NCBI RefSeq assembly: GCF_006345805.1
Contig: NC_043010.1
Location: forward strand, 31,372,001 to 31,436,000
DNA: 64,000 nucleotides
DNA from: Octopus sinensis
Taxonomy: Eukaryota
Reading direction: 5' to 3'
Under the pieces are notes generated by a model. It was given only the letters and a program-made list of their open reading frames with translations. It made no database searches and was not told the DNA's origin. The translations under genes were made by a program, and so were the position numbers. Below, in pieces: positions 1 to 64,000 of this stretch (positions within the stretch are counted from its first letter, which is position 1; each line of letters starts with the position of its first letter).

Positions 1-195
1 AGTTGCATGCTGGGGTTGATCTAATCAACTGGTCCCCTCCCCCAAAATTTCGGGCCTTGCGCCTAGAGTAGAAAAGATTATTATTATTATTATTGATTTG
101 CATATGAAGTGGGGTTCTTTTTTTTTTTGTTCTATTTAAATACACTTATGATGCATACACTTATAATTTCCACTTGTTATACACAGCACTTCAAC

Positions 196-236
<41 letters not shown>

Positions 237-857
237 GTATATGTATGTATGAATGTTCCCCAGCCTGCCTATTTGATACCCCTTCCCTTTTTACTAAACA
301 TGTGTACATTTGTTTACCCAGGTATTTGTACTCTCCCCTTGCACTCACACACACACATTTGCATTCTCACAAGTCGTTTCTCTGTTATGTACATACTCAA
401 ACATGCATATAGTTGCCTAATCCAATATATACATATGTGTATACCCAGCCCAGAAATGAGCATTCGCAACACATACATAAATGCATGTGCTTCAGCCACC
501 ACCACCATGCCTCCTTCAATCCAAATAATATTTCTGTATACCTGGATGATATACATGTGTTTCCTGTCCAGCATACATGCATACATATCTGTGCATGTTG
601 CAACAATAGTACATGTATTCACATGTGTACAGTAAACTACTGCAGATCCTACTAATGTGTGTATGTGTGTAGTACACATCACACAATATGCACAGCCCTC
701 AGTCACATGCATGTGTGTGTGTGTGTGTGTAGTTCCTGGTTTTTGCAGATCAGTATTTCTCTCATATAAGTGCACTCATTGAAGTATTATTTTTGACTTG
801 CACTTCAGCTGGAAAGTCATTTTTGTGATAATACATTTGAGTGATTTTTCAGATGTT

Positions 858-868
858 TTATATATATA

Positions 869-916
<48 letters not shown>

Positions 917-944
917 TATATTTATATATATTTATATATATTTA

Positions 945-978
<34 letters not shown>

Positions 979-1086
979 TATATATATATTTATTTATATA
1001 TTATATTTATATATTATATTTATATATATTTATTTATATATATTATATATATATATTTATATTTATATATATATTTATATTATATA

Positions 1087-1149
<63 letters not shown>
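858..1149. repeat. ~290-bp imperfect (TA)n microsatellite
   Basis: Direct reading. Many further (TA)n/(CA)n/(CT)n tracts occur, e.g. 40755-40965. Confidence 0.97.
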
Positions 1150-1151
<2 letters not shown>

Positions 1152-1277
1152 GTGTACATGTCTACTAATTGTTAGGTTACTTGTTCCTCAGCAATTTCAC
1201 CAGTCCTTTCTCTCTTTCTAGATGTTATTTTGTTCTCCTCTGTATGCAGTCTAATGTATTTTAACGTGTGTGCATGC

Positions 1278-1315
<38 letters not shown>

Positions 1316-1847
1316 ATCGAAATTACCAAATTGATATTGGAATTCAATCTTTTGTGGGGGGAAGAAAATCAAAACACTATTCGCTTTTAATAATTAATGA
1401 ATTTTTTTCTCTATCTGGGGTGTGTCTGTGTGTGTGAGTGTGAGTTAGGAGACGTTTGAATTTCTTTGGGTTAAAATATTAGAAGTAAATGTGATGATGT
1501 TTTAACACATGCACACAAACACACACATATACACAGACACACATATTAAATCTTACCAAAATCAAACTCGTTTAATCTGAAGTGTGGCACGTAACCACTA
1601 AAGAATTCTAAAACAGACAGACAGACACACACACACACACAAACTCTCGTGTACTCTCTCTCTGTCACACACATACACACACACTCACAATGTGCAACAT
1701 ATCCCCTCGAGGAATGGTTTAGAAATAGAATGTCCTATTTTTCCATCAATTTAGAGTAACTGGCCATTTTCGTTGCCTTGTTTAGGCAGTCCCAGGTCAG
1801 CACTGACCAAATAGACATATAATCAAATATTTTCCAGCTGTGCCCAT

Positions 1848-1878
<31 letters not shown>

Positions 1879-2499
1879 GTATATTATGGACTACATTATC
1901 CAATGTGTTCCTCATTTTTAAGACACTTGGGTGTATTTAAAGCTGTTGATTGCTATTTTTAGCATGCAATTGTATATGGCTGGCTCTCTGTCAGTTTTGA
2001 TAATGAGCCTTCAGTTGTTTAATTGACTACATTACCTGCTTATTGAGTTGGTGGATGAATATTCCACCAAAACATGTGCCCTAAATATAACTCTCTGGCA
2101 GATTTTGCATGACACCATCTGTTACAAGGCTGGGCCTGTGAATTACAGATTCAATCATTTCAACAGGCTTCAATTCAGTTTCTGCCTATCTACCTTCACT
2201 CACACATTATGGGGTTGACCAAAGACTAGAAAATATCACTTGTCCAAATGCCATGTGTTGGAATTGGACCCAGGACCTCATGGTTACAAAATTCTCAACT
2301 GTTCAGCCATACTGTACCTATATATTCTTTTATTCTTTTGCTTGTTTCAGTCATTTGACTGGCCATGCTGGAGCACCACCTTGAAGTGTTTTAGTCGAAC
2401 AAGCTTAGTACTTATTCTATCAGTCTCTTTTGCCAAACCACTGAGTTATGGGGATGTAAACACACTAACACTGGTTGTCAAACAGTGATACGAGGACAA

Positions 2500-2553
<54 letters not shown>

Positions 2554-2686
2554 AGACACGATGGTCTTCTTTTAGTTTCCTTCCTCCAAATCTACTCACA
2601 AGGATTTGGTTGGCTCAAGGCTATAATGGAAGACATTTTCCCAAGGTGCCATGCATTGTAGGGCTGAACCCAGAACCATGTATATA

Positions 2687-2731
<45 letters not shown>

Positions 2732-3517
2732 TGATATTACTGGAAATCATTGCAGTGTACTGCAGATTGAAAGTTTTGAAAAAACCCTTCACTTTAATAG
2801 GTAGGATTTAATTTGGTTGTAGAATTTACAGTATACTGGAGAGATTTAAGATTGATAACTAATAAGATGCTCAGCTGTTATTTCAGCTGTATCCAGTCAC
2901 TGCTGTGAGAAGGAATAAGTCAGCAAGAGATATGCATCTTGACAAATGGTCATAGTATACTGCAGAGTTTGTTACTCTGCTAGTTTAGATGCATTGATTA
3001 TAAATCTATTTCGTGTGCTTTTGTTGTGAATTTAAACAATACACTTAATGCTGTGATGATCAGTTCATGTAACTGCCAAAAATAGTTACTGAAACGTCTG
3101 GGTGTTGTTTTACGTGTGATAAGTCATCATTTTGTCTGGTGTGGGTTGGGAGAATTCATTACTCATCTACCTAATAATGCCATTGGTTTTTAAAAGAGAC
3201 CAAGCGCACATTGGAATCCAGACTCGAAGGAAGTGTCACCATCTTCAGCTGGTTGACGATTATCTCCCTTGTGGCTGTTCCTCTGACATGATCTACAGAA
3301 GTTCTTGCCTGTGTTCAACAACAAAACTTTCTGTGAATGTGTTTTGTAAAAGTGAAAAAGAAAACTAATACATTTATGTTTGTATTAACAATTCAAATGT
3401 GATGCATAACACAACATTATATTTTCTTTCAATTCATGATTATTCTTCCTCAGTGAAACGCCAGTAAAAGTTACTTAGCTGCGCTATGATATGTGGTGGT
3501 TCTAACTCTTTTCTCTC

Positions 3518-3911
3518 TTTTCTCTTTTACTTGTTTCAGTCATTTGACTGTGGCCATGCTGGAGCACCGCCTTTAGTCGAGCAAATCGACCCCAGGACTT
3601 ATTCATTGTAAGCCTAGTACTTATTCTATCGGGCTCCTTTTTTACCGAACCGCTAAGTTACGGGGACGTAAACACATCAGCATCGGTTGTCAAGCGATGT
3701 TGGGGGGACAAACATATACACACACATACATATATATATACATATATACAATGGGCTTCTTTCAGTTTCCGTCTACCAAATCCACTCACAAGGCTTTGGT
3801 CGGCCCAAGACTATAGTAGAAAGCACTTGCCCAAGGTGCCACGCAGTGGGACTGAACCCGGAACCATGTGTTTGGTAAACAAGCTATTTACCACACAGCC
3901 ACTCCTACGCC
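3518..3911 (-). mobile_element. tRNA-headed SINE with internal microsatellite
   Basis: ggcgtaggagtggctgtgtggt...ggttcagtccc...ccttgggcaag head, (AT/AC)n, aagtactagg body. Degenerate copies at ~2130-2690 and ~50000-50290. Confidence 0.8.
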
Positions 3912-4650
3912 TATTAAAATCTCAAGTGAAACATGCACACAACACAACTCAAGACATTGAAGTTACAAAGGAAACTATCAATTAAAACATTTGAGAAAAA
4001 GTTTTTTTTTGTTTTTTTTCCCCAGTTTTTGCTTGCTTCCACAGCTTATGCAACCCAAATACTCTAATGCAGTCATCCCTCAATTATGGTATCTAGCTGC
4101 CTTTACTCCACTCCCCATCAGTTTCAGTGGCTTTAAACAAGCCTCCCTCCTCTGACAATCATTGTTTAAAAAAAGATCCCTAAAAATGAAACTATATCCA
4201 TGATTTTTTTTCCTAATTAGATCCTTAATACTTTTTGCATCAATACACAATATGTTAACACTAACTTTATTATGTCTGTATGATAGTAAAGTCATTGCTA
4301 ACGTACTCAGAAATTTTAATTCACTAAAATTTCACCATTTGTGAAGAAATATCATTAGCATAATGATTTAATTGGTGAAAAAAGGTAGTGGAGATTTATC
4401 TTGAAATTTAAAATAAAATAAAATGCAGTGAAGAGTGAAGTCTACTCTCTGATTGTATTAACCAATATATTGGTTAATTTGATCATGGGCCATAATTTAA
4501 GATTGTATGAACCGTATGTGTGTGTGTGTGTGTATATATATACACACACACACACACATATATGTGTATGTATATACATTCATACATATATACACACTTT
4601 ACTTCCCTTATTTGACAATAATTTTATTTTTACTGTCTCACTATTTCTGT

Positions 4651-4692
<42 letters not shown>

Positions 4693-4839
4693 CACACACA
4701 CACACATTTGAGATCTAGTACTCAATACACAAATCACAGTTTATAGTTGAAGCTCAAACTGACTTTCATTGTTTATTTGTATTACTTTTCACACGACTGA
4801 TATTTTGATATTCATGAAACAATGTTAAGTTTCTACTTT

Positions 4840-4871
<32 letters not shown>

Positions 4872-4883
4872 TAGGATATATGG

Positions 4884-4923
<40 letters not shown>

Positions 4924-6307
4924 GATATATGGGAATATATATATACACCCACATACTAACTAAAATAAAATATGAAGATCAGGTTTTGAAATTTTAAAAA
5001 ATATGCATAATTACAAAACATTTGCAGTTGTCTCTGTTTTAATGCAGTGGAAGCAACATTTGGCTAAGGATAATGCTTTTTTTTCTTTTGTTTTTTTACT
5101 AACAGTAAGCAACATTCAACTGGCAAAAGATACATATAAACACACATTCTCACAGAATTATTATTATTAATAGCTGAATAATTCATGTTTACATTACAAC
5201 TGTTTGCTTTACCTCAGGTAATGTAGAATGTATTATTCTACATCATCATCATTTAACATCCCCTTTTCCATGCTGGCATTTATTTGACAGTCCAAGAGGA
5301 AATGACAAGCCAGCGGGCTGTGCCGAGCTCCAATGTCTGCTTTGGCGTGGTTACTATGGCAGAATGTCCTTCCTAAAGCCACTTCTTTACAGAATGTACT
5401 GGATGTTTTTTTTTTTCTTGTGGCACCAGCACTAGTGGGGTAATCTAACCCTCACAAGATAAGGCTCTTCAACTGATTGGGGTATAAGTATTGAAGGATG
5501 TGAAAGTATAATAGAGAGATGTGAACAAGTGTTTTATTGAAGAAGAGGATACATAACTTTCCCAGCTGGAAAGAAATAGTGAGATGGTGAGGATATATAT
5601 ATACCCTTTAGGGCCAAGGTGAATATGAGTGAGAGAATACAGTTAGAAGAACAGAAAGGATGTGTGAGGCAGTAGGTAAGTGCATTAGAGTAAGAAAAGA
5701 GTATGACAAAAGATTAGAGGTGAGGATTTGATCTGACTCCACACCATTGAACAGCTATTTTAGTGCTAAACTAATAGCCATGACGTAAAAGCAGATTAAC
5801 CAACTGTTGATAAAATATATAGTACTCTGCAAATAAGCATTCAGTTCTCTTGTGTATTGTTGCTTTTAATTATAAAAAAATTTAAATATAAATTATTTAT
5901 GTTAATTATTAATCACTAATCAAGATCAATTAGTTGGAGTCCTATGGGAGAGCACATTTTCTTTTTCCTCTTCTAATTTTAATGTATATGTGTGTATGTA
6001 TGTACGTCTTACACATTATATATAAGATGGGATAATGTTAGATTATATCTATAGGTCTGGTGAAACAAACAGGAAAATAGAACTCAAAATATGTTTGTGT
6101 GTGTATATATCTATCTATCTATATATATATTAAACTATATTTGATTTGCAGAAGTTGCAGAGTAACTCAAAGGCTGAGAGTTTCGTGCATTGGCCCTTGA
6201 GTGACTCTGTAGCATTTGCTGATTAAATATATATACACACACACATGCATGTATTTATACACATATACAAAAAAATACGGTGTGCATACATTATATGTGT
6301 GTGTATT

Positions 6308-6527
6308 AAGGTGGCAAGCTAGCAGAAACGTTAGCATGCCAGGCGAAATTCTTAGTGGTATTTCTTCTGTCTTTACATTCTGAGTTCAAATTATGCTGAG
6401 GTCGACTTTGCCTTTCATCTTTTTCGGGGCTGATAATTTAAGTACCAGTTGCATACTGGGATTGATCTAATTGACTCGCCCCCTCCCCTCAAAATTTTGG
6501 GCCTTGTGCCTAGAGTAGAAAAGATTA
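6308..6527 (+). mobile_element. Family-A SINE, well preserved
   Basis: aaggtggcaagctagcagaaacg...ggccttgtgcctagagtagaaaagatta. Other copies at 1-95, 17940-18130, 44580-44725 and 56060-56290 (+), and 39400-39850 and 51600-52060 (-, two each). Confidence 0.85.
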
Positions 6528-8995
6528 TATGTGTGTGTATTTGAAGGCATGTGGCCTAGTGTGTACAGCTTTAGGCTTAGAATCATGAAGTCAGGAGTTC
6601 AATTCTTGGGCTGGGTGATGTATTGTGTCCATGAGCAAAGCCCTTCATCTCCCATTGCTGTAGTCTATACTAGCAGCTGCAGCTGTTGATTAACTCACTA
6701 GTGGGTTGGGATCCTATTTAAGGTTAAAGTCTTGTGCTCTCAATTGCTTAAAAGCCTTAGAAACTGGAGTAAGCTCTGGCCAAATGAGTCTGTAACCTTG
6801 AAACAGACTTCAACTTTTTTTTAATATATACATACACACTTACAAACGCATATATGTGCACACCCATACCTACACAAGTTTTTTTTTTTAAGAAACTGTT
6901 TAGATGAGAGGTTATTAAAATTCTTCAGAAGCTGATATAGTAAGTTTGATTTTGGTTCAGCATTTTAATATGTGTGATGATGCCGAGTTGGTGCCACTGG
7001 CATTTGATTTTTAATCTTGCCATCTTGTTTTACAGCCAAGCAAGTGAGTATATGAATGTACAAATATGAGTGAATTGTATTCAAAGTTATAATTGTTCTC
7101 ACTCTATTTACTCAAGCCCTTATAAAACAAAGATATTCCTTGGGTATAGGTGATGCCCCTATACTGTACTATAATTTAGTTCAGGAATGGGGGAAATCTC
7201 TAGTTTAAAAAAAATATATTGTATTTTTCTTGAAAGGCTATATGTCAATTAACCATGATTCCTAACACTGCATGCTGAAAATTACAAACATATACTGGAA
7301 AATGTCCATAGTTTATTTTCATATTCACAACTTTAACCCTTTTGTGCTTTTGTTACCATATTTCTGTTGAAATACACTGCCTTTGTTTTGATTAATTTGA
7401 AAATAATGAAGAATTTATTAAACTAACTCTATTATCAATCTGATATTTAGAACAAAAATGATCATGAAATTTGGCTTTTAGATAATTTTAAATCAGGAAA
7501 TTAGTATCATAGAACCAGGGGCAGTATCAGGCAGGTTGGTATTAAGAGGGTTAAATTAATTATAGTCATAATAATAAGTAAATTTATTAAACATTCACTA
7601 AATCAATGTTAATTTGTTTTAAAGTAGTTGACTAAAGAAATAACATTTAAGTGAAAAGGCAATCAGATTTTACAGCCTTTTCTCTGCAGGTTCCTTGACC
7701 TAAAGTCAGTCAAGGAAGATAGTTGGGAAGTTAAATCTATCTCCAGATTTTGCAGTTACTGGATTTTGTTTACATCTTCAGAGTAGACATGGTTATGATG
7801 ATACAGCTTTCTGTGTATATGTCTAGACATTAGGCATATGTGTTTCTCTCTCTCTCTCTCTCTCTCTCTTGCATCATCACCATCATTGTTATCATCATCA
7901 CCACCACACACATTTCACATCTGCCTTTTTTGAAACAGTTATTCTGTCTAAAAGACAGTAGTTTCTCTCCAACCTTCTTTTGAACTGTATTAAGCAACCC
8001 AACACTGTACACTTTCTTCTCTTTGACAATCAGGTTGCTGTGTTTTCAATATGGTTATTTTCACCTCCAAAAATGTTGATCCTTTTTTTTTTTAATTCAT
8101 GTAATAACTGTTTCCATTTGTAAACCTGGTTGGAAGAAGGGCTTAATTGATTGATTATTGATCCATTGATCCTGGTTGATAATCAGGGAAAATGATTTAT
8201 AATTTTCTTCATTATTATGTATGTACTGAGTTGGTACCACTGAGGTCAGCTTTGCTTTTTATCCAAAGCAGTCAATTAAGCAATTACCTGTTAGTAAAGT
8301 ACTGGGATTGATTGAATCAACTCACTCCCTTCCTTAAATTTCAAGCCTTGTACCTACATCAGAAACATTTGTTACCATACCAGACAAAATGCTTTGTGGC
8401 ATATTTTCAGGTTTTACATTCTGAGTTCAAATTCCACCTGTCATCATTTCAGAAGTACCAGTTGAGCACTGGAGTTAATGTTGTTGACTAGTCCCCTGCC
8501 CCCAAAATTGTACCTATTTTAGAAAGAATTATTATTGTTTTTATTTTCATTATTATAGGTGTGCTAGCAGAATTGTGAGTGTCAGGAAAAAATACTTTGT
8601 AAATTTCTTCCGACCTTTATGGTCTAAGTTCAAATCATGCCAAGGTCAATTTTCCTGTTTGTCTCTCCAGAATTGATAAAATAAAGTACCAGTCAAGTAC
8701 TGAAGTCTAACCCCTTCCCAGATAAATTAGGCCTTGCATCTATGTTAAAAACAACAGTAACAACAGTTGTTGTTGTCATTATTTTTGATGATAATAATAA
8801 TAATAAGCAGTGAACTGCTGGTAGAAGCATTAGCGCTTTAGAGAAAATACCTTGTCTTTTTCTGACTCTTTATGTTCTGAGTCAACTTTGCTTTCATCCC
8901 TCTGAAGTCGATAAAATAAGTGCTCGAGTTGAGAGTATCAATTATTCCTTCCTGTCAAAATTACTGGCCTCATGCCTAAATAAGGAACAAATATT

Positions 8996-9289
8996 GTTTG
9001 TTCCTTCTCGAGCCTTGCCTGGCTCATTAGGACCAGTTTCCTTGGCGTATAGGTTCCCCACCTGGATGGGACACTGGTCCGTCGCAGATGAGCTGCTAGA
9101 TGTAGGCAGAAAGAGTGAGAGAAAGTTGTGGCGAAAGAGTCAGCAGAAGTTCGCCATTACCTTCTGCCGGAGTTGCATGGAGCTTAGGTGTTTCGCTCAT
9201 AAACACACACATCGCCCGGTCTGAGATTCAAACCTACGATCCCTCGACCATGAGTCTGCTGCTCTAACCACTAGGCCATGTGCCTCCAC
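8996..9289 (-). mobile_element. tRNA-derived SINE with target-site duplication
   Basis: Box A TGGCCTAGTGG, box B GTTTGAATC. Flanks taaggaacaaatatt / tagaaacaaatatt. Confidence 0.85.
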
Positions 9290-9906
9290 TAGAAACAAAT
9301 ATTAAGGATGCTGAATTAGCAGAATTGTTAGAACTTCAAGAAAAATGCTTTAAAGTACCAATGAAATACTGGAGCTGATATCAGCTACCAGTCTCCTTTC
9401 AAACTTGTTGGCCTTCTACTCATATTAGAAATTGTTCATTAGAGCATTGAAATCATAGGCCTTCTACCCAAATTAGAAATAATTGTTCATTAGAGCATTG
9501 AAATCATACTGGTATTTGTTCCAGCTCTTTACATTCTGAGTTCAAATCTTGCCATGGTCAACTCTGTCTTTCATCTTTAAGGGTTGATAAAATAAAGTAC
9601 CAGTTAAGTGCTGTGGTTGACAAACTCTGCCTCCCCTCAGAATTGATTGCCTTGGGCCTAAATCAGAAATCATTATTATTATTATTATTATTTAGGCGAT
9701 AAGCTGGCAGAATTGTTAGCATGCCAGGTGAAATGCTTAGCAGCATTTTGTTTGTGTTTACATTCTGAGTGCAAATTCTGCTGGGGTCAACTTTGCCTTT
9801 CATCCTTTTGGGGTTGATAAAATAAGTACCATTTGATCACTGATGTCAATGTAATGGACTTATCCATTCTCTGAAATTGCTGGCTTTATGCCAAAATTTA
9901 AAACCA

Positions 9907-10258
9907 TTATTACCTCTGCCTTAGCGAATGCAGAAGTATTGTTTTCAGTTGTTGTTTGTGTGTTTGTTTGTCTGAACCGCTGGATGGATTCAGATGAAAC
10001 TTTCAGGGATGTTTGGCCTCATGACTGGCATGAACTGATTAGATTTTGGGATCAATCTGGTACTGGACAAGGATTATTATTTTTTCTGTTTTTTTACTCA
10101 ATTTTTGAGAGCAGTTGGGTTCATTTTTAGTATTCTTGTTTGTGAGAGCAGTCGAGTTTATTTCAGATTTTCTCATTTTAAAAATCATCTCCGGCTAATC
10201 ATTGAGAAGATGTTGGGATTGCCTTGGCGGAGGTCTGCATCCTCTGAGTGTTCTTGTT
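9907..10258 (+). mobile_element. Helentron-associated non-autonomous element (HINE/DINE-1-like)
   Basis: ttattacctctgcc 5' end, subterminal inverted ccttggcggagg, 3' hairpin and ttcttgtt end. Confidence 0.7.
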
Positions 10259-13078
10259 ATTATAAAGGTCGATTTGCCTTTCATCTTTTTGGGGTTGATA
10301 AATTAAGTACTAGTGAAACACTGGGTCGACGTAATTGGCTAGCCCCCCCCCCCCAAGATTTCTGGCTTTGTGCCTTTGGCAGAAAGGATTATTATTATTA
10401 CTATTGTTTTCATTTTGCTTAGTGTCCTCAAATGCAAAAGAAATTAATTCTGTTTATTATCATTATATACTAATACAACAAAAAAGTAGATAGCAGCTCA
10501 AATTGCAATTTGTTTTTGTTTCATGTTTTTAATGCTAAGACAATAATTTGAATTATATTGAATTTTCTCAGTGGTAGGCACTGGCCAAAAGAAGTGGTGG
10601 TGGGAGACATCAACATTACTGAACAATTAGATTTTAAGAAAGGTTTCTCCAAGCAGCATGATGATGTGCAAGAATAGTTTTTGCTTTCAACTGCCCTCTC
10701 TCTGCTTCTCTTTTCAACTCATAATTTTCTCCCCTTCTTTGATAATGTATTATTTTACTCATGAAATTCTGAAGAAGTGTGAGGATTTCATCTTAAATAA
10801 TAGCAGCAGTTGCTGAAGCAAAGCTTTTTATTTTTCTTTGATTAACGAGTTTTATTCTGAAGCAGTATGACCAAATGAATTTCCCCTCAAATTTATTGTG
10901 ATAAGTGCATGGCAATACCTAACTTTTGAGATAATTTGTCAATTTTCAAGTTATGTGAATGTGGGAATGTCAAAGAATTTTGCCTTTAAGTGTATAGTGA
11001 CCATTACTAAAAGTGATCAAGCAAAGTGAGATCTGATCCTTAGAATAAATTCTCAGACTGTATGAGTCTTAAGAACTTCCTCTCAGATTTCTAATATTAA
11101 TGGAAAGTGAGGTCTAACTTTTCAGTAATAAGTCTAAGTTCTTAAGCAGTATGAATGTAAAGAATTTTCCCACAGAAATGATATCATCTATGGCTGTAAA
11201 TGGAAAGAGAGCATATGTTTATATCGGGGTATTGGTGTAAAATTTCCTCTCAAATTTATGACAACAATAGGTGAAAGAAAAGGAGTGGGTGTAACTGATT
11301 TTGCCAAGCTCAAGTAAGTGGATTATTATAGTATTGGTTTTGCAGATTTAGAATGTTTTTTTTTTAATGTTTGTGCAGTTCTCTTTATAGACAGATGCTT
11401 TTACTAATAGCAGTCATTCACCTGGGAATGAAAGAATAGAATATGTTGCTAGACCAGCAGACTGAAACAAACTGAGTTCTGTAGCTTGCTCAAAGGACAC
11501 CATGTCTAGCATAGTGTGCACAGTTGAGTATTGAAATTACATGCAGTGCACAACTTCTAATTCCTAATTTGTCTAAGTGTAGCTTGGTGATGAATGAATT
11601 CTGCCTGTCTTGCTTGCCTTAAATAGACAAAAGTATAATGTGCTGTAACTCATGAATTTATTATGAGAGATATATATATATTATGTGTGTGTGTGTGTAT
11701 GTTTACATGCACACATACACATTCCCAGATGTATATCATTATCACCATTTCGTGTCTGTTCTTCATGTCTCTGCTGGCATGGGTTGGAAAAGATGTTACG
11801 GTCCAAGTCAGTTCTTATTCAGAGTTTCTATATATTCTAGTGCACATATATATTAAAAGTTACACACATATACACGTGTGTGTATATATATAGATAGAGT
11901 AATAATTCTAACAAGATGTCCTACCCATTAAAAGCTGAAAATTAGACCTAGATGAGTATGAACATGACCCATAATTGTAGTGGCCCCATTAGGCTTAGCA
12001 GCAGTTAGGACCACACTTTGGTTATTGAACTCAAATGTTCTCTTTTAGGAACTACAAACCCCAAAGTCTTTTTAAGAGCAAGGTTATACCAAGAAAATTA
12101 TATAGAATGAATGAATTCATATAGTCTGTAATGTTTATATATCTATGAAGAGATAAACGTGTGTGTGTGTGTATCATACTTTTACAAGAAGGGTGACTGA
12201 CTTCAAAGTCTCAGGCTACTACTTTTTGTTGTACAGATCAACAAAAGCTACCAGCAGGCTGAACCTTTGAATTTACTGTTACTCTCCTTGTAAAAATGTA
12301 ATATGTACTCTAGAGAAGAGTAATTAATGATTCTTCAGTTTAATGTTAAATTGTTTTTATTATAACTTGGCATAAAACCAAACATACACAGATTGATGAA
12401 TTTTTATGATTACAAAGAACTGCTTACATATAAAGAAGAGTGAATATTTTATTAGATGCTGGAGTCTCTTGAATCATTGCTGATTATTTGAATAAAAGAA
12501 GGGAAGCAGTGTGGCTATAAATAAGCAAATGTATTTGTAACCACTTGATATATGATTAAACATTTGTGGTTTTTAACAAAAGATCAGAATTGATGAATTC
12601 TTGCACACACTTCCATTGATATTTATTAAGGAATTTCCAAATACCAACTGATTAAAATACTTCTGCCCTACATAATTGGTTTACCATACATACCCTTGAA
12701 GATGATTGCTCATTGAAAAAAGAAAAAAACTATTCACATTCTCAGCAACACCAAAATTACATATACAATAGCCATTTTCTTGTTTTTGTTTGTTTTGCAC
12801 TTACAGTAATAATATGAAAATATATTTTTTTGCATGTAAAAAGCTGAAGTTGTGATGCATTTTCCAAATATTTTTTCTTTTTCTTTTTAAACCAATCATA
12901 TTTCACTGACTAATTGTATTTTGATGTGTATTTATGAATATTTCTGCTTACATAGTGTTACACTACTTCCCTTGTTCAAATAATAAGCAATGTGAAATTC
13001 AGAGTAATTGTGTGTGTGTATGTATGTATATATATATATATCTATATATATTCACACACAGGTACACACCAATTTTAC

Positions 13079-13112
<34 letters not shown>

Positions 13113-13619
13113 TAGATAGATAAATAGAAATATATGCACACGTATATACTTACACACACACATACTTCGGTATGTACCTGTCATAATATACCTACATTAC
13201 ACAAAAAAAACTATAAAAAAATATTTTTAGATTTTATTTTTAATACTCTACAATTGTTCTTGTTGTTATTATTTGTAAAAGGCAAAAATCTTGTACTTTT
13301 TTAATATTTCCAAAATCTAATTTGTTCCAATTACAAAAATGAATATATATATAGCCTTTTATTTAAAAAGGTATTTAGCTGAAGATGGTTATTATTTAAT
13401 CAATTCCGACTGTATAAATTAGGTAACTGTTATAACAGTCGACTTTTGTTTCTATTTTATTTATTTATTTTTGTCAGTCTATGTTCAAGTATCAGTCTCC
13501 TCTGTGCATTATAATGGTTTAAAACCATTATCATTGTAATCATTATTATTACTGAAAAGGGCAGTATATGGCAAAATCTGTAGATTACCAAATGAAAAAT
13601 ATATATGCCTTACTTTTAA

Positions 13620-15460
13620 ATTAGATCCATTTATATTCTGAGATTAACTTTGCCTTCCAACCATCTGCGGTTGATAAAATATGTACTAGCCGAGTACTCA
13701 AGTTGATCTCAAAGAATATACCCTATCTTTATATTTAGTGGCCTTGTGCTTATGTTACAAATGATGTTATCATTACTATTAAGGTGGTGAGCTGGCAGAA
13801 TCATTAGCATGTTAGATGAAATACTTAGCAGCATATCTTCCAGCTCTCCACATTCTGAGCTCAAATCCTGCCGAGGTGAACTTTGCCACTCATTCTTTCA
13901 AGTTTGATAAAATAAAGTGCCAGTTTAGTGTTGGGAGTCAGTGCAATTGACTTACCTACCCACCCCTTGAAATTCCTGGCTGTGCCAAAATTAGAAGGAA
14001 TTATTCACTATTATTACTAGGGTGGTAAGCTGGCAGAATTGTTAACCCATCAGACAAAATACTTAGTGCATTTTTTCTGGCTCTTTATCATTTGGGTTCA
14101 AATGCTGTCAAGGTCAACTTTGCCTTTAGTTCTTTTGTGGGGTCAATGAAATAAAGTACCAGTTTAGCACTGAGCTCAAAGTAATCAACTAGCACCCTTC
14201 CCTCTAATTTCTGGCCTTGTACCTACAGTACAAAGAATTATTATTATTGTTATTGTTTGTTTTGCAAGATTCCTGATGTGAAATCCTGTGTTGAAACAGA
14301 TGTTGTTATATTTCAGGATGGTCATTTTTTTTTCCTTGTATTATCATCATTATTATTATTATCTAAGGCGGCAAACTGGCAGAATCTTTGGTACGCCAGG
14401 CAAAATGCTTAGCAGCATTTTGTCTGTCTTTATGTTCTGGGTTCAAATTTCGCTGAGGTTGACTTTGCCTTTCAGGGTCAATAAAATAAGTACCAGTTGA
14501 ACACTGGGGCCCATGTAATTGACTTATCCCCTCCCCAGATATTACTGGCCTTGTGCCAAAATTTGAAATTATTATTACAACAAAGGACAATGACTGGCAA
14601 AATAGGTAGAGCACTGGTCAATACACTTTGTAATATTTAGTTACATCGTAAGTAGAAATCCTGGTATTGTTGAGAACGTCTTTCTTACTTTAGGAGTAGT
14701 TTAAATAATTACTAGTTAATTACCGGGTGCTAATTAATTAACTGTATCTCTCATCCAAAATGCTTAGCTTTGTGCCTATATTAGAAACTGTTATTATTGG
14801 CATTGATTTTAATTCATTGTCCTCTCCCCCTCCTACTAAAATGTGTGGCCTTGTATTTAAGTGAGAAATTATTATTTTTCTGTTAACGTGTATGTTGTTG
14901 GTTCAATTCCTGCCAAGATCGATTTTGCCTTTTATCCTTCCAAGAGCCAATAAAATAAATACCAGTCAAAAACTGGGGTTGATTTAATTGACTGTGCCTT
15001 CCCTCTGAAAAAATATTTTGTGGCCTTGTGCCAGTGTTAGATATTGTTATTGTATTATCCATTGTTCTCTGTCTGTTATGAGTTCAAATCCTGCCAGAGT
15101 TGTCTTTGCCTTTAGCCTTCCAGAGTTGATTAAATAAGTACCAGTAATATACTGAAACTCTGATTAAATCAACTACACTTGCTTTCCGACAACAGTTTTT
15201 GACCTTGTGCTTGCATGAGAAATCATATTTTTATTAGAGTAGTGAGTTGGCAGTAACAGTAGAATGATGAGCAAAATTCACTTGCTGTACACAGTTAGTT
15301 ACATTCTTAGTTCAAATTCTGCCAGGATCAACTTTGCCTTCTATACTTCCAAGGTCAATAAAATTAGTACCATTTGAACATGGTGGGATAGGGGAGTGAT
15401 TGACTCGACTGTACTCTTCATTCAAAATTTGTGGCATTGTGCTTAGGTTAAAAGTCATTA
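13620..15460 (+). mobile_element. Head-to-tail cluster of about eight family-A SINEs
   Basis: Same unit, all on plus, separated by (att)n. Confidence 0.85.
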
Positions 15461-16622
15461 ATTTGTTTTTCTGTATGTGATGGCATAAAAGACACAGGCA
15501 TATAGATGATGTACTCTAATTTCATCAGTGTGTATTCATGAAAAAACTTTTAGTGCATTAAAGCATGTAATAAAGGCCCAGCTTTGCTTATAGGACTCTG
15601 ATTTTTTTTTTTTTTTTTGAGACATTTTTGGGGAAAAACTAAGCATGTCTTATATGGCCAGCACATGATACTAACTGCAGTAGGGCCTTCCATTGGCACA
15701 TAAATCTGTTGTTTCTTCTCTCTCTGCCTACTCTGATATTACTATAGCTGCCTTTCCTCTATTGAATTAATTAGTGGTATACTACTTCCACCCAGTCCCG
15801 CTGACGAACACATCTATCCTCATTTTGTTACCTCTTACTGTGCCTCACCATCCTCGCCTTGCACGTTGCACACACACACACACACACACACCCCAGCCCT
15901 GCCCTTTAAATTATTCCTCCCAGATTATCAACCTTCTGTAATTTCATGGCAACATATTTCTCTGCAGATGTCAACTTGCTGAGGATCAAGCTGACTGCCA
16001 ACTGCATCAATTTTGACCAATCTGAGAGAGTCTGCTGCAAAGGTTCATGAGTACAACCCCTAAAGTTTCATTGTAGCCATTATAGACCATGCTCAATGAA
16101 AAATCCCTTGCTTTAAAGATGCATGGATTCAATCATCATTGTAAGAAATTTGTACAATTTCCGCTCACTCTTCCACCTTATGACTATTGATTCCGTTCAG
16201 TTTTTAATGTAATTGCTTCATAATGATGCATTCAGCTATTTTGTTGTTTTCATTATTAAACAGACATATTAAGGTCGAACGCCCGTTTTTTTGCGCTTTT
16301 TTTCAAGCTCATCCTTCTTTTTTAAGATGGTAAGGAGTGATTATGTGGAAGATTTAGCTGCTATTTGTAGCAAGTTAAATGATTATTTATAGGCTCCCTT
16401 GTTACTTGGTTTTGTTTTTTTTTAATAGAGGAGCAAAATGATATGACATCTGTAGATGTCTTTGTAAATTTGAATTTTCTTTTAATATTTATATTTATTT
16501 TACTTTTTTTATAAACTCATATATGTCCTGATTTTTTTTTTTTTTTTTTGTCCACTCCACTTGTCTGTTGACATTGCTAATGATACTCTCAACACTGCTT
16601 CAGCAAATAGACTGAAGTGTAC

Positions 16623-16997
16623 ACTTCACTGATGAGGTCTAATAATACTGAAATATGTCCAGAGTTGTCTCCCATACTCAACAAAAGGATTAAAATAATA
16701 TTAGTCGTTCAGCTAATGATGTCATTTCTTCACTGCATAATTCTAATTAGATTTTTGGGGGAGATTCTCACTTTATTAAATATGCTAACACTAACTTAAC
16801 TATTGTTTTTTTCATGCAGATGACGTCTCTGAGTAATTAACTACAGTGAATTATTTTTTTAAATATTTAAATATTTTCACATCTCCTTGTGTACACTGTT
16901 GTACATCTACTTAGTGATTCTCTCAACAATACACCAGCAAGTATGGTGACGTCTGTTATACTGTGGAAATCTAATAAAACTGAAACATGTCTGAAGT
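16623..16997 (+). ncRNA. Two degenerate hammerhead motifs in a 332-bp tandem duplication
   Basis: Copy 1: ACUUCA-CUGAUGA-GGU(CUAAUAAU)ACU-GAA-AUAUGU-C-CAGAGU. Copy 2: GUUAUA-CUGUGGA-AAU..ACU-GAA-ACAUGU-C-UGAAGU. Confidence 0.55.
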
Positions 16998-17299
16998 TAT
17001 ATCCCTTACTTGCTGGAATAATTAAAACTATATTAGTCATTGAGCTAATGTTGTGTTTTCCTCACCACATAATTGTTTCTAATTACATTTTTGATGCTCA
17101 TTACATTAAATATGTTAACACTAACTTAACTGTTGTTTTGTCATGTGGATGGTGTCTCTAAATGATTAATCTTTGTGATTTATATTATCACTTCATTCTA
17201 AGTGTTCTATCAGACACACACACATACATCATAGATACACTGTGCATACATCCTACATCTCACTGACACTTCACACATATCACAGACTAAGATACATTT

Positions 17300-17331
<32 letters not shown>

Positions 17332-18352
17332 TATATATGCAGACACCTCATACCTCTTATCCATACACACACACACAAAAGCATATACCAATTTTGATGT
17401 TCACAGAAACAAATGGATCTATTCTAATGTTGAAATGCATAATGCACACACACATACATTCATTCACACACCTCACATTGTGTATGCATACACTGAATCT
17501 TACAAACATGCCTTGTGTAACAGACACTTTACATATATACAAATTCATTCTGATATGTACAAACACGCACGTCAGCCCCATGTAAAAAGCACTCATGCTG
17601 GTGCTACATTAGGAGCATCCAGCACACACTGCAAAGTGGTTTGCATTAGGAATGGCATCCAGCCATAGAAACCAATCCAAATCCAACTGGAACCTGGTGC
17701 CAGCTCTGGTCAAACTATCTAACCCATGCCAGCATGGACAATGGATGTTAAAGGATGCTGATGATGATATATGTATAAAAGGATAGATCTGTGCATGTGT
17801 ATACATGTACACAATCTCTCAGATGTCAGTTACATCTGATATTTCGTAATGGTTATTAATTAAAGCAATGATGGAATATGTGTATTTGTGTTTGATTTCC
17901 CTCTTACACTTTGTCACTATATTTCATTGTTGAATTTAGGTAACAAACTGGCTGAATCATCAGGCGAAATGCTTAGTGGTATTTCTTCCAGTGATTTATG
18001 TTCTGAGTTCAAATTCCACAGAAGTCAACTTTGCCTTTCCTCCCTTCAGGTTCAATAAAATAAAGTACCAGTCAAATACTGGGGTTGATGTAATTGGCTT
18101 GCTCCCTCTTCAAGATTGTTGACCTTCTGCAAGAATCAAAAAGAATATTTCACTTGTACAAATACAGGCATGCATGCGTGCATACATACATACAGACAGC
18201 ATTAATTTGGATTTCAGATCCCCATACCAAAGGATGTGACAATTGTTCCTGAAATGAGGATACCCTTGGTCAGTTGCAGACCTGGCATTCTGCCACGCCC
18301 AGGCCATCGACTGTGCCACAACTCTCTTATGCATGTCTACAGACTAAGATAC

Positions 18353-18391
<39 letters not shown>

Positions 18392-18529
18392 GCATATATA
18401 TATATATATATGCAGACACCTCATACCTCTTATCCATACACACACACATAAAAGCATATACCAATTTCTACATTTTCTGTTTCCATTTGCCTGTCCTTTC
18501 ATTGAAAGATAAACTTATTTACAATTTCT

Positions 18530-19060
18530 TAATTCTACTTTCTGACTCCACGGCTGCTCCAAGCTTTCCTTCACCACCTCTCATCACTTTCAGAAATGAT
18601 AAGAACCTCAGAAACCTCCTAATAAGAAGCTCCAGACCACCCAGCCCTACACAACCCAGCACTCTTAAATGCAATTGCCAATAGTGCAACACCTACCCCT
18701 ACATTAATAACACTACAATAGCAATTGGGCCTGGGTTACAATATCATATTCCTCAGAATTTCTGATGCACATTGTATCATATGCAAACTTTGCAGCGTTC
18801 TTAGCACTGGGGAAACAGGTTGATGCTTGCTTGGAGCACATTCAAAGCATTCTACTACATATGCCAGGCTAATCAGCCACCACCCATTTCAACACTACAG
18901 GTCATTCCATCACTCACTTATCTGTGCATGGCTATGCAGCCCACCATGGATTCACATTTTCAAGTAAGCAGAGAGAGCATTTCATGTTACCAAGTTCATT
19001 ATCCCTTTAGCATTTTATCTGGACCATATATTCTACCTATTTAATATTCAGCTCATTTGT
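18530..19060 (+). mobile_element. Penelope-like element remnant (GIY-YIG end)
   Basis: PPLITFRNDKNLRNLLIRSS...KCNCQ*CNT...CKLC...TGETG...HFNTTGHS. Decayed. Confidence 0.7.
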
Positions 19061-19589
19061 CCCTTCCTCTCAGCTCCTACAGGCTGCCAACCATGTCATT
19101 CCTCTCTCGTGCTCCCCAACTGTATCATCTTTACAACTCCTACTGCCTCCACCCACCCCCTCTTCTGCATCCTTCTATCTCTCCTAACTAATGGTTCCTT
19201 CTCATCCATCCTTCAACTTACTCATTCTGGAAGTCTGTCTCTCCATTCCCTCATTCTCCTTCCACACAATCTTGCAAACCAATCCTTCAACTCACCTTGT
19301 ACCTTGTGGAGCCACCTAGGCACCTCATTGCCATTATCTATCTCTTACCACTCCAGTATAAGGAAAGAAAGGAGACTTCTGGTATATGAGATAAGATTTA
19401 CGGTCAAAGGGAAGAGCCTTCCTTTCAAGTTAAGAGATTACTGGGGTACGGAACTCTTGTGGGAAAAAAATTTGCAAGCATGTATAGGGAAAGAAAGGAG
19501 ACTTCTGATATATGAGAAGAGATTTCTGGTCAAAGGAAATCTCTTCCCCTTTTAAAATTAGTTGCTGAATTCTTGTGAAACTCTAATTC

Positions 19590-20030
19590 AGTTCTTTGTG
19601 ATGAACTAAAAGACATCAAGTATGATATTGTTTATATGGCATATATATTCACAAAGTTCAATGAAGTTAATCTGCAGCAACAAGGAAAAGAAGTTATGCC
19701 ATAACAAAGTAAAATCAGCCCTCTCCATGTTTCTGTCCAAGTTGCAGTTGTTCAAATGCAACATCACCTGTTATGAGTTCTTCCAGTTTCCAAGCCTCTT
19801 TGAACTGGAGAAAGTAAAGTGCATACCAGAAGATGACCTTCAAGTATATTGTTCACACCTGGATGAGCTGCACAGAGACATACCAGTCTGGGTGATTTCT
19901 AGATATCAGTAATGAGGAAACGAATAGTGGAGGAAGAACTGACTTCAATTTAAAATGATACCGAGCTGTGGCCAAAGTTAAAAAGAACCATATCAGGATT
20001 TTGGGTTGCAAAAGGACATTTCTGACAACT
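19590..20030 (+). mobile_element. hAT (Charlie/Buster-like) transposase fragment
   Basis: FFQFPSL...DDLQVYCSHLDELHRD motif. Confidence 0.7.
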
Positions 20031-20180
20031 TACCTCATAATTCCATTCAGCCTGATGGATTCCTGCACAAAGTACATCTATCACATTAAAAATATGAAAA
20101 TAAAGTAGTTAGTGGTGAGATGTAAATTTACTCTATCATATTATAAAAAACAGCAAAATAATGGGTTAACTGGATGAAGT

Positions 20181-20186
20181 TTTATT
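20181..20186 (-). promoter_or_regulatory. Candidate EXOC4 poly(A) signal AATAAA
   Basis: First AATAAA I saw on the minus strand, ~360 nt after the stop, followed by U/GU-rich sequence. Confidence 0.45.
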
Positions 20187-20394
20187 TGTGAAATACAGTT
20201 GTTTTAAATTCGAAGTAGAAAGAGGTATGCTTGTGGTGGTGTGATGGGGGAGGGGGGAGAAAAGTGTAGCTTGGGAACCAAGCAGGTGGGAGTCGGAAAA
20301 GGGTTGGGAAATAGGACCAGCTCCACTTGAAGCAGGGAGATAATTGCAAAATTCAAAATCTCATAAGTTGACATGTAAGAAAAAGGACAGAACA

Positions 20395-20439
20395 GTTGTA
20401 GACATGTGTCCCAGGCTTAGTAGCCATCATCAGCACAAC
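20395..20439 (-). ncRNA. Degenerate hammerhead-like motif in the EXOC4 3' UTR
   Basis: GUUGUG-CUGAUGA-U-GGCU(ACUA)AGCC-UGGGAC-ACAUGU-C-UACAAC. All helices and GUC are present, but GAA is replaced by UGGGAC. Confidence 0.5.
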
Positions 20440-20544
20440 ATTTGTCCAATTGCACGTGTGTGTGTGTGTGTCTGTTTTGGATATTTGAATATATATATTT
20501 GTATATCTGTATGTATATAAGCATTAGGGCATTCTTGTATGGTT

Positions 20545-20745
20545 CTATATATTAGTGCTATCGTCTGCAGCAGAATGTGATACATTCTGCATTACAGTGT
20601 GCAACCTCTGTAGTCTGGCTTCAAGTTGGTCCTGTGATGTAGACATGGCTGCACCTGGCTGGCTGCGGTGCTGTAGCTGGAACAACTGGATGTACTCTTG
20701 CTCTGTGTACTGAGCTCCTTTCTCAGCTATACCATCGATGATAGC
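20545..20745 (-). CDS. EXOC4: EXOC4 terminal coding exon, AIIDGIAEKGAQYTEQEYIQ...DDSTNI*
   Basis: Acceptor ttcaccag, TAG stop at 20545-20547. Matches human QGVKYTELEYI...LHRSQ...RLQRL. Confidence 0.95.
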   Translation of the reverse strand, partial: AIIDGIAEKGAQYTEQEYIQLFQLQHRSQPGAAMSTSQDQLEARLQRLHTVMQNVSHSAADDSTNI

Positions 20746-21354
20746 CTGGTGAATGATCAACAGAAAGAAAAGAGCTGTTAATGGTAGTGGTGTAGTTATG
20801 ATAGATGTGTGATAGCATTGTCATATAGCCCCAGGTCAGTTTACTTGTGATTAAAGACATCACTAAAAGTGTTATTTTGAGTTGTTATTCCTTGCATTTT
20901 AGCATGGGTTAGATGGGTATGTTTCAACACAGTCTCAGTCTCTCTCTCTCTCTCTCTCTCTCTCTACATGTAGCTTTCCTTTGTCATCTGCTTTGTGAGG
21001 TTTGGATAATGAGATCAAACCTCACCATGTTTCTTTTGGGCCTTTTTCTTCAGCAAGTCTTTATATATATATATATATATATATATGCAGCAAAACAAAG
21101 AGGCTTTCATTTTAAGCAAAACCAAACCAGATATCTTCATTTGTAAATGAACAGGAGTTGCTGTTCAATACTATTAAGCTACTGTTTATAAAACTGACAA
21201 GGAAAGAGATGCTTCAAGTTAGTCAACAACTAAGTTGTCATACGCTGACATCCTTCAAACCAATTCAAAAGTGTCTTCCAAGCTGATAACACCACCCTAT
21301 TACAACCCATGTTAGAGGTAGTTAAAAGAGTAGAGTCAAATGGAAGCCACTTAC

Positions 21355-21466
21355 ATCAGGACTGGTGTATAGCAACTCATAATACTGACGGGCATGGTCC
21401 AAGTCTGACTCCCGTGACATAGTGATGTTGGTAAGATTCTGCTGGATGGCAAAAATATTACGACAC
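21355..21466 (-). CDS. EXOC4: EXOC4 exon, [37 protein letters not shown]
   Basis: Acceptor ttgcag, donor gtaagt, 112 nt, phase 2-0. Near-identical to human [33 protein letters not shown]. Confidence 0.97.
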
Positions 21467-22519
21467 CTGCAACAAACAATTGTACAATGGTAATAGTGAT
21501 GGTACTGATAGTCAGGAGTGGCAATTGTTGTGATATGTAGTAATGACAGTGAAATAGTAATATGTAGCTCTTCCAAAAACCATCACAACAAAAGTATATT
21601 GTAACATCTCGATGTCATTCACTTACAAGCACACATGTATATACAATACACATTACATATACACACATATATGTATAGGTACAAGCATGGCTGTATGGTT
21701 AATAAGTTCACTTTTTAATCATGTGGTTTCTGGTTCACTATTATTGTTGTCCTGGGCTAAATAATGCCTTTTGAGTGAATTTAGTACATGGAAACAGCTG
21801 GAAGCCTGTATCACACATGCATATGTAACATAGCTGGTCACAATGGGCACTGCATTGTTATAGCTTTTGAATAATACCTCCCACCTGGCCAGGCCAATAT
21901 TCCCCCTGAATGGAATGCCAGTCTGTTGCAGAGTTAGTCATTTACAGTTGAGTGGATATATATATGTATGGATCAAAACAAGTTTGATTCAAATTCCTTG
22001 GTACTTTAAGTTTCAAAGTGTAATGCTAATCCTCAATCATTGTAAATTTGAATGAGAGGTCAATTGGAGAAAGTCAATTGTTATTTGTTAAGTTATTTCT
22101 ACAGATATTCTCTAGAAATTATAGCTATCACTGATTTTTGCTACTACATTCCGTATGCAAGATGTCGGATGTAAACAAACAATGAGATTGAAGATGAAAA
22201 ATGGGTAATGGGAGTATATGTTATATTTCGAAGGTTTTTGCCCCTTCATCTGCACCCATCTAACCCATTAATAATCCTCAAACACATTGTTTAAATAGCC
22301 ACTATACATAGCAGTGTAAAGTTATTGGATATATCAATTTACATATTAAACACATTTCTAGAAGCTGGTACATAAATACTAATGGTTTATAGGTAATGTG
22401 GTATTTTGTTATCCAACCATAATATACTATAAAGTATATTCAACATTTAAAATACCATATAGTATATGTGTACATGCACACACACATGCATAGGTGTGTG
22501 TGTGTGTGTGTATATATTA

Positions 22520-23230
22520 CACGGTGCAGTGAATAAACTGTCATCTAAATTACGCAAAATGAAAATAACACTGATATCTCATTTTAACAGATATATTAAA
22601 CAAATATATATAATTACATAAAAATATCTTGAAATACTAAAGAGCAAACTTATTCAATAAAATCGCCGTTGGTTTCAACCACAGCCTTCAGATGACTTCA
22701 GAATCTCCTGCAACTCTTCTGAATGCTCTCCTTGTTTAAGTTGGTGAATACTGCCATAATCCCTGCCTTCAATTCATCTTTGTTATTAAAAGGAATTTTA
22801 TTGGTCTCTCGCACAACTGCACTCCACACAATAATCAAGGGGGTTGTAGTCTGTGGAGTTAGGTGGCCAGATGTTAGGAGTGATGTGGTTGCAGAAATAT
22901 CTGACAGCTATGACTGGGTTCTCCAGCTTGTGTGTCATGGTGCAGAGTCCTGTTGCCAGACATAGGGTCTTCCAGCAACCACCCTCTTAACCCAGGGCAG
23001 CACTACCTTCTTCAGGCACTTGATGTAGGCCACTGTATTGAGACTGAGGTTGTGTGGGAAGATGAATGGAGGCATAATGTCACCATCACTAGTGATCACC
23101 CGACTGGATGTTTTATTTTTATCACTTTTGGTACATGTCCTCAGATTGACACCCAAACACTCTGAAATGTTTGTATTGGGGCTTCTGGTGTGAATGCCAG
23201 GCAGTATGGCATGTCATTTCCAAATTTCTG
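22520..23230 (-). mobile_element. Tc1/mariner (maT/DD37D-like) 3' half
   Basis: GDIMPPFIFP...YIKCLKKVVLPWVK...YVWQQDSAP...NGDFIE*. TA-flanked terminus near 22520. Catalytic spacing cannot be verified. Confidence 0.75.
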
Positions 23231-24068
23231 GCTGAGTGAATTGCGTCATCATGCTATTTTTCTCACAGATGGCGTCCAACTGACCCTACTATACAGTGTA
23301 GCCGACAAAATCAAAAACAAACAAAGCACATGTGCAAAATAAAATGCAAGATTGAAACAACTGACAGAAGCAATTGGTACACATAAAAACCAATGGGTTA
23401 ATGTAGAGCAAGCAGCAGCCAGGAAAAGAGTACCTCCCATATTTTGAGTGTGTGGCCTCACAAACAAGTCACCCACACAAACACACTGAAAGGTCTCAAA
23501 TTGAACACAACCAATTTCTAGCAGCTAATCTGATATGCAATCTATATTGTAGAGAATTTTCTGGCTGATCAGGACTCGCAAGACATGGAAGTATACAATC
23601 AAGGTACTGTACCAAACAAGCACCTAGTTACAATACATGAATACAAATACTGCATCTACAACAAAAAATGCAATACTTATTGGCTTTAAAAAGCTATTGT
23701 TGGCCCATGGTCACTGAAAGAGGACTCCTCCAAATAAGATATATAGTCAGCAATGGTCATACTTGTCTATGACAGCAATCTTGTATGTATGTGTGTGTAA
23801 ACAAAATCTACATGAATATTGATAACTGACAGCTTCACTTGTCACCACTTGATATGATGTTTACATTCCTTGTTGACATTACTACAGGTTAAAAAAATCC
23901 CTTTTGAAAAACTGGTAAAGGTTGGCAACAGGAAGAGTACTTGGCTGTAAAATCCTGCCTCAAATAAGTCCCTACCCAACACAGGGTAGCATGGAAAAAT
24001 GGATGATAAATGAACAACCAATACTGGCACCACATACAAGAGAGTGAAGGTAAATAAATTATACAAAC

Positions 24069-24164
24069 ATTTTCTTGATGCCATTCTCGTTGATCTTCTT
24101 GAGAAACTGAATACTGTTGATGAGGATGGATGCAACCAAGTAGCCAAGACTTTCAAAGATGTAC
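24069..24164 (-). CDS. EXOC4: EXOC4 exon, YIFESLGYLVASILINSIQFLKKINENGIKK(M)
   Basis: Acceptor ttacag, donor gtttgt, 96 nt, phase 2-2. Matches human YIFEGLGHLISCILING...ESGIKKM. Confidence 0.95.
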
Positions 24165-24744
24165 CTGTAAGTACATGTGGATTAATGAACAAATTAAGTT
24201 GTTGAAATGAGTGAGTGATGCAGCACTGATATATGTGCATGTATGTGTGTATTGATGTGAAGGAGTTTATATATGTGCATATATATGTATACATGTGTCT
24301 GAGAGAGAGAGAAAGAGAGAGTGTATATAAATTGCATATAGGGACATATAAACAATATATAAATACACACAACACACACAATTGAAAATTACCATTTAAA
24401 TGATAAGGTCTACTGAGTAGAGATAAAAATTTACTCTATAGTACCACAATGTTCCATAAAGATACAGTCAGACTGTTCCCCAAAAAGACACTGCACTTTG
24501 CCCTACACTGTCATCATTCTCTGCCCTACATGGTCACCCACAGTGTACTACAGAGTAGTTTACTCTACATAGGGTTCAGTCAACCTTACAAAGACAGTAG
24601 TGGATAGGAACTTACAAACCATTAGAAGGCAATTTACAATATTGATTTTACAACACAACTATATCACCTCTGTATCATGACATTGATTTAAGGATACCAG
24701 AGACAGAAAAAGAGTGATGAAAAAAACACAAAAATGCAACTCAC

Positions 24745-24863
24745 TTGAATTTCTTTGGTTGTAAACTGAGTGAAAGTACTTCTTCAATGTTGGAGAGGTC
24801 CTTGTTTAGTTTGAGTACATTGGAGTCAGGATCAAGGTCATCTATAGGTCCAGCATAGTTGGA
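24745..24863 (-). CDS. EXOC4: EXOC4 exon, SNYAGPIDDLDPDSNVLKLNKDLSNIEEVLSLSLQPKKF(K)
   Basis: Acceptor cttcag, donor gtgagt, 119 nt, phase 0-2. Matches human DPLVVKLNKDISAIEE. Confidence 0.95.
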
Positions 24864-25674
24864 CTGAAGTTATAACAAAAGATGAGTTTTATACACACAC
24901 ATATATAACATTATCATCGTTGTCTCAAATCCACTTTCCACTGCCTCACACCCATCACTGTCATGGGTAGTGTGGGTTGGGTTGAAGAACCACATCTTGC
25001 TCAGATGTTTACCTTTATCTTGGCTTCTATGGCTTCCTAAAATCAGCTACATAATGTGTACTTGGATGCACTAGAGAGGTTGTCATGTCTTCAACAAGAT
25101 TAAATGGTTCTAGAACCCAGACTTAAAGTGCACTGGGTGCATATTGATATGGCATAAGCATTAGAAAGTGTGGGGCTGAGTGTATCATGGATAGTAAGAG
25201 GTGGATAAATGGTGAGTGTGGGTAATGGATGTTAATATCAAACGGCTAGTGGGGAATATAAGTAGTGTGTGTGTGGAGTACATGCATATCTGATGAAGCC
25301 CCTAATGCATATGCAACAAGATGATTTAGAGACCTTATCTGATAAAGATGTGAGTGAAAAAGGGTAGGAGTGATGGATGTGGAGTGTTGAGAGGGTCAGA
25401 TAGATTCAGTGTATCTGTAGTAACATTGGCAGCAACATACAATGAAGAAAAGGCAGTGAATTTTTAAGGTTTATAAACCTCCATTAATGTCTTATGTCAG
25501 CTCCATACCAATTCTAATTAAATTTATTAATTGTATTTCTAGAATATGACATTTTTCTATTTTTATACAATCTAAATTAGCCAATCTCCTAATTACCTTT
25601 GTATATATGTATATGCAGAGATATATTTGTGCATGCAAATGTCCATATGTATAATCAACATATGTGTGTGTCAA

Positions 25675-27891
25675 CATCATCATCATCATCATTTAGCGTC
25701 CGTTTTCCATGCTAGCATGGGTTGGACGGTTCAACTGGGGTCTGGGGAGCCCGAAGGCTGCACCAGGCCAGTCAGATCTGGCAGTGTTTCTACAGCTGGA
25801 TGCCCTTCCTAACGCCAACCACTCCGAGAGTGTAGTGGGTGATTTTATGTGCCACCGACACAGATGCCAGACGAGGCTGGCGAACGGCCACGCTCGGATG
25901 GTGTTTTTTATGTGCCACCGACACAGGTGCCAGACGAGGCTGGCAGACGGCCACGCTCGGATGGTGTTTTTATGTGCCACCGACACAGGTGCCAGATGAG
26001 GCTGGCGGACGGCCACGATCGGATGGTGTTTGTTACGTCCCCAAAGCACGGAGGCCAGTCTATGTGGTACTGGCTACAGCCACATTCGGATGATTTTCTT
26101 GTGTGCCACCGGCACTGGTACCACAAAGATACAAATTCCATTGATGTTCATCTATTTTGATTTGTTTTGATTTTCACTTGCCTCAACAGGTCTTCACAAG
26201 TGTCACAAGAAGGAAGGTATGCACAGGTGGACTGACTACGTCCCAGGTAGGGGCCACGGGTTATGGCCTGACTAGTCTTGCCGGGTCTTCGGATGGTGTT
26301 TTTATGTGCCACCGACACAGGTGCCAGATGAGGCTGGCGAACGGCCACGATCGGATGGTGTTTGTTACGTGCCCACAGCACGGAGGCCAGTCGATGCGGT
26401 ACTGGTTACGGCCACGTTCGGATGGTTTTCTTGTGTGCCACCGGCACTGGTACCACAAAGATACAAATTCCATTGATGTTCATCTATTTTGATTTGATTT
26501 GATTTGATTTTCACTTGCCTCAACAGGTCTTCACAAGTGTCACAAGAAGGAAGGAAGGTATGCACAGGTGGACTGACTACGTCCCAGGTAGGGGCCCCGG
26601 GTTATGGCCTGACTAGTCTTGCCGGGTCTTCGGTTGGTGTTTTTATGTTCCACCGACACAGGTGCCAGATGAGGCTGGCGAACGGCCACGATCGGATGGT
26701 GTTTGTTATGTGCCCACATCACAGAGGCCAGTCGGTGCGGTACTGGCTACGGCCACGTTCGGATGGTTTTCTTGCGTGCCACCGGTACTGGTACCACAAA
26801 GATACAAATTCCATTGATGTTCATCTATTTTGATTTGGTTTGATTTGATTTGATTTGATTTTCACTTGCCTCAACAGGTCTTCACAAGTGTCATAAGAAG
26901 GAAGGTATGCACAGGTGGACTGACTACGTCGCCGGGTCTTCGGATGGTGTTTTTATGTGCCACCGACACAGGTGCCAGATGAGGCTGGCGAACGGCCACG
27001 ATCAGATGGTGTTTGTTGTGCCCACAGCACGGAGGCTAGTCGATGCGGTACTGGCTACGGCCACGTTCGGATGGTTTCCATGTGTGCCACCGGTACTGGA
27101 ACCACAAAGATACAAATTCCATTGATGTTCATCTATTTTGATTTGGTTTGATTTTCACTTGCCTCAACAGGTCTTCACAAGTGTCACACGTGTCACACAC
27201 TTGCCTCAACAGGTCTCCACAAGTGTCACACACTTGCCTCTGCCTCAACAGGTCTTCACAAAGTGTCACACACTTGCCTCTGCCTCAACAGTTCTTCACA
27301 AGTGTCACACACTTGCCTCAACAGGTCTTCACAAGTGTCATAGGAGGGAAGGTATGCACAGGTGGACTGACTACGTCGCCGGGTCTTCGGATGGTGTTTT
27401 TATGTGCCACCGACACAGGTGCCAGATGAGGCTGGCGAACGGCCACGATCAGATGGTGTTTGTTGTGCCCACAGCACGGAGGCCAGTCGATGCGGTACTG
27501 GCTACGGCCACGTTCGGATGGTTTTCTTGTGTGCCACCGGTACTGGAACCACAAAGATACAAATTCCATTGATGTTCATCTATTTTGATTTGGTTTGATT
27601 TTCACTTGCCTCAACAGGTCTTCACAAGTGTCACACGTGTCATGCACTTGCCTCAACAGGTCTTCACAAGTGTCATAGGAGGGAAGGTATGCACAGGTGG
27701 ACTGACTACGTCGCCGGGTCTTCGGTTGGTGTTTTTATGTGCCACCGACACAGGTGCCAGATGAGGCTGGCGAACGGCCACGATCGGATGGTGTTTGTTG
27801 TGCCCACAGCACGGAGGCTAGTCGATGCGGTACTGGCTACGGCCACGTTTGGGTGGTTTTCTTGTGTGCCACCGGCACTGGTACCACAAAG
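25675..27891 (-). mobile_element. Concatemeric family-B element: six ~310-450-bp units, three 62-bp units, and an RTE-type tail with (GAT)n
   Basis: Anchor gatacaaattccattgatg recurs near 26128, 26460, 26801, 27109, 27556 and 27891. A 30-bp subrepeat lies at 27155-27340. Tail ...catgctagcatggaaaacggacgctaaatgatgatg. Confidence 0.85.
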
Positions 27892-28287
27892 AATACAATT
27901 TCACTGATCACTTCTTCAAAATATACAACCTATTTAATTAATCTCTCATTTCCCAATAGATGTTTCCTTTACAATATAAACACAAGACTGCTGTTCACTG
28001 GCTTTATATATACAAAATAACTTTTTACACATTTTGCATACATGATGTATTAAGGACTATATTATCTATTGTGTTCTTTTTTCTTTAAGTGGACAGGGTG
28101 TGATCAAAGGAGACTTCACTGGTATTTCTAGCAGATTCAGCAATATGTTGAGGTTAACCTGTTAGCTTGATTGTCTGTAGTTATACATGTGTGGAAAAAT
28201 TGAGGACAGTCGTGGCTAGAACAGGTTTGATCAGAGGTCTGCAGAAATGGAGATGATATATAGTTAAAGACAATATTAAATGCATAC

Positions 28288-28402
28288 CTGCTTTGCAACT
28301 GGCAACAGATAGTAAAAACAGTGTACACGCACTTCAAGGTGTAGTAGCAACAGACATATCTCAGCTAGATTTTGGAAATCAGTCACCAAAGATTTCAAAG
28401 AC
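28288..28402 (-). CDS. EXOC4: EXOC4 exon, SLKSLVTDFQNLAEICLLLLHLEVRVHCFYYLLPVAKQ
   Basis: Acceptor gtaaag, donor gtatgc, 115 nt, phase 2-0. Contains the conserved LHLEVRVHCF motif. Confidence 0.96.
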
Positions 28403-28729
28403 CTTTACAATGAGAAAATTAGTAAATATAATTAAAAGAATAATTAGAATTTAATATTGAAATACAATTTAACAAATACAATTTTATAATTAGAAAAAAT
28501 ATAACTTAATAAATATGATTTAACATAAGTAAAAAATATAATTTGGTAATTAAATATAATTTAATAAATTAATGTAACAGTTTATCAAACTATAAATAAA
28601 TAAATGAATCAACTATAAATAAATATTTTATAGACAAGAAAAATAAAGAAACTTTATTGTTTTTTATCTGGTTGTTTTCTTTTAAATATAGACAAATAAG
28701 CTTTATGTAATAATAGGACTGAGCAAACG

Positions 28730-29390
28730 AAAGCCATGAAGAATCATGCAAAGAGGGTGGTTGCGAGATCTATGAGGAAGGAGGCTGAGGATAGGTTGAG
28801 TGGGGTAGATGAGAACCCAGATAGAATCATCATCATCATCAGGTTTATTAAATCAATGAAAAAAGATGGAAGAGATGTTGAGGGAGGAAGATGCATGAGT
28901 GGGAGTGATAGAAGGTTGAATTTTAGTGAGAAGGACAGGGGAAGAGATTAGAAGGAGCATATGGTAGAAAATAAGGAACGAAGAGAATAAATGGGATCAG
29001 AGGGTGGAAATTGCTGTAGTGGAGGGGCCAATGGAGAGGGTTAGTCAGGAAGAAGTAGCAGAGGCAATGAAGGAAATGAAAACGTGAAAGGCAGCTGATC
29101 TATCAGAAGTGTGGAATTGATAACTGCAAATGGAGAGATAGGGATTGTTGTGATGTTGGAGCTCTGCCAGGTGTGCTGGATGGAAGAGGAATGCCAGATG
29201 ATTGGGCACTACATGTGGTGGTACTGATCTTCACCATCTCGTCCCATGTCTTCCTGGGCTTACCACTCCACCGTTAGAGTGTGACACTTCTTCACACAGC
29301 TGTCATCATCCGTATGCATCACACGACCATAGCAGTGCAGTCGTCTCTCTTGCACACTACATCTGATGCTTCTTATGCCCAACTTTTCTC
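28730..29390. mobile_element. Two RTE LINE fragments (+ ~28730-29240; - ~29245-29390)
   Basis: IKSMKKDGRDVEGGRCM on plus; LREKLGIRSIRCSVQERRLHCYGRV on minus. Confidence 0.7.
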
Positions 29391-29589
29391 TCAGGATACT
29401 TACATAAATGTACATATATGCGTGCATGTGTGTGTATACAAACACACACATAAATATATATATGTGTGTGTATACACACACATGTACACACACACAATCA
29501 CTATATACACACACGATGCATTCCAGACGTTTTGAGCCTTTTTGAGAGACTTTAATTTCAAAGTGCAAAACTCTAATCGCCATCAAAAT

Positions 29590-29850
29590 AGGATCCTCTT
29601 GTGTAGTGCCCTAGCCACTTTGTTAACAGCCTCCTTCATTTTCTCAATGTCTTCAAAACAACCACCTGAGCTTTTCAACAATCAAGAGTCACAAGGAGTA
29701 AGGTCTGGACTGTAGGAAGGGTGAGGGGCAGTTTTGATGCCCATCTCTGTCAAGTAGTTGGTTACCAGGATTGAATTGTGGTAACAAAATTTACCCCATA
29801 ATACTGAAAGTGGTGCCTCAGCATGGCCATTACCATAATAGCTATTAAAT
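29590..29850 (-). mobile_element. Mariner 3' transposase fragment
   Basis: MGIKTAPHPSYSPDLTPCDS on minus. Confidence 0.7.
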
Positions 29851-30026
29851 CTAAAGAGTGTGGATCTATCAGAATAATATAAAGTGGGAAGGAGAGGGAA
29901 GAGGGAGAAGGAAGAAATGACGGAGGGAAGTGGGGAGAGAGAGGGAGGGACAAAAAGGGAGGATGGGAGAGATAGTTGTTATTTCCCATTACTTGGTCTG
30001 TTCTTTCCTCCACACCAAATACTTAC

Positions 30027-30058
30027 GACAGGGTTTTCTCAGACACAGGCGGAATGTT
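30027..30058 (-). CDS. EXOC4: EXOC4 32-nt microexon, NIPPVSEKTL(S)
   Basis: Acceptor ttttgcag, donor gtaagt. Supplies the required phase 0-to-2 transition. Matches human DLPPVSEQ. Confidence 0.88.
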
Positions 30059-30657
30059 CTGCAAAAGAGAAATGCTATCAACCAACATTTGAATAAGATT
30101 ACAAAGAAGTCAGTTAAATGTGAATAAACTTGGATGTATGGGTAAAATTCTGTTATAAAGAAACTGGTGGAGTATGAAAAAAAGTTCAGTGTTGTCTAGC
30201 AAGTAACTTGATGTATGGTACTATGTCACTTGCTGGAACAAAGGACCTGGTCAGTATTTTTCTAGACTTGGTCATCTTGTTCTCACAATATAAGATTTAA
30301 GATATGCAGCCCCATTTTAAATACAGAAAGGAGTTTGAAGATTTGCATGCTACATAGAAGCTCTCTCTCTCACTGTCTCATGTACTCATTGTTTTAAAAA
30401 ACAGTAATGAGCTTGTTAAAAGATTCCTGGCTGATACAATAGGATAAGTAACTATACATAAAGTCCCATATTAACATGAACTTCTTGTTTTAGAGGCAGT
30501 AGTGAGTTTATTAGGCTGCTATATTTATTAAGATGAGCAAAAAGCTATCACATTGATCTATTTTTTCCATAAATTGTTTTCACGTCCATTTTCCACTACT
30601 AACATTGGTGTGATGGTTTAATAACTAGAGCATTAGTACTAATAACATCTCAACTGT

Positions 30658-31000
30658 AATCATCATCATCATCATCTAACGTCCGTTTTCCATGGGTTGG
30701 ACAGTTCGACTGGGGTCTGGTAAGCCATGGAGGCTGCACCAGGCTCCAGTCTGATATGGCAGTGTTTCTACAGCTGGATGCCCTTCCTAATGCCAACCAC
30801 TCCGTGAGTGTAGTGGGTGGGATTTTTACATGCCACCAGCACAGGAGCCAGAGCAGGCTGGCAAACAGCCACGATTAGTTGGTGCTTTTACGTGTCACCG
30901 ACACGGACGCCAGTCAGGTGACGGTAGTAACTTCCACGCTCAAACGGTGCTTTTATGTGTCACCAGCACGGGTGTCTTAACTACAATTACCATTCAAATT
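30658..31000 (-). mobile_element. Family-B SINE-like copy
   Basis: (cat)n-ctaacgtccgttttccatg...ggatgcccttcctaatgccaaccac homology. Further copies at ~5240-5460, 17580-17770 (+) and 57060-57290. Confidence 0.75.
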
Positions 31001-31218
31001 TTTTGATGTAATGGAACCTATTTTTGTTCATTCAGGCAAATCAGAGAAAGCAAAGCTTCAAACCTTGCTTTAAGGCACAACACAATATCAAGTAGTCAGA
31101 ACTGAGTGCATGGCTACTTGATTGAATCTTGACCTCACAACTTTTGTGTCTTATTTGTAGAAATGATGTTGCAAAAAAATAAAGTAAGATAAATCTAGTG
31201 CTGTATTAAATTACTTAC

Positions 31219-31269
31219 TGGGTCATTGTTTGTTTGGGTGGATGGTGTCCGACAGTGAGCAAACCATTC
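31219..31269 (-). CDS. EXOC4: EXOC4 short exon, EWFAHCRTPSTQTNNDP
   Basis: Strong acceptor (ttttattctccttacag) and donor (gtaagt), 51 nt, phase 0-0. Starts with EW as expected after HESL; the rest is divergent. Confidence 0.7.
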
Positions 31270-32027
31270 CTGTAAGGAGAATAAAACTTGTTACCATATT
31301 TTTCTCTCATTTTATCCCTCAGCCTGTCTACTTGTCTGGTCTATATACACAAAACAGGCTAAGAGACAAATACCAACAGATAGAAAAATGCCAGACAGAA
31401 ACACAAAGACATTCATACATACAGACAGACAAATAACATTCAGACAGACACAAACACACACACAGATACTTATACAGACAGACACACATGCATGCATGCA
31501 TGCATGCACACACACACACACAAATAACATATAGACAGACAACTAATGATTTTCAAATTACCCAAAACCTTAAACAACAACTGTCATGTCTTATCTTGAA
31601 CCAAACAAAGCATTTGCTGCCAGCAAGATCATTGTTTCCTGGTTGTTAATATATTTAGAGTGTATATTTGCAATGTGTGTACTTCAGGTTACCCACTATA
31701 TATCTTTTTATCTCATATTTTCTGTTCACATTACCACACATGACGCAAAAAAAACCTTCATCTCAAAAACACATACAAATCACTACTTCTGCTATAATCA
31801 CTACTTCCCCCTATTTTTTTTCAGTTTTTTTTTTTTTTGACATAATTCAAACCTGTGTAAATATTAACTTTTGGAAGTGAGCATATGCCATTTATCACTT
31901 AGGCCAGGTTGTACAAAGAAAATAAAAGAGATTGTACTATAATTATTGGTGTCTCTATGCATCCATAATTTCTACATTGGTTTCCAGGGTTTTACTCAAA
32001 AGGAAAATATGAACAAGTTATACTTAC

Positions 32028-32238
32028 CAAACTCTCATGGACATTTGCTACTGTCCTCATTTGGGTGACATCAGTTATGATCTCCTGCTGTGGAATCAAA
32101 GAGTCAGCCGTGGACAAATTACTGATTAAAATCATTGCTTCTTTCAGGTTCAGTGCTCTCATTTCCTCTTCAGAGCATGCTATAAGGTTCAGCTCTTGCC
32201 CAGCTGTTGGTTGTAGGCTTCTCCAGCTGGGAAGGGAC
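32028..32238 (-). CDS. EXOC4: EXOC4 exon, SLPSWRSL...LIPQQEIITDVTQMRTVANVHESL
   Basis: Acceptor acag, donor gtaagt, 211 nt, phase 2-0. Matches human SLPNW...LIPPQDIL...ANMHESL. Confidence 0.95.
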
Positions 32239-32924
32239 CTGTGTTATTTTAATAATTTAACAATTTCATTAATAATTCAAACGAGTGTCAGCAATGGAAA
32301 AAAAAAAGGAGGTGGGGTATCCATTGTGTAACCACCAGACCTAAACAATGTGACAGCCATACCATCTACAATAATCTTCCTATTGTCTCTTGAATAAAAA
32401 CCACATTAATCAATACAAACTTGATTACTTGATCTGATATTCAGTATACTTGCCAAGACTTTCAACAAACAGGGATCACACAAAGGGTAATAGGGGATTA
32501 CATGAGATCAAACAAGGATTGTGTGAGGCTAAATAAGTATCATAATGAAACTGAGCTTCTATATTCTCAAGGATCTGCTCAGTATAAGAGGTAAGTCTAT
32601 TTCAATATCTCAGATAATTTTGATATGAACAATAGCCAACAAGAGACTGTTTATATAACTAGTCCTTGATCTGTCCAATATGCCAGCCAAATTTCCTTCA
32701 ATAAATTTCTCTAACATATGGAGATTGATTTGAGTTCATCAATATAGTAATCAAGTACCTTCCGTCTTTAAAATAGGGACTACATGTGTCAGCAAGGTCA
32801 TAGATGCCTTTCAAATAGGAACTATATAAACCAGCAAGGATCCAACTGCCTTTAAAATAGGGACCATATGATTCAACATAAGAGTTCTATATAATAATAG
32901 AGCTGAAAACGAGGTAATTTCTAC

Positions 32925-33110
32925 TCTTCTCCTCTGGAAGCCATCTGCTCGCAATGCCAGAGGGCGCACGCTCTCTTACCCTGATATAATCTCCAGGGAT
33001 ACAGGCATCCAGCAACAGGACCTCCGTAATGCTATGATGGACCGTGAAGTCTGGCGTAACATAGTAAATTCCATTGTCTCGACCATGGTCGAACAATGAT
33101 GATAATGATC
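32925..33110 (+). mobile_element. 3' end of an RTE-type LINE
   Basis: RGRTLSYPDIISRDTG...AMMDREVWR followed by a (gat)n tail. Confidence 0.6.
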
Positions 33111-33506
33111 TATATAATCCTCACCTACTCAGTGTATCAAGTAAGTCTTCTAACAAAGATACAATTGTGTCTTTAAAATGTGATAAATCATATGACATCA
33201 TGCCCCACAATAAAGACAATCTGACCACAAATAAAATATATCAATGAAGTTTTATCCAAACTAACATAACTAGACATATCTGAAGTGTTATATGAATTAG
33301 TTCAGTCCACAATTTTCACTAAAATGAATATCATGTAACTCCATTACCAGAATGTCTATTAATCAGTAAATAATTATAATATTTGTTACAATATTTGTTA
33401 TTCTATATTTCTTATATAATAATTTAAAGTATACAAGTTGTAAAGTTTAAAATAAATGAGAGGTTTGTGGCTAAAGAATGAAACTAAGACAGAGTAAACA
33501 GCTCAC

Positions 33507-33588
33507 CTCAGGAATCTGCTGATGTCCTCATCTTTGGCCCACATGGCACTGATAATTCGTTTCTCATCAGAATCATATTGCACAATAC
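33507..33588 (-). CDS. EXOC4: EXOC4 exon, (G)IVQYDSDEKRIISAMWAKDEDISRFL(R)
   Basis: Acceptor ttttaag, donor gtgagc, 82 nt, phase 1-2. Matches human [25 protein letters not shown]. Confidence 0.95.
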
Positions 33589-33915
33589 CTTAAAACAAAA
33601 AAGATGATATAAGGCAGAGTGAGATGGGAGTGGATTAGGTATACTACTGCAGCTGTGGGTGTGTGGTTAAGGATACTGTACAGTCAGATAACTGTGTAGT
33701 ATGGTACAATACACTCTGAATATGACTATATACAATCTAAGTGTAGTACAATCATGCAGAGTACCTTACTCAAGAGTTTAACAAATGCATTCAATGATCA
33801 TGTGGTAATTCAGTGATCACCACTAAGCTTCTCTGAGTAAATGTATATGAATATATACACATCCAGATAGAGAATTGAAGTATACATACACAAATGGTGT
33901 GTATGTATATATATA

Positions 33916-33955
<40 letters not shown>

Positions 33956-33957
33956 TA

Positions 33958-35190
33958 TCATCATCATCATCATCATCATCATTTAACGTCCGCTTTCCAT
34001 GCTAGCATGGGTTGGACGGTTCAACTGGGGTCTGGGGAGCCCGAAAGCTGCACCAGTCCAGTCAGATCTGGCAGTGTTTCTACAGCTGGATGCCCTTCCT
34101 AACGCCAACCACTCCGAGAGTGTAGTGGGTGATTTTATGTGCCACCGACACAGGTGCCAGACGAGGCTGACAAACGGCCACGCTCGGATGGTGTTTTTAT
34201 GTGCCACCGACACAGGTGCCAGACGAGGCTGGCAGACGGCCACGCTCGGATGGTGTTTTTATGTGCCACCGACACAGGTGCCAGACGAGGCTGGCAGACG
34301 GCCACGCTCGGATGGTGTTTTTATGTGCCACCGACACAGGTGCCAGACGAGGCTGGCAGACGGCCACGCTCGGATGGTGTTTTTATGTGCCACCGACACA
34401 GGTGCCAGATGAGGCTGGCAAACGGCCACGATCGGATGGTGCTTGTTACGTGCCCACAGCACGGAGGCCAGTCGATGCGGTACTGGCTACGGCCACGTTC
34501 GGATGGTTTTCTTATGTGCCACGTGCCACCGGCACTGGTACCGCAAAAATACAAATTCCATTGATGTTCATCTATTTTGATTTGTTTTGATTTGATTTTC
34601 ACTTGCCTCAACAGGTCTTCACAAGTGTCACAAGAAGGAAGGTATGCACAGGTGGACTGACTACGTCCCAGGTAGGGGCCATGGGTTATGGCCTGACTAG
34701 TCTTGCCGGGTCTTCGGATGGTGTTTTTATGTGCCACCGACACAGGTGCTAGATGAGGCTGGCGAACGGCCACGATCGGATGGTGTTTGTCATGTGCCCA
34801 CCGCACTGACTACGGCACTGATGGATTTCTTGTGTGCCACAGGCACTGGTACCACAAGATACAAATTCCATTGATGTTCATCTATTTTGTCTATTTTGAT
34901 TTGATTTTCACTTGCCTCAACCGGTCTTCACAAGTGTCACAAGAAGGAAGGAAGGTATGCACAGGTGGACTGACTAGTCTTGCCGGGTCTTCGGAAGGTG
35001 TTTTTATGTGCACCGACACAGGTGCCAGATGAGGCTGGCGAACGGCCATGATCGGATGGTGTTTGTTACGTGCCCACAGCACGGAGGCCGGTCGATGCGG
35101 AACTGGCTACGGCCACGTTCGGATGGTTCTCATGTGTGCCACCGGCACTGGTACCACAAAGTGTGTGCCACCGGCACTGGTACCACAAAG
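33958..35190 (-). mobile_element. Second concatemeric family-B element (five 62-bp units plus ~3 large units)
   Basis: Same tail and units as 25675-27891. 62-bp units start at 34137, 34199, 34261, 34323 and 34385. Confidence 0.85.
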
Positions 35191-35939
35191 CTATATTGCA
35201 TTACACTAAGAAGCACTGCATGGTACTAAAATTTTTCACTAAAATCAACTATAACAAACCATTCCAAATTGTTGTTAGAGTATCTGCATCAAGTTGTATA
35301 AGTTGTAACAAAGAAGTCAACCCAAAAGTGATATTTTGAAATGATTTAATGCATGTTTCCAGGTCTGCATGATATATAATAGAATATGCATCCATTATGG
35401 AAGACCTTCCTTATTTAAAGCATTTCAAAATATGAAGCAACTGATGGAAATATCAGAACAGTTAGTTGGCTACTAAGTTTGGAGGCTAGATATGTATATA
35501 GGGTCATTCTAATGAAATTCAACAAGGGCCCATTGCAAAGCTTCTTAGATTTTCTTCAAATTTACACTATTTGATAGTATCCATGAAAGGAATTCCCAAA
35601 AGTTTTAGCCCCATAGTTGTTACAAGTCAGATTTTACGGTCATTTAGAGTTTTAGGCAATTTTCAAAATTTTTGAAATATTGAATTTTTTTTATTTTTAG
35701 GGGTCCATCATTCCAGAAAAATAGGTAGATAAAGTGATTGGCATAGTCAAAGTGTGTGAAAGAATAATTAAGCTTAGATTAATGCAACAATAACATTAAT
35801 CTTTGCATGCATTTTTCAATCTAGACAGATTAACAGAAAGACTGTGGTGTACACGAAAGCTTTAGTTCTAAACATGAAGAAGGAACAAGGCTGCTGGAGT
35901 TCTTTTATGTAAATGACTTGATGATCTGTAATACTAACT

Positions 35940-38060
35940 TTTGGAAACTAGCTTTCCACCAGACTATCTATCAATCTGGTAGGCACAGAAACTAGATTGA
36001 CTACAGAAGACAAAATAGACAGTTGTGAATGCAAAGTTCTTCCCTGGTGAAGAATGTACAACCTAACATAGGTTAAGGTTAGTGACATCAGACTGATAGC
36101 TAGAAAAACTCAAGAGATACAAACCAATCTGGAAAATATGGAAGCTTTAAGAACCATTTAATGGACAGAAATTTAGAGAAGTACTAGTTGAAGTATTTGA
36201 TAAAAAGGAGGAGATAGAAATGTATAACATAGAGGACAACTGGAAGTTCTTATGAGATAATCTACTGAAGTCTGCAGAACAAATTTGTGGCTGGTGTAAA
36301 TTCTCAGCCTGAGTGAGTGTGACACAGATGGAACAGTGAGGTAGACAGAATCATAAAAGAGACATGTTTGGAGAGACTGGAAGAATGGGGGCAGCAGAGA
36401 ATTATATCTGGTAGCTACAAGTGAAGCTAGGTGACAGGTATATTTAGCAAAAACAGAAGCAGAAAAGAAGAGGTTTGCGAATAGCATGGGGCTCAGAGGC
36501 ATGAGGGATTCTAGACTGCAAGGCAATGTATCAAAGAAAATCATAATGTGGAAGAGAAGTATGTACAGATGGATAAGGGAACACTTGCACTTAGTGATTC
36601 TGAAAAGAAAGATATATAGAAGTGCTGGGAGGAAGCAAGTCTTCTCAACATGTATCCAACAGAAGGACCAACCATTCTAGTTAACAACAAGATAAATTAA
36701 GGATATGAAAATGAAAAGGTCCTAGACTATCAGGAGTTACTACTGAGATTCTTAAAATATTTGTTGGTATATCTATCAGGCTGCATAGGAAAGTGTCACA
36801 CTCTGACTCTTGTAGTATCATCATATTTAATTGTTACAAGAGTAAAGATGCATTAGTGAGAAGAAATTACTGAGGTATTAAATTGCTGGAAAAGGAGTAG
36901 ATAAAAATTCCATGGTGTATACAATGCAAACTATAGAAACACATGGAGTGCAGTGGTATCAGAAAAGAAAAAAGAGAAAGTAGATTACAAATGGTAGATG
37001 TACAGGATCAGTAAGCACTAAGAGAACACAGGAAGTAATTTTTTTTCAAATGCCTGGGATACGTAGAAGTAATAGGTGGTTTCTATTATCTATGCAACCT
37101 TGTGAGCAGTGGAGGAGGATGTTCCCGAAAGTATAGATGCTAGGATAAGAACCAACTGGAAAAATTCAGAGAGGTATTAATTCTATTGGTAACAAAAGAC
37201 CTCTCAGAGTGAAAGGCAGATTGTATGAAGAGCAATACTACATCAAAGGGAGATATGAGCCATAAGTGCAGAGCTAGCATGCTTCACTGGATGTGCAATG
37301 TCAGTGAGCATAAATAACCAAGTATAAATAAGAGAAAAATTGTGTAGACAAGGAATCATATGTAGTGTGCGAAAGAGACAACTGCACTGGCATGGTAATA
37401 TGATATGTATAGATGGGGACAGCTGTATGAAGAAGTGCAAACTGCTTAATATGAATGAAGTACGTGGAAGAAAGTGACTCAGGAAGACAAGGGATGAAAT
37501 TGTGAAGGCTGATTTCAGGACTTTGAGCCTTACAGAAGAGATGAGTAAGGACCAAGATGATTGGCGACATGTGGTGCTTGAGAAAACCTAACCATCTCAG
37601 TGAAACTGAGATTTTGGAAGCATAGCTGTGATACCAGTGCCGGTGGCACGTAAGCGAACCATCTGAACGTGGCCATTGCCAGCGCCGCTCCGACAGGCCT
37701 CTGTGCCGGTGGCACGTAAAAAGCACCATCCGATCATGGCCGTTACCAGCCTCGCCTGGCCCCCATGCCAGTGGCACGTAAAAAGCACCATCCGATCGTG
37801 GCTGTTGCCAGCCTCGCCTGGCCCCCGTGCCGGTGGCACATAAAAAGCACCATCTGACCGTGGCTGTTTGTCAGCTGTGCCGGTGGCACATAAAAAGCAC
37901 CCACTACACTCACGGAGTGATTGGCATTAGGAAGGCATCCAGCCGTAGAAACATTGCCAGATCAGACTGGGCCTGGTGCAGCCTTCTGGCTTCCCAGACC
38001 CCAGTTGAACTGTCCAACCCATGCTAGCATGGAAAGCGGATGCTAAATGATGATGATGAA
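35940..38060 (+). mobile_element. Decayed RTE LINE running directly into a family-B sequence (37620-38060)
   Basis: Fragmented RT-linker and C-terminal homology (...RKR*LHWHG...GRLRKTRDEIVKAD...WRHVVLEKT), then ~60-bp hairpin repeats and a (GAT)n tail. Confidence 0.75.
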
Positions 38061-38240
38061 TGTGTATATACACAGAAATTCATGTGTGTACAATGCCTTA
38101 TCAATTAAGTTATATAGTAGAGGTGGTGGTGGTAGTAGTAATAGTAATTTGTTGTACAGAAACATGACACTAACATGACCACTGTCACTTAAGTATTTCT
38201 CCTCTCCCAATAAGTCCATTCAATCTCTGTTAATACTTAC

Positions 38241-38379
38241 CACGGTACGCTGAATGACATGTGTCTCGATATTCTTCAAGTATTTTACAAATCATGTTGA
38301 GGAATTGTTCTGCATAGTCTGGCAAGTCATGCATGAGGGCCTGAAGTTCCTGGATGTTCCGGTCCACAGTTACTGTACT
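38241..38379 (-). CDS. EXOC4: EXOC4 exon, STVTVDRNIQELQALMHDLPDYAEQFLNMICKILEEYRDTCHSAYR
   Basis: Acceptor ctacag, donor gtaagt, 139 nt, phase 0-1. Matches human LMHDLSAYSDQFLNMVC..EYKDTC.AAYR. Confidence 0.95.
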
Positions 38380-39884
38380 CTGTAGTGGTAGTCAAACATA
38401 ATGATGTAGCAGTAGTGGTGGCGCATGTAGTGTTTGAGGTGGCTGTAGTTATAGCAGTTGGTGGTAGTGGTAATGTAGTAGTAGGGGTGTGCATATTAGT
38501 GGTATTGGTGGCGGTAGTTGTGGTATGCAATAGTGATGTAAGGTGAGGTTATGGAATGTAGCTGTAGTGGTGGTGATATGTATTAATGGTGTGAGACAGT
38601 GTTATGATGGGGATTGTTGTTGTTTAAACCCAGGTTAATACTTAATAATCTCCCAGTTGCATTACTGAAGACTGAGTCTTTGCATTGACTTGTGCCCCAT
38701 TCCAAGCAAAAGTGTTAATCTTCAGTTCTTTCAATAGGATTTACCATTCAACCTTTCAGCAGAGGGTATCAGAACAGAATGATCTTCACAATGGATTTGG
38801 CTGATAGCTGGATCCATCTTACACAAGACAGCAGCTATTTGATGTACTTCATAGATCAGCAGTGTTCAGACATTATTGAAGTGTTATGCAGGACAGTTTC
38901 ATCATCAAACATGCATCTTGAACAGGTACAGTTGACCAGTATGTCTGTATTTGTAGAGTTTATCTCAAACCACCAATGCCTTTTTGCACTGCTAGACTAG
39001 GAATTTCTGGAAGTTGTCCATTTCTTAAGTTGAAAGTCTTCTAGAGACAGCCGAGTTCGTCTTTATTGTAAGCAAAACCTGGAAAAATGTTGTAGCTTAT
39101 ACTTGGCACTATAGAATTATAAAATTTGATATTCAACTGACTGGGGACAGAGAAAGCCTGACAACATTCCAGAAGATGCCAAGTGCCCAATCTTGGTTCT
39201 TTCTTTAACTCAGAACTACTCCATTAAAGTGATGAACTGTGGGTAAACATTCCTGACAAAGTGACCAACTTTGCTCACCATCAAATACAACATCAGCAAT
39301 TGCCAGATATTTTAAGTTATGGTCTACTAAACCAGTTACTCAAAAGGTGTTGGTAGCAGATGGACCAATGACAGAGACAGTGGAATACATCCACAATAGA
39401 AATATATAATCCTTTCTACTATAGCCACAAGGCCTGAAATTTGAGGGGAGGGGCAAGTCGATTACATCGACCCCAGTACATAACTGGTACTTATTTCATT
39501 GACCCCCACAAATGAGTGAAAAGCAAAATTCAGCAGAATTTGAATGCAGATAGATGAAATACCGCTAAGCATTTTGCCCAGTGTGCTAACAATTCTGCTA
39601 GTTTACCACCTTAAACAATAGAAACATATAATAATCCTTTCTACTACAGGCACAAGGCCTGAAACTTGGGGGGGGGTGTCAATTATATCGATCCCAGTGC
39701 ATAACTGGTGCTTATATAATTGACCCTGAAAGGGAAAAAGGCAAAGTTGACCTCAGTAGAATTTGAAATCAGACTGTAAAGATGGACAAAATGAAACTAA
39801 GCATCTTGCCTGTCATGCTAGCAATTCTGTCAGCTCACTACCTTGAACAATAGAAACATATAAATAATAATGAAAGTGTAATAC

Positions 39885-39958
39885 CTGCAAAAGTGGCCGA
39901 GGAACAGCAAGTTCTTTCAGGGTTTTGTGGTCAATGACATTCCGAAGGGCATCAAAAC
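39885..39958 (-). CDS. EXOC4: EXOC4 exon, (G)FDALRNVIDHKTLKELAVPRPLLQ
   Basis: Acceptor tattcag, donor gtatta, 74 nt, phase 1-0. Matches human DPLK...VQRPLLQ. Confidence 0.92.
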
Positions 39959-40038
39959 CTGAATACAAAAAAGTTAAAACTTCAAAATGAGAAAGATAAA
40001 CACAATGCTAGTGAAAATCATGTTTTTATGTATATATA

Positions 40039-40531
40039 CTAGCTTAAGGTGACCCGCTCTATGTGAGGTTGTGGTTATTACTTTCTGTTTCTTATCGCCA
40101 CATTCTCCCTCTTTGTTTCTCTCTCCTTTCTCATTTTCCCACTCTCTTACCCTTCCTTTCTCTCGGACTATCCCTTGCTTTCTCTTACTCATTATCTTTC
40201 TCTATCTCTATCTATCTCTCTGCCATTTATGAAAAATTAGATTTCCGCATTTAAATTACAAATCTGCTTCCACTTTACCATGTTTAAAATTTGATTGAAA
40301 TCGGGTAAAAGATGTCGAATTTAGACCCCCAAGTGCCCCCCAAAATCAATAAAATCCCAGTTTTCACGCCAAAGCAACCACTGTAGCACCCCAAAATGTC
40401 TCACAATCAATTTCCCACCTCAAGTTACCCCCTGTTGTAAATTTTAATCCCCTTTCAGCCCCATTTAGACCCCTTTTTACATAAAAATCCAATTTGTATC
40501 AACGTTCGCCTTCTTCATTTTATAGATTAGA
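40039..40531 (-). mobile_element. Non-autonomous Helitron
   Basis: On minus: 5' TC(taatctataaaa), subterminal GC-rich hairpin-like segment, 3' CTAG followed by T. Confidence 0.65.
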
Positions 40532-40763
40532 CAGATATACCGGGCCTTGCTAGGAATTAAAATAGTTTATTATTGTTTTACTTGTTTCGGCATTATAATC
40601 CGATTTCATTCGGGTCTACGCGGACCACATTTTAAAAGATGAGGAATTTTGCCCTAGAGACGATGCTTTTCATTTGAGCAGACTGAAAGTTGCCATGCAA
40701 ACTCGCGAGCACTTTTAACATAAGTTTGCATATTTCCAGCTGAATCCGATCACATATGCACAC

Positions 40764-40804
<41 letters not shown>

Positions 40805-40877
40805 GCATTAAATATGTACATATACATGCATTATATATACATGTCTACATATATATATATACGCACATATATACAAG

Positions 40878-40919
<42 letters not shown>

Positions 40920-41135
40920 ACACATTATATATATATTTATATACACACATATATATATATATAAATTAACACAATATATCTGATTAATAACATCTGTTAT
41001 GATTGTGCGATGGTGGTGAGCGATAATAATTCACCGTTCTAAAATACGGGTATATATATACATATGTGTGTGTGTGTATATATCTATATATGAATAAATG
41101 AAAGAATGGAGTCGAACGAAGATGTTAACAAAATT

Positions 41136-41228
41136 CCTTTACTCTCGACATATGTTTCGAAGACCACATGATTTCATTCCAAAGGAATAAAGGGTGTATG
41201 ATGCAATCTTCTCATCAGGAAAGAAAGG
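41136..41228 (-). ncRNA. Type I hammerhead ribozyme, PLE-like, canonical core
   Basis: Minus strand reads CCUUUCUUUC-CUGAUGA-GAAGA...UCUUC-GAA-ACAUAUGU-C-GAGAGUAAAGG. Helix I is 10 bp with a 1-nt bulge, helix II up to 11 bp, helix III palindromic, GUC site. Confidence 0.8.
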
Positions 41229-42492
41229 GAGCCTCTCTTGGCAACAAGACAAACAAAAATTTCGATGACTGCCTACATGGTAAACAAAACGACAATAATT
41301 CTCGCCTTCAACTCAAAATATTCTGAGATGTATAAACTATCCATTTTTTCTGTAAATATTACAAATTTTCTCACCAAACTATTGCACTTCCTTATGTCTT
41401 TAACATGTCCTTCTACCAAAGACTGTATATATATACATGTAATGTGACAATTTGCGACAACCAATAATTAACGCAACCAAATTTCCAATAATATATTTGT
41501 TTTATTCTATTCTGCCAATTTTTCCAAATATTCTCATCACACTATTGAACTTCTCTGTTACCAAACACTATATTTATACATGTAATGTGACAATTATGTA
41601 TAAAAAAACATTTTTGAATTCATAATATTCAATGTGACAATTATGTAAAAAACTTTTTTGAACCCATATTATTCAATGTTACTTTTGACAATCTTTTACC
41701 AAAGAGTGAAACCGGTTAAGTAAATAAACATCTTTTAAATTGCATTTTCAAACCTTCTTTCGTATATAATTCCACTCGTGCGATACCCCACAACTCAACT
41801 TTTATATATATATATATATATATATATACGTATATACACTGCATGTATATCAGTTACAGAATATATACAATGCATCCCTGTGTTGAAAGAAACAACTGAA
41901 GGATAACCAAGCATAAAACACTGCCTTAGAAAACCTATCCAATCCATACCAGCATAAAAAAGTGGACATATGATGATGACATAATTTTTATATTCATGTT
42001 AGAAATCATTAACATTGGTGGAATACCAAGTAAAATGTACTTAGTAATGTTTTGTTACATTCTGACTTTCAGTCCTGTCAAGATCAATAATGACTTTCAA
42101 CCTTATAAAGTCAATAAAATATAACCCATTCCACTGATATACAGCCATTTACCTCATCAAATGTCCACTATCACAAAAATTTCTGGTCTTGTGCCTATAG
42201 AAAATTCAGAATGGACTGCTGTGAAATTTACATTGTGAATTCAAATCCAATCAAGATCAGCTCTACCATTTATTAGTCCAATGTTTGAAACAAAACTGGA
42301 GTCAATTTTGTTAACTTCTCTTATAAATTTGTGGTCTAGTTAAAAGTTAGCCAAATTACTATTATTTCATGATCTCTATTCCTGATAATGTTGCACTGGG
42401 TGACCTTCAAGAATTACCTAGAAAATGCATATGTATGTTCCAGTAGGTGAGAAGAAAAAGAGACAGAAAGATGAAAAATGGCATCTAATTAC

Positions 42493-42593
42493 CTTTTGTT
42501 GCAGAAGAAATGCTACTGGAGACATTATAGTGGACTTGGTAGAGGAAGATGTTCTTAACAAACTCTGTAACAAATGCTTGCAGACTTGACGAA
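42493..42593 (-). CDS. EXOC4: EXOC4 exon, SSSLQAFVTEFVKNIFLYQVHYNVSSSISSATK
   Basis: Acceptor tttttag, donor gtaatt, 101 nt, phase 2-1. Matches human LREFLTVYIKNIFLNQV. Confidence 0.9.
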
Positions 42594-42767
42594 CTAAAAA
42601 TAAGAAGGTACATGTACACATACAAATAGGCACAGTACAACTTTGTCTATAATACACATACAAATAATTCCATGCCATTTTAACAATCTTCTCTGTTGAC
42701 AGGAGAGTTGGGCCTGGCAACCTCATTAGTGCTGGTGGTGACTGTTGTGAAAGTATAGTATCTAAAT

Positions 42768-44115
42768 CAGGGGTCGCCAAACTTTTTCAACCATCAGTCC
42801 CCATTAACCACTTCTCCTTCTGCATTGACCCCCCCCCCTTCCTTTAGCCACTTCTTCTGCATTGATCAACCTCCTCATTTAAAATACCTTAAAACCCTAC
42901 CCTACCATATCTTACATGCATACTGGGTACTGATACTGGCAATTAAAATGTTAGCTAAAATATACATGTACGACAAATTAAGAAATTCTATTGCAGATGA
43001 CTCACTTTTTACATTTAAAACTACATGCATGAATATACAGTATTAAACTTGTCAGGCCCAATTACTTGTTTTCTTCCCTTACCACTTTTTCCCATACTAC
43101 TACTTTCTTCCTAAGCCATACATTACAAGCCCATATCTGCACAGTCAACATCAAGTGTTGTTAATGCTCAGTTGTGTCATTTCATATGTAAAACCAAATA
43201 TCCTCTCATCTAACCAAACTATCACTCTTTCATATGTGTATTATATTTAGAACATCACATTTTCAGCCATACCACAACAATTGTCTCTCCAGCTCATACC
43301 CAACTTCTCTCTTGTTACTTGTACACTTGTGTTCTTTTACAAATTAACATTAAACCTTTAACTCTTGCAAAGAAACAAACTCTGTTGCCAATAGTTCTGC
43401 TTGTTTAAATATTACAGTTAAGGCCAACAACAGAGGTAAACACCTTCCTTACTTTAGATCAGGGGTTGCCAAAGGGGATCCGAGGGACACCCTAGGGGTC
43501 AGTGAGCAATTACAAGGGGTCAATGATAGCCAAGGGGTCGAACAGGGGTCAGCATGTGAAAGACTATCTCACCCAGATGAACTGCTTGAAATACTTAGTT
43601 AGCGCCATGAAACATGAGAAAACATGGTAAATTTTCACTGCAGCGAGAAGTCTGCTTTTGCTAACATTTGAGGCATGATGTCATATTCAGTATCATAATG
43701 GAAGATTGAGAGTTGTGATGATTGAGGGAATGTGGACTGTCAAGTGTTTACTTATAGAAATTGCCTGAACTTGGAGGAATGAGGTGATTTGAGATTAAAC
43801 CTGACTGACCTTCAGCCTGATATCAATGCCTTGACTCAGGATCACCATGCTCATACCTCACATTGATGTAGTCAATTTCAATAAAAGATATTCCAGCAAT
43901 ATGATGTGTTTTTGATATTTTCTAACCATGAAAACAATTTCATAAAAATTGAAAGTTTAATACTGTATATTCATGCAACTAGTTTTAAATGTAAAAAGTG
44001 AGTCATCTACAATAGAATTTCTTAATTTGTCGTACATGTATATTTTAGCTAACATTTTAATTGCCAGTATCAGTACCCAGTATGCATGTAAGATATGGTA
44101 GGGTAGGGTTTTAAG
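42768..44115. mobile_element. Two oppositely oriented pieces of a Buster-like hAT element
   Basis: CAGGGGTYGCCAAA termini at 42768 and 43460. C-terminus LRLNLTDLQPDINALTQDHHAHTSH*. ~163-bp inverted duplicate (42888-43050 / 43953-44115). Confidence 0.75.
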
Positions 44116-44429
44116 ATCATAGGCGTTTCAAGATCAGTGAAATCGATACCATTAATGTTTTTCTTTAACTATCTCAAGCTTAAGACTGCAAGAAAAACAT
44201 GGAGAATGAAAATTCCAGGTAACTAACATTCTGAAGAGACAGGACTAGTGGGTCCGGGGAGGTTAAATACAATATAAGTGATGAGAGGAGAGATGAGTGA
44301 CTCAGTGTTCCATTGTAGGAAATGGTACAAGACCAGCCAACTGTGAGGAGCAGAGGCCACTAGTAATGGTAGAAAAGACAGAGAAAAGTGACATAATGAC
44401 AAACAGTCAAATGGATTTTATCAACTTAC

Positions 44430-44493
44430 CCTGGAGCACAGGCCATCGCAGTTTCAATTTCCTTGATGAAATTTTCCAGTGTTGTAAAAATGG
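44430..44493 (-). CDS. EXOC4: EXOC4 exon, (A)IFTTLENFIKEIETAMACAP(G)
   Basis: Acceptor ttgtag, donor gtaagt, 64 nt, phase 1-2. Matches human VIFHPLLRFIQEIEHAL. Confidence 0.9.
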
Positions 44494-44727
44494 CTACAAT
44501 ATACCAAGAAAAATAGTGACAAAACACATTAACAAAGATAATTATTGTTTGGAAGTTTATTATTATTATCCAAGTGGCAAAGGTGGCAAGCTGGCAGAAT
44601 CATTAACACACTGGGGAAAAATGCTTAGTGACATTTCATCTGTTTTTCACATTCTGAGTTCAAATTCCACTAAGGTTGACTTAGTCTTTCATCCTTTCAG
44701 GATCAATGAAATAATCTGGTTTGGAGC

Positions 44728-46744
44728 TTAGACAAATAAGTCTTGCAAACTACCAACCCTGGAGCAACCAACATAAAGCTGACCATGAGAAAAGCAAGGC
44801 TCAATTAAGTGCAAGCTAGTAAATTTCAAAGTCTGATCTTGAGCTTTATTAATAGACATTACGAAGCAAACTTGCACAGGGAATTGTGTTTGTTTGAACT
44901 GAAACAGCATGTCTGTTGGCTTTTGGAATTAAAATTTCCTCCCCAGAGGCACATCCACTGATGATGGTAGCTTCTATCTCATTAAGAGGTAATGTCTTTA
45001 CAATCAACATTGTCCCACTGCATAATTTAGGGGGATCTAAATTTCTTAGAAGCATTATTAGGACTCCTACCTTCAGAAAAAGTTTATGTGGAGGAATTCC
45101 AGGTGGCTCAAGAGAATTAAGAAACTCTGTTGGGTAATGAACAGCATGATTTTCATCAAGGACTGAATCAGCTGATTTGTACTCCTTAATAACTTTTGGA
45201 ATCTTATTCATTAATTCATGGTTAATCCTTGCTACTGTCTCGTTTTTGGAATTGAGAATTGCCCTTTCACACAACCATTTATGTGAATGGTACATCAACA
45301 TCAAAAAATCAAATGGAAATTGTAGTTGTGATACCTGTGCTGGTGGCACATAAAAAACACCATCCGAACGTGGCTGATGCCAGCGCTGCTTTGACTGGCT
45401 TCAATACTGGTGACACGTAAAAAGCACCAACCAATTGTGGGCATTGCCAGCCTCGCCTGGTACCTGTGCCAGTGGCATGTAAAAAGCATCCACTACACTC
45501 AGAGTGGTTGGCGTTAGGAAGGGCATCCAGCTGTAGAAACACTGCCAGATCAGACTGGAGCCTGGTGCAGCCTCCTGGCTTCCCAGACCCCGGTCGAACC
45601 GTCCAACCCATGCTAGCATGGAAAACGGACATTAAACGATGATGATGATGATCATCATCATCATCATTATTACTTAAGTCTGAAAATATCCTGTTCTTCA
45701 ATTCAGCTGGGGAATTCACCATGATAGCAATATGAGCCAAACTAATATCACTATTCCCATCAAATGCTACTTTCCCATTTCCTATTTGGAGGAGCCAGGT
45801 TGGAAACTGTTCTGCACATTGGTCCCCATGTTATAAAGCTCACACATTAGTATTGAGGGAGAATTTCTATACTCCATAGGTGTGAATACTTAATGCATGC
45901 TTTTATTTCATCAGATCTTGTTTATCTCAGAATGAATGGTAATATCTGTCTGAAGTCTCCTGATAAAACTAATGTAACTCCTCCCATAGATTTATTGTTG
46001 CCCCTTATGTCCTGTAAGGTCTTAACAAGAGCTTCCATTGCACCTCTATGTGACATGGTGCATTCATCCCAAATGACCAGGCGGCATTGGCACAACACTT
46101 CTGCTGAACCTGAACCTTATGTTACAAATTGAACAATCATTTGTGACCGGGTTTAGCAGTAATTTAAAAGCAGAATGAGCTGTTCATCCTGTTGGGAGAA
46201 TGGTGGCAGCAAAGACAGATGATGCTACAGCAACTGCAATTCTTTTTTGTTGCCTTACCTTGAAGGGAAGCAATGTTGGTACAAATGTTTTAACTGTGCC
46301 ACCAGGAGCATGAAGAAATAAAATTCTTCTACTTTCTTCTCTGACTGACAAAATAATTTTATTATATGTACAGCATTGTTTCAGAAGAAGTTTAGGTTCA
46401 TGTTCATTCACAGATGCAGCCAATTCTGTGATGTCATAATTTGTCTCTCTTGCTATGTCTAATTTGACAGTTTGTTTTTGGTAGTCCAGAGCCAGACTCA
46501 TGCAAATATTTGCCTTAAGGCAGAATTGAAAAAAAGATGTTGCAAGTGAGATAGCAACTACAGTGGTGTTCAGACACTGGAAGTGGAAAAACTGTGAAAC
46601 GTATTGTTGTGTAACCTCTTCAAAATCACATTTAATCAGGTAGACTTCGCTGTAACTTAAATAGAGCTGATCAAATGTGTATAGAACAACCACCAAGTCA
46701 TGTAACCTGTAACGTACACTGTGTTCTGGACCCATGCAACACAC
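44728..46744 (-). mobile_element. Helitron RepHel remnant (PIF1 helicase domain)
   Basis: GGTVKTF (Walker A-like), IWDECTM, GDFRQIL, EFLNSLEPPGIPPH, QFPVQVCFVMSINKAQ, FSHGQLYV. Frameshifted. Confidence 0.92.
45300..45665 (+). mobile_element. Family-B copy nested in the Helitron remnant
   Basis: Same body and ...catgctagcatggaaaacggacattaaacgatgatg tail. Splits the helicase homology. Confidence 0.85.
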
Positions 46745-46792
46745 TCTACAGTGTAAATGTGCAAGTGAAATGAGAAAAATAAAATATCAAAC

Positions 46793-46877
46793 CTGTAATG
46801 TTGTGGGCTCCAGGCTTGCAAACAAACTGGTGTTTAGCATTTTCCATCAGGCCATCTGTTCCACCAATTAATTCAGT
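46793..46877 (-). CDS. EXOC4: EXOC4 exon, TELIGGTDGLMENAKHQFVCKPGAHNIT
   Basis: Acceptor tttgtag, donor gtttga, 85 nt, phase 0-1. Matches human ELQGG...KFVCKPGARNIT. Confidence 0.9.
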
Positions 46878-47119
46878 CTACAAATATACAGATTCAAATT
46901 AACTAATCCAGGATAATATATATTATGAAGCAACTGGTTAGTTAATATACACAGAAAGTAATAACATCAGGTTAATTAAAATATATTACAGGAGATTAAT
47001 GACAAAAACCTTTCATGCCCAGCTACTAAACATCACATATCAGCAACAGCAATGTCTTAATGAGTGTTTACAAACCCTCTAAGGACATAAACATTGGACT
47101 GAAGAGCAATGGGGCCAAG

Positions 47120-47508
47120 ATATGCTTTCTGATGAATCAATACTGCAGCAGGTTTTAGTATGCCAGCATCATGTCAGAAGGCCAAAAACCAACACAGCAT
47201 TGCTTCTGCACCTGCCCTATTCACCAGATTTAGCACCTGTGGACTTCCATCTTTTCCCCAAGATGAAAATGAAGCTTAAAGGTTGCCGTTTTAGCACCAT
47301 TGGCAAGATAAAGTGTAAATAGTAGAAGGTCCTTGTACTGTTTACAAAAAATGACTTCCCAGCTGGATTCCAAAAGTAGCAGGAACACAGGGACTGGTGT
47401 ATTGCTGTGTAAGGGGACTATTTCGAAGGAGATTATGTTAAAACTTAGGTAAATAAAATATTTTTTTATTAAACATAACTAGTCTAGGAACTTTTCGATA
47501 CCATCTTG
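47120..47508 (+). mobile_element. Mariner 3' fragment
   Basis: HLPYSPDLAPVDFHLFPKMK. Ends ...gaacttttcgataccatcttg|ta. Confidence 0.8.
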
Positions 47509-47798
47509 TATGATATAAATTTACAATTGAATCTGTGATAGTAAATTATTCTATCTTAAATTAAAGAGTAACTTTCCCTAGAAAAGCCTAGCATCTACTC
47601 ACTATAACCTAAGGATGGAGCTTCACTGAAAATGTAGGATTTAGTGGTTTTGCTCAACCACCAATGCCATTACCTATTTTCTCACCAATAACCTAAGGAA
47701 ATGGTAGATCAAACCATACCACCCAATTCTCTTATAATATTTGTTTAACACGATGCAAAGATAGAAAAGGGAGAGTAAAAAGTTACAGTAGTACTCAC

Positions 47799-47870
47799 AG
47801 GTCTGTGGTCTTCAATGTAACTATTGGTACTCAAAGCATGGATGGAGGCATCGAAGCGGAACAATGGCAA
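47799..47870 (-). CDS. EXOC4: EXOC4 exon, LPLFRFDASIHALSTNSYIEDHRP
   Basis: Acceptor ttttcag, donor gtgagt, 72 nt, phase 0-0. Matches human SLFKFESSSHAISMSAYL. Confidence 0.92.
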
Positions 47871-48829
47871 CTGAAAATAGAAACAATTTACAGTCATGTA
47901 TGTATTTGTACACATGCATATATGCATATATACAAACATGTCAAATAAATATTTTTTTAACGCTGAAACAATGCAAAATGAATTACAAAAGTGAAGACAA
48001 TACTTGAATTTTTGCATTGTATTTGTATTTCTTTGACATTTCAAGGTTAGGATCTTTTCATCGGGTGATGGAATAAAGTTATTATTGTTGCTCGGATATG
48101 TGAGAGGGAGTATAACATGTGCAAACTGGTGTTGTTGTAATAACGAGTTTGCTTCATGTAGTTCTTGTCTGTTGCCAATTAATAAGTTGAAACCAACATT
48201 AAAAAAAAAAGATAAAAACTACACAAAGCAGACTGGCTATTATGACAACACCAGTCAGTGCATGTCACTACCTTCTCCTGCATATGTGAGCAATGAAAAT
48301 AACTTTATTCCATCTTGTACTGGAGGAGTCCAACACCCAAGATTATTGAAGACATACAAAGTAATACTTTAACTATTGTCTCATTTTCACATTTGTAGTT
48401 TACTTTTGTATTTCATTTTGCATTGTTTTGGCTTTTCCAAGTTTTTATCTAATTTAATATTACACATTGCTTCACCCAAACTACTCTATTCTAATACATA
48501 CATGCCTGCACAAAGACACATGTACATATAAGTATCAAACACACCCACACGTACACACACAACCTTCACACAGACAAGCATACACACTACCATATACATA
48601 ATACTACAAACCATCTCTCTCTCTCTTCAAACACACACACACCATCATCACCACTATCACAATCACTAAACATATATGAAAGCAATAAATCATGTCTTTC
48701 ACAACCTTCAGTTTCATTGATACATTTAAAAGTAAATTTCAAAGTCATTGAATAAAAAGCAAAACTGTTCCCTTAGCAGAAAATCTATCACTAATACACA
48801 AAAGTAGGATAAACAGATCTGCAGCTTAC

Positions 48830-48967
48830 CTTTTTGGGTTTGGTAGGTTTCTTCTTGGAGAAATACATACCAATATCAGTGTTTGGCTCATCAAAATTGC
48901 TGGGGGCATTCTGCCGAGACGATGCACTGTTCTGAATGTCAAGATAGTCGCTTAGCAACAGTTGTAA
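48830..48967 (-). CDS. EXOC4: EXOC4 exon, LQLLLSDYLDIQNSAS...FSKKKPTKPKK
   Basis: Acceptor ttacag, donor gtaagc, 138 nt, phase 0-0. Matches human LQMLLTEYLD...FFAKKKPQRPK. Confidence 0.93.
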
Positions 48968-49183
48968 CTGTAACAAAGAATTTTTTTAAAGAAGTAGGTA
49001 TGGCTATATATTTAATGAGATTGCTTCACAATCATATGGTTCTAGGTTTGATCCTACTACACAAGTGTCTCTTTCAAATTGGGTTCTAAGGCACCTTTCC
49101 TCAGACACCTACTATTTTCATTCCATTTCTAGATTTTACCTTCCTCTACAATAACCTTCAACCATATCTTCAAATTCAGAATC

Positions 49184-49721
49184 AAACATAAGATGATGAT
49201 GATTGACTGTTCAAACTGATAGAAACGTATGATGTAGATGTAAATATTCTAAAATAATATTTCGCTTTGGATTTGGTTTGCAAGATTCTTTATATGAGTT
49301 CGTGTATTGAAGCATATTCTGTTGTGTTTGGGGAGAGTAATTTTCTTTTTGTGCCTTATAATGTAACACACTCACCGGTAAAATTTCCACTTATTTCTTA
49401 TTTTTATTTTACTAACATTTTCATTGCGAAAATAAAAGTAAGAAATAAGTGGAATGAAAAGGTTGCAAGATGCAACGAAAAAATTTTAGGAAAATAAAAA
49501 TAAGGAATGAGTGGAAATTTTACCGGTGAGTGTGTTACATTATAAGGCACAAAAAGAAAATTACTCTCCCCACACACAACAGAATATGCTTCAACACACG
49601 AAAGGAAGCATATAAAGGATCTTGCAAACCAAATCCAAAACGAAATATTATTTTAGAATATTTACATCTACATCATACGTTTCTGTCAGTTTGAACAATC
49701 AATCATCATCATCTTATTTTT
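49184..49721. repeat. Foldback element, arms ~228 bp, spacer ~80 bp
   Basis: 49184-49410 is the reverse complement of 49491-49721 with scattered mismatches. Confidence 0.85.
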
Positions 49722-50699
49722 GGACAGTGCATGTTTAGATTACCTACTTCCTATCACACTCCACTATCACTTAAAAATTCTTGCCAATTACAAACACTCT
49801 TTCTCTCTTAACAAGGTGAAGTTAATAGTTCAAAAATTAATATTTTATTATCAAGAACAAGTCATGTTAGCCATTCTAGTATTTAATAAAGAGGATATTT
49901 ACAATGAAGAAGAACACTAAATTGATGCACTGAATTGAGGTTAATTTGAAAAGTCAGAGATTTTGTGCAGGTGTAATGTGCAAATACTTTTATTCTATTA
50001 CTAGCTTTATTCACTGCACTTCAGTCATGCTGGGGCACCAGTTAATCATATCAATCCCAGTATTGCTAGATTACAATTTTAACGAAGCAATGTAATTTGA
50101 TACACTTGTTTACACTAGCAAACATAAACACAGGCATATGAATATACATATATATATGATGAGCTTCCAAAGTTTCAGTCTACTAAATTCTATTGGTCAA
50201 TTTGAGGTTACAGTTAAAGACATATACACAATAGGATCAAACCTACAACTACACAATGAGGAAGTGAATTTCTTAACCACATAACTACTTTTTATAGCTT
50301 AGTCAGTAGTAGTAGTAGTACATACATATACACTTTCTTTGTTATCTACTTCCTCAGTAGCACATATATAAACACTTCTTATTGTTACCTACTTAGTAAT
50401 ACATACATACACACACACACGTCTTTTGTTATCACTTGATCAGTAGTACATGTACACTTCCTTTGTTACATACATGGTCAGTAGTATATACATAGTTGTC
50501 ACAGACAGACTTTCACCCCCTTGTTCTTTGTTTTTGTACAAGATGATGATGACTGACATCACAAAAATCCTTGGTAACTTGCTTGTGGAGTCTAGAGTGG
50601 AGTGCCAGACCACCAACCTTCCAGGTCTCAGGTGGGAGTCTGTCCACTTTTACTGACAACCAAAGTTGTCTGTTGGACAGAAAATTTTGTTCTGCTCTG

Positions 50700-51250
50700 A
50701 CTTCAAATGATGAGTGGAATACTCCTAAGTTTTGGACTGAGAAGAGTTCGAAAGTATTCCGACCACCAGTTCAAGATGGAGGCCTTGCCTGAGAAAAGTG
50801 TCCTCCTTCTGTCTGAACAAAATGCTGGACTCTGGATCACATACAACTTTTAAGTCTAAGAACAGGTAAAGGTCACCAGCATCAAAGCAACTCTACTGAG
50901 GACACAGTTATGCTGGGAAAGACACATTACTTGAATGGAGGATTATTGACTTTCCTATCTCAGTGACCAGAGGAGAGATCATGCTGTACAGTGAACCCTA
51001 CTCTGGTCACCGAGATAGAGGAGATCCAAAGAAAAGATACAAAGATTCCTTAAAGAAATCTCTTGACACCAGCCACATTAATCACTACCAGTAATCTGCA
51101 AAGCCTGGTGCCTCATTGTCCTCTGGTCCTCCTTTGACGATACTTGCAGGACCACCACTGCAGACAAAAGAGGAAAAACTAGGACACTACAACCAACCCT
51201 GATCAGCCTGTCTTCGCATGCAGTCATGCCTGTTTGTCCTGAATTGAACT
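50700..51250 (+). mobile_element. Decayed RTE/BovB-like LINE 3' fragment
   Basis: LLRTQLCW.RHI...MLYSEP.SGHRDRG.PKKRYKDSLK resembles the RTE C-terminus. Confidence 0.65.
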
Positions 51251-51441
51251 TGCTGGGTATCAGCAAGCCTGCAACAGATATCCCCTCTGTAAATCTTCAC
51301 TTGCAAAGCCAATACAAGAAAAGAAGAAAAAGGCACATACATATATGTCTTTTGTCATCCAATAAGTCAGAAGTACATGTACACTTCCTTTGTTATCTAT
51401 TTGATTGACAGTTCATACACACACTTCTTTTATTAACTTAC

Positions 51442-51516
51442 CACAGCCTGAATCTTTGACCAAATATCCACCATATCATAGAGTAGTTGGTCAGAACGGA
51501 CAGGTGCACCAGATGC
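51442..51516 (-). CDS. EXOC4: EXOC4/Sec8 coding exon (most 5' exon confidently found), ASGAPVRSDQLLYDMVDIWSKIQAV
   Basis: Acceptor ttttcag, donor gtaagt, 75 nt, phase 0-0. Matches recalled human KLYDMADVWVKIQDV. Confidence 0.9.
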
Positions 51517-51825
51517 CTGAAAATATCATTAGAGTCCTTTTATTTATTAAAGAAGAAATTACAAATGATAATAATAGTAGTAGTAGTAGTAATAATAATT
51601 CTTCCTATCATAAGCACAAGGCCTGAAATATAGGGGGAGGAGATAAACTATTACAGCAACCCCAGTGCTCAACTGGTACTTATTTTATCAACCTCAAAAG
51701 GATGAAAGGCAAAGTTAACCTGGCAGAATTTGAATTCAGAGCATAAAGACACAAAATGCTGCTAAGCATTTAGTCCAGTATGCTAATGATTCTGCCAGTT
51801 CAAACTGCCTTAATAATAATAACAC

Positions 51826-51859
<34 letters not shown>

Positions 51860-52089
51860 TCATTCTATCATAGGCACAAGGGCTGAAATTGGGGTGGGGA
51901 GTCTAGTTAATTACATTGACCCTAGTGTTCAACTGTTACTTATATTCTTGACTCTGAAAGAAGAAAGGCAAAACTGACCTCAGCAGAATTTGAACTCAGA
52001 ACATAAAAATGGATGAAATATTGCTAAACATTTTGTCTGGTGTGCTAATGATTCTGCCAGCTTAATAACGATGATGATGATGATGATGA

Positions 52090-52775
52090 TGATAAATGCC
52101 CTGACGCAGTACTAGGCACTGGCTCTCATGGTTTCTGATCTTAACTAATTGAAAGTGTTATCACGTACAAGTTTTGTCTTGGTATAAAAGACGGGTTACA
52201 GAAATTTTCTGCTCAACAAATACCCTGATGCAGTACCAGGCACTTGCTCTCATGGCTTCTGATTTTATCAGATTGGAAGTGTTATCATGTACATGTTTTT
52301 TCTTGGTTTAAAAGATGGGCTACAGCAAATATCCTGCTCAATACCACAGATTTGCTTGTCAGTTGTTTGACCTTAACCAATTGAGCATGTCCCTTGGCTG
52401 ACGATATGTGCATCTCTGATAATGAGGAGAAATAGTGGGGGAGTAACATAGCCGTGTGTTGTGAGGAATTCTTTGGAATTTGAATAACTCAGCTCTGGAA
52501 ACATGGGTGTTTTGCTCAACATCCTTAAACAACCCTTATTCAAGGACCTTTTGAGTGGGATGGGCTACTTGACCTGAAGAAAATTCTAACTGGGCCCCAC
52601 CTGCAAGGTCATGTTTATCTTGATAGAAGATCACCATGTTGTGCACATATGGTTTTGATGCATGTGCCTGGTGTATTCTTATCAGATGGGTAGTCATGAT
52701 GGGTATACTAGGCTTCGTATATTTTACCCCAGAGTCACTTTGATGATATGCACTGCTCTCTCACTCAATAATAAT
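52090..52775. repeat. Unclassified interspersed-repeat-like segment with a ~125-bp tandem duplication
   Basis: ccctgaYgcagtacYaggcact...ctgctcaa repeated at ~52097 and ~52223. Confidence 0.5.
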
Positions 52776-52970
52776 GATAATAATAGTATCTAACTTATGT
52801 ACAAAAGTCAGGAAGGTTAGTGGAAGGAAACAGTTATATAGACACCTTTCTGATAGATTATTCCTTCTGGAAGAATGAAATTCAAAATCATCCATAGAAG
52901 AATCTAAACTCAAAATATAAAGTCACATAATTAGATAGCACATGGCATTTTGTCTATCAATATTATATGC

Positions 52971-53389
52971 ACATTATTTACATTTGACAGATATTTGTCC
53001 TCATCTTGTTTGTTGTTTACACAATGTTTCAGCTGATATACCCTCCAGCCTTCATTAGGTGTCTTGGGGAAATTTTGAACCTGGGTTCTCATTCCTAAGG
53101 TATTTTTCGATGTTATTATTGCTATTATTATTCAAGTCACTACCTGGAATCAAACTTGGAATCTTGGGGGTTAATAGCCCATGCTCTTAACCCCAAGGTT
53201 CCAAGTTTGATTCCAGGCAGTGACCTGAATAATAATAGCAATAATAACATCGAAAAATACCTTAGGAATGAGAACCCAGGTTCAAAATTTCCCCAAGACA
53301 CCTAATGAAGGCTGGAGGGTATATCAGCTGAAACATTGTGTAAACAACAAACAAGATGAGGACAAATATCTGTCAAATGTAAATAATGT
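52971..53389. mobile_element. Near-perfect ~420-bp palindrome: inverted dimer of a tRNA-headed, HHR-bearing short element
   Basis: Arms ~204 bp, 12-nt loop, outer ~160 bp identical. tRNA-like anticodon/T-arm at the centre. HHR-like motifs at 53018-53063 (-) and 53297-53342 (+). Confidence 0.75.
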
Positions 53390-54869
53390 ATATAATTCCT
53401 CATCTCTTAAATATAGAATTGGAATATTATATGCATTTTGCCAATACATCACCTCTCTATACATTCTAGCAAGCTATTCCCCACTCAATACATTCTCCTA
53501 ATACATCACCTATTCTATAGAGACAACAAGAATGATTTGTAAGTTTGACATAAGGTAGGATACATCAATTTAAATCAATCTCATTTTATTAATTCCTAAA
53601 GAATAAAAGACAATGTCAACATGACATGATTTAAACTTGGTATCTTCCTTGACATGAGTTCAAGTAAGACCAACAAAGGAATACTACCCTCACATCTGAA
53701 GCATTGTTGTTGCTGTTATGCACATGAACATCCAAGACCTCATCTACGATCCATGATTGATCTTGGTAGAGTTTGAGCTCAGAACAGAGAGAGATTAAAC
53801 TAAACACTGTGATGTCATTTACTCTAAACACACAACCATCCCTTTATAGTACAACCAAATTAGCCTAGTATTTAACTGGTATTTATTGTATCACTACTAA
53901 GAGAGACAAGAGATGAACAGCAACTGTGAGAGCCAATCTGATTTTGAACTCAGAATATACAAGTATCTAACTAAATATTGGAAGGAAAATTAATCTTTCA
54001 CTCAAAGATGAACCAGTCTCTCCTCCTCAGAACATCATCCCATTATGGAATTTCTTCTCTGCCCATGTTTAACTTGTAACTATTCAAGAAGAACATTAAC
54101 CACATTTAATCTTACTAATCTGCAAGTATTCCAAAGGCTATGGGCAAAGCATCTCTCTCCAGACCAAAGCAATAAAACAATTAAAACAAAACAAGTTAGG
54201 TTTCATTATACTAATATCAACAACAACATTAATAACAATAGCAACTGGTGCAATGACAACAAGCATGGTTAAACAGATATAACAACAACAACTATCAACT
54301 GAAGCATGCAAAAATATAGATTTCCAAAGGGTCAACCTCCAGAATAACAGAAAGTAGAAGTCAGAGGTTTTTGAGATCATCCATCAGCAGCAGAAGTTAG
54401 TGAAATATGAAATGAGTGTATGTGAGGATGCACAGGCATGGTCAAAAGTGAATTCACAATTAAGTAGGGTTTTAATTATATTGTACAGCACAAATTATAC
54501 ACACACACACACACACGTATAGCCTCCTAATTTGACAGACAGAGCACAGGAGGGTTAGTGAGAGAGATATGAGAGAGAGAAACAGCAGGTACTCTGTGAG
54601 GTAATAATTGATGCTATGTGGTGTGTGTGTAAGTATGCGCGCATGCACACACACACACACACACACACATCATCGTCAACTTACAACCTATCTGACTTTA
54701 CGATGATTGGATTGCCAGCTCCCTGCAGCAATAATAAATAGTCCAGGTGAAACCTAATGGGTTTAATTTCTTAGAAATTAACCCCTCTATGGATGATGTC
54801 AGCTAACAAATGTTTCCCCTAGATTTTGGTTATCAATCACCACTGTGTTGGATGACTATCCTGTTATGG

Positions 54870-55961
54870 AGACATCAAGGCAACCTCGTATTTGTTTATA
54901 AGATGATTGCTTGAGACTCCAAAATTTGCGACTAATGCCAAAATACCTGTGAAGTTTATGGTGATGATGCTGTAGGTGAATCAACTGTCTGAAGGTAGTT
55001 TGCAAAATTTGAAGCTGGAGAGTTTAGCTTAGAAGATGATAGTCACAGTGGAAGACCTTCAAAATTGGATACAGATGTTTTGAAAGCAAAAATTGAAGGA
55101 AACTTAAATATCCTGACTGGAGAACTTGCAGAGGAGTTGGAAGTTTCTAAAAGTATGGCTCATGAACACTTAATGAAGCTAGGATACATTTCTCATTATG
55201 ATGTATCGGTCCCTCATAAACTCTCAGAAAAGAATTGCTCGGACCGATATTCCATTTGTGATATGCTTTTGAAATGGAATGAAAGCATGCCTTTTTTGAA
55301 ACAACTTGTAACTGGAGATGAAAAATGGATTGTGTACGAAAATGTAATCTGCAAAAGATCCTGGAGTTTGCGTAAGGAACCCCCAAAACAGCAACCAAAG
55401 ATGAATATCCATGCCAAAAATAGCTATACTTTGTGTTTAGTGGGATCATAAAAGCATTATTTATTATGAGTTTCTCCCACAAAACCAGACCATTAATTCT
55501 GATGTGTACTGTTGTCAGCTGGCTAATTTGAACTAAAAAAAATCGAAGAATTGAGGCCAGAGATTGCCAAAAGAAAAGAGTAGTATTCCAACAAGACAAT
55601 GCCTGACCACATGTGTCTTTGACTACCTGAACATAGTGACATGAACTTGGCTGGGATCTCTTACCCCATCCACCATATTCTCCTGATATTACGCTATCCA
55701 GCTACCACTTGTTTTTGTCTCTACAGAATTCATTGCAATGAAAAACATTTAACAATTTAAATAAAGTGAAAATGCATCTAAATAACTGTTTGTTTTCAGA
55801 GCGAGTCAAATTTTATGCTGATGGAATATTTAAATTGCCTGATAGATGGGCAAAGGTCATTAATAATAATGAAAATTATTTCATTGAATAAAGTTTATTA
55901 AAAGTCATTTATATCCCTTTTGGCAAATTAAAAAATGCTCAGAACTTTCTGGACAACCTAA
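54870..55961 (+). mobile_element. Decayed mariner, left TIR not seen
   Basis: VSVPHKL, VTGDEKWI, QDNA*PH, HPPYSPD motifs. Right TIR ...ggacaacctaa|ta. Confidence 0.88.
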
Positions 55962-56648
55962 TATGTATTTGTGTGTGCTGACTGGGAGGAGGGAGGTAGT
56001 ATGCTTGTATGTATGCAAGTATTAATGTATGTATGTGTAGATTTCAAATCTGTAATCAAGTGTCCTGGCACAGCTTGGCAGAAACGTTAGCATGCTGGGC
56101 GAAATGCGTAGCCATATTTCATCTGCCACTAAGTTCTGAGTTCAAATTCCACCGAGGTCGACTTTGCCTTTCATCCTTTCGGGGTCGATTAAATAAGTAC
56201 CAGTTACGCACTGGGATCGATATAATCGACTTAATCCGTTTGTCTGTCCTTGTTTGTCCCCCTCTGTGTTTAGTCGCTTGTGGATAGTAAAGAAATAGAT
56301 AATGGTGATAATAAAAAAATGTACTCTTATTATTCATGTAAGTTTCAAATGTGTTTTGAAGTTATAAGTAGATGTGTATAGGGGCAGGTAGGGTGTCAAA
56401 CAGATGTTGTGGCCTGCGTATCTTTCCAAACACCAATAACAACATTAAATATAAAACAACTTGAAAGTCTCCTGTTATTTTTTAGAGGTTGGGTAGAGAA
56501 AAGAGCTTTTCCAATTAAAAGATCCAGTATGAGGCCTGAGATTTTTAATTGGTAGTTGTAGTAAGGTTCATGCTTTTCCAAACAACATCAAAATAAGAAC
56601 AGTACTTGCCTATAATACAAAAGTGGAGATGGCAGATTTTGTGTGTTA

Positions 56649-57048
56649 TCTCTATATATATAAAACTGAAGTTGTCTGTGTATGGCAGATTTGGTAGCCT
56701 TCAACTAACACTATCTCCTCCGAGATAGATGACTAAAATTGAGAGTATGACCAAAATTGAGAGTATGATAGAAGAAGGCTTGCTTTTCCTTCCGTAGAAG
56801 AAAAAAATTCAAATCAGACCATGTTAACACCAAAAATTATTTACATCAAAAAGGTGCTTTTTTTTCTATGAAAATCCCTATTTTTTACAATTTTTTTACT
56901 GCTGTGTCACCATTTTTCGAAGTATTTCAACCAGAAAAATGTTCACTTAAAAGAATAACATGCTACATAATGCAAAACTTTTACTTTTCAAAAATTCCAA
57001 TTCTAAAGGGTCAAAACAAACCCGAGCAACGCTGGGCAATACTGCTAG
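56649..57048 (+). mobile_element. Non-autonomous Helitron
   Basis: 5' TC, subterminal hairpin cccgagcaacgctggg, 3' CTAG, inserted between A and T. Confidence 0.75.
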
Positions 57049-58236
57049 TTATTATTAATATCGTCATCATCATTTAACATCTGCTTTCCATGCTGGTATG
57101 GATTAGATGGTTTGACAGGAACTGCACCAGGTTCTATAGTTTATTTTAGCATGATTTCTACAGTTGGATGTGCTTCCTAACACTAACCACATTACATAGT
57201 GTGCTGGGTGCTTTTTATGTGGCACCAACACCAGTGCTGTTTACATGACACCAGCTCCAACAACGTCACAAACCAGCTTGCAAGACAAAAATCCTCAGCT
57301 GGAATGAAAGGGGGGAGTATGAGTCAGGAGCGTGGTTCATGTCAGTTGAGAAATTAAAGGTAAAGAGGGACAAAGATAGGTGTTTTGCTGCAGAATAGAT
57401 ACATGGATATGCCAGTTGAAAGAGAAAGGCGAGCAAGTTAGATAAAGAGATCAGGTAAGTGAGAGAATAAAGAGAGCAGTAGTGAGAGAGATAGTGGCAA
57501 AGATGTGTCAATACATGCCCTGGGGGGGGGGCATTGGCAGTGGTGAGAAGTAGGTGAGACAGGTTTGAACTGGGTGAGTGGGCAGGAAAGAGGTGACTGT
57601 AGCAAATAATGGAGTGAAATATGAAAAAGGTTTGGAGGTGGGGGCTGCCGTAGATGTGTGATGGTATTGAGGGTGATAGCAGGTAATGGAGTGTCAATGA
57701 TGGGGAATAACAACACAAAGGTAAAAAGGCACAGGGAAAGATGTCGATTGGTGACAACAGTAGGTGGTGGAAGATAATGGAAAATGGAAGTGGTTCGCAA
57801 GGGGAAGGGGCATGGAAGGTAACTGGGAAAGCAGAAAGATGTAGTATGTGCCTACTCTGCTCTTAAGTGATAGGGAAGTGATGGCTGTAAGGGAGAAAAA
57901 TAAACAGATCAGAAAGGATGGAGGTGGGAGTGGGGCAGAGCCCCTCATAATCTAGCATTACCAAGGTGGTTTTAGAGTATCAATCCTGCTGAGATGGATG
58001 GATAAATATACACACACACACAGAAAAAGAGAATTGTATAAACAGAAGGGAGATAGAAAAATCAATCTAAAACAATAATAAAAATACTGAACTTTTAATA
58101 AAGCAGCAGTAATAGTTGTGTTGGTGATAGAGGTTATAGTAGTAATAGTAGAAAACATGAACAATGACAAGCAAAAGTGTTTTGTTTTTTGTTTTAACAA
58201 ATAACAACAGAGCTAAACTAAACATATTGATCATAC

Positions 58237-58266
58237 CAACTTCTCATCTTTTTCACTCATTGATTG
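58237..58266 (-). CDS. Candidate 30-nt EXOC4 microexon, QSMSEKDEKL
   Basis: Long polypyrimidine tract plus cag, donor gtatga. Only phase 0 is stop-free, matching the next exon. No homology support. Confidence 0.4.
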
Positions 58267-59200
58267 CTGTTGAAGGGAAATGAAAAAAAAAAGGAAAATA
58301 TAGCAGCATGTTGCAAGCTTTGAAACAGAAGGAAGTAGTCAAAATATAGAAGTAAAACAATTATATCATTTACATCAAGATGGAATCTTTGCAATCATTT
58401 AAAACATACACACTTAAATTCAATTTTACTTTAGTATTGTTATTTTGTCCAACACATGCCTTTCTATGCTTGCATTGGTTGGACAAATAACAGACTAACT
58501 TTGGTTACAGCATTCCCATGGGATTTTAACAAGTCTTGTGTATCACAGAGTTGATATGCTGTGAGAACAAGGTCAGTATAGTCAAGTTTAGAGACACATG
58601 CTCTGTTGCTGTCTTGACTGTTTCTACTTGATAATGCAATCTTGGCCTACATCTTGAAGCGAAGTCTTGATCCACCACTCCTCTTTACATCTACACATAC
58701 ACTGTTCATGGTTGTCCAATGTCAATTTTTCCATGGGGGCTTATTTGAGGTTGCATTTTATGACTGGATGCCCTTCCTGTCATAAACCTTTACCTGTTTT
58801 CCAAGGGAATTTTTATTACATTGGTCTTTGAAAGGTAAAAATGAATGGCTATAATGTCATATATAGACAAGAATTTTTGGCATTGTTTCTATATTTGGAT
58901 GCCCTTATCACTAATCACTTTGCAACATGGACAGAGTGTATTTTGTTGTACTACCTGCCTAGTGAGTTTGTTTCATATATGAAGAAATTGGAGTCCTCCT
59001 TATCTTTTGTGATCTCTTATTTCTAGATATATGGCTTGATATACAACTTCCCTGTCCCTTCCATTAGTTCTTTCAATTTTGTCATGGACAGGGAGTATTC
59101 CACCATGCTACAGCCATTAAGCATGCCATCTGCCAAACTTGAAGTGTAGCTTCAACCCTGTATAACCTAAATTATTGATGGGGGAGATGTTGGGCTCCCA

Positions 59201-59970
59201 TAGCTCTAATTCTCAAAAATTTCATCTCGCTTGTCTAAAACCTTGCTAGCTACATTAAGCAAACCTAGTGAATATTTGTGTCTTTGTTCATTCTGTTTGG
59301 TTACTTGCTTTATTTTATTTTGCACATATTATATCTAAATCCTCACTTTTTCCCATGATATATGCTAAATAGTAGCTTTTGCTTTGTTTGCTTGGATATT
59401 TTATATGGCATTTATCTAGGGAATGGAGCAGCCATGCTGTTTGGTCATTCGCTGTCTTGACTTCAGCATGAAGGTATTACTTCCGCTCTCAGTAAATCAT
59501 CTCCCTCAAGGTCTTATTCCTTATATTTGCGATACTTGGCATAAAAAGCAGATATGTTACGAAGAAGAAATGTTCAGATAAGCAACCTTGTTTACACAAT
59601 CTAGCACTACTTCTAACCTCACCTTATATCATATTATTTATCTATTTATTTATAAAGCTTTGTTTATTTATTTCCATGCTGTATGTTATACTAAAATTAA
59701 GCAATCCTAATCTTCAATTCTGTTTCTTATCTCCTGTAGCTTTAATTCTCAAAAATTTCATCTCACTTGCATTATGTCTAAAACCACACTAGCTACATTA
59801 AGCAAACCTAGTGAATTATCATCTCTTTGTTCGTTCTGTTTCGTTACTCAGTTTATTTTATCTTGTTCATATTAAGTCTAAATCCTCACTTTTTTCTATG
59901 CTACATGTTAAATAGTAGCTTTCGTTTTGTTTGTCTGGATATTTTATAGCACCTTTATCTAGGAAATAGA
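59201..59970. repeat. Diverged ~230-bp direct repeat pair (59201-59425 and 59737-59970)
   Basis: Both copies share tagctYtaattctcaaaaatttcatctc...tagctacattaagcaaacctagtgaat...tttatctagg. Confidence 0.8.
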
Positions 59971-62285
59971 TGGTTATTCATGGTGTACATGCCCAACCCA
60001 ACACCTCTATCTGTACTGGAAGTCTTTCTCCTCCACTTGTACAACATCTGGGTGGCTTTCATGGTGTACATGGTAGCAACGGATTTGGTTCCCATAATGA
60101 GGAGGGAAACAGGCTGCTGGAGTTCTGTGATGCAAGTGATCTTATGATCTGCAATAGTATCTTCAGAAAACCTGTCAGTCCTATCAATCTGGTGGGCACA
60201 CTAGTCGGATTGACTACATTCTCACCAGAAAATGGGAAAGGTAGCTGCTTATAAATGCCAAAAATTTCCCAGGTGAAGAATGCACCCTTCAGCAGAGGTC
60301 AGTCATTAGGGACTTCAGAATCAGGGCTAAAAGGCTGCCCAGCAGACAACCAGTGTAGAAAAGAAAGGGCTGGAAGCTTAAAGATCCTTTGATTGGTCAG
60401 GGATTTAGAGATGTGTTGCTTGAGACACTTGAAAAAAAAGAGGAGGATATAATAATATATATAATGTAGAGGACAACTAGAGTTTCCTAGTGGACAACAT
60501 GCTGAGGGCCAATGACCAAATTTGTGGCTTGTCCCTTCTGAACCTAAGGTGATATGGCAGTGGAACAGGGTATTTGACAGGGCCGTTAGAGAAAAGAAAC
60601 AAGCCAGGAAGGACTAGAAGTGTGGTGGTAGCAGGGAACTGTATCAAATAGCCAGAAGGGAGGCTATTTAGTCAGGAGAGAAGCAGAAAAGACGTTCTGT
60701 GATGTAAGAGACTTGAAGTATTTTGGATTGCAAAACAGAAAGTCCTAGGCCCATCAAAAATAACTGCCAAGATGCTTAAAATATCTGGTAGAGTTGGATA
60801 TGGCCTAGTCATACCCATTGATTGGTGTAGAAACATTATAGGCAACTGCTACAAAGGCAAAGGTGATGACGTAGATAGAAATAATTACAGAGGCATTAAA
60901 TTGCTGGTTTAGGAGATTAAAGTCACAGAAAGAGTCATAGCTCAATTAATTAGGAAGAGAGTTAGTATAAATGAGATGCAGTTCAGATTTGTGCCATGTG
61001 AGAACATGACTAATGCTATAGTCCCGGTTAGGCAACTGCAGGAGAAGTATTTAGCCAAAAATAAACCTCTGTACCTGACTTTTGTTGACATGGAGAAAGC
61101 CTTTGACAGAGTCCCCCGCTCCCTTATCTGGTGGTCAATACAAAAGCTAGGGATAGATGAGTGGTTAGTGGGAATGGCACAAGCCATATACTGGGATGCT
61201 GCCACTAAGGTGAAGGTTGACAAGTACGGCAATGAATTCAGTGTGCAGGTAGGAGTTCATCAAGGCTCAATTCTCAGCCACCTCTTGCGTATCTTAGTCC
61301 TCCAGGCCTTAACAGAGGAATTCAAGACCAACTGTCCCTGAGAGCTTCCCTATACTGATGACCTTATTATTATAGTTGAATCACTACCTGACCTAGAGAA
61401 GAAATTTCAGGTGCAGAAACAAGGTCTGGAATCTAAAGGCCTTAGAGCTATTTTAGCAAAAACCAAAGTCCTAGTAAGAAAACAGATAAATCACAACTCC
61501 CTTCTGGAAGATGGCCCTGCTCGATATGTAAGAAGGCTCTTGGTAGAAACTCCATATGTTGTACTCAGTGCAATCTTTGGACACAGAAGAGGTGTAGCAG
61601 TTTCACAGGAAGGTTAAGGGAGAATATAGCCTTTCTGGCAAATTTGCAGGTACAACAGGCACTAAAAATGCACAGACAATAGACTCGCTCAAATGCTCAG
61701 AGGGAACATTAGTAGTTAATAGCTTCTGTTAGCTAGGAGACCAAGTTAGCAGTGGTAGAGGAAGTTTTGAAAGTGTAGTAACTAGAATAAGAATGGGCTG
61801 CTCAAGTTCAAAGAGCTTTGTTGGTAACTAAGGGCCTCTCCCTCAGAGTGAAAAGCAAACTGTATGATGCCTGTGTATGTACAGCTATGTTACATGACAG
61901 TGAAACATGGGGCTTTGGCTACAGACGACTTGCAAAGGCTTGAAAGAAACGAAGCTAGATGTGTGCATGCGTGACAAAGTGTAAATGATTTAAAAGGAAA
62001 ACTTGGTATAAAATGCATCAGGTATTGTGTGCAAGAGAGAAGACTGCACTGCTTTAGTCGTGTGATGTATATGAATGAGGACAGCTGCATAAAGAAGTGC
62101 CAAGCTCTAGTTGTGGAGGGTGCCTGTGGAAGGGGTAGACTCAGGAATACATGGAATGAAGCGGTGAGAAAGGATCCAGCCACAGAAATCATGCCACAAC
62201 AGACAATTGGAGTCTGGACAGCTCTGTGTCAAACTATCCAACCCATGCCAGCATGGAAAGCGAATGTTAAAAGATGATGATGATA
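59970..62285 (+). mobile_element. 5'-truncated, decayed RTE LINE (APE and RT fragments)
   Basis: GFGSHNEEGNRLLEFC (APE end), LTFVDMEKAFDRVPR, GVHQGS, YTDD. Ends in ccaacccatgccagcatggaaagc...(gat)n. Confidence 0.9.
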
Positions 62286-62429
62286 GCTGTGACTGTGTGG
62301 TTGAGAAGTTCACTTCCCAACCATGTGGTTTTGGATTTTGTTTCTCAATACAAATACTTGAAAATATGAATATCAATGAAGATGAAAAATTCCAGCCAAT
62401 TTGTTCCAATAATACCATACAAATCAAGA

Positions 62430-62685
62430 AAATACCTTAAGTCCTATCTTGCTGATAGTAAAAAAGACTTGCAAAGCTTCAAAACATCTGACAATCAAAT
62501 ATTTCAATGTTAACAAGGTTTGCCTTCTTCAGGGCTTATACACAGAGCATTCTTTTCTATGGAACTGAAATCTGAACTATAAAGAGAAAACTTCAAAATC
62601 AACTTGCTGGTATATGCTACAGACTCCTCGTGTGAACTCAAAACATATCATGGTTTGAGCACAAGTCCAAAGAAAAGATTTAAGA
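62430..62685 (+). mobile_element. Old RTE-type RT fragment
   Basis: ...QSILFYGTEI*TIK... C-terminal RT-like motif. Confidence 0.45.
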
Positions 62686-62688
62686 ATA

Positions 62689-63941
62689 CAAGGGGCATTC
62701 ATTAAAGATTTCCACTGACCCACTTCCCAAAGTCTGAGATAAACAAAACTTGGCATAATTATTAGTTCTTCTCTACATAGCCACCACCAATGGTGACACA
62801 CTTCTCCCATCACTTTATGCAGCTGTGAAGACCTTGTCTGTAGAAGTCGGTAGGTTGCGTCTGGAGCTAAGACTTTACCTTGGAAATAAGTGCATCCCCT
62901 TCAAAAAAGACTTCATGGTTGGAAAGAGGTGGAAGTCAGATGATGCAAGGTTGGGAGAGTAAGAGGGATGAGGAAGGATTTCATAGCCACAGGAGTGTAC
63001 TTTCATCTAGGCAACACGTGAATTTTGAACTGGGGGCGTTGCCTCGGAGGAGGCAGACTCCTTTAGTCAGCATGCCATGCCTCTTTACTCTGACTGCATC
63101 CCACAATTTTTGCAGCAGGGAAGCATAATATGCACTGTTAATTATGGTGCCCTTTGCCAGAAAACCCATCACTACTACTCCATGCTGGTCCCAAAACACT
63201 GTGAGCATCACCTTGATTGCTGAGGGTTGGACATGTGCCTTCTTTGGAAGGTGGTGAGTTATCATGCTTCCATTGCTTTGACTGGACTTTAGTCTCAGGA
63301 CCATAGTGATGGACTGTGTGATAATTCTGCTGCAAAAATCCTCCTCATTTTCTTGGCACATTGCCAAAAGTGCCTGAGAGAAAATGATTCATTCCTGCTT
63401 CTGAAAAAGTGTGAGCATCTGAGGAACCCATCGCACAGACAACTTCCAAATATGCAATGGTTATGAATGATTTTTTTCATGGACCCTACACTTATCTTCA
63501 CTTCTAGGGCTAGTTGCTGAATAATTATGCGGTGATCCTCCAAAATAGCATTTTCCACTTAATGGATGGTGTCGTCATCAAAGGTGGAATGTGGTCATCC
63601 AGGAATAGGAGCAGCTTCCACCGATGTTCAACCACATTTGAACTAGCGATGCTAATAATTGACTACGTCTTAAGATGGTGCATTGTCACCATACACTTCT
63701 CACATCTCATTGATAGTCTCTTTTGGTGTACGACCTTTCAAGTATAAGAACCTGATCACTGATCTGCATTCAACTGCATCCATTATAACACCTTAGTCCA
63801 CTTTATCAGCCATAAAAGACAAATAAATACTAGTGGAAAGCTACAATTTACAATGTGATATGTATGATTATACCTGTGCAAGTTCCATTTCCTGCAATAA
63901 CTGGAAGTGGGCAGGGGGAAATCTTTAATGAACACCCCTTG
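62689..63941 (-). mobile_element. Full-length, decayed mariner (irritans/Hsmar2-like)
   Basis: ~40-bp TIRs (caaggggcattcattaaagatttcc / ggaaatctttaatgaacaccccttg), TA on both sides. Transposase KVMLTVFWD...AYYASLL...NAP with frameshifts. Confidence 0.92.
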
Positions 63942-64000
63942 TACATTCCACTCATCTCTAGTATTATTTCTCAAGGTAGGATAGGCTATGCTGGCTACAG

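What the first reader, a model, noticed from the sequence alone, without database searches (positions are those of the whole stretch)
41136..41228. Canonical hammerhead ribozyme in sense orientation inside an EXOC4 intron
Seen: every conserved core base (CUGAUGA, GAAA, GUC), G10.1-C11.1, a 10-bp helix I, an extended helix II with an inner AUUCC-UUU-GGAAU hairpin, and a perfectly palindromic helix III (ACAUAUGU). It is on the strand transcribed as EXOC4 pre-mRNA, between exons 42493-42593 and 39885-39958, next to a (TA)n tract. Known: this architecture is typical of PLE-associated HHRs, which need dimerisation. Inference: co-transcriptional intron cleavage after 41147, possibly only when two RNAs pair, giving a concentration-dependent switch.
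Basis: partly seen in the sequence, partly recalled or inferred. Interest (0 to 1): 0.8.

Follow-up and report, generated by a model that had tools for sequence, protein, structure and literature searches.

The report
Retrotransposon hammerhead ribozyme in octopus intron
The hammerhead ribozyme motif is real, but it is the tail end of a broken copy of a Penelope-like jumping gene present in thousands of copies in this octopus genome, so it is an ordinary transposon passenger in an EXOC4 intron, not a dedicated gene switch.

Summary
On the minus strand, 41228..41136 carries a complete type I hammerhead: CUGAUGA, GAAA, GUC, a G10.1-C11.1 pair, a 10-bp helix I with one bulged U, a 53-nt helix II and the palindrome ACAUAUGU as helix III. 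C17 is at 41147. It lies in sense orientation in an EXOC4 intron; the flanking exons are 100% identical to Octopus EXOC4.

It is not a locus-specific device. It sits in a 214-bp, 5'-truncated 3'-terminal fragment (41298..41085) that abuts a TA-rich microsatellite. A 30-mer spanning the 3' half of the core occurs 46 times exactly and 3,263 times with up to 3 mismatches in the 2.72-Gb genome; the reversed control gives 0.

Copies share one 3' end and have staggered 5' ends. Long copies show repeat-ORF-repeat units of about 3.2 kb with one hammerhead per repeat. [quoted passage not shown] That is a Penelope-like element.

The window copy differs from its subfamily consensus at 2 of 214 positions. 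It is absent from the orthologous intron of Argonauta hians. Rfam models do not detect it. Folding favours the active shape only as a dimer, and published PLE hammerheads barely cleave as single copies. A regulatory switch is unsupported.

The parts
41085..41298 (-). 214-bp 5'-truncated 3'-terminal fragment of a Penelope-like retrotransposon (part of its terminal repeat, pLTR). This is the unit that is repeated genome-wide.
   Evidence: BLAST of the window copy against 29 other genomic copies. All alignments end at the same 3' position (41085, some running on through TA repeats). The 5' ends are staggered (41298, 41294, 41279, 41264, 41244, 41217, 41198). Longer copies extend 1.5 kb or more upstream.
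41136..41228 (-). Type I hammerhead ribozyme motif (helix I open, helices II and III closed).
   Evidence: Direct reading. Helices I and II appear in the minimum-free-energy fold.
41212..41218 (-). Core box C3-A9, CUGAUGA.
   Evidence: All 14 core bases are intact in 57 of 66 aligned family copies.
41159..41211 (-). Extended helix II (53 nt), opening with G10.1-C11.1 and ending in the inner UUUAUUCC-UUU-GGAAUGAA hairpin.
   Evidence: sub-hairpin -14.4 kcal/mol. Variation among copies falls mostly in its distal part.
41148..41158 (-). G12 A13 A14, then the helix III palindrome ACAUAUGU (A15.1 to U16.1).
   Evidence: As a monomer helix III is 2 bp plus a 4-nt loop and adds +0.6 kcal/mol. As an intermolecular duplex it is 8 bp, -7.0 kcal/mol.
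41146..41147 (-). Predicted scissile bond: after C17 (41147) and before G1.1 (41146).
   Evidence: Position follows from the hammerhead core numbering applied. Cleavage itself was not tested.
41046..41092 (.). TA/TG-rich microsatellite abutting the 3' end of the element; the likely insertion target.
   Evidence: Some copies align on into the TA tract. The Argonauta homologue also ends in (TA)n. (TA)n is listed as a preferred PLE target in PMC8557442.
42491..42593 (-). EXOC4 exon upstream of the host intron (about residues 521-554).
39885..39958 (-). EXOC4 exon downstream of the host intron (about residues 555-578).

Best explanation
The motif is the hammerhead ribozyme module carried in the terminal repeat (pLTR) of a Penelope-like retrotransposon (PLE) family that is very abundant in this octopus genome. 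[quoted passage not shown]

The window holds a 214-bp copy made by target-primed reverse transcription that stopped early. It inserted into a TA microsatellite in an EXOC4 intron, by chance in the sense orientation.

At the level of the transposon family the ribozyme is kept. It probably processes longer-than-unit PLE transcripts, acting as a dimer through the palindromic helix III, perhaps with help from the PLE protein.

At this locus it is a recent passenger. As a lone copy with a 2-bp helix III it is expected to cleave EXOC4 pre-mRNA poorly or not at all.

Shown: repeat membership, truncation series, PLE architecture, recent insertion, absence from one ortholog. Inferred: the family-level role of the ribozyme and the low activity of the single copy.
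For: Copy number and spread:
- At least 45 copies at 94-100% identity on many chromosomes, out of 1,144 first-look candidates.
- 46 exact and 3,263 matches within 3 mismatches to a 30-mer across the 3' half of the core; reversed control 0.

Retroelement signature:
- One fixed 3' end and staggered 5' ends.
- More endonuclease-end candidates than RT candidates (15,503 against 8,276 first-look).
- Many head-to-head inverted pairs. One inverted truncated copy lies beside an upstream repeat (L066).

Full units:
- L064 has two sense hammerheads 3,189-3,190 bp apart in direct repeats flanking the ORF pieces.

Protein:
- A 670-aa open frame (L071) contains GGLYRDD and NFLDITLNL.
- It has 81 homologues. 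Their consensus shows a CxC..C..C linker, then VVY..YIG..R..H..E and a C..C....C.H pattern.
- A confident model of a homologue (pLDDT 86) best matches telomerase RTs, then retron, group II intron, R2 and LINE-1 RTs.
- 8 of 56 homologues hit Pfam GIY-YIG and 2 hit RVT_1.

Same layout in another octopod:
- An Argonauta hians homologue has perfect 255-nt direct repeats 3,217 nt apart. Each carries CUGACGA...GAAA plus the palindrome ACAAUUGU, and the 3' repeat ends in (TA)n.
- Hammerhead-like motifs also lie beside the ORF of homologues in L081, L082 and L084.

Recent and not conserved at the locus:
- 2 differences in 214 nt from the young-subfamily consensus.
- No match in the orthologous Argonauta intron.

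Activity:
- The monomer's best fold (-23.0 kcal/mol) ties up part of the core. The canonical monomer fold is -20.8.
- The dimer's best fold (-53.4, against 2 x -23.0) forms the 8-bp helix III and leaves both cores open.

Literature:
- PLE hammerheads lie in pLTRs, occur mostly as single motifs from truncated PLEs or as nearby opposite-strand pairs, show no detectable cleavage as single motifs and weak cleavage as dimers (PMC4209133).
- An Anolis PLE hammerhead cleaved only when PLE protein was added (PMC11167929).
Against: - No Rfam hammerhead model scores the motif, even at E<=10.
- Pfam does not recognise the octopus ORF itself. Sequence search of the PDB found nothing. RT and endonuclease identity therefore rest on motifs, homologues and a predicted fold of a homologue at 35-37% identity.
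- Copies within the family are too alike to give covariation.
- The ortholog test used one rather distant octopod. A closer Octopus species could not be fetched.
- No cleavage or expression data exist here, so some activity in the intron cannot be excluded.
- The PLE clade (Neptune-like or other) was not resolved.
Confidence: 0.9

Rival explanations
1. One reading: the motif has been taken over by the host as a co-transcriptional, concentration-dependent switch that cleaves the EXOC4 intron and tunes EXOC4 output.
For: - The core is intact and in sense orientation in the pre-mRNA.
- The dimer fold is favoured by about 7 kcal/mol and exposes both cores.
- The window copy has a U at 41171 that restores an A-U pair in helix II, where the family majority has C.
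Against: - Thousands of near-identical copies.
- The copy is 2 differences from its consensus, so it is too young to show host selection.
- It is absent from the Argonauta ortholog.
- It is the only copy in the window.
- Inserted copies elsewhere carry core mutations such as GGAA for GAAA, so they decay freely.
- Single PLE hammerheads are inactive in vitro (PMC4209133, PMC11167929).
- From my own knowledge, not checked here: slow intronic ribozyme cleavage need not disturb splicing because exons stay tethered to the polymerase.
Confidence: 0.04
2. It is a unit of a non-autonomous 'retrozyme' (a small tandem repeat with hammerheads) that yields circular RNAs, not a fragment of an autonomous PLE.
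For: Animal retrozymes carry type I hammerheads with short palindromic helix III and are proposed to derive from PLE pLTRs (PMC7229834 abstract; bioRxiv 10.64898/2026.07.22.740005 abstract).
Against: - The window has a single copy, not a tandem array.
- The copies form a continuous 5'-truncation series leading into a coding PLE.
- Nearby pairs are inverted, not head-to-tail.
Confidence: 0.03
3. The motif is a chance match to the hammerhead consensus in AT-rich intron sequence.
For: - No Rfam match.
- The fold energy z-score is only -1.29.
- A loose core pattern gives 0.19 chance hits per window, and one such chance hit exists at 16629-16659.
Against: - The same motif is kept in thousands of copies.
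- It sits in the terminal repeats of an RT/GIY-YIG element.
- In the aligned copies core positions vary at 1.1%, against 3.9% for the rest of the motif and 7.4% for the rest of the unit.
- Homologous elements in other species carry differently spelled hammerheads at the same place.
Confidence: 0.01

Closest known systems
Hammerhead ribozymes of Penelope-like elements (Cervera and de la Pena 2014, PMC4209133), especially the variants with a small palindromic helix III reported in Drosophila, rotifers, shrimps and mosquitos
   Same: - Type I topology with the full core and G10.1-C11.1.
- Short palindromic helix III that implies a dimeric active form.
- Location in the terminal repeats of an RT plus GIY-YIG element.
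- Mostly dispersed single motifs from truncated copies, plus nearby opposite-strand pairs.
- Thousands of copies per genome.
   Different: - Helix II is far longer (53 nt, about 21 bp with mismatches) than the 6-8 bp described.
- Helix I is longer (10 bp against 2-5 bp).
- There is no unpaired base between A9 and G10.1.
- The host is a cephalopod. My one literature search on this turned up no explicit description of a PLE hammerhead in a cephalopod.
Canonical C-terminal EN+ PLE clades with a Zn-finger-like RT-EN linker (Neptune, Nematis; Craig et al. 2021, PMC8557442)
   Same: - Single ORF of about 700-800 aa with RT, a Cys-rich linker and a GIY-YIG domain containing a C..C....C.H pattern.
- Pseudo-LTRs, and an inverted 5'-truncated copy beside the upstream repeat.
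- Insertion next to (TA)n.
- A hammerhead in the repeat.
   Different: - Clade membership was not tested by phylogeny.
- The linker reads CxC-x5-C-x5-C, not the stated CX2-5CxxC.
- Pfam RVT_1 does not recognise the octopus RT.
[quoted passage not shown]
   Different: Those are low-copy and conserved at orthologous positions across distant species, and they fold as stable monomers (from my own knowledge). This one is a young, high-copy transposon fragment, absent from the one ortholog checked, with an unstable monomeric helix III.
Animal non-LTR retrozymes (PMC7229834; bioRxiv 10.64898/2026.07.22.740005)
   Same: Type I hammerhead with a dimer-type helix III; an evolutionary link to PLE terminal repeats.
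   Different: Retrozymes are head-to-tail tandem arrays that give circular RNAs. Here there is a single truncated unit. In vertebrates such arrays are reported to be excluded from introns (abstract).

Membership tests
Hammerhead ribozyme (type I) | Conserved core: C3 U4 G5 A6 N7 G8 A9, G12 A13 A14, A15.1-U16.1, H17 | tested here: met
   CUGAUGA at 41218-41212, GAAA at 41158-41155, U16.1 at 41148, C17 at 41147.
Hammerhead ribozyme (type I) | Three helices around the core, with helix I open at its ends and a G10.1-C11.1 pair | tested here: met
   Helix I is 10 bp with one bulge and helix II is 53 nt; both are in the best fold. Helix III is only 2 bp as a monomer and 8 bp as a dimer.
Hammerhead ribozyme (type I) | Match to the curated Rfam hammerhead covariance models | tested here: not met
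   No hammerhead family reported at gathering score or at E<=10 on 40800-41600. The long helix II insert is a likely reason, but that was not tested.
Hammerhead ribozyme (type I) | Site-specific self-cleavage after position 17 | not testable with these tools
   Needs in vitro transcription or RNA-end sequencing.
Hammerhead ribozyme (type I) | Compensatory base changes that keep the helices | tested here: inconclusive
   66 family copies are too similar, and variation in distal helix II is mostly uncompensated. Homologous elements of other species have differently spelled helices that still pair by eye, but these were not aligned or scored.
Penelope-like element (C-terminal EN+) | Reverse transcriptase related to telomerase RT | tested here: met
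   YRDD motif in the octopus ORF. The model of homologue P0002 has pLDDT 86, and its top Foldseek PDB hits are telomerase RTs at E about 5e-8. RVT_1 is found in 2 of 56 homologues. Pfam on the octopus ORF itself is negative.
Penelope-like element (C-terminal EN+) | GIY-YIG endonuclease C-terminal to the RT, with Zn-finger-like motifs | tested here: met
   Consensus of homologues: CNCR....CPL.G.C, then VVY...YIG...R...H...E and C.LC....CRH. PF01541 is found in 8 of 56 homologues, best E 6.3e-5. The octopus copies carry the matching C-terminal piece in a shifted frame.
Penelope-like element (C-terminal EN+) | Pseudo-LTRs (direct terminal repeats from partial tandems), each carrying a hammerhead | tested here: met
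   L064 has hammerheads 3,189 nt apart in direct repeats. Argonauta L080 has 255-nt perfect repeats 3,217 nt apart, each with a hammerhead-like motif. L082 holds tandem ORFs with the motif between them.
Penelope-like element (C-terminal EN+) | 5'-truncated copies and inverted head-to-head arrangements | tested here: met
   Staggered 5' ends with a fixed 3' end. Inverted pairs 75-2,300 bp apart. An inverted truncated copy beside the upstream repeat in L066.
Conserved, host-exapted intronic hammerhead (HH9/HH10 type) | Presence at the orthologous intron position in other species | tested here: not met
   The Argonauta hians EXOC4 intron (L079 23643-28901) has no match to the 217-nt unit. Only one, fairly distant, species could be tested.
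Conserved, host-exapted intronic hammerhead (HH9/HH10 type) | Single or low copy number in the genome | tested here: not met
   3,263 sites within 3 mismatches of the 30-mer.
Animal non-LTR retrozyme | Head-to-tail tandem repeats of a short unit, each with a hammerhead | tested here: not met
   One copy in the window. Neighbouring pairs elsewhere are inverted.

The most novel reading that the evidence does not exclude
Sense-strand PLE hammerhead fragments, present in thousands of copies and here inside EXOC4 pre-mRNA, might become cleavable in trans. That would happen when PLE transcripts supply dimer partners through the shared palindromic helix III, or when PLE protein is abundant (it was needed for cleavage in the Anolis element). 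Bursts of transposon expression would then lower the output of host genes that carry such fragments.
Probability: 0.04. Interest if true: 0.7.

Novelty: new member of a known kind. Interest (0 to 1): 0.15.

Why it matters
A textbook-looking ribozyme inside an essential gene turns out to be transposon debris. Scans for regulatory ribozymes in invertebrate genomes need to check copy number and repeat context first.

The finding also documents a very abundant hammerhead-bearing Penelope-like family in an octopus genome. Its helix II is unusually long, and the Rfam hammerhead models miss it. Many octopus transcripts may therefore carry unrecognised hammerhead motifs.

If such fragments cleaved in vivo they could link transposon activity to host gene output, but nothing here shows that.

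Tried and rejected
- Rfam scans found no hammerhead. The only hits were miRNA-like matches to TA/TG microsatellite, which are low-complexity artefacts well below gathering scores.
- Pfam on the octopus ORF pieces and on the 670-aa ORF gave nothing useful. Pfam on five single homologues gave only one weak GIY-YIG hit.
- Sequence and profile searches of the PDB were empty. The fold search was needed instead.
- Covariation within the family is uninformative because the copies are 85-100% identical.
- An automated constrained fold meant to confirm three-way junctions recovered only the Argonauta motif. The others, including the window copy, were judged by eye and with a hand-built structure.
- A second core-like match at 16629-16659(+) lacks helix I pairing and G10.1-C11.1. 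It fits the chance expectation of 0.19 per window, so I rejected it.
- The look-up of the Octopus EXOC4 protein in another assembly found no record, so a close-species presence/absence test was not possible.
More divergent subfamilies of this genome could not be fetched for a structure alignment.

Full report
**The observation.** On the minus strand, window 41228..41136 reads CCUUUCUUUC-CUGAUGA-(53 nt)-GAAA-CAUAUGUC-GAGAGUAAAGG. With standard hammerhead numbering:
- C3-A9 is 41218-41212.
- G10.1 (41211) pairs with C11.1 (41159).
- G12-A14 and A15.1 are 41158-41155.
- The palindrome ACAUAUGU is 41155-41148.
- C17 is 41147.
- Helix I is 10 bp with one bulged U (41141).

Helix II is a long irregular hairpin: 11 proximal bp (three G-U), a C/C mismatch, 2 bp, a 6-nt asymmetric loop, then UUUAUUCC-UUU-GGAAUGAA. 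RNAfold recovers helices I and II.

No Rfam hammerhead model matches at gathering score or at E<=10 on 40800-41600. The listed hits are miRNA-like matches to TA/TG microsatellite.

**Gene context.** Three minus-strand reading frames, joined, are 100% identical to 'exocyst complex component 4 isoform X2 [Octopus vulgaris]'. tblastn of that protein places residues 376-957 on the minus strand from 51516 to 19745. The motif lies in sense orientation in the intron between exons 42593-42491 and 39958-39885.

The genome is 2.72 Gb in 13,516 contigs, an Octopus of the vulgaris/sinensis group. The exact species is my inference.

**It is a repeat.**
- The 106-nt region has at least 45 copies at 94-100% identity on many chromosomes, from 1,144 first-look candidates of which 40 were scored.
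- The 30-mer GGTCTTCGAAACATATGTCGAGAGTAAAGG occurs 46 times exactly and 3,263 times with up to 3 mismatches. The reversed control gives 0.
- Only one copy lies in the window.

BLAST among 30 loci shows one shared 3' end (window 41085, then TA repeats). The 5' ends are staggered: 41298, 41294, 41279, 41264, 41244, 41217, 41198. Other copies run on 1.5 kb or more upstream. The window copy is therefore a 214-bp 5'-truncated fragment. Many copies sit in inverted head-to-head pairs 75-2,300 bp apart.

**What the full element is.**
- In L064 two sense hammerheads lie 3,189 nt apart inside direct repeats.
- Between them are ORF pieces, frame-broken in that copy, with GGLYRDDCLLY, NFLDITLNL...HKPS..SNH and the start of a GIY-type motif.
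- L066 has an inverted truncated copy beside the upstream repeat.
- L071 has a 670-aa open frame.

Pfam and PDB sequence searches do not recognise this protein. It does have 81 homologues at 28-39% identity, including an Argonauta hians protein. Their consensus shows GLYRDDGL, NFLD.TLNL, a CNCR....CPL.G.C linker, and VVY..YIG..R..H..E with C.LC....CRH.

An AlphaFold model of homologue P0002 built with this alignment is confident (pLDDT 86.4, pTM 0.84). Its best PDB fold matches are telomerase RTs (E about 5e-8). Retron, group II intron, R2 and LINE-1 RTs follow.

Scanned one by one, 8 of 56 homologues hit Pfam GIY-YIG (best 6.3e-5) and 2 hit RVT_1.

First-look candidates for the endonuclease end (15,503) outnumber those for the RT (8,276), as expected with 5' truncation.

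These features match Penelope-like elements as described in PMC8557442: pseudo-LTRs, inverted truncated copies, (TA)n targets, and hammerheads in pLTRs of canonical clades. They also match PMC4209133: hammerheads in both repeats, most motifs single and from truncated PLEs, some in nearby opposite-strand pairs.

**The same design elsewhere.**
- The Argonauta homologue (L080) has perfect 255-nt direct repeats 3,217 nt apart. Each carries CUGACGA, a long helix II, GAAA and the palindrome ACAAUUGU. The 3' repeat ends in (TA)n.
- Homologues from environmental assemblies also have hammerhead-like motifs beside the ORF: L081 with a long helix II and the palindrome AUAAAUUUAU, L082 between tandem ORFs, and L084.
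- The helices are spelled differently but still pair by eye. I did not score this formally.

**Selection acts on the family, not on the locus.**
- In 66 aligned copies the 14 core bases differ from consensus at 1.1% of cells. The figure is 3.9% for the rest of the motif and 7.4% for the rest of the unit. 57 of 66 copies keep all 14. Half of these copies were retrieved by the motif itself, which biases this figure.
- Individual copies with core-killing changes exist, for example GGAA for GAAA.
- The window copy differs from the young-subfamily consensus at 41239 and 41171 only, 2 of 214.
- The orthologous intron of Argonauta hians EXOC4 (L079 23643-28901) has no match to the unit.

**Likely mechanism.**
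- Thermodynamics favour a dimer. The monomer's best fold (-23.0 kcal/mol) pairs AUG of the core with CAU of helix III.
- The canonical monomer fold is -20.8, and its 2-bp helix III costs +0.6.
- Two copies fold to -53.4 with an 8-bp intermolecular helix III (-7.0 on its own) and both cores open.
- Published work agrees: single PLE hammerheads show no detectable cleavage, and dimers and trimers cleave weakly (PMC4209133).
- An Anolis PLE hammerhead cleaved only when PLE protein was added. It was not needed for insertion in vitro, and left no RNA-seq ends at the cut site (PMC11167929).

My reading is that the ribozyme serves, or rides on, the transposon's own RNA. The EXOC4 copy is a recent passenger with little or no activity on its own. 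A regulatory switch remains possible only as a low-probability side effect.

**Verdict.** Observation confirmed. Interpretation partly supported: motif, PLE link, strand and dimer idea are right, and the switch is not supported. This is a new member of a known kind and of low interest.

Noticed in passing
window 44728-46132, minus strand: Pieces of a PIF1-like helicase ORF lie in the neighbouring EXOC4 intron: Pfam PIF1 at E 5e-17 and Pif1_2B_dom at E 7e-15. They look like a decayed Helitron-type or PIF1-bearing transposon, interrupted by other repeats.
   Followed up: partly
window 42888-43050 and 43953-44115: A 163-nt inverted repeat pair, 98% complementary, with 902 nt between the arms, just upstream of the exon at 42593. 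It may mark the ends of a small DNA transposon or a foldback element.
   Followed up: partly
window 25838-26930 and 34128-34522 (similar pieces near 37300-37960 and 45300-45640): Tandem arrays with periods of 62-63 nt and 341 nt (91-93% matches), G+C-richer than their surroundings. They give the recurring 'HRHRCQTRLA' pseudo-ORFs on both strands. Probably a SINE-like or satellite repeat that is common in these introns.
   Followed up: partly
window 40800-41095: Rfam E-value hits to mir-297, mir-466 and mir-1277 (29.7-39.4 bits against gathering scores of 81-90) fall on TA/TG microsatellite on both strands. They are low-complexity artefacts.
   Followed up: yes
window 16629-16659, plus strand: CTGATGA...GAAA...GTC core-like string, antisense to EXOC4. 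It has no helix I pairing and no G10.1-C11.1, and it fits chance expectation (0.19 per window).
   Followed up: yes
L032 and L033 (G000:C27:17815000-17824000 and 17801300-17810300): Two 9-kb stretches 13.7 kb apart are 94% identical over their whole length, including a PLE copy. This is a local segmental duplication that carried the element along.
   Followed up: no
L031 7393-7652 and L071 ORF residues about 560-650: The linker between the RT and the endonuclease in the octopus family contains a long Asn/Ser-rich low-complexity stretch. This probably explains the 'GATA zinc finger domain-containing protein 14-like' name given to the Argonauta homologue.
   Followed up: no
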